The position numbers and the translations under genes are program-made. Source: a bacterium (lineage in GTDB: Archaea > Micrarchaeota > Micrarchaeia > Micrarchaeales > CABMGC01). From it: 64,000 bases of DNA. Below are positions 1-64,000 of this stretch, in pieces; position 1 is the first letter of the stretch, and each line of letters starts with the position of its first letter. Under the pieces are notes generated by a model. It was not told where the DNA came from. It did not search any database and saw only the letters and a program-made list of their open reading frames with translations. The DNA lies in contig JAKBPE010000002.1 of the NCBI GenBank assembly GCA_021829835.1, positions 21,498-85,497 of the forward strand. The letters are read 5' to 3'.

Positions 1-91
1 TTTCATCCTTTCTGTTTATCGTTTCAAGGACTCTAGCTCCAACTAGATCTATTCGCTCCGCTGAACCTCCAAATAATCTACTTCTGTTCAT
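1..91 (-). CDS. N-terminal 30 codons of an unidentified gene that runs off the window
   Basis: ATG at complement 89-91 opens the frame MNRSRLFGGSAERIDLVGARVLETINRKDE, which continues to the window edge. It is too short for a family call. Confidence 0.25.
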   Translation of the reverse strand, partial: MNRSRLFGGSAERIDLVGARVLETINRKDE

Positions 92-247
92 GCAATAAAT
101 ATAACATTTCAGTTATTTAAACATTTACTTAGCACATCCAATAACAATGCCTTAGAATACCTTATCCAGTCTAATCTATCTGACAAAATACTTTTCTTTA
201 GTGCTTTATTTCCGGAAAGGCAAAAACATTGCAGAATACTTTCAGGC

Positions 248-976
248 TTACAAATGATTCATCTTGAGTCTTACAATTAAAAGTGCAATAATCATGTATG
301 CTAAAAATTCAGCCACAAAAATATATCCTGAAAGGTACATCATTTTCGAAAAGCCAAAAACCCCCTGCAGAAAAACAGCAGCTGAGCCTGAAGGCAGCAG
401 TAGAAATAGCCACAGCATGGGTTTAGGCAATTCTGTATAGGGATAATATACAGGGGGGAAGAGGGTAAGCACAAGCGTCAGTATTCCTGTAAAGCTCCAT
501 ATAGACCTCGTATGGCTTGGTAAAAAGGATATTCCAAAAGAGAAAAATGCTATTGCAAAATAAAGCATAAGCATCATCAAAACCGTTAGAACTGCAAGAT
601 ATACTGTGAATATGTGGTACGCATATCCTATAACCATGAAAAGGATAATGCTCGGCATTGCAAAAAACAGTTCAGCGAGTACAAATCCCATTACATATTC
701 AACAGGAGCAAGCGGAGTCGCTATAAAAAGATCATAAAATTTATGTTGTATTCTCAACTGTGCAGAATCATTCAATGTGTTTATTCCATTGGTTACAAAA
801 ACAGATATCAATCCTCCGAGAATTGCTAAAGGGATGAGTTTGCCTGAAGATATAATTCCAAATATAAAGAGAAGCGATATGGGAATCAGCAGCGAATAAA
901 CTATATACGGCGCGAATCTTTTTGTCGTTCTGAAGCCATATATCTTTCCAAAAGTATATACAAACTTCAAGTTCAT
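248..976 (-). CDS. ABC-2 type transporter permease
   Basis: 242-aa polytopic membrane protein with about 6 hydrophobic helices. It overlaps the upstream ABC ATPase gene by 4 nt, which is typical ABC-2 exporter operon architecture. Confidence 0.75.
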   Translation of the reverse strand: MNLKFVYTFGKIYGFRTTKRFAPYIVYSLLIPISLLFIFGIISSGKLIPLAILGGLISVFVTNGINTLNDSAQLRIQHKFYDLFIATPLAPVEYVMGFVLAELFFAMPSIILFMVIGYAYHIFTVYLAVLTVLMMLMLYFAIAFFSFGISFLPSHTRSIWSFTGILTLVLTLFPPVYYPYTELPKPMLWLFLLLPSGSAAVFLQGVFGFSKMMYLSGYIFVAEFLAYMIIALLIVRLKMNHL

Positions 977-1809
977 TTAATACCGCCCATTATGAAAAGA
1001 TCTTCTATATCAAGATTCTTTATCTCAAAACCCTTCTTTGCGTATTTTATTGCAGTCTTTTCACCCACATAGGATATTGTAATACCTCCTACCTTATACT
1101 GGCGCTTTCCAACTCCTGCCCCATCGATTCGCATGATATCCTTGGTTTTTTCAAGAAGCATTTCAGGGCTTCCTTTCATCATTACCTTGCCCTTGTCTAT
1201 CAGGATTATCTCCTCTCCGAGAGCCTTTGCCTCTTCCATATAATGTGTGGTAAGTATTACATTTCCATTAAGCCTTTTTATTGCAGACCATACCTCCATT
1301 CTTGATATAGGGTCAAGACCTACTGTAGGCTCATCAAGAAACGTCAATCCCGAATCAGAAGCAAGTGCCATCGCTACAAATATTTTGCGTTTCATACCTC
1401 CCGAAAGCTGGTCGGCGCTTTTATTTCTGGACTCGTATAATCCCAGAACCTTCAGTGCCTTCTCTGTCTTTTCAGATATCTCCTCTTTCTTAAAGCCTCT
1501 GGCAGAAAGATATATCTCAAGGTGCTCCTCAGGAGTAAGATATCCCAGCACTTCAGCTTCCTGTGGTATGCTTACTATATTTCTGCGTATATCCTTCTTT
1601 TCCTTCGAGGCATCATGCTCCAGTATCATAATCTTTCCCGAAGTGGGCTGCAACTGTGTAGAGAGTATTCTCATAAGGGTAGTCTTGCCTGCGCCGTTTC
1701 TGCCTATTATAACTGTTATCTTCTTCTCTATTGATATATCTACAGAATCCAGCGCAAGGTGCCCATCCTTATATTTCTTTACAAGTTTTTCTGTCTTAAC
1801 TATCTGCAT
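973..1809 (-). CDS. ABC transporter ATP-binding protein
   Basis: Walker A GRNGAGKTT, ABC signature LSGGMKRK and Walker B LTFLDEPT are present, and the gene is coupled to the downstream permease. Confidence 0.9.
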   Translation of the reverse strand: MQIVKTEKLVKKYKDGHLALDSVDISIEKKITVIIGRNGAGKTTLMRILSTQLQPTSGKIMILEHDASKEKKDIRRNIVSIPQEAEVLGYLTPEEHLEIYLSARGFKKEEISEKTEKALKVLGLYESRNKSADQLSGGMKRKIFVAMALASDSGLTFLDEPTVGLDPISRMEVWSAIKRLNGNVILTTHYMEEAKALGEEIILIDKGKVMMKGSPEMLLEKTKDIMRIDGAGVGKRQYKVGGITISYVGEKTAIKYAKKGFEIKNLDIEDLFIMGGIK

Positions 1810-2002
1810 GGAGCCACTATCATGGAATCAGTTTTTCAATATTCTTTTTATGTAATAAAGGCACAACGCCGAATAATACCTGCAATGTTCAAACTTTTAA
1901 CGCTATAAATCTGTATTGATTTCTACTAATCATTTGAAAAACATATATAAACTATGCCATAAAACTATACTATATTGGCAAAACCGGAATAATTGTGATA
2001 TC

Positions 2003-3148
2003 ATGGCAATAGCATTTGAAAAAATACCAGACGAATTTATAAGTAAAGCACCCATCATTGACTATAAGACCCCGTTGGCTTCAATACTGGGAAAGCTCAA
2101 CTCTGAGCGGGTAGTCATACTCACGAAAAATGGCGAATACTACGGTATAATAAGCAACAGCATCTACCTTCTGAACGGTGCAAGCCAAGGCATAAACAAG
2201 AAAGAGGCATCATACAAGCATGCTGTAAAGGTAAGTCCTCTAGACAAGGAGACCTCTGTTGCAAATGCCATAAAGCATTTTAGCACTTACGACGTAGAAG
2301 CCATACCCTATATAGAATCGAACAAGATTCTGGGCGTTGTAAGGCTGGAGTCTATCTTGAAATCCATCTTATCAATGAAAATGTTATCGGGTTACAAAGT
2401 GGCAGAGATAATGTCATCCCCAATAATAACAATCGATTCTGGCACATCCGCAGCAGAAGCACTGTCTCTGATGCGCAAGAAAAAGATAGGGCGCGTTGCC
2501 CTGCAGGAATCCGGAAAGCTGACGGGCATGCTATCGCATGAAGAATTGCTCAAATACTCAACAGGCCTGAGACAGAGAGCTGATGTAAAAATGGGAAAGG
2601 AAAACAAGCTTCTTCCAGGAAAAGCTGTTGACATAGCATCCGAAATAGATTTTATTGGGTATAATGAAAGCGTAGATAAGGCAATAAGGTCATTTGTCAC
2701 AAAAGATTCACACACTATGATAATAACAAGAAGCGGCAAGCCTGTGGGAATCCTAACTCCTAAGGATGTTCTATCAGCAGCTGCAGCTGATAACTTTGAA
2801 TCTGAAGAGAACATAACCATATCCGGGATAGACAAGAGCACAAAGCAGTACGAGGAAGATATCAAGTCAGAGGCAGAGAAGACTCTCGGGAAGGTGAACA
2901 GATTCACCAAATTCAAAGTACTTAATCTATCACTTCATGTAAAAAAACACAAAGTGAGGAATTATGAAATACAGGTAAGATTATGGCTTGACAAAAGAGG
3001 AGCTCTCTCAGCTTATGCCACAGGATACTCTATAGAGGAAACTGTAAAAGAGGCTCTTGAGCGACTTTATTCCGAAGTTAAAAACAAAAAAGAAATAGTA
3101 TCCATGAGCAAAAAGGGGCTGGAGAGCCAATACTCTGAAGAGGAATAG
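2003..3148 (+). CDS. CBS-domain protein with a C-terminal HPF/S30AE-like (ribosome hibernation factor fold) domain
   Basis: Repeated CBS-like segments (IIDYKT...VVILTKNGEYYGIIS; VAEIMSSPIITID...GRVALQESGKLTGMLSHEELL; PVGILTPKDVL). The C-terminal roughly 95 aa (NITISGID...HVKKHKVRNYEIQVRLWLDKRGALSAYATGYSIEETVKEALERLYSEVKNKKE) follow the beta-alpha-beta-beta-beta-alpha pattern of HPF/YfiA. The ATG at 2003 is preferred over the track start at 1916. Confidence 0.7.
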   Translation: MAIAFEKIPDEFISKAPIIDYKTPLASILGKLNSERVVILTKNGEYYGIISNSIYLLNGASQGINKKEASYKHAVKVSPLDKETSVANAIKHFSTYDVEAIPYIESNKILGVVRLESILKSILSMKMLSGYKVAEIMSSPIITIDSGTSAAEALSLMRKKKIGRVALQESGKLTGMLSHEELLKYSTGLRQRADVKMGKENKLLPGKAVDIASEIDFIGYNESVDKAIRSFVTKDSHTMIITRSGKPVGILTPKDVLSAAAADNFESEENITISGIDKSTKQYEEDIKSEAEKTLGKVNRFTKFKVLNLSLHVKKHKVRNYEIQVRLWLDKRGALSAYATGYSIEETVKEALERLYSEVKNKKEIVSMSKKGLESQYSEEE

Positions 3149-3154
3149 GCAGGT

Positions 3155-3622
3155 GTGAGGATAATGGCAAAATCACAGTCAAGTTTTGAATTGCTTATAA
3201 CTATGACCTTCGGCCTTGCCATACTGCTTCCGGTAGTTGTGATAGCATTTCTTCAGCTGTCCAACTCGAACACCTCACTTTCGTCTGCTGAAGCACAGGC
3301 AGCATCAAGCAAACTTACAAATGTGGCAATACTTGTAGGAACAGAAGGGCCCCCCGCAAAGCAGCTTGTACAGATAAACATGCCACCTGGCGTGCAGTAC
3401 ATCTATGTGGGAACTGATAAAAATTTAGTAGGGCATGAGATAACCTTCGTTATAAGGTCCCCGAGCGGGCCTAGCTATATAACCTCATACAGTCCTGTCA
3501 ATGTATCCGGAGATCTCGGCGGAGAAGTAAATCCTGGCACGTATTTATTCAATGTAAGCGCAGAAGCAAGCTGCCCGACACAGCCAGAGCTTCCCTGTGT
3601 ATACATCTCTCCGGTAATATAA
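3155..3622 (+). CDS. Archaeal type IV pilin-like protein (class III signal peptide)
   Basis: The N-terminus MRIMAKSQSSFELLITMTFGLAILLPVVVIAF has a basic residue, a small residue, Q at +1, E at +5 and then a hydrophobic helix. The body is small and secreted, and the gene sits immediately upstream of a second protein of the same class. Confidence 0.6.
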   Translation: MRIMAKSQSSFELLITMTFGLAILLPVVVIAFLQLSNSNTSLSSAEAQAASSKLTNVAILVGTEGPPAKQLVQINMPPGVQYIYVGTDKNLVGHEITFVIRSPSGPSYITSYSPVNVSGDLGGEVNPGTYLFNVSAEASCPTQPELPCVYISPVI

Positions 3623-3655
3623 ATTATTTAAATAATTTTTCTTCACAATGGTTTA

Positions 3656-6600
3656 ATGATGCGAAAGCTGCAGATAGCAATGGAATTCATGCTGGTATTC
3701 CTATTTGTAACTACAATATTCATCTTTTTTTTCTCATTAATCTCTTCAAGGGCATCATCGCTCTTCGGCCAGAACGCATATACCCAAACCCAGCAGCTGG
3801 CCCAGCAGATAGCGCATAGTATCAATACTGCATATAACGGGGGCAATGGCTATGTCTCCAACACAATTCTGGAATCAGGGTTTGGCATTAATAATTTCAA
3901 TATATCCATACTAAGGAACGGTGAGGTAATAGTCACTGCAAACCAGATATACCAAAAGATACGTTCGATTTCCTTTTCACAGTCAAGAAATCTGTATATG
4001 GCCAATACCCTACCTTCAAATTACATAACCACTCAGAATTTCTTCGGTTTGATCTGCGTCGACATATCCTGTCCTGAAACCGGAAACTATCCAAGTTCGA
4101 TAACTCTTTCAACTGAGAGCACAAGCGTCGCAAAATTCAACGGTGTAAACAGCCGCATTGTCGCAGGCAGCACAAATCTTCCTGTCGGCTCTTCTCCAAG
4201 ATCTCTCTTTTCATGGATATATCTGACTGGTAACGGTATAGGTTCTTCTTCCTATGGTTCTGTAATACAGGAATACGGATATCCATTTTCAACATCTGGT
4301 CTATCTGAATTATATGTATATCACGGCACCCTCGGTTTTTCAGCCGGAGGAGAGAGCTTCATAAGCAGCCTTGCTGTGCCTATTGGAAAATGGAGCTTTG
4401 TCGGTTATGCTTATCAATCGGGAAGTACAAGCATCACTCTTTATCTTAATGGAAACAGCCAGACCGGAAGCCTGAGCGGAGGAGCCGCTCTCTCCACTCC
4501 CACAGGCACAAGTTCGGAAATAGGCGCTGAAGGAAACACAATAAACAGTGGATACTTCAACGGATCCATAGCAAATATACAGCTATATAACACCTTCCTG
4601 AGTTCAAATCAGGAACTCCAGCTATTCAACCAGGGCATTATGGGTTCCGGAGTTTCAACGCAAAACATGGTGGGCTGGTGGAAGCTTGCGGGAAATGCAG
4701 AAGATTATAGCGGAAACAACAATACTGGAACTATCTACGGCCAGCTAATCTTCCCTACCGTATCGGAATCAACTGTCAAGGTTCTGGGACAGTACGGCAA
4801 TCCAATCGCAAACAGCATAACCGGCTTTTCATCAACCTTAGGAAGTATAAATAATATCTCCTTTTCCTCGAATTATACCAACGTGAATGGTATAGCATAC
4901 GAAATCTTCAATCAGAACCTTACAAACGGGCCAAACACAATAAATGTCACCACCTATCCTGGAAACGCAAAAGAAGAGAAGAATCTTACTGGCTGGTGGC
5001 CTCTGGTTAATGGAATGGTCAAAACAACTGTTATCAAAACCAGTTACTTTTCAAATGCAATACAAAGTGCAAACTCAGAAAATCCAGGAGTTGTGCTTCC
5101 TCCTAACATAGAGTACTATGTTCCCATAACCATAACCAATTATCCTTTAAGCGAAGTCAAGCCCAATTCACAGATAGCAGTGACTATAAATGCACTCAAC
5201 TACCAGAATTATTATACGTGCAATCTCAACAATGCGGAATTCTTCTATGCTAACACTGGAAAAGTGGTTCCAAGCTGGCTTGAAGGCAATTATACAAATG
5301 AAACGAATGCAAATGCCATGTGTACATCTGCTTCATCCCGAGGCGCGCTTGTAAACTCAGGAACAATACTATACTGGATAAACATAGGAAACAGCGCCGC
5401 AACGGGCAATCTTGGAAACATATATCTGGGATGGGCAGGAAATGCTCTCTCCCCATCAAATAACCTTATGAACGGTGTCACCACCGGAGAAGCGCCAGAG
5501 CTAACGTGTCCAAATCCCGCAGTCACTGCCAACTGTCCAACCTATGCGGAATATGACAACGGAAAAAACATCTTCAATTTTTACAGCAACTTTGCAGGAA
5601 CAACACTCCCTTCAGATTGGAAGGATGTAAACGGTGTAGGATATGTGGTTGACAACGGAATACAGATCACAAGCCTTTCTAATTCATATTCCTCAATAAA
5701 TGCAACAGAACCTGTTTTTACGCAGGGAACTGTAATGGATGCCCTGACTAAATTTTCGCCTTCGTGGGATGCTAATTATGAATTCGGAGGGATAGGAACC
5801 GGCGGAATGGCCTCTGCAAACGTGCTTATGATTTATGGAAACGACCAAGGAACTGGATCACTTTCTCCCGAGTTCTACACAGGAGTCAGCGGCGGCGATC
5901 TTATAATAACTAATTATCTCTACCCTCCAACTGCAAATGCACCGCAACTTCTTACAATGGTATACAATGCAAGTGTTCCTTTCGCCGGTCCTTATGATAC
6001 CTGGGTAATGGAGAATTATACTGATCCGTTCAGTTACACATATATTTACCCTACAGGCTTCCCGCTCTTCCCTGCTGTGGTCGGAACTTATTATGGGGCA
6101 CAACCTCCAACTGACCAAAATACCACATGGGTAAGGATCAGAAATAATCCGCCAGGAGGCGTTATGCCTACCGTGCAGGTTGGTGGCGTAAACTATCTAT
6201 TATCTACAAACACTATATTATACGATCTCAGCAACAATGCCAACAACGGTTTTGGCAGAAATGTTACCTTTCCATACTCTCTAGCTGAAATGAATGGTGT
6301 CGGATTCGCTCCATCAAGTTTTAGTGGAAATACAGAAGAAATCAATATCACAATCTCCTCTTCTTCATCTTCGTTATACATGAATCCGGGAAGCACGGGA
6401 ATGAGTATATTCTTATGGTTTATGCCTAACGAATCCGAATCCGCATTAACCTCCAATTCTGCAACATTAATAGGCACAAACGGAGCTTCCTGCGGATACA
6501 GGCTCTGGTTTTCAGGAGCCAATTCCCTAGAAGCTTCAGACAACTGCGGAGATGGCGTTTCATTCCAGCATGTTTTCAACAGTGGCGCATGGTACAATCT

Positions 6601-6865
6601 CGTGGTAACTGTCAATAATACCTATTATGAACGATACTACATAGATGGCATATACGCAGGAGGAGGCCAATCTACAAAATGGATAAGTTCCAACACCTGG
6701 AACAAATTATGCATAGCTTCCGATTGCGGCTCTGCATACTTTAAGGGATCTATATTCAATCTGCAGTTGTACAACACTACCCTAAATACCACTGACATAT
6801 ACCAGCTCTATACCGCAGGATTCAAACTCGAAAACAGCACCACATCATTTACACTGCAGAATTGA
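3656..6865 (+). CDS. Large pilin-like surface protein or adhesin with two LamG-like domains and a DUF2341-like domain
   Basis: N-terminus MMRKLQIAMEFMLVFLFVTTIFIFFF carries the QxAxEF pilin-type motif plus a hydrophobic helix. There are two LamG-type end motifs: FNGSIANIQLYNTFLSSNQELQLFNQG and FKGSIFNLQLYNTTLNTTDIYQLYTAG. The segment YYVPITITNY...NAEFFYANTGKVVPSWLEG is DUF2341-like. Many N-x-S/T sequons. Confidence 0.7.
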   Translation: MMRKLQIAMEFMLVFLFVTTIFIFFFSLISSRASSLFGQNAYTQTQQLAQQIAHSINTAYNGGNGYVSNTILESGFGINNFNISILRNGEVIVTANQIYQKIRSISFSQSRNLYMANTLPSNYITTQNFFGLICVDISCPETGNYPSSITLSTESTSVAKFNGVNSRIVAGSTNLPVGSSPRSLFSWIYLTGNGIGSSSYGSVIQEYGYPFSTSGLSELYVYHGTLGFSAGGESFISSLAVPIGKWSFVGYAYQSGSTSITLYLNGNSQTGSLSGGAALSTPTGTSSEIGAEGNTINSGYFNGSIANIQLYNTFLSSNQELQLFNQGIMGSGVSTQNMVGWWKLAGNAEDYSGNNNTGTIYGQLIFPTVSESTVKVLGQYGNPIANSITGFSSTLGSINNISFSSNYTNVNGIAYEIFNQNLTNGPNTINVTTYPGNAKEEKNLTGWWPLVNGMVKTTVIKTSYFSNAIQSANSENPGVVLPPNIEYYVPITITNYPLSEVKPNSQIAVTINALNYQNYYTCNLNNAEFFYANTGKVVPSWLEGNYTNETNANAMCTSASSRGALVNSGTILYWINIGNSAATGNLGNIYLGWAGNALSPSNNLMNGVTTGEAPELTCPNPAVTANCPTYAEYDNGKNIFNFYSNFAGTTLPSDWKDVNGVGYVVDNGIQITSLSNSYSSINATEPVFTQGTVMDALTKFSPSWDANYEFGGIGTGGMASANVLMIYGNDQGTGSLSPEFYTGVSGGDLIITNYLYPPTANAPQLLTMVYNASVPFAGPYDTWVMENYTDPFSYTYIYPTGFPLFPAVVGTYYGAQPPTDQNTTWVRIRNNPPGGVMPTVQVGGVNYLLSTNTILYDLSNNANNGFGRNVTFPYSLAEMNGVGFAPSSFSGNTEEINITISSSSSSLYMNPGSTGMSIFLWFMPNESESALTSNSATLIGTNGASCGYRLWFSGANSLEASDNCGDGVSFQHVFNSGAWYNLVVTVNNTYYERYYIDGIYAGGGQSTKWISSNTWNKLCIASDCGSAYFKGSIFNLQLYNTTLNTTDIYQLYTAGFKLENSTTSFTLQN

Positions 6866-6912
6866 TCCTTAATTTATTGAACATGAATACTTCTTGAATT
6901 CAATCTATAGAT

Positions 6913-7959
6913 TCAACGTGAAGGCTGCTGCTGCGTAGCACAATGAATTGCTCCGAATCCTTCCACAAGCCCTCTGCAGTCTATGCCCACTATATTTCTG
7001 CTTGTGAATAATTCTTTAAGTATGTTTATAGCCTTCCCATCACTCTCTACAGCGAATGTTGGCACAAGGACTGATTTGTTTGAAATATAAAAATTCATGT
7101 AACTTGCAGGCAATCTCATTCCATTCTTCTCTATCTTTCCAGGCATTGGCATCTTTATCACATTCAACCTTCTGCCATCCTGGTCTTCAGAATTCTGAAG
7201 AATCTTGAAATTTTTATCAAGAGCTTCATAATTTACATCACTGCTATCTTCTTCATACGCACATAATACCGTATTTCTAGAAACAAATCTGGCTATATCG
7301 TCAACGTGTCCGTCAGTATCGTCTCCTTCAAGTCCTCTGCCCAACCAGATAACGCTAAGCGCACCAAGATAGCTTCTGAGGAAACCCTCTATCTTTCCCT
7401 TGCTTAATTCGGGATTTCTATTTTTATTAAGAAGGCATTGTTCTGTAGTGAGAAATGTGCCAATTCCATTTGTATCTATGGAACCTCCTTCAAGCACTAT
7501 CGGAACCTTGAATCCTTTAAATTCTTTAAGAGGCATCTTCTCAGGAACATGGGTATCATCTGCCATGCCTTCATACTTCATGCCCCATGCATTGAACTTC
7601 CAGTGTGTATAAGCTATGTCTATCCTTCTGATATCACTTCTCTTTATGAATATCGGGCCATAATCCCTTATCCAGACATCTGTTGTAGGTATGATGTGAA
7701 AATCTATGTTTTCTTTTACGCACTCTATAGAACTTAACATCTCTGTAACTCGCGTTTTCTCATTCTCACTATCAACAAGTATCCCGACTCTCTCCCCTTT
7801 AGAAAGTTCTCCAATTATTTTCAGATAAGTTCTTTCTACTTCAGCAAGAACATCTCCTCTAAATGATTCCTGGTTTTTAGGCCAGGAAATCCATGTAGCA
7901 TCATGCCTCTCCCATTCAGCAGGCATTACATATCCCAGTTCAAAAGGCGTTTTGTCCAT
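6913..7959 (-). CDS. aguA: Agmatine deiminase
   Basis: 348 aa with PAEWE near the N-terminus, WIRDYGP, and the C-terminal catalytic-Cys motif GAIHCATQQQP typical of agmatine deiminase (Porphyromonas-type PAD family). Confidence 0.9.
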   Translation of the reverse strand: MDKTPFELGYVMPAEWERHDATWISWPKNQESFRGDVLAEVERTYLKIIGELSKGERVGILVDSENEKTRVTEMLSSIECVKENIDFHIIPTTDVWIRDYGPIFIKRSDIRRIDIAYTHWKFNAWGMKYEGMADDTHVPEKMPLKEFKGFKVPIVLEGGSIDTNGIGTFLTTEQCLLNKNRNPELSKGKIEGFLRSYLGALSVIWLGRGLEGDDTDGHVDDIARFVSRNTVLCAYEEDSSDVNYEALDKNFKILQNSEDQDGRRLNVIKMPMPGKIEKNGMRLPASYMNFYISNKSVLVPTFAVESDGKAINILKELFTSRNIVGIDCRGLVEGFGAIHCATQQQPSR

Positions 7960-7969
7960 TTTTATATCC

Positions 7970-8860
7970 TCAATCCAAGAATCTCTGAGTTATCTCCTTA
8001 TATGAATCTATACGCCTATCCCTGAGAAAAGGCCATCCTCTCCTTGTGCTTTCAACCAATCCCATATCACAATCAGCAATGAGGATCTCCTCACCTTCGT
8101 TGCCTGCATCTGCTATCTTCTCTCCAAAAGGGCCTGAGACAAAAGATGAACCCCAGAAGGCTATGTTGCCTTCTCTTCCCACTCTGTTCACCGCAGCTAC
8201 AAATATTCCGTTAGCTATGCTATGCGATCTCTGTATGGTCTTCCAGGCTGAAAGCTGGATCTCTTTTTTATCTCTGCTGTCATCAGGGGACCATCCTATC
8301 GCAGTAGGATAAAATATTATCTTGGCGCCTTTCAATGCGGTTATCCTTGCAGCCTCAGGAAACCACTGGTCCCAGCATATCAGAACCCCTATATCTCCAT
8401 ACTCTGTTTTGAATGATATAAACTTCTCCCCAGGAGCAAAGTAAAGCTTCTCATGATAGTCTGCAGGGTCTTCGGGGATATGCATCTTCCTGTAAACTCC
8501 AATAATCTTCCCGGACGAATCTATCACTACTGCAGAATTATTGTAGACTCCTTCCGCTCTCTTTTCGAAGATGCCTGCTATTATCACCACTTTGTTGTTC
8601 CTTGCAGCTTCTGAAAGTTTTTTTGTAGTATCTCCAGGTATCTTTTCTGCAAGGCCGAACAATTCTTCATTCTGTTCCTGGCAGAAATATCTACTGCTGA
8701 AAAGTTCAGGAAGGCAGATTATCTTAGCGCCTCTGCCTGCTGCCTTTCCTATCATCTCTACTGCTTTTGCAGTGTTGGCTTCAATGTCATCAGACATAGA
8801 CATCTGGATCAGTCCAATTCTTATGACATTTTTCTCTTCTCCTATTTTTTTATCTGCCAT
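7970..8860 (-). CDS. aguB: N-carbamoylputrescine amidase (nitrilase superfamily)
   Basis: 296 aa with CN-hydrolase motifs (ICLPELF, YRKMHIP, VLICWDQWFPE). It lies directly downstream of aguA in the same orientation. Confidence 0.85.
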   Translation of the reverse strand: MADKKIGEEKNVIRIGLIQMSMSDDIEANTAKAVEMIGKAAGRGAKIICLPELFSSRYFCQEQNEELFGLAEKIPGDTTKKLSEAARNNKVVIIAGIFEKRAEGVYNNSAVVIDSSGKIIGVYRKMHIPEDPADYHEKLYFAPGEKFISFKTEYGDIGVLICWDQWFPEAARITALKGAKIIFYPTAIGWSPDDSRDKKEIQLSAWKTIQRSHSIANGIFVAAVNRVGREGNIAFWGSSFVSGPFGEKIADAGNEGEEILIADCDMGLVESTRRGWPFLRDRRIDSYKEITQRFLD

Positions 8861-9053
8861 TATTACTATCCTCTATTTTATCTACTCGAATAAGAAAATT
8901 ATCTATGTCTTCCATTACCAATGAAGAAACTAACCTTCTTACAGATATCTCTTTTAGACTGACAAGATATAAAAATATAAAACCTTGGCTTATAGGAAGT
9001 ATTATATTTCTGAAAATAGAAGGGTCTAATATCTAATAATATAGGAGAATACC

Positions 9054-10235
9054 ATGTCTGAAAAAAGAAAAATAGGAAAACGAACTATAGCATTTACATC
9101 TGCTATAATGGTTCTGATGTACCTTGCAATACTGCCTCTGGCATCCGCACAGTCTACATCAAACACCTCAACTACGATACAGTCTACGTTATGTGGCATA
9201 ATTTCCACGATATCCTCTGTCATATTCATAATAGCGATATTCATGTTTGTCCTAGGCAGCATACTGTATGGTGTAGCGCATATGTTTCCTGCGGCTGGAA
9301 ATCTGAAAGGGTCTACACAAGGCTGGGGAATAGGAATGATAATAGGCGGAATAATAGCAATAGTGCTATACCTCCTTTCATCTTTTATAATAACGCATCT
9401 CGCATCGTTGAGCAATAACGGAGTAATACCTGCAATTTCGCAACAAGGCTGTTCAGGGGTAAGTTTCCTTGGTAACATAGTCGGCACTTCTACCTCTACA
9501 TCAGGCAGTTCATCTTCAGGAAGTACATCTTCCAGCTCCTTTGGCTCATCGATAGGCACAGGCTCCCAGGCTACCTCATCCGGAAGCTCTGCTTCAGCCA
9601 CTACCACCCCTATAAGCTATATAGCAGGCATAGGCGGAAGCTCAGCAGGCGGTTCATCAAATCCTCAAAACAGCTATGCAAAAACAGGACCTAATGGAAT
9701 ATTTCTTGAAAACGGAAATTTTTCTTCGGGAAGCTACTCCGGATGGAAAACATCCGGTTCAGGCTTCTCGGGTAAACCTACTGAGATAAATGTAGCAAAC
9801 CAGAATGGCGATTATTACAAAAATCCATGGTCTAATTATAATGGGGAATTCTTTGCCACAACATACCGCCAGAACTCCACTTATGAACCTGGAAATCTAA
9901 CCTCAAGCCAGTTTAAGGTAACAGAGCCATATCTGAATTTTAATATCATATCCGCAGGAACCAGCGGTTCATATGTGGCTATTCTGATTGGAAATTCTCC
10001 TTTTCTGGTACAGCATTACAATACCTCTAACGGCAAAGGCATAAATGGCACCGATACATTTGCAAATGCCAGCATAAATATAAGTTCATTATATGGGAAA
10101 AATATATCCGTAGAAGTGGTCTCGCAGACAAGCAGCCAAACAAGCAAAGGAGCATTCACTGCTGTAGGAGACTTCAGGCAATCGAATACATCAATAGCAA
10201 CTCCAGGCATTCTTGTTAACAGTACTATAGTATGA
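9054..10235 (+). CDS. Secreted or membrane protein: T4SS-pilin (VirB2/TrbC)-like two-helix N-terminal module, Ser-rich linker, beta-rich C-terminal domain
   Basis: Signal peptide ending LPLASA-QS is followed by two long hydrophobic helices separated by the loop PAAGNLKGSTQGWG. A poly-Ser/Gly linker and a roughly 200-aa sequon-rich domain follow. Confidence 0.5.
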   Translation: MSEKRKIGKRTIAFTSAIMVLMYLAILPLASAQSTSNTSTTIQSTLCGIISTISSVIFIIAIFMFVLGSILYGVAHMFPAAGNLKGSTQGWGIGMIIGGIIAIVLYLLSSFIITHLASLSNNGVIPAISQQGCSGVSFLGNIVGTSTSTSGSSSSGSTSSSSFGSSIGTGSQATSSGSSASATTTPISYIAGIGGSSAGGSSNPQNSYAKTGPNGIFLENGNFSSGSYSGWKTSGSGFSGKPTEINVANQNGDYYKNPWSNYNGEFFATTYRQNSTYEPGNLTSSQFKVTEPYLNFNIISAGTSGSYVAILIGNSPFLVQHYNTSNGKGINGTDTFANASINISSLYGKNISVEVVSQTSSQTSKGAFTAVGDFRQSNTSIATPGILVNSTIV

Positions 10236-10384
10236 TTCCTCAGGTTTCTATGGCAGGGATATACCTGTTTTTGCCGCAGGACAGATTCGGAAAGAACCTA
10301 TAACCTTTAAAACAGATTCTAAGGTCTAGCCTCCGATCTCTCTCCTCTGCAAAGCAATAAATACCTTGAATTGGATATCTCATC

Positions 10385-10620
10385 TGTGGTGTGCGAATGG
10401 CTTACGGTCTGAATAAGACTGAGGAAGCTCTCTCCATGCTAAGCCTGTATGGTCTAAGGCCTAATTCGGTACAGAAACGCACGGCTACGGTTTAAAACGA
10501 TGACGCTACGAGTTGCCGGTGCCGATGAAACGCGCCGATGCACAGGCGATGTGCATGCAAGGCAGAATGCCGCTTAGTCGAATGCCATCTAAAACAGAAG
10601 AGGGGCTATGGCACACCACA
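10385..10620 (+). ncRNA. rnpB: RNase P RNA, compact form (candidate)
   Basis: GC-rich island in an AT-rich intergenic region. A 10-bp terminal helix forms between UGUGGUGUGC and GCACACCACA (P1). AUGGCU pairs with GGCUAU (P2), and a CGGUCU-GAAUA-AGACUG hairpin fits P3. A CR-I-like GAGGAAGCUCUC sits 5' and a CR-V-like ACAGAAGAGGGGCUAUGG sits 3', with CUCUC/GAGGG able to form P4. Confidence 0.6.
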
Positions 10621-10626
10621 TATAGC

Positions 10627-12423
10627 CTATTTTTCTTCTATCTTTCTGCCTTCGTAAGTAATGACCTTTCCACGCAGAGATGAGGCTATCGCGGCTATAA
10701 ATGCCATTATTGCCCCGGATATGAATACTATGCTGAGTCCGTCCTGCAATGGTTTTGATATAATGTCAGGGAAGAACTCATTGCCGACTATCGTATTGAG
10801 ATTAGATGCTGGTATACTGCTCAGAACCGACTGCGGAAGAAGTGTCTTCATGGGATTATAGCCGAGGAATGCCGCAAACAAAGCAGCTGTAGGCGGAATC
10901 CTGGAAGCATTCAACGCAGCTGAACTACTGACATTCTCGGCCAGAAGCCCCGTATAGAGGGCATGAGGCAGGCTTTGCGAGAAACCCACTACCAGCATGC
11001 TGAAAAAGATTATCATGCTGAACATGAATGCTACATTGAATATTGAGCTAAGCATCCCTCCTACCGAGCCTCTGTTCTCAGGAGGCACAGAATTCATTAT
11101 AGAATTCATGTTAGGCGAGTTGAACATTCCTCCTCCAACTCCTATCATGAATATTATTACTGCGAATTCCATATAGTTGAAATTAAGTGGAATTGTAAAC
11201 ATAAGCAGGAATCCTATTGTTGCTATGAGCATTCCTGCAGTAGCCAAATATCTGGATCCATGCTTGTCAGATAGCCTTCCTGCAAGCGGGCCTGCAAGCA
11301 CAAATCCCAGTATCAAAGGTATCATATCTATTCCTGCGGCTAGAGGTGTATTCTCAAAACTCACGCCATGCATAGGCAGCCAGACTCCCTGCAGCCATAT
11401 TATTAGTATGAACTGAAGCCCTGATCTTGACATGTTTGAGAGAAATTGGCTCAGTGCTCCTGCTCCGAACTCCCTTATCTTAAAGAGCTCAAGCTTGAAC
11501 ATCGGATCCCTGCTTCTCAATTCTATGAATATGAACCCTATCATTGTTGCTATACCAGCAAGAATGCCTAGCTCTACAAACGGGCTGCCCCATCCCATGC
11601 TGCTATTTCCATAAGGCAGAAGGCCATATGTCAGAGATATCAGAAGCAGAACCAATGAAGCCGCGAATGTAATTATTCCGGGCAGGTCGATTTTCTGATC
11701 TTTTCTTATTGTGGCTACCTCGTGCAGACTCATGTATGCCCATATTGTGCCTATTATCCCTATTGGGACATTGATTGTGAATATAAGATGCCAGTCTATT
11801 GAAGCAAGTATGCCTCCGAGGACAAGGCCTATAAGGCTTCCTCCAACAAAGCCTACCTGCGATATCCCCAACCCGGTGCCTCTCTCCTTGTGTGGGAATG
11901 CATCTACTATTATGGCGCTGTAATTGGAAAGCATGAATGCTCCTCCGACAGCTTGCACTACCCTGAAGAGTATCATGGCCAATGCGCCACTTACTCCCTG
12001 TATCAGATATGAAGAGAGGAAGAGCAGTAACGATCCTATGGCGAATATCAGAAATCCTGCATTATATATCTTGACTCTGCCTATCATGTCAGATATTCTT
12101 CCAAGAGCAGCAGTCAGTGCAGCTATCACTACCGTATATCCTAAGAGAAGCCAGAGAAGCAGGCTTATATTCGCAGGAACCAAGGGGTTCACTCCAAGTC
12201 CCTTGAATATGGCAGGAAGCGCTATCAGGAGTATGCTTCCGTCAAGCCCTATCATGAATGCTCCAAGGGTGGTATTGCTGAGCGCCAGCCATTTGTAATT
12301 CTTTCCATACTTCTTCTCGCGCTCTTCGGCCTCAACGTCATACTTTGTGCTTGCCTTTATTGTAGTATTCTCAACCATAAAAACCAGTGAAGAATCGAAT
12401 TGTAAAGCAAATTGTATATTCAA
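10627..12423 (-). CDS. MFS transporter, 14-TMS drug:H+ antiporter (EmrB/QacA-like)
   Basis: 598-aa polytopic protein with MFS motif A-like GRISDMIGRVKIY and GRLSDKHGSRY. The true start may be the internal MVENTT. Confidence 0.85.
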   Translation of the reverse strand: MNIQFALQFDSSLVFMVENTTIKASTKYDVEAEEREKKYGKNYKWLALSNTTLGAFMIGLDGSILLIALPAIFKGLGVNPLVPANISLLLWLLLGYTVVIAALTAALGRISDMIGRVKIYNAGFLIFAIGSLLLFLSSYLIQGVSGALAMILFRVVQAVGGAFMLSNYSAIIVDAFPHKERGTGLGISQVGFVGGSLIGLVLGGILASIDWHLIFTINVPIGIIGTIWAYMSLHEVATIRKDQKIDLPGIITFAASLVLLLISLTYGLLPYGNSSMGWGSPFVELGILAGIATMIGFIFIELRSRDPMFKLELFKIREFGAGALSQFLSNMSRSGLQFILIIWLQGVWLPMHGVSFENTPLAAGIDMIPLILGFVLAGPLAGRLSDKHGSRYLATAGMLIATIGFLLMFTIPLNFNYMEFAVIIFMIGVGGGMFNSPNMNSIMNSVPPENRGSVGGMLSSIFNVAFMFSMIIFFSMLVVGFSQSLPHALYTGLLAENVSSSAALNASRIPPTAALFAAFLGYNPMKTLLPQSVLSSIPASNLNTIVGNEFFPDIISKPLQDGLSIVFISGAIMAFIAAIASSLRGKVITYEGRKIEEK

Positions 12424-12508
12424 CCGTATATCTATTTAGCCTTTATCCAATCTCAGCAGGAGAATTCTTCCGATAGTATTGCTTGACAACAAACCTCTGA
12501 ATTACATA

Positions 12509-13393
12509 CTACTTATGCTCTTCAAGCATGCGCATTATCTGCTCTTTTGTAGGCATGGCCTGTTTTACCAGAGGTCCATTCTTAAGTGTTATGTCAAGCT
12601 CTTCATAGGAAGGCCTATCTGTCTTGTAGAAAAGCCCTATAGGTATCTTCTCCCATTTTGTCTGAGAGTCTTCAACCGCTTTCTCAAAAGCAGCTCCAAG
12701 ATTTGAAGGGTCATGATTTGACTGGTCCAGCTTGTATATTCTAGGGCGGAACCACTCATAGGTATTGTCATGGTTGAATGTTACGCATGGACTGAATACA
12801 TCTACAAGCGCGAATCCCTTATGCTGTATGGCTCCTTTTATAAGCTCCGCAAGGTGTACAGTGTCTCCTGAAAATCCTCTGGCAACATATGTTGCACCTG
12901 CGCTTATGGCAAGTGCCAATGGGCTTACAGGCATCTCAATGGCTCCAAAAGGAGTAGACTTTGTCTTATGCCCCATTATTGCAGTAGGCGATGTCTGTCC
13001 TGTTGTAAGACCGTATGTCTCATTGTCCATGACTATATATGTAAGGTCTATGTTTCTTCTGGCTGTGTGGATAAGATGGCCTACTCCTATACCATAGCCG
13101 TCACCGTCACCGCCGGTGCCTATTACTGTAAGATCATGATTTGCCAGCTTGACTCCAGAAGCGACAGGAAGAAGCCTTCCGTGAAGGCTGTGTATTCCAT
13201 AAGTGCCGAAAGTCTGAGGCATTGCAGAACTGCATCCTATTCCCGAAACTATAACTGCATTGCTCTTGTCAACCTTGAGATCTGTAAGCGCCTTGGTTAT
13301 CGCCGCAAAGACTCCGTAGTCTCCGCATCCCGGGCACCATATGGGCTTCACTCCTGATGCATAAACCTGTTTTGTAGTTGCTTCTATTACCAT
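12509..13393 (-). CDS. 2-oxoacid:ferredoxin oxidoreductase, beta subunit (TPP-binding)
   Basis: N-terminal CPGCGDYG and TPP motif GTGGDGDGYGIG. The gene lies directly downstream of the alpha subunit. Confidence 0.9.
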   Translation of the reverse strand: MVIEATTKQVYASGVKPIWCPGCGDYGVFAAITKALTDLKVDKSNAVIVSGIGCSSAMPQTFGTYGIHSLHGRLLPVASGVKLANHDLTVIGTGGDGDGYGIGVGHLIHTARRNIDLTYIVMDNETYGLTTGQTSPTAIMGHKTKSTPFGAIEMPVSPLALAISAGATYVARGFSGDTVHLAELIKGAIQHKGFALVDVFSPCVTFNHDNTYEWFRPRIYKLDQSNHDPSNLGAAFEKAVEDSQTKWEKIPIGLFYKTDRPSYEELDITLKNGPLVKQAMPTKEQIMRMLEEHK

Positions 13394-13397
13394 ATGC

Positions 13398-15161
13398 TCA
13401 CCTTGAAAATTCCTTTAAGAGAGGAAGCGCTTTCTCCGCAATGCCCTCTCCCGTCACTGCCTCCCCGTCATATTCAAGTACTCTCTTTTCTATCTCTATT
13501 CCTGTATTCATCATTATTACCTGGGCAAGCTGTGCTGTATAGTTAACTTCAACGTCTATCAGCTTTCTCCCCTCAAGCATCTTTCTTACCTTATCCTTGT
13601 CCAGAGGCATAAGATAGCTGAAGGATATGACTCCTGTCTTGAATCCTTTTCCGCTAAGCAGTTCAGCCGCTTCCATGGCCGGTTCTGTGGTGGATCCGAA
13701 TGTCACCAGGAAGAAGTCAGAGTCTTCCTTGTATATGCTTGGGACGAATATCTTCTCATTCTTAAGCATGGTATCTATCTTTGTCATCCTCTTCCTCATC
13801 ATCTTTCTCCTTACCTCAACGTATCTGTCTATGCCTGAAAGTGCATCGCTTACAAGGTCACCATATTCATCATGTTCGTCGCTGGGCGCAACGAATTCTG
13901 TGCCTGGAGTTCCGGGATGCGACCTTGGCGATATGCCGTCTTCAGTATAAAGATACCTCTTAAATTTGCCGCTCTCAGGATTGCTTGTTGCTACCTTCCC
14001 TCTGTCTATGCTTATAGCGTCTATGTCAAATCCATCTACCGTTTCAACATGCTCAGATATGTAAAGATCCATCAGTATTATAACAGGGCATTGGTATCTC
14101 TCTGCAAGATTGAACGCTTCGCTGCCTATATAGAAAGCCTCCTCCACGCTTCTCGGCGATACAACTATCCTGGGAAACTCTCCCTGCGACGCATGCATGA
14201 CGAAAAGAAGATCTCCCTGCTCTGTCTTTGTAGGCAGTCCTGTGCTAGGTCCTGTCCTCTGCGATTCTACGACAACAAGCGGCACTTCAAGCATGCCTGC
14301 AAAACCCAATCCCTCAACCATAAGCGAGAATCCCCCTCCGCTTGTGCCGCACATGGCCCTGACTCCGGTATTGGCGGCGCCTACTGCCATGTTTATCGCT
14401 GCTATTTCATCCTCCGTCTGCTTGAAGAAGACTCCTCTGTCGGCATGTGCTGCAAACCAATGGAGTATGCTGCTTGCAGGAGTCATAGGATATGCCGAAT
14501 AGAAATTGCATCCGCTTGCATATGCTCCTATGGCAAGAGCCGTATTCCCATCAAGCATGTATCTCTGCCTTCCGTCGCTTTTTATGCTGTGCATCTTTTC
14601 AAATTTAACCGAATCGAATCCCTCCTTTGCTGCCTTTATGTTGTTTTCAACTATCTTGTTGCCCTTTCTTGAAAACATTGCAGTTATTACGCTTTCAAAT
14701 ATCTTGAAGTCTATGCCTATTATCTTCATGGCGCTTCCTATAGCTACAGTATTCCTCATTATAGGATCTCCGCTAACTCTTACCGCTATTTCAAGCATCT
14801 GCACAGGGACAAGCCTGTATTTTGAAGAATCAAGCGAATCTACCTTAACCTTATCCGGATCATATACTACAGCTGCATTCTCGCTCAAGTGGCTTGCCTG
14901 ATTTGCTATACCATCCTGATTAAGCGCAATCAGCACATCAATACTGTTTCCATGGCTGCGGAGCCTTTCATCAGAATCTCCTATCCTGACCTGGAACCAG
15001 ACGTGTCCTCCTCTTATTATTGATTGGTATCCTCTGTAACCGAAAGCCTGCATGCCGTTCTTAGCGGCGAGCTTCATCAGAAGGGCTCCGCTCGATTCAA
15101 CACCGTCTCCATTGGCTCCTGCTATCCTTACCGTAACACTTGTCATAAAGTTCGCCTGCAT
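13398..15161 (-). CDS. 2-oxoacid:ferredoxin oxidoreductase, alpha subunit (fused gamma/alpha type)
   Basis: 587 aa with N-terminal gamma-like RIAGANGDGVESSG and a pyruvate:ferredoxin-oxidoreductase core (YPMTPAS, GGGFSLM). This is the two-subunit archaeal OFOR arrangement. Confidence 0.9.
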   Translation of the reverse strand: MQANFMTSVTVRIAGANGDGVESSGALLMKLAAKNGMQAFGYRGYQSIIRGGHVWFQVRIGDSDERLRSHGNSIDVLIALNQDGIANQASHLSENAAVVYDPDKVKVDSLDSSKYRLVPVQMLEIAVRVSGDPIMRNTVAIGSAMKIIGIDFKIFESVITAMFSRKGNKIVENNIKAAKEGFDSVKFEKMHSIKSDGRQRYMLDGNTALAIGAYASGCNFYSAYPMTPASSILHWFAAHADRGVFFKQTEDEIAAINMAVGAANTGVRAMCGTSGGGFSLMVEGLGFAGMLEVPLVVVESQRTGPSTGLPTKTEQGDLLFVMHASQGEFPRIVVSPRSVEEAFYIGSEAFNLAERYQCPVIILMDLYISEHVETVDGFDIDAISIDRGKVATSNPESGKFKRYLYTEDGISPRSHPGTPGTEFVAPSDEHDEYGDLVSDALSGIDRYVEVRRKMMRKRMTKIDTMLKNEKIFVPSIYKEDSDFFLVTFGSTTEPAMEAAELLSGKGFKTGVISFSYLMPLDKDKVRKMLEGRKLIDVEVNYTAQLAQVIMMNTGIEIEKRVLEYDGEAVTGEGIAEKALPLLKEFSR

Positions 15162-15341
15162 ATTTCATTGAAGGTCAGCTTTATAATATTATTTATCAAT
15201 GTTCTGCGAATGACGTTAATCGATTAAGCCATCTCCTGCATCTAAGATTCCTGAAGAGACAGCCTTCTAAAAACCAAAAATGAAAAATCGCAATGTTTAT
15301 ATTCTATTTGGTTTTATCTAATCTAAAAACAATGTGGTCAA

Positions 15342-18300
15342 TTGGAAAATATACTTAACAATCCATCTGTAAAAATAGGGCTTATACTGTCTCTGATGTT
15401 TTTAGTAGTTGTAAATGCACAGGTATCAGCTACATTGAATTCAATCCCTGCCTTTCCTGCAAATATAGACGTAGGCCAGAATGTTATCTTTACAGCCAAC
15501 ATCTTAGGCACAACTGCAACTCCATATACATACAACTTTCTGATATACAACAGCATAACTGGCGCTGTAGTTGCTAACCAGTTATACACCGGAGTCTCTT
15601 CAACTTCAAACACATTCGTCTGGCTTCCTCTGGCTCCGAATTCTCTCTTAGAAGCAAATGTCATAATCTCAGATTCCGGCACAAACACTGTAAACAGCAT
15701 AATGCTCACAGGCCTGAATGTGAATCCATCACTGGAAGTATTCCCAATAAATATATCTTCTCAGGAATCAGCCTCAAACTCAATACCCAATATGGCCAAT
15801 GTAATACTGGATTCAGGCGAAAGCGCATATGTGAACCTTCTCTGGTCAGGAGGCACTCCGCCATATACTGCAAAAACCTACACTTCCAATTCCTTATCGT
15901 GCAGCTCATCATCCACTCTGCTTAACACATCTACAACCAGCAACACCTTCCTGCATCTAAAAGTATCTCCTACAGCAACCACCTCCTACTGCTACACTGT
16001 TACAGATTCGGCAGCCAATCCTGTAACTGGTTCCAATACTCCACAACCAGCAAAAATAGTAGTGAATCCAGCACTCGCTTCTGTAATAGTATCTTCATCA
16101 AGTTCAAATATAAATTCAGGAGAACAAGTCACCCTGAATGCTTCATGGACTGGTGGCACTCCTCCATTCGCAGCATATCTCTACGAATCTGGCACTTCCC
16201 AATGCGGCTCAACATTCAAACTTCTCCAGAAGAAGAGCGGGATATCATCTAACACGGTCTCATTTAATGCTATCCCTTCATCAAGCGGATATTACTGCGT
16301 TTCAGTTTCAGACAGTGCAGTTGATCCTTCTGTCGCATATATAATTAACAGCACGAAGCTTAATGAGCCTTCAGGAATTGCCTTATCCAGATCAGGAGGA
16401 AATCTATATGTGGCAAATTATTACAATCATCTTACTGTTCTTTCTAATGTTACCATAATAAACATATCAACCAAGGCAGCAGTAGGCGTTGTCTCGGATC
16501 CATTTGCGCCAACCGCAAACGTATTCCATCCTAACGGGGTCGAATTTTCCCCATCGGGCGCATATGCATACATAAGCAATTCTGGCGGTTCAAATATTTT
16601 TATTATGAATACCTCTACAAATACTATCATCAGGTCCATAAACGAGTCTGTAATCAATGGTACATTTCCATTTCCAGAGTCGACAGCGTTCAACAACGCC
16701 GGAACATACGCATACGAAGCAAATTATGGGAATAGCACAGTAAGCATAATAAATACCTCTGCAAACACTATAACTCATACTATATTTGGAGGGTTATTAT
16801 CAAGTCCATTCAGCATTAAGATTGCGCCATCAGGAGCATACGCCTACGTTTCAAATTTAGGTTCATCAAATGTAGTGGTTTTAAACACATCCAGCAACAC
16901 CATTACCGCATCACTTCTAGCAGTATTCAACTCACCACGAGGAATAGTCTTCTCACCATCAGGTGCTTATGCTTACATCCCAAACAACAATGCAGGCATA
17001 TCAGTAATAAACACAACAACAAGAGCAAATTACACTTACCTCTCTGCAACCTCTTATACTCTTTCTGGTCCGAATGGCATTGCCCTATCCCCATCAGGCA
17101 AAACCGCATATGTAACATATGGAACTAATAACATAATGGTGCTTAATACAGGGATTAAAAGCAATGAGACGGCCTCGTCTGTTCACGTCCAAGTGAACTC
17201 ACCTCCTGCACCTTCTTCAGCGCCGCAAATATACGATGTTAAGATAAACGACAGTGTCTCAAACGCATCATCTTCAAATGTTCCTGTTGTGACAGCATAC
17301 CTGCTTTCCTCTTCTGGAAAGCTAATCTCCACAAATCAGTACATGCAGAACCAGATGCCTGCCATAATCTCAATAACAAGCCCAGAGTACGTGGTATTTT
17401 CATTTGCATGCAGTTTTACTTCGGGAGGCATGTCATACAGCTTTGCAGATAATGTATATGGGATCGGCATGACCAATGGCTGCGGAAGCAACTACACCCT
17501 GGTAGGCGGCACAAGAACAATCATCTATTCAGAAACGGCAAAGACTGAAAACGTTACAAAAACTTCCAATGTTACAGTCACAGTAACTAAAGAAAAACCT
17601 ACTCTTGAATTTGTAAAGGAGTGTTCAAATTTCCAATACAACGCTTCCATTTCCAACACCTGCTCAACAGAAGCTGAAATCTCTACTCCTGAAAATCAGC
17701 TTAAAGCCCAACTATATCTAAACAATCTCCTAGTAGGCAATACTTCCACAATTATAACTGATAATGTAAGTCTTCCAGGAAACTACACCTTCCGCTTTGC
17801 AACCCAAGGAAATGGGAATTATACCAATGCAAGCATATCCTACACATTTGCTATAACTGCTCCTATAAACATTTCAAAACAGAGAAACAGTACGCCACCA
17901 CAACCACATGTACTTACAATAAATCTCCACAATCAAGCATATGCAAGCTTAAACAATCTTTCCGTATCAAGCAACACTACACTCGAAATAAATTCGACTA
18001 ATGAGAAAGCTTTCATACGCATATCTTCAGAAAATCAGAGTGGTCCGTTCTCATTGAAGATAATCAATGCAACAAATATCTCAGCGGCAACTCCCGCAGG
18101 AATGAAGGTAATATCTGCAATCAACATCACCCTGAATTCAAATTCATCCAACAGTATGACTCTGAATATGACAATGGGTTACTCCTGCAATAACGGATTC
18201 AAATCTGTAAGCCCATACATACTTAAAAACTCTGTCTGGACTCCTATTACCAATTACCATATAAACAACTCCACATGCCAGATATCATTTGAGATACCTT

Positions 18301-18458
18301 CCGATCCAGTAGTAGGCCTCCTCGCAGTTCTTCCTTCACATACTGTGAACAATCCAAGCGGTTCAGTTGTCCTCTGGGTAGTTATTCTAGTAGTTATTAT
18401 AATAATTCTGGCAATCATCTACCTTTTGAAAAGGCCGCAAAGAAGAAAGTTCAAGTAA
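15342..18458 (+). CDS. Surface protein with YVTN-type beta-propeller repeats and a C-terminal membrane anchor
   Basis: Signal peptide. Repeated roughly 40-aa units of the type PSGAYAYVSNLGSSNVVVLNTSSNTI. Ig-like Ser/Thr-rich regions and many sequons. C-terminal TM helix VVLWVVILVVIIIILAIIYLL followed by KRPQRRKFK. Confidence 0.75.
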   Translation: MENILNNPSVKIGLILSLMFLVVVNAQVSATLNSIPAFPANIDVGQNVIFTANILGTTATPYTYNFLIYNSITGAVVANQLYTGVSSTSNTFVWLPLAPNSLLEANVIISDSGTNTVNSIMLTGLNVNPSLEVFPINISSQESASNSIPNMANVILDSGESAYVNLLWSGGTPPYTAKTYTSNSLSCSSSSTLLNTSTTSNTFLHLKVSPTATTSYCYTVTDSAANPVTGSNTPQPAKIVVNPALASVIVSSSSSNINSGEQVTLNASWTGGTPPFAAYLYESGTSQCGSTFKLLQKKSGISSNTVSFNAIPSSSGYYCVSVSDSAVDPSVAYIINSTKLNEPSGIALSRSGGNLYVANYYNHLTVLSNVTIINISTKAAVGVVSDPFAPTANVFHPNGVEFSPSGAYAYISNSGGSNIFIMNTSTNTIIRSINESVINGTFPFPESTAFNNAGTYAYEANYGNSTVSIINTSANTITHTIFGGLLSSPFSIKIAPSGAYAYVSNLGSSNVVVLNTSSNTITASLLAVFNSPRGIVFSPSGAYAYIPNNNAGISVINTTTRANYTYLSATSYTLSGPNGIALSPSGKTAYVTYGTNNIMVLNTGIKSNETASSVHVQVNSPPAPSSAPQIYDVKINDSVSNASSSNVPVVTAYLLSSSGKLISTNQYMQNQMPAIISITSPEYVVFSFACSFTSGGMSYSFADNVYGIGMTNGCGSNYTLVGGTRTIIYSETAKTENVTKTSNVTVTVTKEKPTLEFVKECSNFQYNASISNTCSTEAEISTPENQLKAQLYLNNLLVGNTSTIITDNVSLPGNYTFRFATQGNGNYTNASISYTFAITAPINISKQRNSTPPQPHVLTINLHNQAYASLNNLSVSSNTTLEINSTNEKAFIRISSENQSGPFSLKIINATNISAATPAGMKVISAINITLNSNSSNSMTLNMTMGYSCNNGFKSVSPYILKNSVWTPITNYHINNSTCQISFEIPSDPVVGLLAVLPSHTVNNPSGSVVLWVVILVVIIIILAIIYLLKRPQRRKFK

Positions 18459-18543
18459 AAACCTGTAAATTTCAACATAGCCGCACCATTGGGCAATGCA
18501 TATAAATTGAAAGTATCCATCAATAGATAAAAATGGGCATAGA

Positions 18544-19872
18544 ATGGCTGGAGGAAACATAAAAAACCATGGTAAAAATTCACCAGATCTTGAAAGCAAA
18601 GTCAACCAGGTTTTTGCAAGAATACTCAAATCGGAAAAAAACCAGAACGAAAAGATGGAAGAACTGCTTTCAACCGCATCAGAGAATAATATTCCAATAC
18701 ATAAGCTGGAGTCATACATTGATCCTAAAAGTGCAGCAGCAGCAAGAAGGCATTTAATCGGGAAAATCACAGGCACAGACTTAAGATCGATAGGCTCATC
18801 AAATCTTGACTATTCCTTAATATCAAACAGAAATGCCGAGAATGTCATAGGCTACATGCAGATGCCGCTTGGGGTTGCCGGTCCGATACTCATAAACGGA
18901 GAGCATGCAAAAGGCGAATTCTATGTCCCTATGGCTACAACCGAAGGCGCATTGATAGCCAGTGTTAATCGTGGCATGAAGGCCATAACCTCTTCAGGCG
19001 GAGCAAAGACGATAGTCATCAAAAACGCCATGACAAGGGCTCCTGTTTTTGAATTCGACTCAATAGCATATATTCCAGGCTTTCTCGCATGGATAAGAGA
19101 AAACCATGAAGAAATAAAGAGAGCTGCAGAAGCCACCACTTCACACGGCAAGCTTATTGATGTTATGCCATTTGTAACAGGTGCGAATGTCTGGCTTAGA
19201 TTCTCATTCGATACAGGCGACGCAATGGGCATGAATATGGTCACGATAGCCAGCGAAGCTGCATGTGAATATATAGAAAGCAATTTTAAGAAGGCAAGGC
19301 TCGTCTCAATCAGCGGGAACATGTGCTCAGACAAGAAAAACTCCTCCATAAACCTACTATTCGGCAGAGGCAAGAGCGTGATTGCCGAAGCAATCCTGGA
19401 AGAGGAAATAACACGCGAAACGTTGAAAGCGACCACCGAAGGCATACATAATCTAAACATAAAGAAAAACCTTATGGGAAGTACAAGGGCAGGAAGCAAC
19501 AATCTCAACGGGCATGCGGCCAACATGGTGGCAGCTGTCTTTGCAGCTACCGGACAAGACATAGCACAAGTGGTTGAAAGCAGCAACTGTTTTACCATTA
19601 CCGAATTAAAAGCAAGAAAACTCCACATATCTGTTACAATGCCTTCTATAGAGGTAGGAACAGTAGGAGGAGGCTCAGGCCTTCCAACACAAAAAGAGGC
19701 ACTTTCTATCTTAGGCGCATCTGGAAGCGGCAAAACCAAAGGCTCAAATTCGCTTAAACTTGCGGAGATAATCGCATCCACTGTATTGGCCGGAGAGCTC
19801 AATCTTCTTGCTGCGCAGTTCTCCCGTGAACTGGGAAGAGCCCACAATCGACTGGGAAGAAGCAAAGGCTAA
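18544..19872 (+). CDS. hmgA: Hydroxymethylglutaryl-CoA reductase (class I)
   Basis: Motifs ENVIGYMQMPLGVAGP, TTEGALIAS, DAMGMNMV and GTVGGG are present. Confidence 0.92.
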   Translation: MAGGNIKNHGKNSPDLESKVNQVFARILKSEKNQNEKMEELLSTASENNIPIHKLESYIDPKSAAAARRHLIGKITGTDLRSIGSSNLDYSLISNRNAENVIGYMQMPLGVAGPILINGEHAKGEFYVPMATTEGALIASVNRGMKAITSSGGAKTIVIKNAMTRAPVFEFDSIAYIPGFLAWIRENHEEIKRAAEATTSHGKLIDVMPFVTGANVWLRFSFDTGDAMGMNMVTIASEAACEYIESNFKKARLVSISGNMCSDKKNSSINLLFGRGKSVIAEAILEEEITRETLKATTEGIHNLNIKKNLMGSTRAGSNNLNGHAANMVAAVFAATGQDIAQVVESSNCFTITELKARKLHISVTMPSIEVGTVGGGSGLPTQKEALSILGASGSGKTKGSNSLKLAEIIASTVLAGELNLLAAQFSRELGRAHNRLGRSKG

Positions 19873-19924
19873 TCCTTCTCCATAATCCACGCTTCAAAAA
19901 CAAAAGCACCAACTCAAAAAAGAA

Positions 19925-19944
19925 GGAGGCAGGTTTCTGCCTCC
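19925..19944 (+). terminator. Hairpin downstream of hmgA (possible terminator)
   Basis: GGAGGCAG-GTTT-CTGCCTCC forms a perfect 8-bp stem about 50 nt after the hmgA stop, followed by the pyrimidine-rich CTTTCT. A second hairpin, GTCAG-ACTACGC-CTGAC, lies at 19957-19973. Confidence 0.35.
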
Positions 19945-20542
19945 CTTTCTGGGTGTGTCAGACTACGCCTGACATTATAATCTCTCAGGAAAAATATATA
20001 AATCTACTACCTAAGTATAACTAACAGTAGTAAGGTATTTATTCTTATACTAAAATATATAATTGCAGAAATGCGAGCCAACGCTATATAAGAACGGCAG
20101 GGGCAGGTCAGGTCTGTATCTCTTTCTGGGTGAAAACACGGGTAGTGGAAACTATGGGACTGGGAAAAATGAAAAGCTGCGCAAAGAGCTTCTGGTGTCA
20201 CTTATGCATAGATATGACGAGATAATATCTACTATAAGTGAATATGAGCGGTCTTGGCCTAAAGCAGAACTTTCGGCAAAGGCAGATATGGTACTTGATT
20301 CTATATCTGACCTGCTAAGGCAAAGATCTCTCAGGGAAGTTACGGCCTCATTGGAGATGTCAGGAATAATAGGACATGAAGAGGCCGCATACTTATGCGG
20401 AAAGAAGAAAAAGCAGCCAATCATAAAGGAGGCGGAAGCCTCCTCCAGTCCCCACTACCTGTGTTTTCTCACACAGTATAAATTTATGGCATCTCTAAAT
20501 CGTCTAAAATCTTTTCCAGAATCAGAGAAACAAATGCACCAA

Positions 20543-21163
20543 TCATCTTTTTGCAATTGCAAGGGATACGATATCCTCAAAAAAGATATGGGTGATCTTC
20601 CTTCCTACAATATCAAGGCCCATATCTCCAATATTCTTGGAAAGGTCTTCAAGATCACCAAAAGAGCTTGCATTCAATATTATAATGCCCTCATCATCCA
20701 AGTGCTCTCTTGCTTCTGAAAGAAATCTTACTGAAAGCTCTATCCCCCTCTCTCCACCGCTCCATGGATTATATTCAATTTCTTCACCTTTCTTCTCATT
20801 TCTGAGGTAAGGCGCATTGAAGATTATCATATTGAATCTCATGTCTTTAGGCATCTCAGAAAAGAGATCGCTCTTAATGAATTCGGCATCTACATCTAAT
20901 TTCTTTCTATTCAAATCAAAGTTTTTCGCTGCAAGCCTCAATGCATTTTCATTTATATCCGAAAAAATAACCTTGCCTCCTTCCATAAGGGAAGCCGCTA
21001 CCAGTCCCAGGATTCCGGATCCTGTTCCGATATCTATTATGTATGGTTGTGTCTTATTCAACAATGGCAGATACTCTGCTATCATCTGTGCAGAAAGAAA
21101 GGAATCGTCAGAAGGCCTGTATACCTCTTCTTCTGTAGATATCTCCATGCCCATGTATTCCAT
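20543..21163 (-). CDS. HemK/Mtq2-type N5-glutamine (release factor) methyltransferase
   Basis: VYRPSDDSFL N-terminal motif, SAM-binding IDIGTGSGILG, and the catalytic NPPY variant FNAPY. Confidence 0.8.
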   Translation of the reverse strand: MEYMGMEISTEEEVYRPSDDSFLSAQMIAEYLPLLNKTQPYIIDIGTGSGILGLVAASLMEGGKVIFSDINENALRLAAKNFDLNRKKLDVDAEFIKSDLFSEMPKDMRFNMIIFNAPYLRNEKKGEEIEYNPWSGGERGIELSVRFLSEAREHLDDEGIIILNASSFGDLEDLSKNIGDMGLDIVGRKITHIFFEDIVSLAIAKR

Positions 21164-21308
21164 GCTTATGGTTTGCCAACTGAAATATAATAATCTGCAT
21201 CCTGACAGGCAATATTGTTCGGCAGCACAGAATACTACATATATGTAATACTTATATATCTGGAAAATCAGATTATATTAGATGGCAACTGCCTCTACGG
21301 TATAATGA

Positions 21309-21920
21309 ATGAAAAAAGACAAGATTTTAGAATTAAACCAAACCCTGAGAACTGCTTTAGGCGAAGCATTAAGGGACAACAGAAATATGGCTGAACAAGT
21401 AAGACAACTCGAAGAGGAGATAAAAAAACTCAAAAGGATCTCAACTACTGACTTTATGACCGGATTAGGAAACAAAATGGCATTCGATAAAACACTGGAA
21501 TCCTCAATAGAAGATTATCTTGCAACAGGCAAAAAATTTACCCTTGCAATAATAGATCTAAATGATCTTAAGAAAGCAAACGACATTGGAGGGCATGAAA
21601 AAGGAGACAGTTTAATAAAATCGGCAGCAGGGTTAATACATCATACTATAAGAAACAATGACTATGCCTTTAGGATAGGTGGAGACGAATTCGCAATAAT
21701 TCTTTCAGGAACAGAAAACGGGAAACCTTTCGAAAAAAGACTTCATTCCTTGGCAGAAAAATCAAACATTAGCCTTTCAATTGGCTGGGCAAGCACTTCA
21801 CATGTAAAGAAATCATGCACATCTCAAAGCATTATAAAAGAAGTCCTATTTGAACTTGCAGATTCCAACATGTATTTGCAGAAATCATTGTACAAGAAGA
21901 AAGTTCTGCCTAGGCAATAA
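21309..21920 (+). CDS. GGDEF-domain protein (diguanylate cyclase-like) with an N-terminal coiled coil
   Basis: TDFMTGLGNKMAFD, IIDLNDLKKANDIGGHEKGD and RNNDYAFRIGGDEFAIILSG are present. That gives an RxxD five residues upstream of an intact GGDEF (nt 21678-21692). LSIGWAS and ADSNMYLQK complete the family pattern. Confidence 0.8.
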   Translation: MKKDKILELNQTLRTALGEALRDNRNMAEQVRQLEEEIKKLKRISTTDFMTGLGNKMAFDKTLESSIEDYLATGKKFTLAIIDLNDLKKANDIGGHEKGDSLIKSAAGLIHHTIRNNDYAFRIGGDEFAIILSGTENGKPFEKRLHSLAEKSNISLSIGWASTSHVKKSCTSQSIIKEVLFELADSNMYLQKSLYKKKVLPRQ

Positions 21921-22002
21921 TAAATCATCTATGATCTATTTTTATCTTTTTCCTGCCAATCCATACTGCTAAAATTATGCTAAAGGTAATGAACTGGACG
22001 AT

Positions 22003-22578
22003 ATGCCGGCATGGATGATTGCAGAGGAAATACTTTCCAAGGCAGAACGAATACTTATGGAATCCGCGCTTGAACTTCTGCGCAGTCAGATAAAATCCGG
22101 TACTATAAAGGTCGATGGAACATTTGCCCCTTCTTCAGAGGCAAGCGGCGAAGCCGAACGCGACCTATTTCTTATGGAAAAGCTTATCGCAGATGAAGAA
22201 AATCTCTATCACAGATACCAAAACCTTATATCATCTGTAGAAAGCGGAAAGGAGCAAGATATGCATATAGTTGAGCGGATGGAAGAGATAAAGAAATTTC
22301 TACTATCGGTCTCGCAGATATCATTGACTGCAAAGAATGCAAAAGTATTCCGTGAATGGTTTTCAGATGCAGGCAGTAAAATGTCCATAAAGGACCCGGC
22401 AGAAATACTCGATTCGACCGCCATGCTGAGGCAAGAGCGCGCATCTGCCTTGGAATTCTTTGTGGGAAATAAGAAATTTATTAATTCTGAGATATTAATG
22501 CCTGAGGAAATAGAGATACTGAAAAAGGCATATTCTCTCCTGGGAAAAGAAAATTTCAACAAGGTGCAAAAATTATGA
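22003..22578 (+). CDS. Hypothetical helical protein
   Basis: 191-aa ORF with no recognisable motif. Its stop overlaps the start of nfo (ATGA), which implies translational coupling. Confidence 0.5.
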   Translation: MPAWMIAEEILSKAERILMESALELLRSQIKSGTIKVDGTFAPSSEASGEAERDLFLMEKLIADEENLYHRYQNLISSVESGKEQDMHIVERMEEIKKFLLSVSQISLTAKNAKVFREWFSDAGSKMSIKDPAEILDSTAMLRQERASALEFFVGNKKFINSEILMPEEIEILKKAYSLLGKENFNKVQKL

Positions 22579-23384
22579 GGCTAGGTTATCATGTATCAAC
22601 TGCCCAGAGAATGGATCTTGCATTTGACAGGGCATTGGCATTAGGCTGCAATACAATGCAGATATTCCTAAGCAATCCACGCGGCTGGGAAATAAAAGAA
22701 ATATCCAAAGAGATAAAAGAAGCATTCCTTGCCAAATCCGAATCTAAAAGGGTTAGCCCTGTAATTGCACATATGCCATATCTTCCTAATTTATCCTCTA
22801 CGAACAATTCAACTTATTCAAAATCTATAGAAAATCTAAATAAAACGCTTATGTTGTGTTCAGAGCTAAACGTAGAATATTTAGTTACTCATCTTGGCAG
22901 CCATCTTGGGAAAGGAAGCGATATCGGAATCAACAATGTCATAAATGCAATTAATAAAGCAGAAATAAGCGATGATGTAACCCTTCTTCTTGAAAACACC
23001 TCAGGAAGCAAAAATAGCGTAGGCTCAACCTTGGAGGAACTTGTAAAAATACGCGAAGGCACAGAGAAAAAAATAGGCTTTTGCCTTGATACCTGTCATC
23101 TCTACGCTGCTGGTTATGACATAACTAAAAAAGAGGTATTGGAGGAGATAGACAAAAAACTAGGTTTCAAAGACGTTCATATCTTCCATCTAAACGATTC
23201 CAAATTCCAGCTGGGCTCCCATCTAGACCGGCATGAAAATATAGGTATGGGCTATATAGGCAGAGAAGGATTTTCAAAATTCTTTTCATACAGGAAAATA
23301 TTAGACAAGCCATTCATCATGGAGACTCCTCAAGAATCAAAGGAAGAACTATTACTTGTAAAACAGTTATCTGGAAATCGCTAA
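22575..23384 (+). CDS. nfo: Endonuclease IV (AP endonuclease family 2)
   Basis: 269 aa with a TIM-barrel AP endonuclease 2 pattern: GCNTMQIFLSNPRGW, HMPYLPNL, VTHLGSH, LLENTSG, CLDTCHLYAAGYD, FHLNDS. Confidence 0.9.
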   Translation: MRLGYHVSTAQRMDLAFDRALALGCNTMQIFLSNPRGWEIKEISKEIKEAFLAKSESKRVSPVIAHMPYLPNLSSTNNSTYSKSIENLNKTLMLCSELNVEYLVTHLGSHLGKGSDIGINNVINAINKAEISDDVTLLLENTSGSKNSVGSTLEELVKIREGTEKKIGFCLDTCHLYAAGYDITKKEVLEEIDKKLGFKDVHIFHLNDSKFQLGSHLDRHENIGMGYIGREGFSKFFSYRKILDKPFIMETPQESKEELLLVKQLSGNR

Positions 23385-23458
23385 TTCTCAGGAGAAACGC
23401 CTGCCTTTATTTCAGTCTTACGTGACGTTATAACTACTTAATTTTTTCAGGTGTATAT

Positions 23459-25051
23459 ATGATATTCGAAAAAACAAAATATCCAATAACCATAATCAAA
23501 AAATTAGAACTTAAAAGAATTTATCATGGCGATTATTCAACATGGAAATGGAAAAAACCATTCTTTCTGAAAAGATTTATGTTGAATGGAAGAATGAATC
23601 CCCATGTTGTAATAATCGGAGAAAGCGGCGGCGGTAAGTCAAATGCATCAAGGGTAATCATAAAAGAGATTGCAGATACAGGGGCAGGGCTTCTCATACT
23701 TGATCCTAATGAAGATTATCTTGGGCTTGCAGACAAAATAGGCGCCGATGTCTATGATGCTTCACGTTCAAAGGTAAACTTTTTAGATTTGGACGGAATG
23801 GATGAAGAAGAACGCATTGGAGAGACAACATCTATACTATCAAAGCGATTAAGGCTTGGATATGTACAATCTTCATTGCTAAAGAGATGCATTGGATATA
23901 CCTACTGGGTAAGCAAGCCTAAAAACAGGATTCCCACAGTATCAGATTTGATGCTTACCTTGAAGCGTTTTGAGGCAAAAGCCGAAGGATCAGAATCAAG
24001 AACACTTTCACTGCTAATCGAGCGCATATCTCTGATAAACTCAAGAAAGCACGGACGGCCTATAAGCATTGAGAAAATAATGGGATCCAGGAGCATATTT
24101 TTGCTGGGCAGTATGCATACTGAAGAAGAACAATCAATATATATGGAAGCCTTGCTCCGAAAGATATATTCATCAATGCTTAGCAGCGGATACAGCCGCA
24201 AGCCATTCTATATAGTGATAGACGAAGCAAGAAAGATAAGCGGCAGTGTAATTCTAGGAAGGCTTGCAGCAGAAGGCAGAAAGTATGGCCTTGGCATAGT
24301 AGCGATATCACAGAAGGCAGAGGAGATAGACGGAAAAGTCATGAGCAACTCCTCTACTATAATCTCCTTTTATCAGCGGGAGCCTTCGGAATTGCATTAC
24401 ATCTCAAATTACATCTCAGGCGGTTCGGAATCCGGAAGGCTTGTTTCGGTCAAATCAGCCATAAGAAACCTAGGTGTTGGCAAAGCTGTAATATTGGATT
24501 CACGGTATAGAGAGCCTATAATGGTAAAGTTTGAGTCTTCCGATATTGGAAATTTCTCTCTAAAGTATTACATTGAAAACCTGTCTTACAATGCCATTGG
24601 AAAAAATCTCCTTGTAGAAAATCTTCATAGAATGAATATCAGCGATATAGATATTCAGATTGCTGTATCTACTCTAATTTCAGAAAAAATACTTTACGAA
24701 TATAATGACTGGTATATATCAAATCCAAGAAATTCTCCAGAGCATGATATCACAGTTTATCGCATATCTGAAAAACTTAAAGTAAATGGAATATCTAATG
24801 AAATATACAATTCCTCATATGGTCCTGATCTAATCATATACTCAAAAGGCAGACGGATTGCTATGGAATATGAAACCGGAAAGAAAAACCTAAACGATGT
24901 CATTCACATGCTGGAATACAGAAAAAAGAGTTACCCTGAAATAATTCTTGCTGTAAACGACCTGCATTACCCCAGATACTCCGCAATTCCCGGCATTACT
25001 GTATTGAGAATATCCGATTTCTTTGCAAGTAATCCAGAAGAATATCTATGA
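23459..25051 (+). CDS. HerA/FtsK-superfamily (DUF87-like) ATPase fused to a C-terminal wHTH-like and PD-(D/E)xK-like nuclease module
   Basis: Walker A IIGESGGGKSNAS, LILDPNEDY, Walker B FYIVIDEARK and RKYGLGIVAISQK are present. The C-terminal roughly 105 aa contain GPDLIIYSKGRRIAMEYETGKK, a PD...E-x-K-like pattern. Confidence 0.75.
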   Translation: MIFEKTKYPITIIKKLELKRIYHGDYSTWKWKKPFFLKRFMLNGRMNPHVVIIGESGGGKSNASRVIIKEIADTGAGLLILDPNEDYLGLADKIGADVYDASRSKVNFLDLDGMDEEERIGETTSILSKRLRLGYVQSSLLKRCIGYTYWVSKPKNRIPTVSDLMLTLKRFEAKAEGSESRTLSLLIERISLINSRKHGRPISIEKIMGSRSIFLLGSMHTEEEQSIYMEALLRKIYSSMLSSGYSRKPFYIVIDEARKISGSVILGRLAAEGRKYGLGIVAISQKAEEIDGKVMSNSSTIISFYQREPSELHYISNYISGGSESGRLVSVKSAIRNLGVGKAVILDSRYREPIMVKFESSDIGNFSLKYYIENLSYNAIGKNLLVENLHRMNISDIDIQIAVSTLISEKILYEYNDWYISNPRNSPEHDITVYRISEKLKVNGISNEIYNSSYGPDLIIYSKGRRIAMEYETGKKNLNDVIHMLEYRKKSYPEIILAVNDLHYPRYSAIPGITVLRISDFFASNPEEYL

Positions 25052-25080
25052 ATTCGTAACATAACCTTCAGCCTGCAATA

Positions 25081-25548
25081 CTATATCTTGCGTATGTTGT
25101 AAATGCGATATTCCTTGACATGCTTCATCCTTCTATCATATACAAATTCCATATCTGCACCTTTGCCTTCAAAAAGCAAAGGCAGCCAATATCTATCGTC
25201 TTCCCACATCTTATGTAACGGAAGCCTACCTTTGTTGAACCATTTCAGCTCTCCTTCCTCGCCGCCTACTGCCTTACCTGAAAATCCCGTTACCAAAAAG
25301 ACATATCCCAATCCAAGAATCTCTTTTTTCGAGCCTTTATAGAATTTTACCTTCCCAAATTTTTTCATCTCAGTAACAGTAAGTCCAGACTCTTCCTTTA
25401 CTTCTCTGACTATACCTTCTTCCGGAGTCTCTCCTTTGTCAATCTTTCCCCCAAGCCCATTCCATTTGTTCTTGCTTATGCTCCTTCTCCCGAATTTAAG
25501 CAGAACCTTATTTTTCCTAATTATCATACATAATGTCCATTTCTGCAT
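25081..25548 (-). CDS. Nudix hydrolase (MutT-like)
   Basis: Nudix box GGKIDKGETPEEGIVREVKEESGL. Confidence 0.85.
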   Translation of the reverse strand: MQKWTLCMIIRKNKVLLKFGRRSISKNKWNGLGGKIDKGETPEEGIVREVKEESGLTVTEMKKFGKVKFYKGSKKEILGLGYVFLVTGFSGKAVGGEEGELKWFNKGRLPLHKMWEDDRYWLPLLFEGKGADMEFVYDRRMKHVKEYRIYNIRKI

Positions 25549-25709
25549 GGCATCAACAATATAACCCTACTTATATCCATATATAATTTTATTTTTTCAG
25601 CCTTTTTACATTTTCGAATTCGCAATCTTCAAATCTGATTCTTAAAGAATCTGAATTGCAGATTTAGGCTGCAGATAAACATTAAAACAGATAGCTGCAA
25701 TAATAATAT

Positions 25710-26507
25710 ATGGAATTTTTGGAATTAGGAAAGACAGGGGAAAAAATCCCCGTTATAGGGATGGGAACATGGAAGCTAAGCAAAGATGGGATCTCAGCAC
25801 TCAAAACCGGCATATCACTAGGTTCAAACTTTATAGATACGGCAGAGATGTATCAGACTGAAAAATTTGTTGCTGAGATATTAAAAGAGAATCGTGATGA
25901 GGTATTCATCGCTACAAAAGTATCCCCTCACCATCTGCGATATGACGATGTGATAAAGGCATGCAATAACAGCCTAAACGCCCTAGGCATAAAAACCATA
26001 GACTTATATCAGATACACTGGCCTAATCCGTCTATTCCCATATCTGAGACAATCAAAGCTATGGAAAAGCTGGTATCAGAAGGCAAGATACGATACATAG
26101 GGGTAAGCAACTTTTCGATAAAGGAGCTTAAGGAAGCTCAGGAAGCGATGAGATCCGGAGAAATAGTCTCAAACCAGATTGAATACAGTGTTACTGAAAG
26201 AGATCCAGAGTCAAGCGGAATGTCAGCATACTGTTTATCTGAAAAAATAACAATTATTGCATACAGCCCGTTAGGCAGCGGAAGCGTGCTCTCAATTAGC
26301 AACAAGAAGATTTATGGAAAGCTCAATGAGATAGGTTCAAAATACGGAAAGAGTGCAGCACAAGTCGCATTAAACTGGCTTATTTCAAAAAGGAACATTA
26401 CTGCAATACCAAAGGCTAACACTCCGGATCATATGGCTGAAAATATAGCAGCATCTGGCTGGAAACTCAAGCCTGAAGACATAAGCGAGATAAACTCTTT
26501 TTTATAA
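25710..26507 (+). CDS. Aldo/keto reductase
   Basis: LGKTGEKIPVIGMGTW, IDTAEMY, DLYQIHWP, RYIGVSNF and IAYSPLG are present. Confidence 0.9.
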   Translation: MEFLELGKTGEKIPVIGMGTWKLSKDGISALKTGISLGSNFIDTAEMYQTEKFVAEILKENRDEVFIATKVSPHHLRYDDVIKACNNSLNALGIKTIDLYQIHWPNPSIPISETIKAMEKLVSEGKIRYIGVSNFSIKELKEAQEAMRSGEIVSNQIEYSVTERDPESSGMSAYCLSEKITIIAYSPLGSGSVLSISNKKIYGKLNEIGSKYGKSAAQVALNWLISKRNITAIPKANTPDHMAENIAASGWKLKPEDISEINSFL

Positions 26508-26700
26508 ATGGCCGGTTTCATAGGAAACTGGCCCGTCATATAATAAAGAAGACATCAGGAATCTGGTCTGAACGCCTAACTGAGCATTACCGTTCAAAAA
26601 CATAGGTACTTGAAGCATCTGGAAGCAGCGCATAGCTCAATGCCATGCAAACCTACCTTACTAATATAAAAATTTTGCTTTACAAACTAAATTGTAATCC

Positions 26701-27453
26701 ATGGCGTTATCGCAAAAACTGATTATATACATATTCCTAATAGCTGTTATCTTTGCTGTGGGAATATCAGGTACATACCTGATAGGTCACTATGAAAAAG
26801 GATTCAATGTACCTATAAATTCAGGATTGACTGCAGCATACTACACTACCGTAACACTCTCAACTGTAGGTTATGGTGACATAGTTCCAGTTTCAAACAC
26901 CGCAAGGATATTCACAATAATTCTCATTATAACTGGAATAGGAATATTCTTAGGAGCTCTCACTTCTATAACCAGTGAACTTGTAAATACGAGAGTGGAA
27001 TACCTAACCGGAAAGATAAACTCGTTCGAAAAGAGACTGCTCAGGAAGCATGTCATACTTGTAGGATTAGATTATATCAATGTCAGGCTGGCAGAAAAAC
27101 TCAAGGAAAAGAATGCTAAATTCATAGTCTTAAGTTCAGACATCAATCTGGTAAAGCAGCTTCGGGATCAGAAAGGATACCGTGCATTTGTTGTGGATGA
27201 GACAGATGAAAATGCAATGTCTCAATTCGAGTTCAAGCATGCAAAATCCATAATAATAGACATGAACGACAAATCCAAAATGGTCTATGCTCTCCTGGTA
27301 ATAAGAAACATTGCAGAAAACTCCCGAATTGTCGCAATAGCACGAACCCATGAAGATGAAACAAGGATAAGGGGAATGAAGCTCGGAATAGGTGTTATAA
27401 GCCCTGCAGAAATGGCATCCAATCTACTATCCCAGAAGATTGAAGAATTGTGA
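26701..27453 (+). CDS. Two-TM potassium channel with a C-terminal RCK/TrkA-N domain (MthK-like)
   Basis: Selectivity filter TLSTVGYGD between two TM helices, followed by a Rossmann-like HVILVGLDYINVRLAEKL. Confidence 0.85.
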   Translation: MALSQKLIIYIFLIAVIFAVGISGTYLIGHYEKGFNVPINSGLTAAYYTTVTLSTVGYGDIVPVSNTARIFTIILIITGIGIFLGALTSITSELVNTRVEYLTGKINSFEKRLLRKHVILVGLDYINVRLAEKLKEKNAKFIVLSSDINLVKQLRDQKGYRAFVVDETDENAMSQFEFKHAKSIIIDMNDKSKMVYALLVIRNIAENSRIVAIARTHEDETRIRGMKLGIGVISPAEMASNLLSQKIEEL

Positions 27454-27480
27454 ACAGTTTCAACTGCCCAGGTTCTTTCA

Positions 27481-28536
27481 ATGAAAGCAAAAATACTCAA
27501 GCTAAAGAGATCTAATCCTGACCCTTCTAAAATACATATAGCTGCAGATGCCATCAGAAAGGGGAATCTAGTGGTATTTCCAACCGAAACGGTCTATGGC
27601 ATAGGCGCAGATGCCACTAATGCCTCAGCATGCAAGAAGATCTTTAAGGCAAAAAAGAGGCCTTCAGACAACCCTCTTATAGTCCATGTTTCAGACATGA
27701 AGATGGCAGAGGAGATAGCCTACATACCAAAAAGATACTATAAAACCATAGAAAAGATATGGCCAGCTCCAATAACCTTCATAATGAAAGCAAAAAAGGC
27801 ACTGCCAAGCGTAGTGACTTCCGGTCTCAATACTGTGGCTGTGAGGATGCCTGCAGATAAGATAGCTATACGCCTTATAAGCGAAAGTGGCACTCCGATA
27901 GCAGCGCCAAGTGCCAACCTCTCGAAAAAACCCTCATCGACATCGGGAAAACATGCTATAAACTACTTCAAAAAATCAGTTGGCATTATACTAGATGCAG
28001 GTCCTTCCAAATTCGGGATAGAATCAACCGTATTGGATCTGCTCACATTCACCCTGCTCAGGCCCGGGGCATATACTCTTGATGAAATAACAAGGGCATT
28101 TGGAAAGAAACCAGGATTATTAAAAGAAACTGAAGAAACCTCAAAAATCAAAAAACCCAGAAGTCCCGGAATGAAATACAAACATTATTCTCCCGAGACC
28201 CAAGTCTTACTTTTTGAAGGTGACACTAAAGAAATGCGCAGCATTCTTATCAAATACAAAAAAAGGTTTGTTTTCATAGGTTCAAAAGAGACAGCATCGA
28301 AGCTTTCTGGCATATCTAAAAAGAATATAATATTAGGCAGAAAGAGTGACAGGAAATCAATAGCAAGGAATCTATTCAGAAGTCTTATAGACTTAGACTC
28401 ACTAGGCGCAGAGTTCTGTATAACAGAGAGCTTCAGCGAAAAGGACTACGGACTCGCTATAATGAACAGGCTGAGAAAAGCCTCAGGGTATAAGTACTTT
28501 AGGACAGCGGAAGATATTCAAAATTACATCAAATAA
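27481..28536 (+). CDS. L-threonylcarbamoyladenylate synthase (Sua5/YrdC family, with a Sua5 C-terminal domain)
   Basis: VVFPTETVYGIGADA, KKRPSDNPLIVHV, AVRMP, IAAPSANLS and GIESTVLD are present. Confidence 0.9.
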   Translation: MKAKILKLKRSNPDPSKIHIAADAIRKGNLVVFPTETVYGIGADATNASACKKIFKAKKRPSDNPLIVHVSDMKMAEEIAYIPKRYYKTIEKIWPAPITFIMKAKKALPSVVTSGLNTVAVRMPADKIAIRLISESGTPIAAPSANLSKKPSSTSGKHAINYFKKSVGIILDAGPSKFGIESTVLDLLTFTLLRPGAYTLDEITRAFGKKPGLLKETEETSKIKKPRSPGMKYKHYSPETQVLLFEGDTKEMRSILIKYKKRFVFIGSKETASKLSGISKKNIILGRKSDRKSIARNLFRSLIDLDSLGAEFCITESFSEKDYGLAIMNRLRKASGYKYFRTAEDIQNYIK

Positions 28537-28694
28537 GTGAAAAATAAGGTTCCACTAGCCTGTCCTAAAAAGTCAGCGTAAACATGTCTTCATCTAAGAC
28601 GGAACATCTATTAGAAGGCATTTGCACAATATGTATCATATCTGCCAAGATTTATATATCAGGGGTTTCAGATATACTGTAAAGGTGGAAACAT

Positions 28695-29663
28695 ATGTAC
28701 AACAATAATATAAACGGTCATAAAAATCCTGTTTCTGTAAAAGGAAATAAATTTGGGAATGCCACAGCTATAAAGATTTTTGCCTTGATGGCTATCATAT
28801 CTTTGCAATTTATATTGTTCCCAATAAACGCATCACAGGCAGGCTCAAACAGCCTTTCATTTACCACTGCACAACATCCAACTATTACTATTTCCGTACA
28901 GAACTATACCGACATACAAGGTCACAACGACATTCTTACTGCAACTACAAGTTATTCTAGTGATCAGCTCAGCCTTGTTATAGACAATCATGTATCAAAA
29001 TTTGGGATAGGTTCATTAACATTCAATCTCTCAGTACTGCCTATAGGCACACATTATGTAAGCGCATGCGACAAGCAGGCAGAGTTCTGCTCGCCCTTGA
29101 AAACTATTATAATAAAAGGAGCCCCTGCACCTGCCGCACCACAGCAGACCCAGCCAACAAGCAGCAGTTCTACTTCAAATAAATCAACATCGAGCTCACC
29201 AACAACCTCAAACACTGAGACAGCAACTACACCAACTACTGCCCAACAGCAGACTTCAAGCAGTGGAACATCAAATAATTCTTCGTATACCTCTGCTTAT
29301 AATTCGAATACGGCGACAAGCGGAAATACTACATCTAAAAATACAACTGTCTCAACAAAGCCCGTAAGCACATATCAGAATAACAACCTAACAGCCACAA
29401 CAGGAACAAACAATACCACCTCTGCAAATACCATAACTTCAAAGACAAGCAACTCATCAACTTTGGCTGCAACCCAGAACAGTACAACGGCAACAGGCAC
29501 AGCCAATGCTTCCTCACAGAGCGGAAATACCACAACAACAAGCTTCAGCGGAGGCGTTTCCATAGGTACCATACTGCCAGTACTTCTAGGTATTGCCATA
29601 GCAATAGCTTTGGGTTACACCGTACTAAACAACAGAAAGAAGGGTGTTCAGGGAGCTGTATAA
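28695..29663 (+). CDS. Thr/Ser/Asn-rich secreted protein with a C-terminal membrane anchor
   Basis: Signal-peptide-like hydrophobic N-terminus, an Ig-like roughly 110-aa domain, about 170 aa of low-complexity T/S/N/Q, and the terminal TM GTILPVLLGIAIAIALGYTVL followed by NNRKKG. Confidence 0.6.
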   Translation: MYNNNINGHKNPVSVKGNKFGNATAIKIFALMAIISLQFILFPINASQAGSNSLSFTTAQHPTITISVQNYTDIQGHNDILTATTSYSSDQLSLVIDNHVSKFGIGSLTFNLSVLPIGTHYVSACDKQAEFCSPLKTIIIKGAPAPAAPQQTQPTSSSSTSNKSTSSSPTTSNTETATTPTTAQQQTSSSGTSNNSSYTSAYNSNTATSGNTTSKNTTVSTKPVSTYQNNNLTATTGTNNTTSANTITSKTSNSSTLAATQNSTTATGTANASSQSGNTTTTSFSGGVSIGTILPVLLGIAIAIALGYTVLNNRKKGVQGAV

Positions 29664-29834
29664 AGCGCTCTCTGCTCCCCTAAAAAGCTTTAGACTGCGG
29701 TGTATATCAAGTTTTCTTCAGAAATCCCACTTAGCATGCGGTACCTCTGTCTGCGCGAAATCTTCCTTGCAACTCTTTCTTAATAATAGAAAAATATTAG
29801 AAAAAGAAAAAAGAAAGCGCCGCCTACTTATCTA

Positions 29835-30890
29835 TTAGGTTATTGCCAATGTCCTTCTAATATGAAGCAGTAATGCCAGGAATCCTACCACTATAAGCAT
29901 CAAAGGGAAGATTTTGAGGCCAACGCCTGCAATTGAAAGGTAGAGTCCTGATGCTATTCCCATGAATCCGAAGAGCAGAGGCATTGCCGGAAGCGGTTTC
30001 CTATACCTCCTTAGCAGATACATGGTAAAAGATACTCCTAATATTGCACTGATTCCCACGATTGCAGCTAGGTAGTAATCAGAAAGGAATGAATATGCAC
30101 TTACCATGGCTGTAAGCGGCAGTGCAATATCACCTTCTCCAAGCGATACATGGGAGATTATAGGAACCTTTCCCTCTGAGAGCATCTTTACAAAACGTGG
30201 ATTTTTGTATTCGCCTGTTTTTCTTATAATCTTCAAATAGGACTTTCTGTCTTGGGGGGAGAGCATGCTTGAAGGAAGAGCCTCCACCTCGGAGACACTC
30301 ATAAGGAAAGCGGCATCGTTTTCTACAAAAAAGCGAGCAAGCTTCTGCATCTCTTTAGTTTTGAATACCGCAACATAATCATATACTGCAAACAATGCAA
30401 TTCCTATCATAACATACTCGAAGCTGAAGCTGAAGCCTAAAAGTATCCCTATTCCAATACTTGATGTTATAGTTGCAATATCCTTTGTGCTCTTATATCT
30501 CTCCTTTAAAAGAGCTATAGCCAATGCGATTGTAACCGAAGCAAAAAAAAGCAGATATTCCGGAATCTGGGCTCTTGATATGATTATCAGAAGCAGCAAG
30601 ACAAAGAAGAAGGAGGTTATGGTAATGATTATGGCTTCAAGCAGTCTGAAGAGGAGCCTGCCTCTATACCTAAGGTGCCTTCTTATGACAAGCACAGTGA
30701 CTATCAGCAAAAGAAGAATATCAACCGAATACGAGAATCCTAAAAAATACGGGCTGGATAAGCTGCTATACATGAAAGAAAGGCTTGATGTCTTTACTGC
30801 CTCATGAGCTACAAGGAATCCTACCGCCATTGTTATTGCAAATAACCCTATTATCTCGGAAATGCTCCTCATGCCCAGATGTCTTGGCAA
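29835..30890 (-). CDS. Presenilin/signal-peptide-peptidase-like intramembrane aspartyl protease (archaeal PSH-like)
   Basis: Polytopic membrane protein with a YD motif (LFAVYDYVAVF), a GxGD motif (SLGEGDIALP) and a PAL-like PAMPLL near the C-terminus. Confidence 0.65.
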   Translation of the reverse strand: MPRHLGMRSISEIIGLFAITMAVGFLVAHEAVKTSSLSFMYSSLSSPYFLGFSYSVDILLLLIVTVLVIRRHLRYRGRLLFRLLEAIIITITSFFFVLLLLIIISRAQIPEYLLFFASVTIALAIALLKERYKSTKDIATITSSIGIGILLGFSFSFEYVMIGIALFAVYDYVAVFKTKEMQKLARFFVENDAAFLMSVSEVEALPSSMLSPQDRKSYLKIIRKTGEYKNPRFVKMLSEGKVPIISHVSLGEGDIALPLTAMVSAYSFLSDYYLAAIVGISAILGVSFTMYLLRRYRKPLPAMPLLFGFMGIASGLYLSIAGVGLKIFPLMLIVVGFLALLLHIRRTLAIT

Positions 30891-30970
30891 TTAAAAACCT
30901 GAATATACTTCCAGTCTTTAGCTTATATACATTTTCATACAATATCCTACAATAAATAAAATGTGTTTAG

Positions 30971-31771
30971 ATGGACACTGAGATAGGGATAATAGGAGGC
31001 TCCGGATTTTATTCGCTGCTTGAGGAGCCTGAAGCTATTGATGTAGATACCAGATATGGGAAGCCAAGCGACAGAATCTCTCTGGGCAGGCTCGGAAGCT
31101 CCAAGGTAGCATTTCTTCCAAGGCATGGCATCAAGCATACCCTTCCTCCGCATAAGGTGCCATATAGGGCAAATATCGATGCGCTATCACAGCTTGGTGT
31201 AAAAAGGATAATCTCTACTGCATCTGTAGGATCCCTAAAAAAAGAGTTCAAGCCAGGCGATTTCGTTCTTTTTGACCAGTTTTTCAACATGACGCATGGA
31301 AGGCAGGATACCTTCTACGACGAAGATAAGGTCGCGCATGTGGGCATGGCCGATCCTTACTGCAGCGAGATGCGCGAAATTGCTTCTGAAACCCTCCGGG
31401 AGTTAGGGATAAGCCACCACAAAAACGGAACTGCTGTAGTGGTAAACGGCCCAAGGTTTTCATCAAAGGCAGAATCAAGATTCTTCAGCGGACAGGGATT
31501 CGAGACAATAAACATGACGCAGTATCCAGAGGCTGCACTTGCACGCGAAAAAAGCCTATGTTATCTGGGAATAGGCATAGTCACCGATTATGATGTGGGC
31601 CTGGAAGGAGAGGAAGGAATCTCTCCTGTAAGCGCCGATGAGATAATATCTGTCTTCGGAAAAAATGTATCTAAGGCTAAAAGCCTCATAAAGGAGATAC
31701 TGCCAAAATTAAGCCCCGAACGCAAATGCCAATGCAAACGCTCCCTAGAAGGCGCATTCATAAGCCACTGA
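30971..31771 (+). CDS. mtnP: S-methyl-5'-thioadenosine phosphorylase
   Basis: IGIIGGSGFY, FLPRHG, ISTASVGSL, ETINMTQYPEA and GIVTDYD are present. Confidence 0.9.
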   Translation: MDTEIGIIGGSGFYSLLEEPEAIDVDTRYGKPSDRISLGRLGSSKVAFLPRHGIKHTLPPHKVPYRANIDALSQLGVKRIISTASVGSLKKEFKPGDFVLFDQFFNMTHGRQDTFYDEDKVAHVGMADPYCSEMREIASETLRELGISHHKNGTAVVVNGPRFSSKAESRFFSGQGFETINMTQYPEAALAREKSLCYLGIGIVTDYDVGLEGEEGISPVSADEIISVFGKNVSKAKSLIKEILPKLSPERKCQCKRSLEGAFISH

Positions 31772-31886
31772 ATCTAAGAAAGGCTTGTATACACGGAGAC
31801 TTCACTGTATCTAGGCAAAAACATATGCTTATAAATATTCTTACTCAATAAATAAGATACGAAAAAGTCTTAGGCTAGACTTCTTC

Positions 31887-31899
31887 ATAAAATTAATAT
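31887..31899 (+). promoter_or_regulatory. TATA-box-like element upstream of rps15 (possibly a leaderless or short-leader transcript)
   Basis: ATAAAATTAATAT lies 14-26 nt upstream of the rps15 ATG. No purine-rich SD is obvious in between. Confidence 0.3.
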
Positions 31900-31912
31900 C
31901 CCGAGTGTCATA

Positions 31913-32377
31913 ATGGCAAGAATGCATACTGGAAAACACGGAAAATCAAAATCAAGGAAACCTCCTGTAGAGATAGGAAAAGCCCCGGAAGATCTTAAAA
32001 TTTCAAAAGATGAGATAGAGAAGCTCATAGAAGGCTATTCAAAGCAAGGCTTAGGACCTGAAATAATAGGCCAATATCTGAAAGACAAGCATGGCGTTCC
32101 ATATGTAAGACAGGTAATGGGAAAGAGGCTTGTTCAGATAATGGACGAAAAAGGATTATCGAGAGAGCTTCCTTCAGACATGATAAATCTCATGCGCAAA
32201 GCTGTAGGCCTCAGAAAGCATCTGGCATCCAATAAGCAGGACCTGCATAACAGGCTCAGGCTTACAAGGACAGAATCTAAAATCTGGAGACTTAGCAAAT
32301 ACTACAAGGGCAAAGGCACGCTTCCAAAATCATGGAAATATGACCCAGAACAGGCCGCGCTTATTATAAAAGGCTGA
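31913..32377 (+). CDS. rps15: 30S ribosomal protein S15 (uS15, S13e type)
   Basis: MARMHTGKHGKSKSRKP N-terminus and the typical C-terminal S15 helices (DLHNRLRLTRTESKIWRL). Confidence 0.92.
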   Translation: MARMHTGKHGKSKSRKPPVEIGKAPEDLKISKDEIEKLIEGYSKQGLGPEIIGQYLKDKHGVPYVRQVMGKRLVQIMDEKGLSRELPSDMINLMRKAVGLRKHLASNKQDLHNRLRLTRTESKIWRLSKYYKGKGTLPKSWKYDPEQAALIIKG

Positions 32378-32382
32378 TACTT

Positions 32383-32949
32383 ATGGCAATAACAAAAGGA
32401 ATGGAGAAATGGAAAGAGAAGAAATGGTTTGATGTATATCCGCCTGCACTTCTCGGCACAAATGTCATAGGGGAGATGCCTGCTGATGATGACAACAGGA
32501 TGATGGGAAGGATAATAAAGTCAAGCATGTCCTGGATAACAAGTAAAATGGAGCACTCATTCATGATAGTGGGCCTCAAGGTAATAAGCGTAAACGGCAA
32601 TTCAGCTCAGACAGAGCTCCAATACCTGGAGCAGACATACAGCTATCTTCACTCTCTTGTAAAGAGACACAGCAGTGCAATTTATACTGTGGACAAGCTC
32701 AAGGACAGTTCAGGAAAGCCCATAGTGCTAAAGCTTCTTGTTATAACAAGAAACAAGATAACAACAACCAAAAGAAAAGCCATAAGGAAGAAGATATCCG
32801 AGCTTTCAAAAGAGATAGTATCCAAAAAAGAAGGATCTGAAATAGTAAAGGACATAATAGAAGGCAATTTCCAAAAGGAATGCATAAAGAATGTCAACAA
32901 CATAGCAGACATATTCAAACTTGAGATAAAAAAGATAGAGATTGTCTGA
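32383..32949 (+). CDS. rps3ae: 30S ribosomal protein S3Ae (eS1)
   Basis: KEKKWFDVYPP... pattern, about 190 aa, adjacent to rps15. Confidence 0.9.
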   Translation: MAITKGMEKWKEKKWFDVYPPALLGTNVIGEMPADDDNRMMGRIIKSSMSWITSKMEHSFMIVGLKVISVNGNSAQTELQYLEQTYSYLHSLVKRHSSAIYTVDKLKDSSGKPIVLKLLVITRNKITTTKRKAIRKKISELSKEIVSKKEGSEIVKDIIEGNFQKECIKNVNNIADIFKLEIKKIEIV

Positions 32950-32994
32950 ACTCTTTTTCAGTAAGAGGCGCATTCAGCAAGAAAGCTGAAAAGC

Positions 32995-33498
32995 CTAATA
33001 AGACGCCTGAAGCTCCTTTTCAAGGTCATCTGCAACAATCTTTGAAATGTTTTTCTTCTCATCTTTTTTTGGCGCTGTTTTTTTCAGAAGGGAAGCCAGT
33101 ACTACTGCATTATTCCTCCTGTTGTCCTTAGACGCGTATACCAATGTGACATCCTCTACGGCTATCCTCTCCCTGAGGTTCTTCAATGCTGAATTATTAT
33201 GAAGCTCTTTGATATATCTCCTTTTGAATTCTTCCCATCTCTTAGGCTCATGATTAAACCACTTTCTGAGCTCTTCACTGGGGGCGATATCTTTAAGCCA
33301 TATGTCTATGTTAGAAGTGCTTCTTCTCACGCCACGAGGCCACAACCTATCTACAAGGATTCTCTTCCCATCAGTTATGCTCGCCTTGTCATATATCCTC
33401 TTAATTCCTAGTAACACGATTTCGCCATATCTATAAAAAAGACATAGTTTAAAAAGGCTACCTATAATTTTCTGCACATATCTGCTCATTTTCTTCAA
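32995..33498 (-). CDS. DUF488 family protein
   Basis: KRIYD...DGKRILVDRLWPRGV...IDIWLKDIAPSEELRKWFNHEP.RWEEFKRRY...LVYASKD. The true start may lie downstream of the track start. Confidence 0.75.
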   Translation of the reverse strand: MKKMSRYVQKIIGSLFKLCLFYRYGEIVLLGIKRIYDKASITDGKRILVDRLWPRGVRRSTSNIDIWLKDIAPSEELRKWFNHEPKRWEEFKRRYIKELHNNSALKNLRERIAVEDVTLVYASKDNRRNNAVVLASLLKKTAPKKDEKKNISKIVADDLEKELQASY

Positions 33499-33504
33499 AG
33501 TTGC

Positions 33505-35661
33505 CTAATCCAAATTCTCATTGCCGCTTTTCCTCCATAACTGTTCAGATGTCTGGCTGCGTATCTTCTCTGAGATATCCTTGCCGAAAAGTCTCTCCAG
33601 CTTTTCAGCAGATCCTGGCTTTTCCATATCGCTGACCTTCCTGATTCCCGCATTATACATCATTCTTGCCCTGACTCTACCCACTTGCTCAAGCCTTACA
33701 AGGTCAAGAAGCTCCTTCTTTATTCCATACCTGAGCCTCACCCTCAATTCAAGGATTCCTTTCTGTCTCTCTTTTATAAGCCTGGCAAGCTCCATGGCTG
33801 AGTAGGCTATCCAATTTGCATTCGAGAGCTTGGTATACAGCGAGCCGGGAGTCTCTCCATATTTGCTGAATATTTCAGCCTCGCTCTTTTCAGATATCCA
33901 ATCCCTCAGCATAAGCGCCGTGCTGAACGGCTTCTCAGGATCATAATAAGAGTTTATGTCACCATGCTGCTTTACCATACCGTAATACTTGTGCAGCTCA
34001 AGTTCTGCCTCTTCTGTGACTCTCGAGTAAGGCCTCATCTCTATATTATTGGTTATCATGAATAAGCCCGAGATGTCATCGTCTATTTTTGGTATTGTAT
34101 CAATTATCCATTTTGCTGATACCGGATCTATGTAAAGCTCGCTGACCTTGCTCCCTATTCTTGTAGGCATATATCCTTCCCGGGCTTTACTTATAAACTC
34201 CCAGTCCTCAAGCTCTGCAAGTATCTCATCAACTATCTCTGTTATGCCTATTCTGTCTGAGTACTGAATCCCATAAAATGTTCTAGAAAGGAAATCCAGG
34301 ATTTTTGCCCTCTCTCCAAGGAAACCTGAAGCTATAAATGCCAATAGGTGTGTTCTCAACACAGGCAGGACTCCAAGCTTAGATATAATGTTCTCAGGTT
34401 TCGCTTTGATATAATTGGAATCTATATATCCTATCTCTCCCTCGCTTTTTGCAACTATCAAAGCCCTTCCCTCGCTGTCGTAGCTGGGCCTTCCCGCCCT
34501 TCCAAACAACTGTAGTATCTCATTGACACTTATCTTCTGCATTCCTTCATTGCCGCTGTATCTTGTTGTATCCTTGACAAGAACCGTATGCGCGGGAAGG
34601 TTGACTCCATATCCAAGCGTAGTTGTAGCTGAAATTGCCTTGATGAATCCCTTTCTGAAGCCTTCTTCCACCGCTGCTCTCTGCCCATTGACAAGTCCGC
34701 TGTGATGGAAGGCGGATCCTTTCTTCACCAATTTTGCGAGTTTTTCGCACTGGGCTGTGGGCCTCTCTATGGCCTTCAATATTCTCTCTGAAATATCTTC
34801 AAGCTCTTTTCTCTCATCTATAGTAAGGTATCTTTCAGTGGCGGATGAAAGCTTTGCAGCTCCAGACTCAGCATTTCTTCTCGAGGAATAAAAGACTATC
34901 AACTGTTTCTTCTTATCAAGGGTATCTTCAGCCACGCGTACATCTACCATCTTGCTTGATCCTGAAAGGACAGATTCCTTGCCGTCGTGCAGAATTTTAT
35001 TGCCAATGATTATGCCCCTGTTAAGCGGTACAGGCCTGTAATCGCTCAATACAAGCTCAGCGCCAAGCCATTCCCTTATCTCATCGGGATTGCCTATTGT
35101 CGCGCTTAGCGCGACCACCTGTGCCCCAGGGTTCATCTCCTTTAATCTAGACACAAGTATCTCAAGCGTAGGTCCCCGGGATACATCATCTATCATATGT
35201 ATCTCATCAAATACAAAGACCCCCACATCACGAATCCATTCAGCTCCATGCCTTATCAGGCTGTCAAGCTTCTCTGTAGAGACAAACAAGGCATCATTCT
35301 TAGCAATATTATCATCCGAAGAGCTCAGATCCCCTATGGATATCCCTGATTCTATGTAAGGATAATCCTTCTTCATATCTAGAAACTTCTCGGTGACTAT
35401 TGCTCTCATAGGTGCCACATAGACTGCCTTGCTGTTTTTCCAGATTATCGCCTTCAGCATTGCCATCTCTGCTATAAGTGTCTTTCCGCTGGCTGTAGGC
35501 GCCGCAATTACCACATGTCTTCCTGAAAGAAGTCCCTTGGCGATTGCAGTCTCCTGTGGCGGAGTCAGCTTCACAATTCCTCTGTTAAGCATGCTCTCTA
35601 TGGCCTCGGCAGGCAACTCTCCCTTTAATTCTTCTATCTTCACAGCTTCACATCCTTTCAA
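33505..35661 (-). CDS. hel308: Ski2-like/Hel308 DNA helicase
   Basis: Walker A AAPTASGKT, DEIH box, SATIGN, HHSGL and QLFGRAGRP motifs, with a C-terminal helix-hairpin-helix-like domain. 718 aa. Confidence 0.9.
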   Translation of the reverse strand: MKGCEAVKIEELKGELPAEAIESMLNRGIVKLTPPQETAIAKGLLSGRHVVIAAPTASGKTLIAEMAMLKAIIWKNSKAVYVAPMRAIVTEKFLDMKKDYPYIESGISIGDLSSSDDNIAKNDALFVSTEKLDSLIRHGAEWIRDVGVFVFDEIHMIDDVSRGPTLEILVSRLKEMNPGAQVVALSATIGNPDEIREWLGAELVLSDYRPVPLNRGIIIGNKILHDGKESVLSGSSKMVDVRVAEDTLDKKKQLIVFYSSRRNAESGAAKLSSATERYLTIDERKELEDISERILKAIERPTAQCEKLAKLVKKGSAFHHSGLVNGQRAAVEEGFRKGFIKAISATTTLGYGVNLPAHTVLVKDTTRYSGNEGMQKISVNEILQLFGRAGRPSYDSEGRALIVAKSEGEIGYIDSNYIKAKPENIISKLGVLPVLRTHLLAFIASGFLGERAKILDFLSRTFYGIQYSDRIGITEIVDEILAELEDWEFISKAREGYMPTRIGSKVSELYIDPVSAKWIIDTIPKIDDDISGLFMITNNIEMRPYSRVTEEAELELHKYYGMVKQHGDINSYYDPEKPFSTALMLRDWISEKSEAEIFSKYGETPGSLYTKLSNANWIAYSAMELARLIKERQKGILELRVRLRYGIKKELLDLVRLEQVGRVRARMMYNAGIRKVSDMEKPGSAEKLERLFGKDISEKIRSQTSEQLWRKSGNENLD

Positions 35662-36025
35662 TATTATTTCTGGCTTCTTGATTTTTTATGGCCGATTACA
35701 AAACAAAAGAAGCACAATAACAACACTTATTCTCTGTAAAACTTGTATGCCGATATACTTATAATTATTGCAATATATCCACGCTGACACTCACATTTAA
35801 ATATCTATTTCTCTCAATTCTTTTTAAAAATAAAACAAAAAACAAAAGGGAAAAAATAAAATAAAATTAAAACCCAGGATAAGATAAAGATGTTCAACAA
35901 AATCTCACGGGCTGCGTATCCGGATTACGGATACTTCTCTGCTGCTTCTCCACTAAATATAAAAGAGGGAGCTATGCTTTTACTCTCGCTCTTTCATTTT
36001 CACGCTCATAAATTGAGGAAATAAT

Positions 36026-36451
36026 ATGTTGGGACCACATTTGACATTGGATTTGACAGGATGTGACGAAAGCGCACTTGCGTCTAAGGAACTTGTTTTC
36101 AAGGTACTTGACGAGATGCCTGCCCTGATAGGCATGCACAAGATTACTGCACCGCAGATCATACCGTATGATGGCAAGCCTGACTCTTTTGATAAAGGTG
36201 GGATTTCCGCCTTTGTGCTTATTGCGGAATCGCATATAACCATACACACCTGGAAGGAACAGAAGCATGCTTCGATAGACATCTTCTCATGCAAGGACTT
36301 CGATGTTGAAAAGGCTGTCCTCTATCTCTCATCTGTTTTCAAGCCAAAGAAAATAGAGAAGAATCTTATGATGAGAGGAAGGCACTTTGTCAAAGACGTC
36401 AGAAAGGTAAGAGTGGTAGTTGCTAGGGAGAGGACAACTCTCTCAAAGTAA
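36026..36451 (+). CDS. speH: Pyruvoyl-dependent S-adenosylmethionine decarboxylase family proenzyme (AdoMetDC, or possibly the arginine decarboxylase paralogue)
   Basis: Self-processing site motif LIAESHITIHTW, and the roughly 140-aa size typical of class 1 SpeH. GAGG lies 8 nt upstream of the ATG. Confidence 0.85.
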   Translation: MLGPHLTLDLTGCDESALASKELVFKVLDEMPALIGMHKITAPQIIPYDGKPDSFDKGGISAFVLIAESHITIHTWKEQKHASIDIFSCKDFDVEKAVLYLSSVFKPKKIEKNLMMRGRHFVKDVRKVRVVVARERTTLSK

Positions 36452-36490
36452 AGCTTATAAAGCTATCTATCCAATTCTCTAATTGATTAT

Positions 36491-36916
36491 ATGGTATTTG
36501 GGCTAGAAACAAAGGTAGAATGTCCAAGATGCAAAAAGACATTTACTCATACGTTTGTTCCGGGAGGAGCGATGACATCTGTAAGGCTTGGCAGGTATAG
36601 ATACATGAAGTGCCCTAAATGCAAGAAATACTCTAAATTTGATCTATTCAAGCATCTTGATGAGGATATCAAGACTCATCTTCCCATATCACAGGCTCTG
36701 AATGGGGTGGTACTTGGCCTTCTTGGAATTACCTCTTTCGTTATGAGCAACAACTACCAGTATGTGCATAATGCATTCATAGCGCTACGCGTCCTTTCGG
36801 TGCTATCGCTGGTGCTTGCCATACTCGTTCTAGTAGGCCTCTATGTATATATAGAAAGAGAACCTCAAAAGAAAGCAAGAGCGCCTGAAAAGAAAGCCAA
36901 AACGTCAAAGCGTTAG
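36491..36916 (+). CDS. Zinc-ribbon membrane protein, function unknown
   Basis: CPRCKK...CPKCKK zinc ribbon, two TM helices and a basic C-terminal tail. Confidence 0.55.
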   Translation: MVFGLETKVECPRCKKTFTHTFVPGGAMTSVRLGRYRYMKCPKCKKYSKFDLFKHLDEDIKTHLPISQALNGVVLGLLGITSFVMSNNYQYVHNAFIALRVLSVLSLVLAILVLVGLYVYIEREPQKKARAPEKKAKTSKR

Positions 36917-36958
36917 AAACCCTTAAAATCCTTAGGCGACTAATCTCATTGTTTATAC

Positions 36959-37030
36959 GCCCTGGTAGCTCAGTGGCAGAGCGCTTGTTTTGTAAACAAG
37001 AAGTCGAGGGTTCGATCCCCTCTCAGGGCT
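36959..37030 (+). tRNA. tRNA-Thr (anticodon UGU)
   Basis: Manual cloverleaf. Acceptor GCCCTGG/TCAGGGC, D-arm TAGCTCAGTGGCAGAGC, anticodon stem CTTGT/ACAAG with loop TTTGTAA, and T-arm GAGGG-TTCGATC-CCCTC. No encoded CCA. Confidence 0.9.
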
Positions 37031-37122
37031 TCTCCACTTAATTTGAATGCCAATCCACAAAATTTTATATACTTTTCTTAACACATGCTATTCTGAGAGA
37101 TCTAAGCAGAACGGCTCAGAGT

Positions 37123-37470
37123 ATGCTCTCAAGGATAGAAAATGATTCTAGAATAAACAAAAACAACAAGAATTACATAACTGACTTCATAATCTTCCTG
37201 CAGACCAAAGGAACCAAGCGTGCTACCGCCGAAAAATACATCTACCAGTATAAAAATTCCTCAAGGCCATTTGAGGAAGCTGGCCTGCTCAAGGCCGTTC
37301 GAGTGACCAGACTAGCTCCACCCTCGCTCGGCACGCAGTTCAGCTTAAGCTCGTTGTATGGGATTAGCTGTCCTCTGAAGATATTATTACTCCAGACAGC
37401 AGAACTTCACACTGGTTGGGTGGATTTGCAGGAAAGTTATGATAGATACAGCACTGGCCTTTTATCTTGA
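37123..37470 (+). pseudogene. Possible remnant of a tyrosine recombinase/integrase (N-terminal SAM-like domain only)
   Basis: Residues NKNYITDFIIFLQTKGTKRATAEKYIYQYKN fit the integrase N-terminal pattern. The rest of the ORF looks non-protein-like. It lies about 90 nt downstream of tRNA-Thr. Confidence 0.3.
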
Positions 37471-45671: not shown

Positions 45672-46964
45672 CTATGTTGCATTTGTCATACTGTAATATC
45701 CTGCATTTGATATGATTCCAGTTCTGTATTCAGTATCTTCCGTAGGATAAATTACCGATCCATTTCCAAGCACAAGTTTTCCATCGAAGGTTAATAACAC
45801 AGATTTTCCCGGCCCGAGCAAATATCCATAACTTCCGTTAAATGCTTGATTATATTTGTTTTTGGTATATGTGCCATTTATAAAAGTAAGATTTCCTTCA
45901 GGACCTACTGAAAATGCTATTGCATCGACCTTACTCCAAATTCCTGTATTGTTTTTATTCAATATTACAAGATTTTTCAAAGAGATATTCCTGTCTCCAG
46001 TATTCTCTATATCTGCCGATAAGCTTATGTTCCCCGAAGCTTCTTTTAATATGGAAACTGAGACTATCTTCATATATCTTCCAAATCTGAGACCTGTATA
46101 GTATTCACGATTCAATGCAATATTCTTTCCATACTCTTTTTTAAACATACCTACTGTGGTCTTCATGCCTCTGTCTAATATTGCCTTGATTCCCGGAAGC
46201 ATCAAGAATCCTTCCTTTTTCCCATTGTAAACTTGAAATACAATTGGTGAGAAATCAAGAATTATTTCAGAACTCGAATTTATTGTAGCATTTTCAGTTA
46301 TTGCGGCTGTTATGTTTCCTGTAGGTACAACTACATTATATGTTGTATTGTCTATCTCTATCTGTGCCGAATCTATCTTAAAACTTACTTCATTTATCTT
46401 CGAATTATGGGAAACTTCAACACTGCTTATTATTTTGCTTACATTTATCAACGAAAGCAGATTGACAGTGCCACTTGAATTTGTTTCTATCCATTCAGGG
46501 CCTACTCCACCTACTGTATGTACGGCTATCCCTGAATAGTTTATGTAAAGTGCCTGAGTTCCAAAAGGGACTGTGGGCGGGTCAGTTAGGCCTATCTGTA
46601 CAATGCTGCTGCTTTGGGCGTTATAAATCAAAACAAGATAAGATAGCAACACCACCCCTGTCAGAATCAATCCTACAGTATAAAAAAATACCCTTTTGTT
46701 AAAATTTGCGCTTATTTTTTTCAGCATGGGCTCTTCTATTCCGAATTTTGAATAATCAAATTCAGGATTTAGTTTGTAGTATTTCCATTTTTTCATATTC
46801 CAGTTATCCGATTCCTCTATTGCGCCTATCTCCTTCAATTCTTTCAGGTGCTGACTTACAGTGGAAGGCGCCAAATCGAGTTTCTTGGATATGTCAGTAA
46901 GCGTCTGTTCATGAGAATTTATTATTCCCAATATCTTATTTTTTGTTGTATTGCTTCTTCCCAT
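45672..46964 (-). CDS. ArsR-type HTH protein fused to a TM helix and a large extracytoplasmic domain
   Basis: N-terminal ILGIINSHEQTLTDISKKLDLAPSTVSQHLKELKEIGAIEE. One TM helix (FFYTVGLILTGVVLLSYLVLIY). The remaining roughly 310-aa domain is beta-rich and sequon-rich. Confidence 0.7.
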   Translation of the reverse strand: MGRSNTTKNKILGIINSHEQTLTDISKKLDLAPSTVSQHLKELKEIGAIEESDNWNMKKWKYYKLNPEFDYSKFGIEEPMLKKISANFNKRVFFYTVGLILTGVVLLSYLVLIYNAQSSSIVQIGLTDPPTVPFGTQALYINYSGIAVHTVGGVGPEWIETNSSGTVNLLSLINVSKIISSVEVSHNSKINEVSFKIDSAQIEIDNTTYNVVVPTGNITAAITENATINSSSEIILDFSPIVFQVYNGKKEGFLMLPGIKAILDRGMKTTVGMFKKEYGKNIALNREYYTGLRFGRYMKIVSVSILKEASGNISLSADIENTGDRNISLKNLVILNKNNTGIWSKVDAIAFSVGPEGNLTFINGTYTKNKYNQAFNGSYGYLLGPGKSVLLTFDGKLVLGNGSVIYPTEDTEYRTGIISNAGYYSMTNAT

Positions 46965-47243
46965 AATCGGATTATGTGTCTATCATATTTAAAAATACAT
47001 GTTAAATAATTAGGTAATGCTTATGGTCTTTACTTATACCGAAATATGACCGAAACGAGCAATATCCAGTATCTTATCTGACGAATGTGTTTCTCTGCGA
47101 GAGCAGATTATACTGAATAGAATACTCCAAAACCGCATCATAACTAATCTAAATATCTTATTTCAGAAAAATGTGACAATTGGATATTATAAAAAAAGCT
47201 ATATATCTACAGGAACCAGGTGGGTTCAACTAACCGTGATTAG

Positions 47244-47873
47244 ATGGTTGAAAAAAATCTCCACAACACAGTAACTTCCAAACCAGAACAATCTTCCACC
47301 AAAGCAGGAAACAAATTTCTCGTGTTCATGGGATTACGGGGAAGTAACGCAGAACAACGAATACAAATTAGTCCTACAATAAAACCTGATGAAAAAGAGC
47401 CAAACCATCACTTACGCAACTCAAAGATATCAAAAGAGGATATAGAAAGATATAATTCCCTAATGAAAGATAAAAAGTATCTAGACGCAGCTTATCTTGC
47501 ACTTGCCAACGGACTAGGCAGCGGCAGAACCAAAAGAGCAGCTAATCGCGTTCATGGTCAATATATGGAGTCGAAGGAATTTCTTAAGGCATTTTTATTA
47601 TCCAAGGAACTAAGTCTGTCTCCTAAGAAAAGAGAGCAGGCAAAATTCAATGCGTTTGTAAGATATCTGGAAACCGGAGAATTTTATACAGCTTCTATAT
47701 TTGCGGGAACCTCACAGCTAAGCAAGGAAAAGATATTGGAGGGCATAACTCCCATATTGAATGAGCACAAACGCGAAGCCAACCATGAAGCAGTATTGGA
47801 ACTGGCATTACGTTTCAATGTTACAGTCCCTGATGATATCCTTTCCTTATTGGAGAATACTAAAAGGGAATAA
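47244..47873 (+). CDS. Hypothetical protein
   Basis: 209-aa ORF with a plausible helical composition and no recognisable motif. Confidence 0.45.
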   Translation: MVEKNLHNTVTSKPEQSSTKAGNKFLVFMGLRGSNAEQRIQISPTIKPDEKEPNHHLRNSKISKEDIERYNSLMKDKKYLDAAYLALANGLGSGRTKRAANRVHGQYMESKEFLKAFLLSKELSLSPKKREQAKFNAFVRYLETGEFYTASIFAGTSQLSKEKILEGITPILNEHKREANHEAVLELALRFNVTVPDDILSLLENTKRE

Positions 47874-47936
47874 TCTTCTTTTAGATTCTTGTTTTTAGAT
47901 TTTAGATAACATAAATGCAAATATTCCTTTGTTCGG

Positions 47937-48620
47937 TTAGACACTTCGCGAACTGACCCATAACTGTTCAAATTCTTTCTTCAGTTTGATTACTCTTTCC
48001 ATGTCCTTTATTATTTCGATATGCTCTATGTTAGAGTGGGTGCCATTATAAGTGAAATTAGCTGATCCGTGTATTGCCTCGTTTTCACTTATGTAAAGTT
48101 TGGCGTGTACAAATCCTTCAGGCTTTCTTACAACTATTCTTGTCTTTCCCGGATTTAATGCTACAAACGAGATATACGATGCAAAGGCTGAAAAAAGAAG
48201 GATTGCCACAAACATAGGAAACTTCAAGTTTACATAAACCAGATAGTCAACTCCTAAAATCGCAACAATAACAGCAGAGAATATTTTTATGTTGCTGTTT
48301 CTAGAGAGAATGCGGGTTGCTTCCGCACTCATAGACGAAGAGATTATTCTTATCCTTTTTTTGCCGGCATTATCAAGAAGAAACCTTGCATAATGCTTAT
48401 CTACGTACGGCGATACTATCTGAATATCTTCCCCGTTCAATATCAGCCTATCTATATACTCATGGCAGTCGCTTCCTGAATAATATGTGGAAGCATTATT
48501 AAAAAATCCCATAATCCAATCTCCTGTACGGACACTTTTTCTTTTCCATACCAATACTACATAGTATCCGAATATTTTATATTCAGGCAGTAAAAGAGCA
48601 GAACATATGTACATTCGCAT
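47937..48620 (-). CDS. Phospholipase D/HKD-superfamily (Nuc-like) protein with an internal membrane hairpin
   Basis: Single HKD motif VHAKLYISENEAIHGSANFTYNG. Two hydrophobic helices (IFSAVIVAILGVDYLVYV; FPMFVAILLFSAFASYISFVAL) are inserted between the N-terminal PLD-fold half and the HKD motif. An alternative start at 48512 gives MGFFNN. Confidence 0.7.
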   Translation of the reverse strand: MRMYICSALLLPEYKIFGYYVVLVWKRKSVRTGDWIMGFFNNASTYYSGSDCHEYIDRLILNGEDIQIVSPYVDKHYARFLLDNAGKKRIRIISSSMSAEATRILSRNSNIKIFSAVIVAILGVDYLVYVNLKFPMFVAILLFSAFASYISFVALNPGKTRIVVRKPEGFVHAKLYISENEAIHGSANFTYNGTHSNIEHIEIIKDMERVIKLKKEFEQLWVSSRSV

Positions 48621-48753
48621 TCTTTCCGAAATGAATAACCTATTGTTGTTATAGGAAAAGCAAAGTTGAATAATTCCCTATTGCGCCTAAAAATGTATCT
48701 TCGCACTTGCATACACTTACTGCTTATAAGCTTTTCAGTACATTAATCATCCG

Positions 48754-49701
48754 ATGTCAAGCCGCAAAAGGACAGAATTAACAAGGAAGCTTTTTTTAGA
48801 TGAGCTCAGGGACTATCATCTATATAAAGAACTTGCAGAACACGAAAAGGACAAAATTCTGAAATCTGTTCTTGAAAACATGATTAAAACAGAGAAAAAG
48901 CATATGGACCTGTGGGGCGAAGCGGCTGGAATAGAAAGGACATACAAGAAAAGGCCTTCAGGCATCTCCTTACTTAAACTCTATCTGTATTTAGGGGCAA
49001 GAGGAATACTTGGGCTCCCATTTACACTGACTCTTCTGAGTAGAACTGAATTAAATAATCTCAACAGATATGAGCGTCTTACAAAAGGTACAGGAGTCTC
49101 AGATAAAGACAGAATCCGCTTCCTTTCCGTTATCTCAGACGAAAGGAAAAACGCAGTCAAAATAAGGTCAATTCTTGACAAGTACGGTGGAAATTTAGGC
49201 AATATACGTTCAATAATGTTGGGCTTGAATGACGGCCTTGTGGAGGTTCTTGCTGCTGTTTCGGGAATAGCTGTTATAGCGAACTCCCCGCTGGTAGTTG
49301 CCCTTTCAGGAATAATAATAGGCATTTCAGGGACCCTTTCAATGGCAGGAGGAGTCTATATCTCATCGAAATCACACGGGCTTATATCTTCTGATAAAAC
49401 AGAATCCGATTCATCAGAAAGCCCCAACAAGCAGGCATTATACACCGGCGTGTTCTATCTTGGCGGTGCGATAAGCGTTGTACTTCCATTTATTTTCGGG
49501 ATGTCAGGATTTGAAGGAATAGCAGCATCGCTTATCATATCATGTGCCATACTCGTTTTTGCTTCTACGGCAGTTGCAATATTAAGCAGCACAAGCATAA
49601 CAAAGCGCATATCAGAAACAATATTGATTTCATTAGGCGCTGTAGCAATAACTGTGGCTCTAGGAGCATTGTTGAGATTCTATTTCGGTATAAGCATATG
49701 A
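48754..49701 (+). CDS. VIT1/CCC1-family iron/manganese transporter with an N-terminal ferritin-like domain
   Basis: N-terminal DELRDYHLYKELAE...EKKHMDLW, VIT signature MLGLNDGLVEVLAAVSG, and C-terminal TM helices. Confidence 0.85.
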   Translation: MSSRKRTELTRKLFLDELRDYHLYKELAEHEKDKILKSVLENMIKTEKKHMDLWGEAAGIERTYKKRPSGISLLKLYLYLGARGILGLPFTLTLLSRTELNNLNRYERLTKGTGVSDKDRIRFLSVISDERKNAVKIRSILDKYGGNLGNIRSIMLGLNDGLVEVLAAVSGIAVIANSPLVVALSGIIIGISGTLSMAGGVYISSKSHGLISSDKTESDSSESPNKQALYTGVFYLGGAISVVLPFIFGMSGFEGIAASLIISCAILVFASTAVAILSSTSITKRISETILISLGAVAITVALGALLRFYFGISI

Positions 49702-49819
49702 TGCATGCTTGCATTAAAGCTGTTCAAATCCAGCAAAAACACCAATTCCTGTTTTTCTGTAAGATTTATATACATTAACAGCCTCTTTATACTTAAATAA
49801 TTACTTAGTAGAGGATGTT

Positions 49820-50224
49820 GTGAGCGAAGAATTTTCGTATGTCTCCATGAAAGAGATAAAGACTGGAAGGTTTATACTGATTGATGGGATACCGTGCAAG
49901 GTAGTGGAGATAGAGACATCTGCTCCTGGAAAGCACGGCTCCGCGAAGATGCGAGTTACCGCTGTCGGAATTTTTGAAGGCGGGAAGAAGACTCTTCTGA
50001 AGCCAAGCGATGCTGATGCTGAAGTTCCCATAGTAAACAAGAAGAAAGCACAGGTAGTCTCAGTATCAGGTGAAATATCGCAGATGATGGACTCTGAAAC
50101 ATATGAATCATTTGAGATAAAAGTACCTGATGAGTTCAAGAGTTCAATAAAACCAGGAGCGGAAGTCGAGCTTCTTGTTTACGGAGAAAAAAAGACAATA
50201 TCGAGAGTGCTTAACAGCGCGTGA
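49820..50224 (+). CDS. eif5a: Translation initiation factor 5A (aIF5A)
   Basis: Hypusination loop SAPGKHGSAKMRV; 134 aa. Confidence 0.92.
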   Translation: MSEEFSYVSMKEIKTGRFILIDGIPCKVVEIETSAPGKHGSAKMRVTAVGIFEGGKKTLLKPSDADAEVPIVNKKKAQVVSVSGEISQMMDSETYESFEIKVPDEFKSSIKPGAEVELLVYGEKKTISRVLNSA

Positions 50225-50229
50225 TTAAT

Positions 50230-50610
50230 ATGGAAATAAAAGTAACTAGCCAGACAGAGAACAAACTTTTTGACAGAAAAGAGATATACTTGGATGTATC
50301 CTATAAGGGAAATGCAACTCCTTCGAAAGAGTCGATGAGCCAAGAGATATGCAAAAAACTGAGCCTAAATCCTGCTCTCACCGTGGTTACAAAAATAACA
50401 CAGGCATTTGGAAACAATTCCAGCGAGGTTCTGGTTTATTCTTATATAAAGAAAGAGACCATGGCACATATAGAGCGTATCCAGGAGAAAAAGGAAGAAA
50501 AGCAGCCTGGTGATAATGCAAATCCAGGAACAACTGCAGAAAAGAAAGATAAAGGAAAGGCAGAGCCAGCTGAAAAAGAAGCAAAAAAGGAAGATAAAGC
50601 GCAGGTGTAA
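50230..50610 (+). CDS. rps24e: 30S ribosomal protein S24e (eS24) with a Lys/Glu-rich C-terminal extension
   Basis: [25 protein letters not shown]...TPSKESM pattern. The ATG at 50230 is preferred over the GTG at 50221. Confidence 0.85.
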
Positions 50611-50612
50611 TA

Positions 50613-50759
50613 ATGGCAAAAGAAACTAAAGGCAAAAAGACATCAGAATATAAAAATCCTGAAAAAATGTGCCCAAAATGCGGAGTAAGGATGGCAAACC
50701 ACAAAAACAGGTTCTCCTGCGGAAAATGTGGCTATACCGAGATGAAAAAAGAGGACTGA
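50613..50759 (+). CDS. rps27ae: 30S ribosomal protein S27ae (eS31)
   Basis: 48-codon ORF that is absent from the track. It was translated by hand as [48 protein letters not shown]. It has a CxxC...CxxC zinc ribbon and the conserved position directly after rps24e. Confidence 0.8.
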
Positions 50760-50859
50760 CAAAATCAAATCAAAACCTCAAAAAAAGAGAAGAATACGAA
50801 AACATCCCTATGACATAAAACATGGCATAAAAAGTTCTGCTGTATTCCTTATAATATTA

Positions 50860-51468
50860 GTGCTCCTATTTATAGCAGTAACGATTGTCCTTGGCATATT
50901 TTACTCCCCAAGTAGTTCAAATAACAGCCTGCTTTTCTTTGGAGATGCAATACTTGAGCTGATGTTTCCTTTATCTGTCATACTATATTTCAGGCTCTAT
51001 AAAAAAGCAGGCAGAGACGTTATAATAAGCAATCTAGGCATAGGCAAGAAGAATCTGAGCCTATACTTCATAGCATTGGGCTTGGTGCTCTTTTTCATAA
51101 TAACCATAATAGGAATCGGAATAGGATTAATAAGCAACATAACCGGCACATCTATCAGTACAAATGTCTCTGTTGCATTTGCAGGTGCTCCTCTCTGGTT
51201 CTATATATTTGCAGCGCTTGTGGCTCCTGTATGCGAAGAGATACTCTTCAGGGGATTCATGGTACCAAGAATAGGCATAGTGGCAAGTGCGGTTATTTTC
51301 GGGCTTCTTCATTTCTCATACAACTCCACATTCGGAATAGAGATCATAGCAGCAATGATCTTCGGACTCCTCGCAGGATATCTCTTCAAAAGAACCGGAT
51401 CGCTTTATCCTTCCATTCTTGCCCATATACTTGTAAATACACTTGCAGTGGTTATGCTCCTAAAATAA
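50860..51468 (+). CDS. CPBP-family intramembrane metalloprotease (CAAX protease/Abi family)
   Basis: Motifs APVCEEILFRGF, FGLLH and ILAHILVN in a polytopic protein. The start codon is uncertain. Confidence 0.8.
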   Translation: MLLFIAVTIVLGIFYSPSSSNNSLLFFGDAILELMFPLSVILYFRLYKKAGRDVIISNLGIGKKNLSLYFIALGLVLFFIITIIGIGIGLISNITGTSISTNVSVAFAGAPLWFYIFAALVAPVCEEILFRGFMVPRIGIVASAVIFGLLHFSYNSTFGIEIIAAMIFGLLAGYLFKRTGSLYPSILAHILVNTLAVVMLLK

Positions 51469-51521
51469 GAATTTAAGGAGGCATTGGGAACTGGTGTAGG
51501 ATTCCCATAAATAAAAATCAT

Positions 51522-52235
51522 CTATCGTATCTGCCTGTATTCTTTTCTAGGTTTCTTAAAGAAAGTGTACCTTGCCATATTGTTAACGTAAAAGGCAAAA
51601 AAACCTGAAACGCCCCACGCATTAATGCGCCTGACGCTTGTTTTAACTTCAGCATTGTCTACAAACTTTATTCTTCCTATTTTCTTAAGCCTTAAGGAAA
51701 GATCCCAGTCCTCATATGTTATCATCTTGGGATTGAAGCCTTTAACTTTTGCAAATGCATCTTTTCTTACTGCGAAGTTCGATCCGACTATACAAGGCCT
51801 TGAGAGCAATATTGAAGCTTTGACGAAAATCATCGAGACAAAAAAATATCCTGCACTTATTGTGGCTTTGGCTTTTTCAAGTGGTAAGACAGGCCCGGTA
51901 GCAGCAACAACTTTTTTATCCGCAAATACCTTTCTATATATCTCAAGAAGATAAGGGGATGGCCATGTATCCGCATCTAGGAAGAGAAGAAGCCTTCCTC
52001 TGGCAACTTCTGCACCGCTGTTTCTCGCCACTGCAGCTCCTGGTTTTTTCTGTATTATGACCCTGGCATGTTTTTTTGCTATCTTCACTGTATTGTCTCT
52101 GCTCCCTCCGTCTACTACTATTGTTTCGAAATTCTTAAATGTCTGAGAAGTGAGGCCTTTTATTGCATGGCCTATGTACTTCTCCTCATTCAATGCTGGT
52201 ATTATTACGCTTATCTCTGGATTCATTCTACTCAA
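51522..52235 (-). CDS. Family 2 glycosyltransferase
   Basis: ISVIIPALNEEKYI, VVDGGSRDNT and FLDADT (DxD) are present. A 4-nt overlap with the upstream gene suggests an operon. Confidence 0.85.
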   Translation of the reverse strand: MSRMNPEISVIIPALNEEKYIGHAIKGLTSQTFKNFETIVVDGGSRDNTVKIAKKHARVIIQKKPGAAVARNSGAEVARGRLLLFLDADTWPSPYLLEIYRKVFADKKVVAATGPVLPLEKAKATISAGYFFVSMIFVKASILLSRPCIVGSNFAVRKDAFAKVKGFNPKMITYEDWDLSLRLKKIGRIKFVDNAEVKTSVRRINAWGVSGFFAFYVNNMARYTFFKKPRKEYRQIR

Positions 52236-52873
52236 TCATCTGATTTCATGCTCTCATACACTTCTGCAACTCCCCTTGCAAGTATATATGCCACAAGGAT
52301 TCCAACAAGCAGATATCCTATTATTGCAGGATAGCCTGCAATATACATAAGCGCCAGGTATGAAAAAGCAAGGAATTTTACTACATTTATACCTCCTCTT
52401 GCTATATTTGAAGAGTACATAGCCTTGCCTATTCTGGTCTTCATCTTAGATGAAGTGCCTTTGGATGCCATCAGGGCATCTACAAATGAATGTCGTATGA
52501 TAACTATCAAAAGTACGTATATGGGGAGTACATGGAGGTAGGTAAAGACAATCCAGAAAGAATATTCGACCACTCTGTCTCCTGCAACATCCATTCTTGC
52601 GCCATGGGGTGCATGCTTCTTGATGATCTGCTTGACAGAAGAGACCTTTTCCTTCATAGCTCTGTCGCCAATGGCCGCTGAAAGATACTGGGTAAAGCTT
52701 ATCTTGCCTTTACTCTCTTCAGAGACTGCCATATATCCGTCGAGGCCGTCAAGTGCTATGACCAATGCTATCAAGAAGATTATCACAGCAGGAATAAATT
52801 TTATCAGCACGAGATAGACTACGACCAAAGCCATGGCTGTTCTGATGTATGTTGCTGCGTCTGCGGACCTCAT
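52232..52873 (-). CDS. CDP-alcohol phosphatidyltransferase-family membrane protein (atypical spacing)
   Basis: LDGLDGYMA (D-G-x2-A) and GARMDVAGD (G-x3-D-x3-D) are present but separated by a roughly 45-aa insertion. The protein is polytopic. Confidence 0.6.
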   Translation of the reverse strand: MRSADAATYIRTAMALVVVYLVLIKFIPAVIIFLIALVIALDGLDGYMAVSEESKGKISFTQYLSAAIGDRAMKEKVSSVKQIIKKHAPHGARMDVAGDRVVEYSFWIVFTYLHVLPIYVLLIVIIRHSFVDALMASKGTSSKMKTRIGKAMYSSNIARGGINVVKFLAFSYLALMYIAGYPAIIGYLLVGILVAYILARGVAEVYESMKSDD

Positions 52874-52970
52874 CGAATCTATTTAGATTATCGGAGCAAA
52901 TATTTAAAGCAGTTCTTGTAAGATAATAAGCATATAATAAGTTCTTAATTTTAGAAAGTGGGTATTGCAC

Positions 52971-55900
52971 ATGCTTGAGATAAGTAAAAACGAGGAAAAA
53001 ATAATAGAATACTGGAAAACCATCCAGATTCTGGAAAAAGCAAGGGAGAAAAACAGAGGAGGGAAACCCTTCTATTTTCTTGACGGGCCTCCATTTGTGA
53101 GCGGAGACCTTCATCCTGCACAGATATGGACCAAGTCAATAAAGGACGCATCTATACGATACAGAAGATACAGAGGTTATGATGTTATAGACCGCGCAGG
53201 ATATGATGTGCACGGCCTACCTGTAGAAAACAAGCTGGAAAAAGAGCTAGGCATACAGTCAAAAAAGGAGATAGAGCAAAAAATAGGCCTTGAAAAATTT
53301 ATAAACAGCTGCAGGGAGTATGTTGAGAGATATATAGGCAGAATGGACGCCGATTATGAGCGCTTCGGCATATCCTTGGATTTCAAGAATCCATATCTTC
53401 CTTACAAGAACGAATACATAGAAACCGCATGGCAGATGTTCAAAAAAGCCAGCGAGAACGGTTTCCTATATACTGGAAAACGCACACTCATCTACTGTCC
53501 TCATTGTGAAACCCCACTCTCCCAGGGAAGCATGGAGGTCGAATACAAAGAGACTGAAGATCCTTCAGCGTACGTTGCATTTAAAATAAATATGGATAAG
53601 TCAAAGCCCGGAATTGAACTGCCAAAAGACAGTTACCTTCTTATATGGACAACTACGCCATGGACTCTTCCTGCAAATGTAGCAATAGCTGTCAATCCGG
53701 AAAAACAGTACTTATTAATAAATTCGGAAGGCAGAAATCTTATAATTGCAAAAGAGCGTTTAGACGATTTTTCAGCAGCAACAGGAAAAAGCACAACTAT
53801 CCTTATGGAATTTCAAGGAATCATGCTAAAAAACACATATTATACGAGCCCACTCGCCGAAAAGGTTCCGGCACAGAAGAAACTGGAAAAGTACCATAAA
53901 GTTATCTTTTCAGAGAGTTTGGTGTCCATGGGTGAGGGAACAGGATTAGTCCATATAGCTCCAGGCAATGGAGTAGAGGACTTCTCATTGGGAAAGATAA
54001 ATAAGCTGCCAATTTTCAGTCCTATCAATCCAGACGCAACATACAGCGATGAAGCTGGAGAATACAAGGGAATAAAGGTCCCTACAGATGGCAACAAAGC
54101 AGTTATAAGAGACCTTGAGCTCTCAGGCGACCTCATAGGCAAAAAATTCATAAGGCACAGTTATCCATACTGCTGGAGATGCAGCTCTAAGCTTATATTT
54201 TTAGCCACTGATCAATGGTTCATAAACATAAAGAAGATGAAGAAAAAGATGATAAAACAGAATGAAAAGGTGAACTGGCATCCTTCAGAGGTAAAGGAGT
54301 GGCAGAGAGCAGTCCTTGAGAATTCTCCAGACTGGTGTATATCCAGGCAGAGATACTGGGGAGCGCCGATGCCTATCTGGAAATGCCAAAAATGCGGTAC
54401 AAACACAATTATAGGATCGCTTGAGGAATTAAAACAAAAAGCAGAAAATCCTTCAGAGTTTGAAATGCTAAAAGACCTGCATAGGCCATATATCGATAAA
54501 ATAAAGCTAAAATGCGACTGCGGAGGCGTTTCAGAGCGAATAAAAGACATCTTCGACGTCTGGTTTGATTCTGGAATAACTTTTAGGGCGAGCATGTCTG
54601 AAGAACAATTCGAGAAAGTCTTCCCTGCAGACCTTATTGTAGAGTATATAGAACAGATACGTGCATGGTTCCAATACCTGATGAAATGCGGCCTGATGAC
54701 TTATGGCAGAATACCGTTTGAGAATGTAATAGTTCATGGCATAATGTCAGGCACTGACGGTAGGAAGATGAGCAAGAGTTTCGGAAATTACAGGCCGCTT
54801 GGTGAGATAACTAAGATATTCGGGGCCGACGCCTTCCGTTTATGGAGCATAAATCATCCCCCAATACTTAACAGAAATCTAAACGAGAATGAGATAAGGG
54901 AGAGCCAGAAGACGGTGATAATGCTTTACAATATCTCAAGCCTGTTGGAGGAATACCAGGCGGCTTTGGGCCATGTTCCAAAGCCCGGAAAGAAGCCTTC
55001 CATCAGAAATATGGATCAGATAGACAGGTGGATGCTCTCAAGAACTGAGACTCTCATAAAAGAATGCACCAAGTATCTCGACGAATTTGAGACATACAAA
55101 GCTGCAGACCTCATGAATCGTTTCATAGTAGAGGACTTCAGCAGATTTTATCTGAAATCAGCAAAGAAAAGAATGAATGGTTACAGCAAGCAGAAGGCAA
55201 AAACCGTAGTAGAGACTGTAAGCTATGTACTTCACAGCATTCTTATTCCAGTATCGGTCATAATGCCTTTTCTTTCAGAATACATATACCTGGAGCGCTA
55301 TAAAGAAAAAGAATCGATATTCCTCGAAAACTGGCCTGCATATTCAAAAAAGCTCATAGACGAAGGATTGGAAAGTGAGATGGCTATTGCACAGGAGGTT
55401 GTAACTGCCATGCTCAACGCGAGGGAAAAAATAGGCATAAGGCTGAGGCAGCCGCTTGCAAACGGCACTATAGAAGTTGCTGATGATAAGGTAGCCGAAT
55501 CCCTAAAAAGGTTTTCTTATATTATAGAGGATTATGTCAACCTCAGAAAAGTTTCGATAAAGATAGGGAATTCTTCAAACAATGAAATACAGCCACAATT
55601 CAAGAGCATAGGTCCCGATTTCAAGGAGAATGCAGGTATCATAGCAGAAGCCTTAAAATCAGCCAATGCTGAAGAAATAATAAAAGCCGTGAAAGCATCA
55701 GGGAGTTATGAAATTAAGACTTCAAGAGGAAGTTTTGCCATAAACGAGAGGCATTTCACTATAGTAAAGAAGCTTCCTGCCGAAGATGCAATAGCATTCA
55801 GCCATGGCATAGTCTATCTTGATCCGACCATAGATGAAGAACTTAAGAACGAAGCCGCAATAAGAAACTTCGAGAGAAAGATCCAGACAGAGAGAAAATC

Positions 55901-56102
55901 AATGCACCTCAGAAAGAACGAAAAGATAATCATAAGGATGAAGATCTCTGAGGAATTAATGGAGGTCATAAAGAAAAATATGAAGAGAGTAATGTCCGAT
56001 GTGAATGCTTCGGAGATTAAAAACTCGGAAGACCTTCCAAGCATGAAAGAGACAGAAATCGAAGGAGAAAGAGTATATCTTGCAATAACAAAAGACGAAT
56101 AA
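52971..56102 (+). CDS. ileS: Isoleucine--tRNA ligase
   Basis: About 1040 aa. Class I core with KMSKS (GRKMSKSFGN), a CP1 editing domain (WTTTPWTLPAN) and zinc-binding CxxC pairs. The HIGH region reads LHPAQ. A TTG at 52965 is an alternative start. Confidence 0.95.
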   Translation: MLEISKNEEKIIEYWKTIQILEKAREKNRGGKPFYFLDGPPFVSGDLHPAQIWTKSIKDASIRYRRYRGYDVIDRAGYDVHGLPVENKLEKELGIQSKKEIEQKIGLEKFINSCREYVERYIGRMDADYERFGISLDFKNPYLPYKNEYIETAWQMFKKASENGFLYTGKRTLIYCPHCETPLSQGSMEVEYKETEDPSAYVAFKINMDKSKPGIELPKDSYLLIWTTTPWTLPANVAIAVNPEKQYLLINSEGRNLIIAKERLDDFSAATGKSTTILMEFQGIMLKNTYYTSPLAEKVPAQKKLEKYHKVIFSESLVSMGEGTGLVHIAPGNGVEDFSLGKINKLPIFSPINPDATYSDEAGEYKGIKVPTDGNKAVIRDLELSGDLIGKKFIRHSYPYCWRCSSKLIFLATDQWFINIKKMKKKMIKQNEKVNWHPSEVKEWQRAVLENSPDWCISRQRYWGAPMPIWKCQKCGTNTIIGSLEELKQKAENPSEFEMLKDLHRPYIDKIKLKCDCGGVSERIKDIFDVWFDSGITFRASMSEEQFEKVFPADLIVEYIEQIRAWFQYLMKCGLMTYGRIPFENVIVHGIMSGTDGRKMSKSFGNYRPLGEITKIFGADAFRLWSINHPPILNRNLNENEIRESQKTVIMLYNISSLLEEYQAALGHVPKPGKKPSIRNMDQIDRWMLSRTETLIKECTKYLDEFETYKAADLMNRFIVEDFSRFYLKSAKKRMNGYSKQKAKTVVETVSYVLHSILIPVSVIMPFLSEYIYLERYKEKESIFLENWPAYSKKLIDEGLESEMAIAQEVVTAMLNAREKIGIRLRQPLANGTIEVADDKVAESLKRFSYIIEDYVNLRKVSIKIGNSSNNEIQPQFKSIGPDFKENAGIIAEALKSANAEEIIKAVKASGSYEIKTSRGSFAINERHFTIVKKLPAEDAIAFSHGIVYLDPTIDEELKNEAAIRNFERKIQTERKSMHLRKNEKIIIRMKISEELMEVIKKNMKRVMSDVNASEIKNSEDLPSMKETEIEGERVYLAITKDE

Positions 56103-56160
56103 CAAAGCAAGAAAGAATCTTAATCTTATAAAAAGTTCCGATGACCTATGGCCATATTGT

Positions 56161-56367
56161 TCAGCTTACAGTTCTGTTCTTAAAGATGATATAACTCTTA
56201 TATCTTCCACGCTTCTTCGTACTTGACCAGCAATCCTTGCATATATATGTGCGTTCAGTAGTGCTTACCTTCTTCTGACTCTTAAGGCATTCATAGCCTA
56301 TCTTCCTGTTACAATAATTGCATGTCACACTCTTGACTATGTCTTTTTTGCATCTCTCGCATATCAT
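56161..56367 (-). CDS. Small zinc-ribbon protein
   Basis: 68 aa with CERC, CNYC and CKDC cysteine pairs and a basic tail. Confidence 0.5.
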   Translation of the reverse strand: MICERCKKDIVKSVTCNYCNRKIGYECLKSQKKVSTTERTYICKDCWSSTKKRGRYKSYIIFKNRTVS

Positions 56368-56537
56368 AATATCTACTGCTTAAATAGCAAAACAATTTAT
56401 CACTAAAGTAATATAAACCATGCGCAAAGGTTAGATACCATGCTAACATGTATTTTGATTGGAATTTAAGCCAAAAATCTCATAATTATATCTAAAAATA
56501 ATTGCCAATCTCCAATTCAGAAACAATATTCCCAGTA

Positions 56538-57011
56538 TTAATCTTGTCTTCTTCCTCTAAGATCGCTGAGAAAACGTCTCATTATGGCACTCTGAATTTC
56601 AGGATCTTCATACTTCATGTAAGTCTCTAAAAATACCTTAGGAATGGGTACTTTTGTATTATTTATCGCAGCAACGATGACTTCCTTATTCTTTTCATGC
56701 TCTATCAAAAAGAGAAATCCTTCCTCGCTCATCTTCGAATGAGAGACTATGACCTTAGCTATCTCTGGACTTCTGTTTTCCTTGAGTATCTTCAAGACGA
56801 TATCGGAAGGAGTATCTGGATTCAGGGCAAGAGCAAGTCTCATCTCAGGGATTTCTGAGTTTTCCCTAATATCTTTAATATTCTTAGTGGTAGCTATTCT
56901 TTCAAGATCTGCAATAAACACAGATCCGGCTTTAGGATATACTCTTTTTATAATTTCGAGTACTTCTGACCTGCGCGTTTCATTTTTATCTGCTGCAGTT
57001 CTCACAATCAT
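56538..57011 (-). CDS. Hypothetical alpha-helical repeat (HEAT/LRV-like) protein
   Basis: 157 aa. Helical repeats such as LALNPDTPSDIVLKILKENRSPEIAKVIVSH. It starts 9 nt after the end of the upstream gene. Confidence 0.5.
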   Translation of the reverse strand: MIVRTAADKNETRRSEVLEIIKRVYPKAGSVFIADLERIATTKNIKDIRENSEIPEMRLALALNPDTPSDIVLKILKENRSPEIAKVIVSHSKMSEEGFLFLIEHEKNKEVIVAAINNTKVPIPKVFLETYMKYEDPEIQSAIMRRFLSDLRGRRQD

Positions 57012-57020
57012 TTTATCAAC

Positions 57021-58172
57021 CTATCTAAATCCTTCCGAAGAATTCCCTGTCGGATGGGCTATGTAGAATCCTGTTATTACTATCTCTTTTTCCGTGTTTC
57101 TGTCAGCTATTATGTATTCTGCACGCAGATTTATATAATTCGGACCTGCGTGATAAGCATCATAACTTCTTCCTTTATATATTATCTGCTTGACAGAAAG
57201 CTGGCCTCTCGCAGGAGATCTTCCTACCCTTCTTAATAATAGCTCTGTTTTTAAGTATGGAAGGGATTCACACAATTGATTAAATTCGCTTTTTAAAGAA
57301 GATGCATGTTTTTTGTAGTAATTGGCGAACTGTTTTTTTGCATCTTCAGAAAAAACCAGTGTATACTCCATATATCGTTCTGGGACACCATCTGAAAGTT
57401 CATTGAATTTTTTAATTATCCTATTCATCTCCGCTTCAGGTGTGCGCAGAGATTTTATCTCTTCAAATCGCTCTTTCTCAAGTTCCAGGAATAGTGTGGA
57501 AAATTGACCTCCAATCGAATCGGTTATCCTCTTCGCAAGCTTCCAATTTGTAAGATCATCCCTTAGGAGTATTGCTATCTTTGCCAGAATATCGAATCGA
57601 TCTATGTTTGCTGCTTTCTCCACATCTTCGATAGGAGTCTTGAAGGCCCAAATTATCTCAGATGCTGTTTTATCTGCCTGCCTATCACTATAACTAAAAT
57701 CTCTTACTCCGACTAAGGTTTTTTTAATGGCTTCTTTTTCTACCCTGTTTCTGGAAATTCCTTTCTTCAAGGCCAAAAGCCAATCCCTGTATAATACTAT
57801 TTTTGGTTCATTTTCAGATTCTCTTTTATCATTGATATTATTTTTATTACTCTCAGCCTCAATCGCTCCGGAAAGTATCTCTTCCTTATGGTAGACCATA
57901 TCCGCTATGGCTTTAACTATCTTATCATTCAGCATCCTATTTTCAATTAATCCGGGAGATATCAATACTGTTTTTATCCATCTTGCTGGTTCTACTGCCA
58001 AATTTCCCCTATAAGCAGGTAGCATCCTGAGAACTTCGGCAATTTGGCTTTCCGGAAGTGCTACATGTTCATTTGCAAATAATGTTAAAATTTCAGTAAC
58101 AACTCTTCTCTCAGCTAAACTTAACGTATTCTTGTTATTCTTCTCTATTCCTGGATGTTTTATCTTTTCCAT
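57021..58172 (-). CDS. Hypothetical protein with a RelE/ParE-like C-terminal domain
   Basis: 383 aa. The last roughly 115 aa (YTLVFSEDAKKQFANYYKK...LPYLK...GQLSVKQIIYKGRSYDAY...RAEYIIADRNTEKEIVITGFYIAH) follow the RelE/ParE toxin-fold sequence pattern. The N-terminal roughly 270 aa are unassigned. Confidence 0.5.
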   Translation of the reverse strand: MEKIKHPGIEKNNKNTLSLAERRVVTEILTLFANEHVALPESQIAEVLRMLPAYRGNLAVEPARWIKTVLISPGLIENRMLNDKIVKAIADMVYHKEEILSGAIEAESNKNNINDKRESENEPKIVLYRDWLLALKKGISRNRVEKEAIKKTLVGVRDFSYSDRQADKTASEIIWAFKTPIEDVEKAANIDRFDILAKIAILLRDDLTNWKLAKRITDSIGGQFSTLFLELEKERFEEIKSLRTPEAEMNRIIKKFNELSDGVPERYMEYTLVFSEDAKKQFANYYKKHASSLKSEFNQLCESLPYLKTELLLRRVGRSPARGQLSVKQIIYKGRSYDAYHAGPNYINLRAEYIIADRNTEKEIVITGFYIAHPTGNSSEGFR

Positions 58173-58233
58173 CTTCTACACTGCGTTTGCTTGAAATTGC
58201 AATCATACTTTAATACATGCATTTGCTGTATTA

Positions 58234-58461
58234 TTAGGAAGTTGACAAATTAAATAACTTAGTGTTTCATAACATTCTGAGGGTTTTTCTTCTCTTTTTA
58301 ACGTCTGAAATAATGGGTGTGATGGCCCTGTTCAGACATAAGAGGCCTGGAAAAGGTCTCAATCCATGTCTTTTCCTGCCTTCTTGCCTATGCAATAAGG
58401 TACGTGATGTGAAGGGTTTTGATCTTGACGAGGTGTTAGAATGTAAATGTCAAGTTCCTAA
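58234..58461. repeat. MITE-like or relic element bounded by IS110-end-like inverted repeats
   Basis: TTAGGAAGTTGACA (58234-58247) and TGTCAAGTTCCTAA (58448-58461) are inverted copies with one mismatch. Both match the outer part of the IS terminal repeat at 38486-38499. ATTATTAGGAAGTTGACA (58230-58247) is identical to 38482-38499. Confidence 0.4.
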
Positions 58462-58538
58462 CTCAATGCAGCTATACGAACAAATAAATACTTAATCCTA
58501 CTTAATTTATCTGTAAAGTCATATCCTCTGGTGGACCA

Positions 58539-58961
58539 ATGGCAAATGTATATGAAGTGGAGAGCGACAAGCTCGTAAAAAAGGCTGCAGAAAAACTTAA
58601 GGAAGAGAACATACCAAAACCTGCCTATATTGATTACGTTAAGAGCGGAGCAGGAAGGGACAGGCCTTCTTCAGATGAGAACTTCTGGTATATGCGATGC
58701 GCTTCAATACTCAGGCAGACCTATATTAAAGGACCCATAGGCATTGCAAAGCTTAGAGTAAGATATGGAAACAGAAAAAGACATATGGTAACGCACCCAC
58801 ATCACAAACGTGCAGGAGGCAGCATAATAAAGGATGCGTTTGATACCCTTGAAAAGGCAGGCTATGTTGAGAAGACTAAGGGAGGAAGGATAGTTACAGG
58901 AAAGGGAAAGTCATTTCTGGACAAGATAGCAGGAGAACTGCTTAAAGGCAAAGGTGCATAG
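58539..58961 (+). CDS. rps19e: 30S ribosomal protein S19e (eS19)
   Basis: PAYIDYVKSGAGRDRPS...WYMRCASILR pattern; 140 aa. Confidence 0.9.
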   Translation: MANVYEVESDKLVKKAAEKLKEENIPKPAYIDYVKSGAGRDRPSSDENFWYMRCASILRQTYIKGPIGIAKLRVRYGNRKRHMVTHPHHKRAGGSIIKDAFDTLEKAGYVEKTKGGRIVTGKGKSFLDKIAGELLKGKGA

Positions 58962-58964
58962 AGA

Positions 58965-59273
58965 GTGCAGGCCGATATGAACGAGAACGAACAGACAAAT
59001 ATGAAAAAGCGCATTGCTGCAAGGATGCGCGCGATGCAGATAGAGCAGCAGAAACGCGAGATAGCCAAAAAATACATGACACCGGAAGCATATGAGCGCA
59101 TGATGAATGTACGTATATCGAATCAGGAGCTTTATATGCAGATTATAGATCTGATAATTTCAATGGTTCAGAGTGGAAGGATAAATTCAAAGATTAATGA
59201 AGCGCAGCTAAAAGACATACTGGCAAGAGTTACATACAAAGAGGAACCTACTATAACATTTCAACACAAATAA
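58965..59273 (+). CDS. PDCD5/TFAR19-like dsDNA-binding protein
   Basis: AARMRAMQIEQQKREIAKKYMTPEAYERMMNVR...LKDILARV. It occupies the conserved position between rps19e and rpl39e. Confidence 0.8.
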   Translation: MQADMNENEQTNMKKRIAARMRAMQIEQQKREIAKKYMTPEAYERMMNVRISNQELYMQIIDLIISMVQSGRINSKINEAQLKDILARVTYKEEPTITFQHK

Positions 59274-59283
59274 GGTTTTACGA

Positions 59284-59442
59284 ATGGGAAAAAAGAGCAG
59301 TGAAAAAAAGAGAAGGCTTGGGAATAAACTCAAGCAGAACAGAAGAATTCCTGTGCTTGCGATGCTTAGGACTCACAGAAGAATACAATCCAACAGGTTC
59401 CAGAGAAGCTGGAGAAATAAGAAACTAAGGATAAAGGCATGA
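59284..59442 (+). CDS. rpl39e: 50S ribosomal protein L39e (eL39)
   Basis: 52-codon ORF that is absent from the track. It was translated by hand as MGKKSSEKKRRLGNKLKQNRRIPVLAMLRTHRRIQSNRFQRSWRNKKLRIKA. Confidence 0.85.
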   Translation: MGKKSSEKKRRLGNKLKQNRRIPVLAMLRTHRRIQSNRFQRSWRNKKLRIKA

Positions 59443-59446
59443 TTTC

Positions 59447-59926
59447 TTGGCAACAAACACACCCACTACTACAAAGACAGTAAAGGAGATGAACATAAGC
59501 AGGAAGATGTTTCGCACACATATGCCACGTAGGATACACAATTCCATGAGGATATTTAAGGAAGAGGTAGCAAAGCATCACAAAACAACTCCTGAGTCTG
59601 TAAGGATAGGCAGTGAGCTGAATCGCTATCTGATGATGGGAGCAATTAATGGCTTCTACGGAATAAAAGTAGAGATAGAAAAGACAGGAGAAACTGTAAA
59701 GGTAGACCTTGCAGAGAAGAAGGCAAAGATAAAGGTTACCGATAACCAGAAGAAGGCTGGCTCTGAAAAAAATGATAAAAAGAATCCAGAAAAACAACCA
59801 GGCAATACTAACTCTGCTTCATCAGAAAAGAGCCTAAAGCCCAAGCCAGCGGAACAGAAGAAGCAGGTAAAGGCAGACTCTGCGGCCAGAACTGGTGAGG
59901 TTCACTCTTCAGATGGGAAGAGCTGA
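59447..59926 (+). CDS. rpl31e: 50S ribosomal protein L31e (eL31) with a Lys-rich C-terminal extension
   Basis: EMNISRKMFRTHMPRR...MRIFKEEVAKHH...VRIGSELNRYLM pattern. The TTG start is 5 nt after the rpl39e stop. Confidence 0.85.
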   Translation: MATNTPTTTKTVKEMNISRKMFRTHMPRRIHNSMRIFKEEVAKHHKTTPESVRIGSELNRYLMMGAINGFYGIKVEIEKTGETVKVDLAEKKAKIKVTDNQKKAGSEKNDKKNPEKQPGNTNSASSEKSLKPKPAEQKKQVKADSAARTGEVHSSDGKS

Positions 59927-59937
59927 AAGGTCTGCTC

Positions 59938-60606
59938 ATGCCTGTAGCAAAAACAAGTCTCTATGGAAATGATTTCATAGGCGCATTCTCAATATCTAAC
60001 GAAGAGATAACCCTGATTGGAGGAAATCCCAGAGGAAGCGGGGAGAAGATAATATCAGATGCTCTTAAAACCCGCGTAGTAGAATCACTTCTCAACGGAT
60101 CCGATCTGATAGGGATATACGCTGTGATGAACTCAAGAGCGCTTATTCTTCCGGAAATGGCATATGCGAGCGAGGTTAATCGGCTTAAAGATCTTCTGCC
60201 TGAGCTTGAAGTAGAGGTATTGGAGACAAGCCTGAATGCCCTCAGAAACAATATTCTTGCGAATGACAAAATAGCAATAATAAATCCTGCATACAGCAGA
60301 GAAACTTCTGATAAGATAGGCAATATCCTAGGTGTAGAGATAATGCAGATGAAGATAGGCGGTTTTGGCACAGTAGGCGCAAATAACATACTTACCAACA
60401 AAGGCATGGTAATGAACAACAGGGTTTCAGAAGAAGAGGAAGACATTCTAAAAGGGATTTTTGGAAATATCTCACAGTCTACTGCCAATACCGGATCACT
60501 AAGCATAGGCCTCTCCACAATAGCAAACTCCAAAGGTATTGTAGCTGGCTCATCAACAACCGGCTACGAGCTTGCTAATATAGCAGAAGGCCTTGGTCTG
60601 GAATGA
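59938..60606 (+). CDS. eif6: Translation initiation factor 6 (aIF6)
   Basis: Pentein repeats, e.g. LYGNDFIGAFSISNE, GSDLIGIYAVMNS, LNALRNNILANDK, GFGTVGANNILTNKG and TGSLSIGLSTIANSKG. Confidence 0.9.
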   Translation: MPVAKTSLYGNDFIGAFSISNEEITLIGGNPRGSGEKIISDALKTRVVESLLNGSDLIGIYAVMNSRALILPEMAYASEVNRLKDLLPELEVEVLETSLNALRNNILANDKIAIINPAYSRETSDKIGNILGVEIMQMKIGGFGTVGANNILTNKGMVMNNRVSEEEEDILKGIFGNISQSTANTGSLSIGLSTIANSKGIVAGSSTTGYELANIAEGLGLE

Positions 60607-60859
60607 GTAAAATATTATTCTGAACTAAGACAGAGGTCATTCCGTCGAATAATCTGCATCTTGAAGCTACTACTCTATTTGAAGGTTTGTGCACTAAATC
60701 TTTGTATTTTGTACCATTATTTTATTTAGGTAATAAGAACATAGGCTGCAATTCGAAACCCACTAAATCTTCCTCGAAATGAAACAGGTCCCGCTTCCAG
60801 AGATCTGTTGAGAGATGTAGGTTATTAAGGCGTACTAAAGGAATAAGTAGGAAAAAGTT

Positions 60860-61171
60860 TTGCATTCTAGGACAATATCATTTGACCTTGAAAGCAAAAA
60901 TGTACTTGGATTTACGGTCCGAGATCAAGAATATCGCAGGAAGCCTAGCGATAGACGTCCTGTTCTTACCGGAACAATGATTCTAGAAAGGGAAGTGTTA
61001 GCTTATACTGATAGAGACGTAAGCATAGACTTTGCCGGGTTAGTTCAGCCTTTAGTTGATGCTAGCAAGCTAAGGATTTATATAAGTTAAACGCAAGCAT
61101 TATTCGATGTTGGAACTCCAGAGGAATTTCAGGAGGAAGAAGCATATTTCAAGATGCTAAGGCGTGGGTAA
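60860..61171 (+). pseudogene. C-terminal remnant of a sugar-phosphate nucleotidyltransferase with an in-frame TAA
   Basis: GTMILEREVLAYTDRDVSIDFAGLVQPLVDASKLRIYIS-(TAA)-TQALFDVGTPEEFQEEEAYFK reads through in one frame. DVGTPE..F is the typical C-terminal motif of NTP-transferases. No N-terminal catalytic domain lies upstream. Confidence 0.4.
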
Positions 61172-61175
61172 TTTA

Positions 61176-61688
61176 ATGGAAAGAATATTGTTTGAAGGCG
61201 GCCCAGTAAAAATAGAAGCCGAGGAAGTTGAGATAAACGGAAATAAAAGGGAATTTGTCAGAGTTGTTCAACCTGATTTTGTAGTAATTCTTGCAATATC
61301 TGATGGCAATGTTTTCTTGGAGAAGATGTACCGGCGTGGAATCAAGAAAGATAGCTATGAACTCCCTGCAGGATTTATTGAGAAAGGAGAGAAACCAGAG
61401 GATGCAGCAAAACGAGAGTTTGAGGAGGAAACGGGGTTCAGACCGTCTAGAGTCACGTTAATGTTCAAAGCATACCAAGCGCCTGCAAGAATATCAAGCC
61501 TTATCTATTTCTACTTGGCTGAGGGGCTAATAAAAGGAGAGAAGCGTCTTGACGAAGGAGAACAGTTGAGCAAGATGAATGCGTTCACAGTAAGACTTGA
61601 TAAATTTGAATCAATGGTTAAAGACAACATAATAGAGGATCAAATGAGCCTTGCTGCGTACTTGTATTATAAGAAATATACGAAGTAG
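61176..61688 (+). CDS. Nudix hydrolase (ADP-ribose pyrophosphatase-like)
   Basis: Nudix box LPAGFIEKGEKPEDAAKREFEEETGF. The ATG at 61176 is preferred over the GTG at 61164. Confidence 0.85.
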   Translation: MERILFEGGPVKIEAEEVEINGNKREFVRVVQPDFVVILAISDGNVFLEKMYRRGIKKDSYELPAGFIEKGEKPEDAAKREFEEETGFRPSRVTLMFKAYQAPARISSLIYFYLAEGLIKGEKRLDEGEQLSKMNAFTVRLDKFESMVKDNIIEDQMSLAAYLYYKKYTK

Positions 61689-61945
61689 CTATTCTCAGGT
61701 TACGACTCTCCAACGGGGTCTCTGAACCAACCTTGATTTTTCGTCGGAGAATAAATATAACGCATTGTTCATAAGTTATGTATCGCTGAAAGCACTTTTA
61801 TTGTTTTCTCTATGGCTCTGCAGAAAATCTTTTGAGCATCGACCTTTTAGGCGTTGTTTGCTTTGCGGAATTTGTCTGCAAAAATACTTTTATCTGTGTA
61901 AAACTATACAGAACTTTATGCAAATGAGCTGAACTAAATATTATT

Positions 61946-62051
61946 TCCCGTTGGAGAGAGTTGAACTCCCAACCTATCGGTATCTTCCTTGGAAGCTTGT
62001 GTCCAAGATTTCAGGCTACAGCCGATCGCTCTGCCATTGAGCTACAACGGG
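61946..62051 (-). tRNA. tRNA-Tyr (anticodon GUA) with a roughly 34-nt intron at the canonical 37/38 position
   Basis: Manual fold of the reverse complement. Acceptor CCCGTTG/CAACGGG, D-arm TAGCTCAATGGCAGAGC, and anticodon stem ATCGG/CCGAT with loop CTGTAG interrupted by the intron. T-arm GGGAG-TTCAACT-CTCTC. Confidence 0.85.
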
Positions 62052-62192
62052 TTTAAAACTGATTTATAGCTTTACTTATTTATATCTTGGGTTTACTTTC
62101 CTGACTCATATTTCTTCTTCTGTTTCATGCAAAGTTTTAATCTATTTTTATATTTATCAGTTTTATAAGATTCTAAGGAAGGAACGTGGGAA

Positions 62193-64000: not shown

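Follow-up and report, generated by a model that had tools for sequence, protein, structure and literature searches.

Several diguanylate cyclases join a GGDEF domain to a coiled-coil stalk. In WspR (3bre), which additionally has a REC domain, and in the engineered GCN4-WspR fusion (3i5c), which is reported to be highly active (PMC8041772), a parallel coiled coil runs directly into a GGDEF domain with an RxxD I-site. DgcR, PadC and Caulobacter DgcB (6ttr) have an axxdexx heptad that enters a DxLT hinge ahead of the GGDEF fold, and they carry an N-terminal input domain (REC, phytochrome or others) that switches the register of the coiled coil. SiaD of Pseudomonas aeruginosa (7e6g, in complex with its activator SiaC) is small, consists of a stalk helix and a GGDEF domain without a sensor domain, and provides a model of how a partner that binds the stalk could exert control.

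GGDEF proteins have also been described from archaea: CAJ37382 of Methanocella arvoryzae has the architecture REC-PAS-PocR-GGDEF-HD-GYP, and 'Ca. Micrarchaeum acidiphilum' has a REC domain with an inactive GGDEF domain (PMC5847659, PMC8646023). Because more than 300 putative GGDEF matches, mostly from Asgard and DPANN lineages, are already on record in archaeal MAGs (PMC8646023), the preliminary description of the present locus somewhat overstated the case in calling archaeal occurrences very rare, although those matches are regarded as unverified for contamination (PMC5847659; PMC10086821). No archaeon has so far been found to contain c-di-GMP itself (PMC10249747).

The stretch of DNA analysed here (the window, 64 kb) comes from a small DPANN archaeon labelled Candidatus Micrarchaeota. 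The features discussed below are:

10385-10620: archaeal RNase P RNA
20543..21163, minus strand: HemK/MTQ2-type methyltransferase, divergent (NF011529, TIGR00537)
21252..21279, plus strand: two A/T-rich TATA-like elements, putative archaeal promoter (conserved sequence)
21309..21920, plus strand: stalk-GGDEF protein, predicted diguanylate cyclase, 203 aa (PF00990, TIGR00254, AlphaFold2, Foldseek)
21939..21951, plus strand: two T5 runs, TTTTTATCTTTTT, oligo-T terminator-like, 19-31 nt past the GGDEF stop codon
22003..22578, plus strand: ORF191, a 191-aa all-helical protein of an uncharacterised Micrarchaeia-wide family (dN/dS, 76 family representatives)
22575..23384, plus strand: endonuclease IV, nfo (TIGR00587, 235 bits against a cutoff of 129.65; PF01261)
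61946-62051: intron-bearing tRNA

Within the 203-aa protein:

residues 2-46: N-terminal coiled-coil helix
residues 46-199: GGDEF domain
D48-T51: DxMT hinge
R115-D118: RxxD I-site
residues 124-128: GGDEF motif

We consider it probable that the product of the GGDEF gene is a minimal diguanylate cyclase and that the gene is native to a DPANN archaeon (Candidatus Micrarchaeota), with the mechanism and origin proposed below. Like the earlier archaeal GGDEF proteins, some of which belong to the same phylum, Micrarchaeota, it comes from an archaeal genome; compared with their published descriptions, it differs in having a stalk and a single domain, an intact active site and no REC domain.

Domain architecture and predicted activity

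The profile search proposed in the preliminary description gave a strong match to PF00990 (Pfam; E 3.5e-26, 92.4 bits against a cutoff of 23.8), which covers residues 46-193 of the protein and positions 2-156 of the 161 in the profile, and TIGR00254 scored 93.9 bits against a cutoff of 37.4. The sequence motifs previously claimed are likewise present in the translation: the GGDEF motif is intact, the RNND of the I-site is separated from it by exactly five residues (YAFRI), and the metal- and substrate-binding pattern at residues 81-100 reads IIDLNDLKKANDIGGHEKGD. In an alignment with WspR, the elements IDxxxxKxxND..GH..GD, RxxD and GG[DE]EF all fall in register, with D83, K88, N91 and D100 opposite the corresponding WspR residues; we take these four to be the equivalents of PleD D327, K332, N335 and D344. 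Across 62 homologues D83, N91, G95, R122, G124, G125, E127 and F128 are invariant and K88 nearly so, and D100 is invariant among the archaeal orthologues. The GGDEF motif is unchanged in every orthologue, including one of only 41% identity. The I-site aligns with the RSSD of WspR, and its R115 and D118 are invariant in the orthologues; an RxxD at this distance from GGDEF is usual, though not obligatory, in product-inhibited diguanylate cyclases.

AlphaFold2 predicts the protein with a mean pLDDT of 95.3 as an alpha/beta GGDEF core preceded by one continuous helix spanning residues 2-46, with no domain present besides stalk and GGDEF; the coiled coil of about 45 residues without a sensor domain, as first described, thus fits the model. 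Hydrophobic residues recur along the stalk at every seventh position (I6, L13, A20, M27, L34 and L41), and an insertion found in two orthologues is exactly 7 residues long. The final heptad, L41-xx-I44-S45-xx-D48, agrees with the axxdexx-DxLT junction reported for diguanylate cyclases with coiled-coil linkers (PMC8041772). The top 50 Foldseek matches of the model are all diguanylate cyclase GGDEF domains (E 2.6e-14 to 2.4e-10), the best of them being PadC, SiaD, the coiled coil plus GGDEF of DgcB, and WspR (E about 1e-13 to 1e-14). GCN4-WspR (3i5c) is among these structural matches too.

Among known structures, GCN4-WspR is the closest in sequence (PDB search, E 3.7e-17), with an alignment that covers the zipper and everything up to and including the GGDEF motif, and it has the layout predicted here; the 203-aa protein differs from it in being a natural gene rather than a chimera, in its archaeal host and in an identity of about 27-30%, and differs from WspR in lacking REC. 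SiaD gives the best full-length superposition (TM 0.76 over 205 columns). The SiaD equivalog NF038266 scores 78.9 bits, below its cutoff of 290, so the protein is not a SiaD orthologue, and no SiaA-, SiaB- or SiaC-like gene, PP2C-type phosphatase or kinase was found among the window ORFs scanned. In contrast to DgcR, PadC and DgcB, its helix begins at residue 2 with nothing before it. By these likenesses, the protein is most likely a natural analogue of GCN4-WspR and of SiaD- or DgcB-type stalk-GGDEF enzymes.

Two GGDEF domains must come together for catalysis. In the mechanism we propose, two copies of the protein would dimerise by means of a parallel coiled coil at the N-terminus (residues about 2-46), as suggested by the heptad pattern and the known stalk enzymes, and their GGDEF domains would thereby meet by way of the DxLT-type hinge (D48-F-M-T51). 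Each domain would hold one GTP·Mg2+, the metal being bound by D83 and E127 and the guanine read by N91 and D100, and the dimer would condense two GTP to c-di-GMP. The product could then feed back at the I-site, inhibiting synthesis. The most likely function is that of a constitutive, coiled-coil-dimerised, product-inhibited c-di-GMP synthase. The domain identity, the intact motifs, the fold, the archaeal context, the synteny and the selection on the gene are observed; dimerisation, product, feedback and any physiological role are inferred. Lacking a sensor domain, the enzyme would depend for its output on how strongly it is expressed, on product inhibition and, possibly, on a partner protein binding the stalk.

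The strongest alternative is that the GGDEF fold serves a different activity, making another product (cGAMP, c-di-AMP or a linear dinucleotide), acting as a receptor for GTP or c-di-GMP, or decaying slowly. There are precedents in the Hypr GGDEF cGAMP synthases and the ATPase GGDEF domain of YybT, which are cited in passages of PMC10249747 and PMC8646023. Canonical c-di-GMP partners are missing from the window, with no EAL, HD-GYP or PilZ domain among its roughly 60 ORFs (Pfam E <= 0.001) and no c-di-GMP riboswitch at Rfam gathering thresholds. A complete signalling module would call for an enzyme that degrades c-di-GMP (EAL or HD-GYP) and a receptor (PilZ, MshEN, degenerate GGDEF or EAL, or a riboswitch) somewhere in the genome, and the window holds neither. 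The gene also evolves faster than its neighbours, having the highest dN/dS (0.33 against 0.01-0.17), which could reflect relaxed constraint. Against a changed activity, however, all residues for GTP binding and catalysis are present and are invariant among the orthologues, and the base-specificity position is Asp (D100, in GHEKGD) in the protein and in every orthologue. Hallberg et al. are said to have found in 2016 that Asp at this position marks c-di-GMP synthases and Ser marks the Hypr (cGAMP) enzymes; membership of the latter would take a Ser at the PleD D344 equivalent, and the residue found is D100. A dN/dS of 0.33 combined with invariant motifs argues against decay. We therefore hold a different activity to be unlikely and retain c-di-GMP synthesis as the predicted function.

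Neighbouring genes and flanking elements

Downstream of the GGDEF gene lie ORF191 and nfo. The preliminary description's statement that the 191-aa frame is coupled to endonuclease IV stands: the ORF191 stop codon overlaps the nfo start by 4 nt (ATGA, in aaattATGAgg). ORF191 is a real, strongly constrained gene, with a dN/dS of 0.12 against its orthologue in locus L007. Its family has 76 representatives, some of which are named Micrarchaeia or Micrarchaeaceae by NCBI. Sequence-profile searches of Pfam, NCBIfam and PDB gave no informative relative of ORF191, and in structure searches one of five AlphaFold2 models was confident, with a best Foldseek E of 0.2. On the upstream side, the HemK/MTQ2-type methyltransferase gene is the neighbour in all orthologous loci.

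A role of the block in defence was considered and set aside: PADLOC gave no defence-system match to the GGDEF protein or to ORF191, and returned for the block only generic HerA and NUDIX similarities in neighbouring genes.

The flanks of the GGDEF gene carry elements of archaeal type. The two TATA-like elements, TTATATAT (21252-21259) and TTATATT (21273-21279), sit 30-57 nt upstream of the GGDEF ATG in the 145-bp divergent intergenic region, and the block GGAATACTTATATATCTG...GATTATAT is kept in orthologous loci whose GGDEF proteins are 72% identical; we regard them as a putative archaeal promoter. Past the stop codon, the T5 runs are perfectly conserved in L007 while flanking positions vary, and their resemblance to an archaeal oligo-T terminator suggests that the GGDEF gene may be transcribed on its own. 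A scan for sigma-70 promoters and intrinsic terminators yielded no signal exceeding that of shuffled sequence, in keeping with an archaeal genome.

The arrangement raises the question of whether the GGDEF gene, ORF191 and nfo form one module, for example a c-di-GMP-regulated DNA repair system with ORF191 as receptor. In each of the four lineages with the GGDEF gene the three genes stand side by side in one direction, and in the window the last two overlap. A conserved oligo-T tract and an 82-nt spacer nevertheless separate the GGDEF gene from ORF191, which resembles no known c-di-GMP-binding domain and no Pfam or PDB entry. Moreover, synteny is just as strong across the full 10 kb of unrelated housekeeping genes, so that adjacency says little at such divergence. 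The ORF191 family is Micrarchaeia-wide, and three distant members adjoin neither a GGDEF gene nor nfo; the functional link between ORF191 and the GGDEF protein that the preliminary description had entertained is for this reason unsupported beyond local synteny. We judge a common module to be very unlikely.

Archaeal setting and descent

Syntenic orthologues of the GGDEF gene occur in related lineages at 84%, 72% and 41% identity, with the motif residues invariant in all of them, in a shared block of the order MTase / GGDEF / ORF191 / nfo / HerA / NUDIX / AKR / K-channel. The neighbours of the 41%-identity orthologue are 54-84% identical to those in the window. In a neighbour-joining tree the archaeal GGDEF sequences are monophyletic, with modest bootstrap support (116/200) and a comparison set biased toward matches to the 203-aa protein. 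The best bacterial relatives reach at most about 38% identity.

Several of the nearest non-self matches were rejected as archaeal relatives, namely the REC-GGDEF proteins P0007, P0026 and P0033, the 345-aa P0005 and the short P0021 and P0025. No archaeal marker was shown beside any of these six, and the contigs of several carry clearly bacterial genes next to them (F-type ATP synthase, sigma-70 factors). A scan of metagenome contigs with the archaeal GGDEF alignment was swamped by the generic FR[IL]GGDEF pattern, returning bacterial loci of at most 45% identity; none of 80 loci had the archaeal neighbours. A plasmid origin of the gene was likewise discarded, no plasmid-borne relative above about 37% identity having been found.

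GGDEF domains are overwhelmingly bacterial, and an ultimate bacterial origin of the gene is therefore likely. Whether the transfer was recent, leaving a gene not yet integrated into archaeal physiology, is a separate matter. GC and GC3 are lower in this gene than anywhere else in the local block (z about -1.7), and its dN/dS is the highest, as a newcomer's might be. Its codon-usage likelihood is nevertheless typical (z +0.7) and its tetranucleotide composition native (z -0.7 to +0.15), the archaeal-type TATA-like and oligo-T elements around it are conserved, and no bacterial or plasmid homologue exceeds about 38% identity. The same block recurs in lineages with GGDEF proteins as far apart as 41% identity, the syntenic neighbours being 54-84% identical, which places the acquisition before the split of these lineages. 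The recent horizontal acquisition offered as one reading in the preliminary description is on this evidence highly improbable. We propose instead a single acquisition from bacteria by the ancestor of a Micrarchaeota clade of genus or family rank, after which the gene may have been inherited vertically in a fixed chromosomal position.

The archaeal surroundings claimed for the gene were confirmed. It lies in the middle of the window and is flanked on both sides by archaeal markers, which include the RNase P RNA, the intron-bearing tRNA and, among proteins, the ribosomal proteins S15/S13N, S3Ae, S24e and S19e, as well as aIF5A, aIF6 and domain 4 of archaeal Hel308. The MAGs with the gene include GCA_021804095.1, GCA_021835325.1, GCA_027354935.1, GCA_021845465.1 and GCA_027354775.1. 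An identical GGDEF protein with the same neighbours is present on 18 contigs read from ENA, JGI and NCBI assemblies, the same gene block has been assembled independently on dozens of contigs, and the 72% and 41% orthologues occupy the same position on further contigs. Reviews treat GGDEF and HD-GYP matches in archaeal MAGs as possible contamination (PMC5847659; bioRxiv 10.1101/2021.11.05.467447), and the carrier MAG, MAS1.bin37, is itself mixed, since the block occurs in it in a 100% and in a 72% version. The two-sided archaeal flanks and the independent assemblies nevertheless exclude mis-assembly and contamination. Together with the native composition (tetranucleotide consistency being one of the checks for chimerism suggested at the outset) and the conservation of both flanking intergenic regions in loci with 72%-identical GGDEF proteins they refute, as far as sequence data go, the reading of the gene as bacterial contamination or as a chimeric join to archaeal DNA, whose remaining probability is negligible. 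Contamination, left open in the papers on earlier archaeal GGDEF proteins, is thus excluded here by synteny across lineages. The central claim of the preliminary description is borne out: a GGDEF protein of canonical appearance, I-site included, belongs to a genome that is truly archaeal, with cyclase activity as a prediction from sequence.

Possible cyclic di-GMP signalling in Micrarchaeota

c-di-GMP is treated as a bacterial messenger, and the locus is a clean counter-example at the genomic level: an intact predicted cyclase on an archaeal chromosome, which keeps its position even where identity falls to 41% and lacks a close bacterial donor. Because the gene is intact and embedded in an archaeal genome, it provides a 203-aa soluble, easily expressed protein with which to ask whether any archaeon makes c-di-GMP. 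The nucleotide and its receptors would best be sought in co-cultures of Micrarchaeota. Being a naturally occurring 'zipper + GGDEF' enzyme, the protein may also serve as a minimal model of coiled-coil-driven activation of diguanylate cyclases.

An uncharacterised archaeal cyclic-dinucleotide signal, the other reading offered in the preliminary description, is plausible. More tentatively, and as a possibility to which we give a minor share of our confidence, c-di-GMP might be a working messenger in this clade of Micrarchaeota, made by this stalk-GGDEF enzyme without a sensor and recognised by receptors of other kinds than the bacterial PilZ, EAL and HD-GYP repertoire. A possible role for it would be in the attachment of these episymbionts to their host archaeon, or in exchange with that host. 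If true, this would give Archaea their first functional c-di-GMP system, and one with a novel set of effectors.

Family, active site and fold of the GGDEF protein

A search with the GGDEF profile, proposed in the preliminary description as a check on the predicted diguanylate cyclase (hereafter the GGDEF protein), gave a significant, near-complete match over residues 46–193 (E = 3.5e-26; 92.4 bits, gathering threshold 23.8). The gene lies beside two others on the same strand:

21309–21920 (+): GGDEF protein, 203 aa; Pfam PF00990, NCBIfam TIGR00254
22003–22578 (+): ORF191, 191 aa
22575–23384 (+): nfo, endonuclease IV

The match to TIGR00254 also exceeded its cutoff, whereas the protein fell below the cutoff for every NCBIfam equivalog model (DgcN, SiaD, PleD and others), which places it in the GGDEF family but outside the orthologue groups of the named bacterial enzymes. 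As originally described, the translation contains the metal- and substrate-binding pattern, IIDLNDLKKANDIGGHEKGD, at residues 81–100, then RNND (RxxD) at 115–118 and, after the correct spacing of five residues, an intact GGDEF at 124–128.

Of the proteins with a known structure, an engineered GCN4 leucine-zipper–WspR fusion (3i5c; E = 3.7e-17) was closest in sequence, with other diguanylate cyclases ranking next. In the alignment to this fusion, the metal-binding Asp, K/N/D substrate residues, RxxD and GG[DE]EF each fall opposite their WspR counterparts, and D83, N91, G95, R122, G124, G125, E127 and F128 are invariant across an alignment with 61 homologues. The base-specificity position is occupied by Asp (D100) and not Ser; by a rule attributed to Hallberg et al. 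(2016), Asp at this position marks GTP-specific cyclases, which the GGDEF protein resembles here, and Ser marks Hypr cGAMP synthases. An AlphaFold2 model built from the 61-homologue alignment (mean pLDDT 95.3) has an unbroken helix at residues 2–46 followed by an alpha/beta GGDEF core. Its top Foldseek matches were exclusively diguanylate cyclases, including three with the same stalk-plus-GGDEF layout: SiaD (7e6g; TM 0.76 over 205 columns), the coiled-coil–GGDEF protein DgcB of Caulobacter (6ttr) and GCN4–WspR.

Hydrophobic residues recur at heptad spacing along the N-terminal helix (I6, L13, A20, M27, L34 and L41). The chain has nothing ahead of it, so the protein has no sensor domain and the predicted coiled coil is its sole other region, in agreement with the preliminary description. 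The last heptad, L41-K-R-I44-S45-T-T-D48, matches the 'axxdexx' pattern of coiled-coil-linked diguanylate cyclases, in which the e position lies three residues ahead of a DxLT hinge (PMC8041772); the hinge here is D48-F-M-T51. In two orthologue clusters the helix is lengthened by an insertion of exactly seven residues, as would be expected if the coiled-coil register is preserved. The GGDEF protein is probably a constitutive c-di-GMP synthase that would act as a coiled-coil homodimer and be inhibited by its own product. Among the roughly 60 ORFs of the window, no EAL, HD-GYP, PilZ or second GGDEF domain was found with Pfam (E ≤ 0.001), and Rfam identified no c-di-GMP riboswitch in the window.

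Archaeal provenance and age of the gene

Every unambiguous marker around the gene had been described as archaeal, and archaeal markers indeed lie on both sides of it: ribosomal proteins S15/S13N, S3Ae, S24e and S19e, aIF5A, aIF6, a Hel308-type helicase (archaeal domain 4) and a presenilin-type signal-peptide peptidase. Rfam additionally identified an apparently intron-bearing tRNA and the following RNA:

10385–10620: archaeal RNase P RNA

The exact protein occurs on 18 contigs from ENA, JGI and NCBI assemblies, one of them from 'Candidatus Micrarchaeota archaeon MAS1.bin37'. At all places listed for it, one gene order holds as far as the contig extends: HMG-CoA reductase, a small ORF, methyltransferase (−), GGDEF, ORF191, nfo, HerA-like ATPase, NUDIX (−), aldo-keto reductase, K+ channel and Sua5. 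Tetranucleotide composition, another check proposed at the outset, is typical of the window over 19–26 kb (z −0.7 to +0.15), as is the codon usage of the GGDEF gene (z +0.7), with a mildly low GC content (z −1.7). Together, the flanking markers, the recurrent contigs and the native composition rule out mis-assembly and contamination, as far as sequence data allow.

Two syntenic versions of the whole block are present in MAS1.bin37 (GCA_021804095.1; loci L013 and L014); one encodes a GGDEF protein with 100% identity to that of the window, the other one with 72%. Their assembly coverages differ (about 45x and 68x), indicating that this bin mixes two related populations. The tRNA match, 106 nt on the minus strand at 61946–62051, was found by Rfam and not by ARAGORN, consistent with an intron-containing archaeal tRNA.

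A recent horizontal acquisition, one of two readings first proposed, is not supported, given the native codon usage and the orthologues that hold an equivalent position in three other lineages:

P0002/P0128 protein cluster: 84% identity to the GGDEF protein
P0003 protein, on >24 contigs: 72% identity
L058/L059 loci: 41% identity

The 41% orthologue retains the 203-aa length and all catalytic, hinge and I-site residues. Neighbouring genes in that lineage are 54–84% identical, making the GGDEF gene the fastest-evolving member of the block. It is under purifying selection, which is looser than on its neighbours (dN/dS against the 72% orthologue of 0.33, compared with 0.01–0.17). No relative above about 38% identity was found outside the clade in a 5.8-billion-protein collection, GTDB genomes, plasmids and metagenome contigs. 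For several of the nearest outside matches the adjoining genes are clearly bacterial (F-type ATP synthase, sigma-70 factors), and archaeal markers were absent from the contigs of those examined. Neighbour-joining of 80 GGDEF domains placed the archaeal sequences together in a single clade, for which bootstrap support was modest (116/200). The simplest history would be a single ancient gain with vertical inheritance since then, rather than recent transfer.

Neighbouring genes and other features of the window

The 145-bp divergent intergenic region contains two putative TATA-like elements, recognized by sequence and conservation in the lineage with the 72%-identical protein:

21252–21259: TATA-like A/T block
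21273–21279: TATA-like A/T block

These blocks and a conserved TTTTTATCTTTTT tract 3′ of the stop codon (21939–21951) suggest that the GGDEF gene may be a monocistronic archaeal transcription unit apart from ORF191–nfo.

ORF191 is a real gene, given its dN/dS of 0.12, and its 3′ end and the start of nfo share 4 nt. It has no relative in Pfam, NCBIfam, PADLOC or PDB. A profile search recovered 76 representative relatives (P0141–P0216), most roughly full-length (about 170–200 aa) and about a dozen shorter fragments, which with ORF191 form a conserved helical family of about 180–195 aa with an N-terminal PAW..C.D.L motif. NCBI labels several Micrarchaeia or Micrarchaeaceae, and the family appears to be Micrarchaeia-wide. 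The AlphaFold2 model is all-helical, confident in one of five models, and a Foldseek search with it returned nothing meaningful. The suggested functional link to the GGDEF protein found no support: three distant family members have different surroundings, in which GGDEF and nfo are both missing, so the adjacency is confined to the clade where synteny spans the entire 10-kb block, and it carries little information about function.

The HerA/DUF87-type ATPase (530 aa, 23459–25051), most similar in NCBIfam to CedD and HerA, far under cutoff, continues at its C-terminus for about 170 aa that have no Pfam match. By eye, this extension contains a PD-(D/E)xK-like motif (GPDLII...IAMEYETGKK), and the protein could be an ATPase–nuclease fusion. 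A 218-aa ORF (20063–20719) shares 177 nt with the convergent methyltransferase gene at the latter's 3′ end. Only 149 aa long in the 72% lineage, with no family match and a dN/dS of 0.53, it is either shorter than called or doubtful.

Further away, an IS200/IS605-type TnpB ORF (42132–43397, +; OrfB_IS605 and Cas12f1-like TNB domains) sits between minus-strand ORFs (41536–42030 and 43411–44001) matching different parts of the MFS_1 profile, so that an MFS transporter gene appears split by the element. An IS110-family transposase (38711–39715, −) adjoins a 219-aa ankyrin-repeat protein (37651–38310, −); such repeats are unusual in archaea, and in a DPANN episymbiont they might have a bearing on interaction with the host. 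Two Ser/Thr/Asn-rich proteins of >1000 aa (3656–6865 and 15342–18458) look secreted or surface-located and are possible adhesins, one with concanavalin-like Laminin_G_3 domains, the other with NHL/lactonase beta-propeller repeats and a C-terminal transmembrane anchor. At 6913–8860, agmatine deiminase (PAD_porph) adjoins a CN_hydrolase, probably N-carbamoylputrescine amidase; with AdoMet decarboxylase (36026–36451), this pair points to a route for polyamine synthesis in a reduced genome.

Archaeal GGDEF proteins in the literature

A 2018 census listed Methanocella arvoryzae CAJ37382 as the sole GGDEF protein in a finished archaeal genome, and left contamination open for REC–inactive-GGDEF proteins in two 'Ca. 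Micrarchaeum acidiphilum' genomes (PMC5847659). Braun et al. (2021) reported >300 archaeal BLAST matches, many in Asgard and DPANN MAGs, and detected no c-di-GMP in either Haloferax or Sulfolobus (PMC8646023). According to Römling (2022), GGDEF proteins of archaea 'need to be confirmed in archaeal contigs' (PMC10086821), and a 2023 review described c-di-GMP as undetected in any archaeon (PMC10249747). Our title and abstract search returned no paper tying Micrarchaeota to c-di-GMP or diguanylate cyclases; one paper in which the terms occur tallies diguanylate cyclase genes across ultra-small MAGs but gives no description of the present protein. GGDEF matches in DPANN MAGs were thus already known. 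What this locus adds is that archaeal provenance, predicted catalytic integrity and vertical inheritance can each be demonstrated, which opens the question of c-di-GMP in archaea to a direct test using a small soluble protein.
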